Source of the DNA: a virus
Taxonomy: Duplodnaviria; Heunggongvirae; Uroviricota; Caudoviricetes
Length of the DNA stretch: 4,346 nucleotides
Virus record (IMG/VR): IMGVR_UViG_2700989363_000004
Reading direction: 5' to 3' (one strand)
Program-made: the position numbers and the translations under genes
Shown here: in pieces, positions 1-4,346 of the stretch
Numbering within the stretch: position 1 is the first letter of the stretch
How the letters are laid out: the number at the start of each line of letters is the position of its first letter
The notes under the pieces: model-generated
Seen by the model: only the letters and a program-made list of their open reading frames with translations
Databases searched by the model: none
Told to the model about the DNA's origin: nothing

Positions 1-215
1 TCCGGATCGCTGAAAAACAGGCTGAGCACGGTGTACGTCAGCCCGGAAAAGTGCATATCCAGCAGAACATCATGAAAATAATGGGTACTGTAAAAGCGGT
101 GCCAGTCGGCATACTCCGTGGATGACATCCCGGCAAGCATGGCACGCCAGTCGGGTCGCCCCATCTCACGCGCCAGTTTCAGGGCAAAACTCAACTCACC
201 GTCGAACGCTTTCCC
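1..215 (-). CDS. T: T-frame portion of the tail assembly chaperone G-T fusion (lambda gpT-like); partial, continues beyond the window start
   Basis: Hand translation of the minus strand in the -1 frame relative to G, starting at the GGGAAAG heptamer, gives an open frame with no stop down to position 1: GK/AFDGELSFALKLAREMGRPDWRAMLAGMSSTEYADWHRFYSTHYFHDVLLDMHFSGLTYTVLSLFFSDP. This matches my memory of lambda gpT. There is no ATG of its own near the 5' end, as expected for a product made only by frameshifting from G. Not in the ORF track because it lacks a start codon. Confidence 0.85.
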
Positions 216-613
216 GCAGAAACAGGCTCTGCAGGCCCGGCGTCCTCTGCCTGTTCAGGAGCATCATTCACCACAAACTCATACATACCGGACAGCCGGT
301 ACACCACGTTTTCAGCATGAGAAATTGCCTCCGTGGGCCAGGTGGTAAGCACTTCCTGCTCAATCTGTTTAACGGCTTCATTCATGGAAGGCAGCTTTGT
401 CTTCTGCGGATGGTTATGCCACAGGGACATCGCCACCACAAAAGCGCCGGTTCTGATGGCGTCTTCCACAGTAAACTTCCGGTTGCTGTCTGACTCCGCC
501 TGTTCTGCCTGTCGTTTCATCAGGGCGAGATGCTCAATACGCTGCAGGGCTGACAGTTCAGAAAGCGTGACGGTCACACCGTTATGTTCAAATGATTCGG
601 TTTTCAGGAACAT
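191..613 (-). CDS. G: Tail assembly chaperone gpG
   Basis: 140-aa ORF (MFLKTESFEHNGVTVTLSELSALQRIEHLALMKRQAEQ...SAGKRSTVS) is near-identical to lambda gpG as I recall it. ATG at 611..613 (plus cat) is preceded by a GGAGAG Shine-Dalgarno. TGA stop at 191..193. Contains the frameshift heptamer near its 3' end. Confidence 0.95.
   Translation of the reverse strand: MFLKTESFEHNGVTVTLSELSALQRIEHLALMKRQAEQAESDSNRKFTVEDAIRTGAFVVAMSLWHNHPQKTKLPSMNEAVKQIEQEVLTTWPTEAISHAENVVYRLSGMYEFVVNDAPEQAEDAGPAEPVSAGKRSTVS
209..215 (-). other. -1 programmed ribosomal frameshift slippery heptamer G GGA AAG (G to GT recoding site)
   Basis: Plus-strand ctttccc at 209..215 is GGGAAAG on the minus strand. In the G reading frame it reads G GGA AAG, which is the known lambda G-T slip site. 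It lies 6 codons before the G stop codon (191..193), and the -1 frame stays open for the rest of the window. Confidence 0.85.
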
Positions 614-628
614 CGCTGACTCTCCGGA

Positions 629-1369
629 TTAACTGCCGGTGACGGTGATTTCTGCAACCGCAGCAAGTTCACCATTACCGGATACAACCGGAATGTTGAC
701 CTTGCCTGCAGCAACACCTTTCACGGTGATGGTCATACCACTGACCGACACGGTGGCTTTTGTTTTATCCGCAGACACCGCACGGAAGCTCTTGTCGGTT
801 GCGCCCTCCGGCTGGAATGCCACGGTCAGCGTGATGCTCCGCCCTTTCACCACCGAAGTGCTGGCAGGCGTCACGGTCATGCCGGTTGCCGCTGTTACCG
901 TGCTGCGATCTTCTGCCATCGACGGACGTCCCACGTTGGTGACTTTCACCGTGCGGGTGATCACTTCCTTCGCCGTCACCGCCTTACCGATACTGCTGAC
1001 CCAGCCGCGGAACACATCGACCGTGCCGTTCGGGAAGCGGATTTTATAGGCACGGGTATCCCCTTTATTAAACCACGCCAGCAGCGCCTGCTGCCCCTGC
1101 TCTCCGGGCATCCACGCCAGCGTGAAGATGGTATCTCCGGCAGATTTCTGCCCCTGCCCGGTCGCAGTCCAGTCCGCATTTTCATCATCGAGATAGCTGT
1201 CGTCATAGGACTCAGCGGTCAGTTCGCCGGGCGTCAGGTCTTTAACCTTTGCCAGACGCGACCAGTCATTGTCTGAAAGCGGGTTTGCATAAGGGTCGCC
1301 GCTCCCGTTATAAACCCACAGTGTGGTCCCGGCCCCTTTCACCGGTGCCAGAGGATTTGGTGTTGGCAT
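629..1369 (-). CDS. V: Major tail tube protein gpV (N-terminal tube domain plus C-terminal Ig-like domain)
   Basis: Translation [33 protein letters not shown]...[24 protein letters not shown] (246 aa) matches lambda gpV. Start chosen at ATG 1367..1369 (plus cat), preceded by GAGGA; the track ORF starting at 1399 would overlap the U coding region. TAA stop at 629..631. Confidence 0.95.
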
Positions 1370-1376
1370 ATCGTCC

Positions 1377-1772
1377 TCACATTTCATAGGTAATGACATA
1401 AGTCAGATCGGCTGAACTCCACAGGCCCGCATCATCGTCGCGCCGGTAGTCATAGCCGCTGGCCACCATACTGGTGATCAAATCTGACAGTGCCGGGATA
1501 TCACTCATCACCGGATAAATCCGGGACTCCATCCACGCATCCAGCTCTGAATCCGGCACCTGAGCAGGCAGGAAAACTTCAATATGCAGCTCTGCCTGCC
1601 AGGTATCGCTGTCCAGCTCTTCGCCCGTGTATTCAGCGCCAGTGAGATAAACGGCAATTGCCGGAAAATCCGCCTCATCAAAAACAGCGGGGCGACCATC
1701 AAAAAGCGTCGCCCCGGTGTCATGCTTCTCCAGTGCATCCAGTACGGCTGCACGGAGTTCAGTATGTTTCAT
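1377..1772 (-). CDS. U: Tail terminator protein gpU
   Basis: 131-aa [72 protein letters not shown]...LTYVITYEM is near-identical to lambda gpU. Its ATG (1770..1772) overlaps the Z stop TGA (1769..1771) in an ATGA arrangement. TGA stop at 1377..1379. Confidence 0.95.
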
Positions 1773-2344
1773 CGCTTTATTACCATTCTCAGTTGATGCT
1801 TCAGCGCATAGCTCAGTTCTTTTGGCAGACGTTCTCGCCGGATACGGTTAACGTTCTCATCAAAAGCCTGTTTCAGTGGGACCGCCATCGGAATTTTCAC
1901 CACCTGAATGGGAAGACGATTACGCTTTTTCCTTCCCTTATCGTCAGTGCCCTTCGCATACCGTGCTTCTGGCAGACGTTGCATAACATGCCAGCGTCCA
2001 TTATTTAATCGCTGGATGAATGCCCGCTGATAACGATGCTGACCGGCTTTGAGTATGCTGTTCGGGCGATGACCAAGCATCCTGATCCCCAGCTTAATAG
2101 CAGGGAGATCACCTCGGTTAACGATAATTTTTGCATTCGGATTTCTGACCGTAGCTCGTTTCAGTCTGGATCGCTCTTTAACCAGTTTTCTCGGCACCCG
2201 GGTTTCACGGGCGACCTGAGACGAAGACTGATTAATCGCCGTTGCGGCCACGCGGTTAATGGCCATTGCTGACGCACTAGGCACCGCCGTTTTGCTGATA
2301 CGGCTGAGGTTTTCAACGGCCTGCTCAAGACCTTTTATGGCCAT
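1769..2344 (-). CDS. Z: Tail completion protein gpZ
   Basis: 191-aa ORF. The N-terminus (MAIKGLEQAVENLSRISKTAVP) and C-terminus (WHVMQR...VVKIPMAVPL...[23 protein letters not shown]) match lambda gpZ as I recall it; the central region is more divergent. ATG at 2342..2344 is preceded by a G-rich Shine-Dalgarno (AAGGGGGG). Position between FII and U fits lambda synteny. Confidence 0.9.
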   Translation of the reverse strand: MAIKGLEQAVENLSRISKTAVPSASAMAINRVAATAINQSSSQVARETRVPRKLVKERSRLKRATVRNPNAKIIVNRGDLPAIKLGIRMLGHRPNSILKAGQHRYQRAFIQRLNNGRWHVMQRLPEARYAKGTDDKGRKKRNRLPIQVVKIPMAVPLKQAFDENVNRIRRERLPKELSYALKHQLRMVIKR

Positions 2345-2355
2345 ACACCCCCCTT

Positions 2356-2709
2356 TCAGCGACGACGGTTAACGGCAGGCGGTACGCCCCGTCCAAGCCA
2401 GAGATGACAGCTTCCGCCATCATCCGGCGTAACCCGATCTACCCAGAAGTTTTCCTCACCGATGGTCAGCGTGTCTCCGCGCCGCAGCTGCCGCACATCA
2501 TCAGTCCGGACAAACAGGGACGGGCTGGAGCCTTCAACGCGCACGCCCTGTCCGGCATAGCTGATATTTTCAGGGTCATCAAAAACACCACGTATCACAG
2601 CACCGGACTGCTCACCGGATGTCATGGTGGCTGACGTTCCCATGTACCCGCGTATCGTTTCATCGGCGCGGGCAATAGCAGCATCGAACAGGTTATCGAA
2701 ATCAGCCAC
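2356..2709 (-). CDS. FII: Head-tail joining protein gpFII
   Basis: 117-aa ORF MADFDNLFDAAIARADETIRGYMGTSATMTSGEQSGAVIRGVFDDPENISYAGQGVRVEGSSPSLFVRTDDVRQLRRGDTLTIGEENFWVDRVTPDDGGSCHLWLGRGVPPAVNRRR is near-identical to lambda gpFII. The initiation codon read from the sequence is GTG (plus cac at 2707..2709), preceded by GGGAGG (complement of 2714..2719). TGA stop at 2356..2358. Confidence 0.93.
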   Translation of the reverse strand: MADFDNLFDAAIARADETIRGYMGTSATMTSGEQSGAVIRGVFDDPENISYAGQGVRVEGSSPSLFVRTDDVRQLRRGDTLTIGEENFWVDRVTPDDGGSCHLWLGRGVPPAVNRRR

Positions 2710-2720
2710 AGCGCCTCCCG

Positions 2721-3107
2721 TTATTGCATTCTGGCCAGGCCACGCTCTGTCATTTCAGCTGCCACACCGGCAGAGACACGAAACGCCGTTCCCGGCAGCA
2801 CAAATGCCACAGGTTCATCCCGCGTGGCGTGAAGTGCATCAGTATGCAGCGTCACCAGTGCCACAACCGTGACCAGATCAGCCGTATCAGTCACGGTATC
2901 CGGCTGCGCTGATACCACCTCATTTTCATGTCCGGTCAGCGCATTTTCCGGGCTGATAGGGGTATCCTGATCGGCAGTGTCATCAAGCTCCTCTTCCAGC
3001 TCTGCCACACGGAGCGCCAGTTCTTCTTTCGTTCCCGTCAAACTGACATCGCGGTTCAGTTGCTCACCCAGCTCCTGAAGACGGGCAATCAGTTCATCTT
3101 TCGTCAT
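2721..3107 (-). CDS. FI: DNA packaging / head assembly accessory protein gpFI
   Basis: Translation MTKDELIARLQELGEQLNRDVSLTGTKEELALRVAELEEELDD...HTDALHATRDEPVAFVLPGTAFRVSAGVAAEMTERGLARMQ matches lambda gpFI at both termini, with a divergent acidic linker in the middle. Start chosen at ATG 3105..3107, preceded by a strong GGAGGAG Shine-Dalgarno (complement of 3112..3118); the longer track ORF from 3146 would start inside the upstream hairpin. TAA stop at 2721..2723. Confidence 0.9.
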   Translation of the reverse strand: MTKDELIARLQELGEQLNRDVSLTGTKEELALRVAELEEELDDTADQDTPISPENALTGHENEVVSAQPDTVTDTADLVTVVALVTLHTDALHATRDEPVAFVLPGTAFRVSAGVAAEMTERGLARMQ

Positions 3108-3128
3108 GGACTCCTCCACAGAGAAACA

Positions 3129-3146
3129 ATGGCCCCGAAGGGCCAT
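3129..3146 (-). promoter_or_regulatory. Perfect 7-bp stem with cUUCGg tetraloop in the E to FI intergenic region (mRNA structure)
   Basis: Plus-strand atggccc cgaa gggccat at 3129..3146 reads AUGGCCC-UUCG-GGGCCAU on the minus-strand transcript. It begins 2 nt after the E stop codon (3149..3151) and lies upstream of the FI Shine-Dalgarno. No long U-tract follows, only the U-rich UUGUUUCUCUG. Confidence 0.6.
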
Positions 3147-3148
3147 GA

Positions 3149-4174
3149 TTACGCCAGTTGTACAGACACGAACTCATCAGGGTCAGCCAGCAGCATCAGC
3201 GGTGCTGACTGAATCATGGTGAACTCACGCGCCGGATCGCCGGATGTCTTCCAGTTTTTCGGATAACGGGGAGACGCATTAATACCCTCACTCAATGCAT
3301 CCGCATCCTGAATGCAGCCATAGGTGCGCAGACCGCGTGCATGAGTGTTACCCAGCACCATCGTGTTGTCCGGCAGGAAGTTCTTTTTGACGCCGTTTTC
3401 CACGTACTGTCCGGAATACACGACGATGGCCACATCGCCATACATTCCCTTATAAGACACCGCTTTGCCCAGGTCTTTCACCGCTGTCTCCAGCTCGGAA
3501 TGAGAGCCGCGACGGGTATCCAGCTTATCCTTGACGGCCTTGAAGGAACGGAACAGCGCCCAGCCTTTCGGATCAAACACGATGATATTCACCACACCGC
3601 TGGCGTTCAGCGCGTAGGCTTCGATATCGTCGGTCGGGTCATACGTGGACTTGTCACGCTTGCTCCACGCCGTGCCGCCGGACTGCGTGATGTTGTTGGC
3701 CGCACTGCGGCCCATATCCACCTCAACCGGATCGAAGGCTTCACCGGTCATGGTGTATTTGCCCTTAAGCACGGCAGAAACTGCCTGCATCTCTTCCACC
3801 TGGGCAATGGCCAACTCTTCGTCACGCATGTTCTGCATGATGATGCGACGGCGACGGTAAGCCGGGTCCGCCAGATTCTGCGGATCTTCATCCGGCAGGC
3901 GACGCAGGGTCATCTGCGGATTCACTTCATGCTTGGGTTTGACATATCCCGGCGTAAATTCAGAGGTGGAGCCGCCACGGGAACGGATAACCTCACCGGA
4001 AACAATCGGCGAAACGTACAGCGCCATGTTTACCAGTCCAGGAATTTGTGAGAGATAGACTTTCTCTGTAGTGAAGGGATAGCTCTCACGGAAAAAGAGA
4101 CGCAGAAACAGCGGATCAAACTTAAATTTCTGCTCATTTGCCGCCAGCAGCTGGGCGGTTGTGTACATCGACAT
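3149..4174 (-). CDS. E: Major capsid protein gpE (HK97-fold)
   Basis: Translation MSMYTTAQLLAANEQKFKFDPLFLRLFFRESYPFTTEKVYLSQIPGLVNMALYVSPIVSGEVIRSRGG...TMIQSAPLMLLADPDEFVSVQLA (341 aa) is essentially lambda gpE. Start chosen at ATG 4172..4174 (MSMY...); the track ORF extends 9 codons further upstream (MRLFLRDFF) into the intergenic hairpin. TAA stop at 3149..3151. Confidence 0.97.
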   Translation of the reverse strand: MSMYTTAQLLAANEQKFKFDPLFLRLFFRESYPFTTEKVYLSQIPGLVNMALYVSPIVSGEVIRSRGGSTSEFTPGYVKPKHEVNPQMTLRRLPDEDPQNLADPAYRRRRIIMQNMRDEELAIAQVEEMQAVSAVLKGKYTMTGEAFDPVEVDMGRSAANNITQSGGTAWSKRDKSTYDPTDDIEAYALNASGVVNIIVFDPKGWALFRSFKAVKDKLDTRRGSHSELETAVKDLGKAVSYKGMYGDVAIVVYSGQYVENGVKKNFLPDNTMVLGNTHARGLRTYGCIQDADALSEGINASPRYPKNWKTSGDPAREFTMIQSAPLMLLADPDEFVSVQLA

Positions 4175-4187
4175 AAAAAAATCCCGT

Positions 4188-4213
4188 AAAAAAAGCCGCA
4201 CAGGCGGCCTTTA
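4188..4213 (-). terminator. Intrinsic-terminator-shaped hairpin between D and E (GC stem followed by U7 on the transcript)
   Basis: The minus-strand transcript reads AAAG-GCCGC-CUGU-GCGGC-UUUUUUU: a 5-bp GC stem (plus 4195..4199 pairing with 4204..4208), a 4-nt loop, and seven U residues (plus A-run 4188..4194). The flanking A and U tracts could extend the stem. It sits between the D stop (4230..4232) and the E start (4174). Confidence 0.5.
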
Positions 4214-4229
4214 GTGATGAAGGGTAAGC

Positions 4230-4346
4230 TTAAACGATGCTGATTGCCGTTCCGGCAAACGCGGTCCGTTTTTTCGTCTCGTCGCTGGCAGCCTCCGGCC
4301 AGAGCACATCCTCATAACGGAACGTGCCGGACTTGTAGAACGTCAG
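4230..4346 (-). CDS. D: Head decoration protein gpD, C-terminal 38 codons (partial; the 5' end lies beyond the window end)
   Basis: Hand translation of the minus strand from 4346 gives [38 protein letters not shown] followed by TAA (plus tta at 4230..4232), which matches the C-terminus of lambda gpD. Not in the ORF track because the start codon is outside the window. Confidence 0.9.

Follow-up and report, generated by a model that had tools for sequence, protein, structure and literature searches.

Does the tail gene region of this caudoviricete genome (IMG/VR record IMGVR_UViG_2700989363_000004) encode one tail assembly chaperone, G, or two, with the second made as a G-T fusion through a programmed -1 ribosomal frameshift as in phage lambda? 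The window, by which we mean the whole stretch of DNA that was analysed (4,346 nucleotides), ends within the putative second half of such a fusion, and position numbers below are those of the window unless another record is named. In lambda, the frameshift occurs at G_GGA_AAG, where the zero frame is kept in about 96% of cases and about 4% shift (PMC3296357; PMC7618472). The fusion is made at a few percent of the level of G, and both proteins are needed in the right ratio for tails to form (PMC3296357; PMC5009743). For the demonstration in lambda, PMC3296357 and PMC5009743 cite Levin, Hendrix, and Casjens (1993).

The site in the window is almost certainly a programmed -1 frameshift of a lambda-type tail chaperone pair, in a lambdoid phage or prophage of Escherichia coli or a close relative. 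The present analysis establishes the site, its frame, the open -1 frame, the homology of both halves of the fusion, the synteny, and the conservation of the site in divergent relatives.

The slip site and the reading frames that cross it

The features on which the argument turns lie at the low-numbered end of the window:

209..215, minus strand: slippery heptamer GGGAAAG, read G GGA AAG in the G frame (X XXY YYZ), predicted site of the -1 shift
191..613, minus strand: gene G, tail assembly chaperone gpG (140 aa) by match to TIGR01674 and PF06894, with its TGA stop at 193..191
3..215, minus strand: first 71 codons of the T frame, which is -1 with respect to G and is truncated by the window edge (TIGR01715, PF06223)
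191..215, minus strand: stretch that codes in both frames, between the slip site and the G stop, GKRSTVS-stop in the zero frame and GKAFDGEL in the -1 frame

GGGAAAG occurs a single time in the window, at 209..215 of the minus strand. Base 215 is the third base of G codon 133 (GCG), and the zero frame G GGA AAG specifies Gly134 and Lys135. Across the site, this frame runs GCG GGA AAG CGT TCG ACG GTG AGT TGA, in which the TGA at 193..191 is the sixth codon after AAG, with CGT TCG ACG GTG AGT between them. Read from position 215 (GGG AAA GCG ...), the -1 frame has 71 stop-free codons down to the window edge, with the translation GKAFDGELSFALKLAREMGRPDWRAMLAGMSSTEYADWHRFYSTHYFHDVLLDMHFSGLTYTVLSLFFSDP. 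This frame is already open from position 254, which corresponds to position 6447 of L002, the E. coli MS 196-1 prophage sequence described in the next section.

Both halves of the putative fusion have clear family assignments. The 140-aa ORF scores 213.8 bits against the TIGR01674 (phage_lambda_G) profile, which has a cut-off of 74.45, and 197.9 bits against PF06894; by these profile matches, it is a gpG equivalog. The motif ggagag, located 8 nt ahead of the ATG of G, is read as its putative Shine-Dalgarno site. The 71 T-frame residues inside the window score 115 bits against TIGR01715 (cut-off 77.35) and 31.7 bits against PF06223, and the full-length T-frame product scores 185.5 bits against TIGR01715. 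When the -1 translation was aligned to lambda gpT, 68 of the 68 aligned residues were identical. As judged from this homology, the -1 frame product is a gpT equivalog.

The genes upstream of G are also those expected of a lambda-type locus:

4174..3149, minus strand: E, major capsid protein (PF03864)
3107..2721, minus strand: FI (PF14000)
2709..2356, minus strand: FII (PF05354)
2344..1769, minus strand: Z (PF06763)
1772..1377, minus strand: U (PF06141)
629..1369, minus strand: V, major tail tube protein with a C-terminal Ig-like domain (PF16461, 232.9 bits; PF02368, 68.6 bits)

All long ORFs of the window are on the minus strand, and all seven genes are intact and full-length, with strong family matches. 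Their order, E-FI-FII-Z-U-V-G-T(-H), is that of lambda, with window genes E to G corresponding to lambda 6135 to 10133, and V adjoins G upstream, marking the V-G-T-H synteny. A prior reading of the window, made from its letters and ORFs alone (hereafter, the sequence-only reading), had proposed the classic lambda G/GT arrangement: GGGAAAG read as G GGA AAG in the G frame at 209..215 of the minus strand, six codons ahead of the G stop, followed by a gpT-like -1 frame open to the window edge. The ORF coordinates and the codon count agree with the proposed position, frame, distance, and open run, and the arrangement as a whole is upheld by the two equivalog assignments, a heptamer identical to that of lambda, and the synteny. 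Lack of similarity to gpT-family proteins, which that reading had named as a result that would speak against it, is at odds with the 68 identical residues.

In its overall composition, the window is 94-95% identical to many lambda-like phages, and 3699 of the 5426 complete E. coli genomes contain related DNA, with a median of two places per genome. The best whole-window matches reach 96.2% in E. coli genomes and 95.3% in phages. Because identity over the whole window exceeds about 96% in no record, we regard the window, on the strength of these comparisons, as a fresh mosaic of common lambdoid alleles. Within gene Z, megablast aligned the central part (about 1912-2088, minus strand) with neither lambda nor the MS 196-1 prophage, although the flanks of this part are 94-99% identical. 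The Z protein is 65% identical to lambda Z, with indel-rich segments at residues about 87-105 and 123-141, and the same mosaic allele of Z is also found in phage 2B8.

The heptamer on its own carries no statistical weight: 0.63 copies are expected per window, and at least one copy was present in 96 of 200 shuffled sequences. We therefore dropped its mere presence as evidence and used statistics of its context instead. In the 1305 codons of the seven genes of the window, only two X XXY YYZ motifs are in frame. The other one, AAACCCG (A AAC CCG; gene V codons 28-29, window 1280-1286, minus strand), has no recoding potential, because its -1 frame closes after 6 codons. GGGAAAG is the only one of the two that precedes a long -1 ORF. 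Across the seven genes, open runs in the -1 frame have a mean of 11 codons, and the next longest is 39 codons, against at least 71 codons within the window, and 159 in the full locus, for the run at the slip site. The context of the heptamer is not due to chance, because a rare in-frame motif coincides with an exceptionally long -1 open run.

The site in an identical prophage and in divergent relatives

Because whole-window matches reach only 96.2%, we used as a proxy for the sequence past position 1 a prophage of E. coli MS 196-1 (NZ_CP146681; L002) that is 100% identical to the window over positions 1-700. In this prophage, the -1 frame runs for 146 codons, counted from GGG, and terminates in ATGGCTGA, so that its end and the beginning of the tape-measure gene overlap. 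Specifically, the end of T reads ...GGTATGGCTGA, and the ATG therein starts an 853-aa tape measure protein (PF06791, PF09718). The fusion predicted from the proxy consists of G residues 1-135 followed by 144 T-frame residues, or 279 aa in total, which equals the value that we computed for lambda; past G residue 135, it continues AFDGELSFALKLAREMGRPDW... Further along the same prophage (L002 10561-12700), the genes that follow L are on the opposite strand and encode a ClpP-like protease, two Arc-family repressors, and an Ant antirepressor. The K-I-J genes, which would be expected after L, are absent from that position.

We extended the comparison to 80 relatives from IMG/VR, which represent 59 distinct G..T nucleotide sequences. 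All 80 share the same heptamer, whereas nearby sites vary. The T frame has 146 codons in 79 of the 80, its TGGCTGA end is present in all 80, and in these relatives T ends in ATGGCTGA where the PF06791/PF09718 protein starts. The sequence-only reading had anticipated a -1 frame of about 140 codons with a stop at a tape measure gene, and the 146 codons and the overlap in the proxy conform to this expectation; an early -1 stop past the window edge, which it had raised as evidence to the contrary, is absent from every relative examined. The retention of the heptamer and of a 146-codon T frame in 79 of the 80 relatives, despite 59 different sequences, indicates that the lineage has remained under continuing purifying selection.

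This pattern bears on the possibility that the site is intact but belongs to the remnant of a defective prophage, in which the frameshift would have no present-day function. Many of the lambda-like copies in E. coli are expected to be defective prophages, and the abundance of related sequences (3699 genomes, with a median of two places per genome) fits this explanation, as does the replacement of K-I-J by the ClpP, Arc, and Ant genes after L in the closest prophage. Against it stand the seven intact, full-length genes of the window and the heptamer and T frame maintained across the 59 distinct sequences. We consider a defective origin unlikely, and the question concerns the activity of the element: its answer would not change the identity of the site.

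The placement of the slip site is also conserved far outside the close relatives. In addition to the near-identical sequences, we examined eleven phage loci whose G proteins range from 85% down to 27% identity to the G of the window; the wider alignments and the consensus folds compared 13 G/T loci. In all 13, a heptamer of the form N NNA AAG is found at the same aligned position of the G frame, near the end of G. It is GGGAAAG in ev099 and in the Stx2a and PhiR5_1 types, AAAAAAG in two of the Stx phages, and GGAAAAG in HK225, LLS, mEp043, Fels-1, Ayreon, and Gifsy-1. The -1 ORF that follows each site has 115-154 codons, compared to just 9-70 open codons in the +1 frame around the G stop. Moreover, conservation of T-frame amino acids starts at the slip site, with the pattern GK[AV][FL]..EL.F...LARE. 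In the record of phage LLS (L088), the depositors marked a -1 programmed frameshift at the same site and joined the CDS across it.

The T proteins of these phages also differ in their C-terminal parts. Lambda-type T has two copies of the motif LM..A.G[IL].GGVR[FY]G (L002 6760-6926, past the window edge). The T proteins of the N15/HK225, Stx2d, Fels-1, and Gifsy-1 types have one copy and are about 30 residues shorter. The pair of motifs looks like an internal duplication, and it would lie in the part of the protein that lambda studies assign to binding of the major tail protein.

Stimulatory RNA elements and the start of T

Frameshift sites can be accompanied by RNA elements, and we looked for such elements on both sides of the heptamer. 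No Shine-Dalgarno-like stimulator (GGAGG or AGGAG-like, at a spacing of ~10 nt) was found in the 30 nt upstream of the heptamer, ggacgccgggcctgcagagcctgtttctgc. An Rfam scan of the window returned no frameshift element. Its sole match was a sub-threshold one to the Hfq-binding sRNA isrK at 4189-4259 of the minus strand, in the intergenic region between D and E and the beginning of E; with a score of 19.3 bits (gathering score 50; E = 0.55), this match is most likely due to chance. Downstream, a single-sequence fold at the site is somewhat more stable than those of shuffled sequences (z = -2.77); however, its first helix pairs the heptamer itself, and its next strong hairpin does not start until 38 nt past the heptamer. 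Folding the 13 G/T loci together gave a weak consensus (-16.2 kcal/mol, with a covariation term of -0.84). Taken over the single fold, the consensus fold, and pair counts with controls at the 13 loci, no canonical, closely spaced, covarying downstream structure was found, such as the stable stem-loop or pseudoknot that starts about 5-9 nt past the slippery site in dnaX-like signals.

The hairpin that begins at +38 was considered separately:

144..171, minus strand: imperfect 9-bp hairpin, 38-65 nt downstream of the heptamer, in a stretch that reads CTGGCGCGTGAG...GACTGGCG, with the hairpin itself GGCGCGUGAG...GACUGGCGUGCC

Its positions are 94% paired across the 13 G/T loci, some of which have a highly divergent G, and the stretch is conserved at the nucleotide level in loci where the identity of G to that of the window is only 27-45%; several synonymous sites in it are invariant. 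On one reading, the stretch would be a long-range RNA element, not recognised so far, by which the G:GT ratio is tuned. However, 6 of the 9 pairs are the same at every locus, and the helix lies over the conserved LAREMGRPDWR codons, because of which the hairpin is indistinguishable from constraint at the protein level. We regard its role as a regulatory RNA element as decidedly improbable.

The same downstream region contains a codon from which T might be translated independently:

162..164, minus strand: in-frame ATG at T-frame codon 18 after the slip site, with which RefSeq/PGAP begins a free-standing 129-aa 'tail assembly protein T'

If this ATG were used, T would be an ordinary separate gene of 129 aa and the heptamer would be incidental. 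Such a gene is indeed called by PGAP in the identical prophage (WP_021573252.1, L002 6537..6926), and a free-standing T is annotated in several phage records. However, the methionine at 164..162 is a phenylalanine in 6 of the 13 G/T loci, whereas the 17 residues upstream of it (GK[AV][FL]..EL.F...LARE) are conserved all the way back to the slip site, and the TIGR01715 match begins at residue 7, ahead of the methionine. In addition, the ATG has no suitably spaced Shine-Dalgarno site, just a GAG that abuts it, and the T starts differ from record to record, which makes them look like gene-caller artefacts. Because the methionine is not conserved and the conservation reaches the slip site, an independent start of T is disfavoured: the ATG at 164..162 is probably not a real T start, and a separate T gene is very unlikely. 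In 1993, Levin et al. reportedly found that lambda T lacks a start and depends on the frameshift alone for its expression. Maynard et al. state that expression of gpGT depends on frameshifting at the slippery sequence (PMC3296357). By analogy with lambda, the T frame of the window would be translated only as the C-terminal part of a G-T fusion. The sequence-only reading had held that T has no initiation codon of its own. Taken literally, this does not stand, since an in-frame ATG is present at 164..162; what holds is that this ATG is not a conserved start.

The lambda RefSeq record places the start of T elsewhere, at a GTG directly after the heptamer. That start is likewise disfavoured, because the same codon is GCG in the window. 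Annotation of T is thus inconsistent across public records (window 162-164, minus strand; L002 6537-6926; L001 4416-4850), and among the records examined, a joined frameshift CDS is present in that of phage LLS only. The further claim that ordinary ORF calling misses the recoding event is borne out by RefSeq/PGAP, which calls a free-standing T and not a join.

A G-T fusion might also arise by slippage of RNA polymerase rather than of the ribosome. Productive slippage of RNA polymerase needs much longer homopolymer runs, and the only runs at the site are G3 and A3. Although transcriptional slippage is an alternative route to such fusions in some systems (PMC5009743; PMC4256274), the three-base runs make it unlikely here, as does the dependence of the lambda G:GT ratio on modification of tRNA-Lys at U34 (PMC3296357), a response that points to a ribosomal event, and we give this explanation next to no credence.

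Proposed decoding and comparison with known systems

For the preferred reading, a programmed -1 ribosomal frameshift, the slippage, its rate, and the roles of the chaperones are those that experiments in lambda would lead one to expect. Most ribosomes would read GGA-AAG, add five codons, and stop, releasing gpG (140 aa). A minority, about 4% in lambda, would slip back by one base while tRNA-Gly is on GGA and tRNA-Lys is on AAG. The tRNA-Gly would re-pair with GGG and the tRNA-Lys (mnm5s2UUU) with AAA, and the ribosome would go on in the T frame. The shifted product would be the 279-aa fusion of G residues 1-135 with the T-frame residues. The G part of both proteins may then coat the tape measure protein gpH, and the T part of the rare fusion may recruit gpV.

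This scheme follows what has been reported for lambda: the tape measure protein is a partner of gpG and of the G part of gpGT, whereas the T part attaches to the major tail protein and sets off the polymerisation of the latter (PMC5009743; PMC4493119). The lambda G:GT ratio, which is about 30:1, is crucial, and neither protein is found in the virion (PMC5009743; PMC4493119). Loss of thiolation at U34 of tRNA-Lys leads to more shifting and to a lower phage yield (PMC3296357; PMC7618472).

As a discovery, the site carries little weight, the event being known from lambda: it was described in that phage in 1993, and its conservation across long-tailed phages was shown in 2004. The window contains a new allele of this textbook recoding site, which is already known. 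Its practical value is in annotation, where the true second product would be the 279-aa G-T fusion made through a -1 shift at 215..209, a join that automatic pipelines still miss.

The closest known system is lambda itself (NC_001416 9711-10549), with whose G, at 9711-10133, the G of the window aligns. The two share the heptamer, its frame, its location at codons 134-135 of 140, and its distance to the stop, as well as the in-window T sequence after the third residue (68 of 68), the 279-aa length of the fusion, the V-G-T-H synteny, and, in the relatives of the window, the ATGGCTGA overlap with H. They differ by about 18 nucleotide substitutions scattered across G and T. One of these changes the codon after the heptamer, which is CGT (GCG in the -1 frame) in the window and TGT (GTG) in lambda; as a result, gpG ends in ...GKRSTVS here and in ...GKCSTVS in lambda, and GT continues as ...GKAFDG here and as ...GKVFDG in lambda. 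A few other G residues also differ (for example, KTKLPS here and KTQMPS in lambda). The base that follows the heptamer is a C here and a U in lambda, and this difference might set the G:GT ratio at a slightly different value from that of lambda. Overall, the sequence comparison identifies the copy in the window as an allele of the lambda system and not as a different system.

Somewhat more distant are the N15/HK225/Gifsy/Fels type (GGAAAAG) and the Stx-phage type (AAAAAAG). Their G and T are homologous to those of the window, and their slip position is the same. As in the window, A AAG at the A-site is invariant and the -1 ORF runs into the tape measure gene. They differ from the window in the first three bases of the heptamer and in T, which has 115-119 codons and one copy of LM..A.GI.GGVRYG, compared to the two copies here.

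A functional parallel outside phage tails is provided by dnaX of E. coli (A AAA AAG). Both sites involve a -1 slip on the lysine codon AAG, which is read by the single E. coli tRNA-Lys (UUU). The dnaX site has an upstream Shine-Dalgarno-like element and a close downstream hairpin, operates at about 50% efficiency, and yields a shortened product. By comparison, the site in the window would be expected to shift at a rate of a few percent, and its product would be extended.

Follow-up and report, generated by a model that had tools for sequence, protein, structure and literature searches.

A selected stem-loop between the major capsid gene E and FI in the late region of lambda-type phages

Introduction

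What role could a stable RNA hairpin have directly behind the major capsid gene of a lambda-type phage? The question is raised by a stretch of viral DNA of 4346 nt (hereafter the window), a lambda-type late region in which all genes lie on the minus strand. In transcript order, the ORF list gives the end of D, followed by E, FI, FII, Z, U, V and G. The lambda late transcript is made by a Q-modified, terminator-resistant polymerase, and the lambda virion needs E in far larger amounts than FI. A hairpin in the gap between these two genes had been noticed from the letters of the DNA, and it was proposed that it might act as a 3′ mRNA stabiliser of the capsid message, as a partial attenuator, or as a means to uncouple translation of FI from that of E.

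The lambda reference records carry no annotated feature at the position of this hairpin, and a full-text literature search, which included the hairpin sequence as a string, found no paper on the E-FI hairpin or its function. The new sRNAs described in a lambda sRNA study lie elsewhere (LPR1 between ea10 and ral, LPR2 near 6S), and the searched parts of its supplementary tables list no lambda late-gene levels (bioRxiv 10.1101/2024.10.31.621285). Here, we analysed the folding of the hairpin, its conservation among homologues of E and its counterparts behind the capsid genes of other phages.

Results

The major capsid gene E occupies positions 3149..4174 of the minus strand (341 codons plus a TAA stop; ORF list and lambda annotation), with the stop, UAA on the transcript, at 3151..3149. 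FI, encoding the DNA-packaging chaperone, follows on the same strand at 2721..3107 with its AUG at 3107..3105 (ORF list and lambda alignment); in lambda, FI starts at 7202. At the DNA level, the window shares about 94-95% identity with genomes of lambda-like phages, and its E protein is 97-99% identical to lambda-like E. Together with its flanks, the E-FI gap differs from lambda 7134-7214 in one base, and the 41-nt gap itself (lambda 7161-7201) is exactly that of lambda, so that the finding concerns lambda 7163-7180.

These lambda coordinates correspond to the stem-loop AUGGCCC-UUCG-GGGCCAU, located at 3129..3146 of the minus strand and identified by sequence, folding and conservation. Read along the transcript, the E stop is followed by the 2-nt spacer UC (3148..3147), the 5′ arm AUGGCCC (3146..3140), the loop UUCG (3139..3136) and the 3′ arm GGGCCAU (3135..3129), all on the minus strand. 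The U/C-rich tail UGUUUCUCUGU (3118..3128, minus strand; also seen in a loose terminator scan) then leads to the FI Shine-Dalgarno sequence GGAGGAG (3111..3117, minus strand), 11 nt past the stem. At 3140..3135, C-UUCG-G places the UUCG loop on a closing C-G pair, as in the definition of this tetraloop. In the RNA, the element is thus an intercistronic stem-loop that lies at the 3′ boundary of the major-capsid cistron, within a long late mRNA.

The isolated 18-mer folds into a perfect 7-bp stem of -12.3 kcal/mol (z = -3.29; 1 of 200 shuffles was as good). This stem is retained in the MFE and centroid structures of the 101-nt and 201-nt contexts, and its mean pair probability over five contexts is 0.92-0.96, with values above 0.99 for the five inner pairs. 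Both the perfect stem and its place, 2 nt past the E stop and before the FI ribosome-binding site, had been described in the sequence-only reading, and sequence, coordinates and folding agree with that description, the stem being favoured in context. The 101 nt around the hairpin are on par with shuffles in overall structure (z = -0.19). When 5830 background windows of 70 nt were scored for perfect hairpins, 3.0% contained one of -12.3 kcal/mol or lower. Moreover, the E-FI hairpin ranks third among the distinct sense-strand hairpins of the window, the two stronger ones lying in coding sequence. By itself, the structure could therefore be a product of chance; its location in the 41-nt intergenic gap combined with its conservation goes beyond that. 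A scan of Rfam returned no family at gathering score, and the sole match over the hairpin, PhotoRC-I with 14.2 bits (gathering 45, E = 4), is noise.

To follow the hairpin across relatives, E-homologue loci were drawn from viral and genome collections and the sequence past each stop codon was examined. A perfect hairpin of -9.6 kcal/mol or lower within 70 nt of the stop was found in 92% of 141 distinct downstream sequences, against 9.6% of the background. At the more stringent -12.3 kcal/mol, these values were 63% and 3%, respectively. The enterobacterial relatives, from Escherichia, Kluyvera, Klebsiella, Enterobacter, Citrobacter, Trabulsiella, Buttiauxella and Pluralibacter, comprise 108 distinct variants with 84-100% E protein identity. 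Among these, the inner five pairs (GGCCC/GGGCC, a 10-nt core) show a pairwise identity of 0.998. The last 20 codons of E have identities of 0.94, 0.98 and 0.60 at codon positions 1, 2 and 3, and the intergenic bases flanking the stem of only 0.27-0.45. The stem core is thus more conserved than the adjoining protein-coding positions.

The outer pairs of the stem vary in a coordinated way. One of them occurs as GC (14), AU (13), GU (13) and UA (1), the other as UA (33), CG (6) and UG (1). Paired cells make up 95%, compared with 30-57% when the partners are slid, and the covariation score was reached by none of 500 shuffles, which ignore relatedness. The variants contain G-U wobbles beside an intact helix and lack A-C pairs, from which it follows that the structure belongs to the sense (mRNA) strand.

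Relatives with 39-46% protein identity, which are prophages of the Pseudomonas type and of marine gammaproteobacteria, carry unrelated GC stems of 7-12 bp in the same place, so that the hairpin is positionally kept down to 39% protein identity. Close pairs among these distant sequences differ by compensatory changes, for example GGCGCGC/GCGCGCC versus GGCGCAC/GUGCGCC. An RNAalifold analysis of 13 intergenic regions from distant relatives recovered only 4 of the stem pairs, since stems that differ in sequence cannot be aligned by MAFFT; the conservation of the distant stems therefore rests on hairpin detection in each sequence separately. Further away, a clade of E homologues with about 30% identity has no hairpin after the capsid gene, and the genes there closely abut or overlap. 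As a control, we followed the strongest hairpin of the window, a 16-bp hairpin inside E at 3448..3413. It loses pairs with synonymous change in relatives, and this erosion led us to reject it as a functional element. Overall, the comparison indicates that the E-FI hairpin is a selected RNA-level element on the transcript strand, under strong purifying selection. The conservation of the stem that the sequence-only reading had named as a check was found in its presence, in the covariation of its outer pairs and in the compensatory changes of distant relatives.

A different picture emerged for the cUUCGg tetraloop, on which that reading had laid emphasis. The loop is UUCG in 53 of the 108 enterobacterial variants and of the UNCG type (UUCG, UGCG or UCCG) in 78; other variants have UGUC, UGUU, UUAG, AUUC, UUUC and more. 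Among the distant hairpins, UNCG loops occur in only 3 of 21. Among the enterobacterial variants, identity is 0.94 at the first loop position (U) and 0.45-0.62 at positions 2-4. The conserved part, as judged from these variants, is the GC stem with its closing pair, and the cUUCGg tetraloop is frequent yet dispensable.

The sequence past the stem varies as well. On average, the 10 nt following it contain 5.9 T in lambda-like, 4.5 in other enterobacterial and 1.3 in distant sequences; the distant homologues keep the hairpin without a U tract, none having 5 or more T in 10, and in 16 of 21 the Shine-Dalgarno sequence begins 1-4 nt past the stem. Past the stem, UUUUCUCUCU stands in most lambda-like variants, and a few relatives reach 7-8 U. 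The window shares with lambda a U tract that is broken directly past the stem (UGUUUC), which leaves a weak terminator-like tail; the loose terminator scan accepts the U run of the tail UGUUUCUCUG, interrupted as it is next to the stem. The distance from the stop to the stem ranges from -2 to 41 nt in relatives, whereas that from the stem to the next start is near constant (13-30 nt, with medians of 15-22 by identity group). In nearly all relatives with a hairpin, a strong Shine-Dalgarno sequence of the GGAG type comes right past the stem.

A second stem-loop was found on the other side of E. The D-E gap contains the hairpin AAAGGCCGC-CUGU-GCGGCUUUU, followed by UUU (4188..4212, minus strand), which is terminator-like, has -11.7 kcal/mol and is exactly that of lambda (6097-6118). 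Of 102 distinct regions upstream of E, those of distant relatives included, 84% contain a hairpin of -9 kcal/mol or lower. Two conserved stem-loops thus bracket the E cistron. Between 1 and 23 kb of the lambda genome, 6 of the 32 strongest perfect hairpins fall in the approximately 3% of the sequence that is intergenic, namely in D|E, E|FI, L|K (two), I|J and lom|stf.

We also looked behind the capsid genes of other phages. In P22, a stem_loop annotated as putative follows the coat gene 5 (NC_002371.2, 6102..6119), and the note to this RefSeq feature reads 'putative; similar in location to stem-loops in phage HK97 and phage lambda'. Since this record names lambda, annotators had already recognised the lambda element, and post-capsid-gene stem-loops of this kind are thus already known. 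To that annotation we add a quantification of the selection on the stem, evidence that the element can do without UUCG, and a conserved partner hairpin on the D side of E. The layout in P22 resembles that of lambda: the stop is followed by 5 nt, a 6-bp GC stem with a tetraloop (AGGGGC-UGCG-GCCCCU, -12.1 kcal/mol), the U-rich tract UUCUUUAU, GGAG and the next AUG. However, the stem sequence is another one, the capsid protein is not recognisably related in sequence and the downstream gene is orf69.

In HK97, also a lambdoid phage, a 'putative terminator' is annotated after the major head gene 5 (gp5; NC_002167, 5192-5213). As in lambda, the short gap right past the capsid gene, here of 33 nt, contains a GC stem of 7 bp capped by a tetraloop (GGGCGGG-GAAA-CCCGCCC, -15.9 kcal/mol); unlike in lambda, the loop is of the GNRA and not the UNCG type and an unbroken UUUU follows the stem. 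The HK97 element before gp12 repeats the order of the E-FI junction, with a hairpin, UUUCUUUUUCC, AGGAG and AUG. The elements of HK97 flank the major tail gene gp12, whereas in lambda the tail gene V has no such bracket and E is bracketed. Mu has a hairpin past its capsid gene T, while in P2 a hairpin past the capsid gene was looked for and is absent. In T7, Tphi follows the capsid gene 10. Like the leaky terminators of phiX174, it is a hairpin placed straight behind the structural gene with the highest abundance in a polycistronic late unit, where it lets polymerase read through and stabilises the RNA upstream. Window and lambda share with P22 and HK97 a short GC-rich stem-loop in a small gap before the next ribosome site. 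The capsid genes of P22, HK97, T7 and Mu are unrelated in sequence, and their downstream genes are unrelated to FI; these analogues support a link of the element to the capsid gene rather than to FI.

Discussion

Of the three functions first proposed, that of a 3′ mRNA stabiliser fits best, and we give about even chances to the E-FI hairpin being a protective 3′ structure in a read-through late mRNA. The late polymerase is Q-modified and terminator-resistant, so it would mostly read through the hairpin, which would then fold and act in the RNA. After an endonuclease cut downstream, or an occasional transcript end at the hairpin itself, the GC-rich stem may block 3′-to-5′ exonucleases. The D-E part of the message would then outlive the part from FI onwards, which would help to produce the large excess of capsid protein. 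The D-E hairpin may serve D likewise, or cap the 5′ side of the E message. We infer all the steps that concern decay, RNA ends and protein ratios.

The element of malE-malF is a longer REP-type palindrome. Protective 3′ structures have been described for malE-malF and papBA (PMC5927463), which resemble the E-FI case in that a stable, conserved stem-loop separates a strongly expressed cistron from weaker ones further down the operon. Likewise, the E-FI hairpin is a stable structure between the highly expressed E and the less expressed downstream cistrons of one transcript, and it is conserved. A difference is that protection in malE-malF was shown by decay measurements, while we infer the role of the E-FI hairpin. 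A further precedent for a protective structure is phiX174, in which disruption of the TJ hairpin led to faster decay of the shorter transcripts (PMC3335065). In addition, a hairpin on the 5′ side and a terminator hairpin on the 3′ side flank papA, the gene of a major structural subunit (PMC5927463), and E is bracketed in a similar way. This suggests a bolder proposal, to which we give about one chance in four: the E-FI and D-E hairpins might act as a pair, in which processing would release a long-lived capsid message with a stem-loop at each end, a differential-decay module like that of papA. Such a bracket would be an ancient, selectable unit, retained within the lambda-E capsid family from phages of Escherichia to those of Pseudomonas.

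If the hairpin sets the lifetime of the capsid message, it would be part of how one antiterminated late transcript of more than 20 kb yields hundreds of E for a handful of accessory proteins, and this effect would complement translational control. Being compact and portable, the element could also be used in engineering phages and operons.

Several observations run against a stabiliser. The stem begins 2 nt past the stop, where a ribosome ending on the heavily translated E would melt it each time; in other lineages, a spacer of 10-17 nt separates stop and stem. The absence of a post-capsid-gene hairpin from P2 and from the E clade of about 30% identity points the same way. Sampson et al. in 1988 reportedly explained the differing expression of the lambda late genes mainly by translation initiation, which would leave little room for an effect on decay.

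Two other readings seem to us unlikely, and equally so. According to the first, the hairpin and its U-rich tail form a leaky intrinsic terminator or attenuator that stops some polymerases past E, or all of them without Q, so that transcription of FI and later genes is lowered or becomes strictly Q-dependent. The scan does flag the hairpin, with its 7-bp stem, 5 GC pairs, 4-nt loop, -12.3 kcal/mol and tail TGTTTCTCTG, and the U-rich sequences past the stem of most lambda-like variants and the 7-8 U of a few relatives point in the same direction, as does the label that annotators gave to the HK97 element. Canonical terminator-like hairpins are also present in the lambda late gaps D|E, I|J and lom|stf. 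Real precedents exist in Tphi of T7 and in the leaky terminators TJ, TF, TG and TH of phiX174 (PMC3335065); for T7, inefficient terminators have been described as an expression-balancing strategy (PMC9163698). However, those are terminators demonstrated for their own polymerases, with proper U tracts, while the E-FI hairpin has a weak U tract and is met by an antiterminated polymerase. Nor does it close a transcription unit: it lies inside the operon, 21 nt short of the FI start codon, and in lambda about 15 further late genes follow. Terminator-like matches in the window are not in excess (4, compared with 3.4 +/- 2.1 in shuffles). Together, Q antitermination, the interrupted U tract and the distant homologues, which keep the hairpin without any U tract and mostly with the Shine-Dalgarno sequence close behind it, weaken the attenuator reading.

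The second reading, of the same low probability, is that the hairpin is a translational uncoupler or insulator: it would stop ribosomes that finish E from sliding on to reinitiate, and may fix the local fold so that the downstream site is used independently. The near-constant distance from stem to start, next to a variable distance from stop to stem, would be just as compatible with a role at the ribosome site of the next gene as with one at the capsid gene, and the strong Shine-Dalgarno sequences right past the stem agree with this. So does the hairpin-free clade, in which abutting or overlapping genes represent a coupled arrangement. Constant spacing is, however, also expected of a compact genome if the spare spacer sits upstream of the hairpin. 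When the stem was disrupted or deleted in silico, the predicted accessibility of the FI ribosome site barely shifted (0.34 versus 0.33-0.43), and only a mutant of the 3′ arm showed a drop, to approximately 0.15-0.28. Furthermore, the post-capsid hairpins of P22, HK97, Mu and T7 precede genes unrelated to FI, and a matching hairpin separates D from E, two genes whose products are required in equal amounts.

We consider it very unlikely that the hairpin protects the RNA downstream of it. Cleavage by an endonuclease in the spacer that separates the E stop from the stem would leave an FI-FII-Z-U-V RNA headed by the stem-loop, which would slow the 5′-end-dependent RNase E as for papA. This would suit the position of the stem, which stands just ahead of the FI ribosome site with its spacing conserved, the equivalent relation of the D-E hairpin to E, and the papBA precedent, in which a 5′ hairpin follows RNase E cleavage (PMC5927463). 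Against it, the 2 nt between stop and stem in lambda offer almost no single-stranded target for such a cut, and the demand for FI is not especially high.

That the hairpin has no function in RNA, and is either a chance palindrome or an element of the DNA, for instance a site for protein binding or recombination, would accord with the background frequency of equally strong hairpins and with the conservation in sequence, beyond pairing, of the inner 10 nt, and yet this reading is hardly credible, being largely refuted by the comparative data: the enrichment of the hairpin over background windows, its pairing in distant relatives that wholly replaced the stem, the covariation with strand-specific G-U pairs that point to RNA, and the coding-region control hairpin that is not maintained.

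Some further identities were considered for the same nucleotides and rejected. RNase III needs about two helical turns (approximately 20 bp) of double-stranded RNA; the stem has only 7 bp and does not extend into a long helix when folded in context, which speaks against a processing site for this enzyme. A reading at the DNA level or on the antisense strand was discarded because neither strand carries a promoter-like site and the G-U pairs fit the sense strand only. The ATG/GTG in the stem was considered as a start of FI, but it has no Shine-Dalgarno sequence and is buried in the stem; an N-terminal extension of FI from it would be in frame in lambda and one Enterobacter relative and out of frame in others. 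In at least one GenBank record, FI starts at this in-frame ATG, an annotation error to watch.

Hairpins around the capsid gene E

In the window, the D-E intergenic gap holds a canonical terminator-like hairpin, AAAGGCCGC-CUGU-GCGGCUUUU followed by UUU (4188..4212, minus strand), with the D stop codon 18 nt upstream and the E start codon 13 nt downstream. This hairpin and the E-FI hairpin flank the capsid gene E on either side. The copy in phage lambda is identical to that of the window, and the hairpin is kept in 84% of the relatives (n=102 distinct), the distant ones among them. Rfam matches to isrK and Leu_leader at 4188-4283 overlap the D-E hairpin, both of them sub-threshold.

Elsewhere in the lambda late operon, the other gaps of some size (L|K, I|J and lom|stf) also contain strong hairpins, located at 14157-14184, 14219-14238, 15460-15485 and 19612-19633 of the lambda locus (L348), and two of these hairpins carry U tracts. 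Over 23 kb of lambda, six of the 32 strongest hairpins are intergenic, while intergenic sequence makes up roughly 3%.

Start regions of E and FI

Directly 3′ of the D-E hairpin and before the E start, lambda-like sequences have ACGGGAUUUUUUU and other enterobacterial relatives have ACGGGAAAAAUCU. No recognisable Shine-Dalgarno sequence was found upstream of the E start in the window (4175..4187, minus strand), in contrast to FI, which has a strong one (GGAGGAG). Bases 1-3 of the E-FI stem form an AUG (3144..3146, minus strand) in the FI frame, 13 codons upstream of the FI start and not accompanied by a Shine-Dalgarno sequence. At least one GenBank record, that of phage mEp332 (PV340541.1, position 26434), annotates FI from this stem AUG, 2 nt past E; such a placement is likely a gene-caller artefact.

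Other hairpins in the window

The strongest hairpin in the window lies inside E (3413..3448, minus strand; 16 bp with G-U pairs, −18.6 kcal/mol) and spans the stretch encoding GMYGDVAIVVYS. Synonymous changes reduce it in relatives to 11-15 of the 16 pairs without compensation; in view of this loss of pairing, the hairpin probably arises incidentally from the coding sequence. A 9-bp hairpin near the 3′ end of G, CCUGCAGAG-CCUGU-UUCUGCGGG (213..235, minus strand; −11.9 kcal/mol), is directly followed by AAAG, so that its 3′ arm ends in GGGAAAG, which we take to be the G-T frameshift slippery site. Its lambda counterpart is found at 10089-10111 (−14.1 kcal/mol). The FII coding sequence contains a 10-bp hairpin, GGAUGAUGGC-GGAA-GCUGUCAUCU (2402..2425, minus strand; −12.9 kcal/mol).

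Lambda E in assemblies of unrelated organisms

Near-identical lambda E was also found on short, low-coverage contigs of genome assemblies (loci L084-L099 and L115-L135, among others) from unrelated organisms, including Kitasatospora, Bradyrhizobium, Paenibacillus, Akkermansia and Prevotella. These look like library contamination by lambda DNA rather than real prophages.
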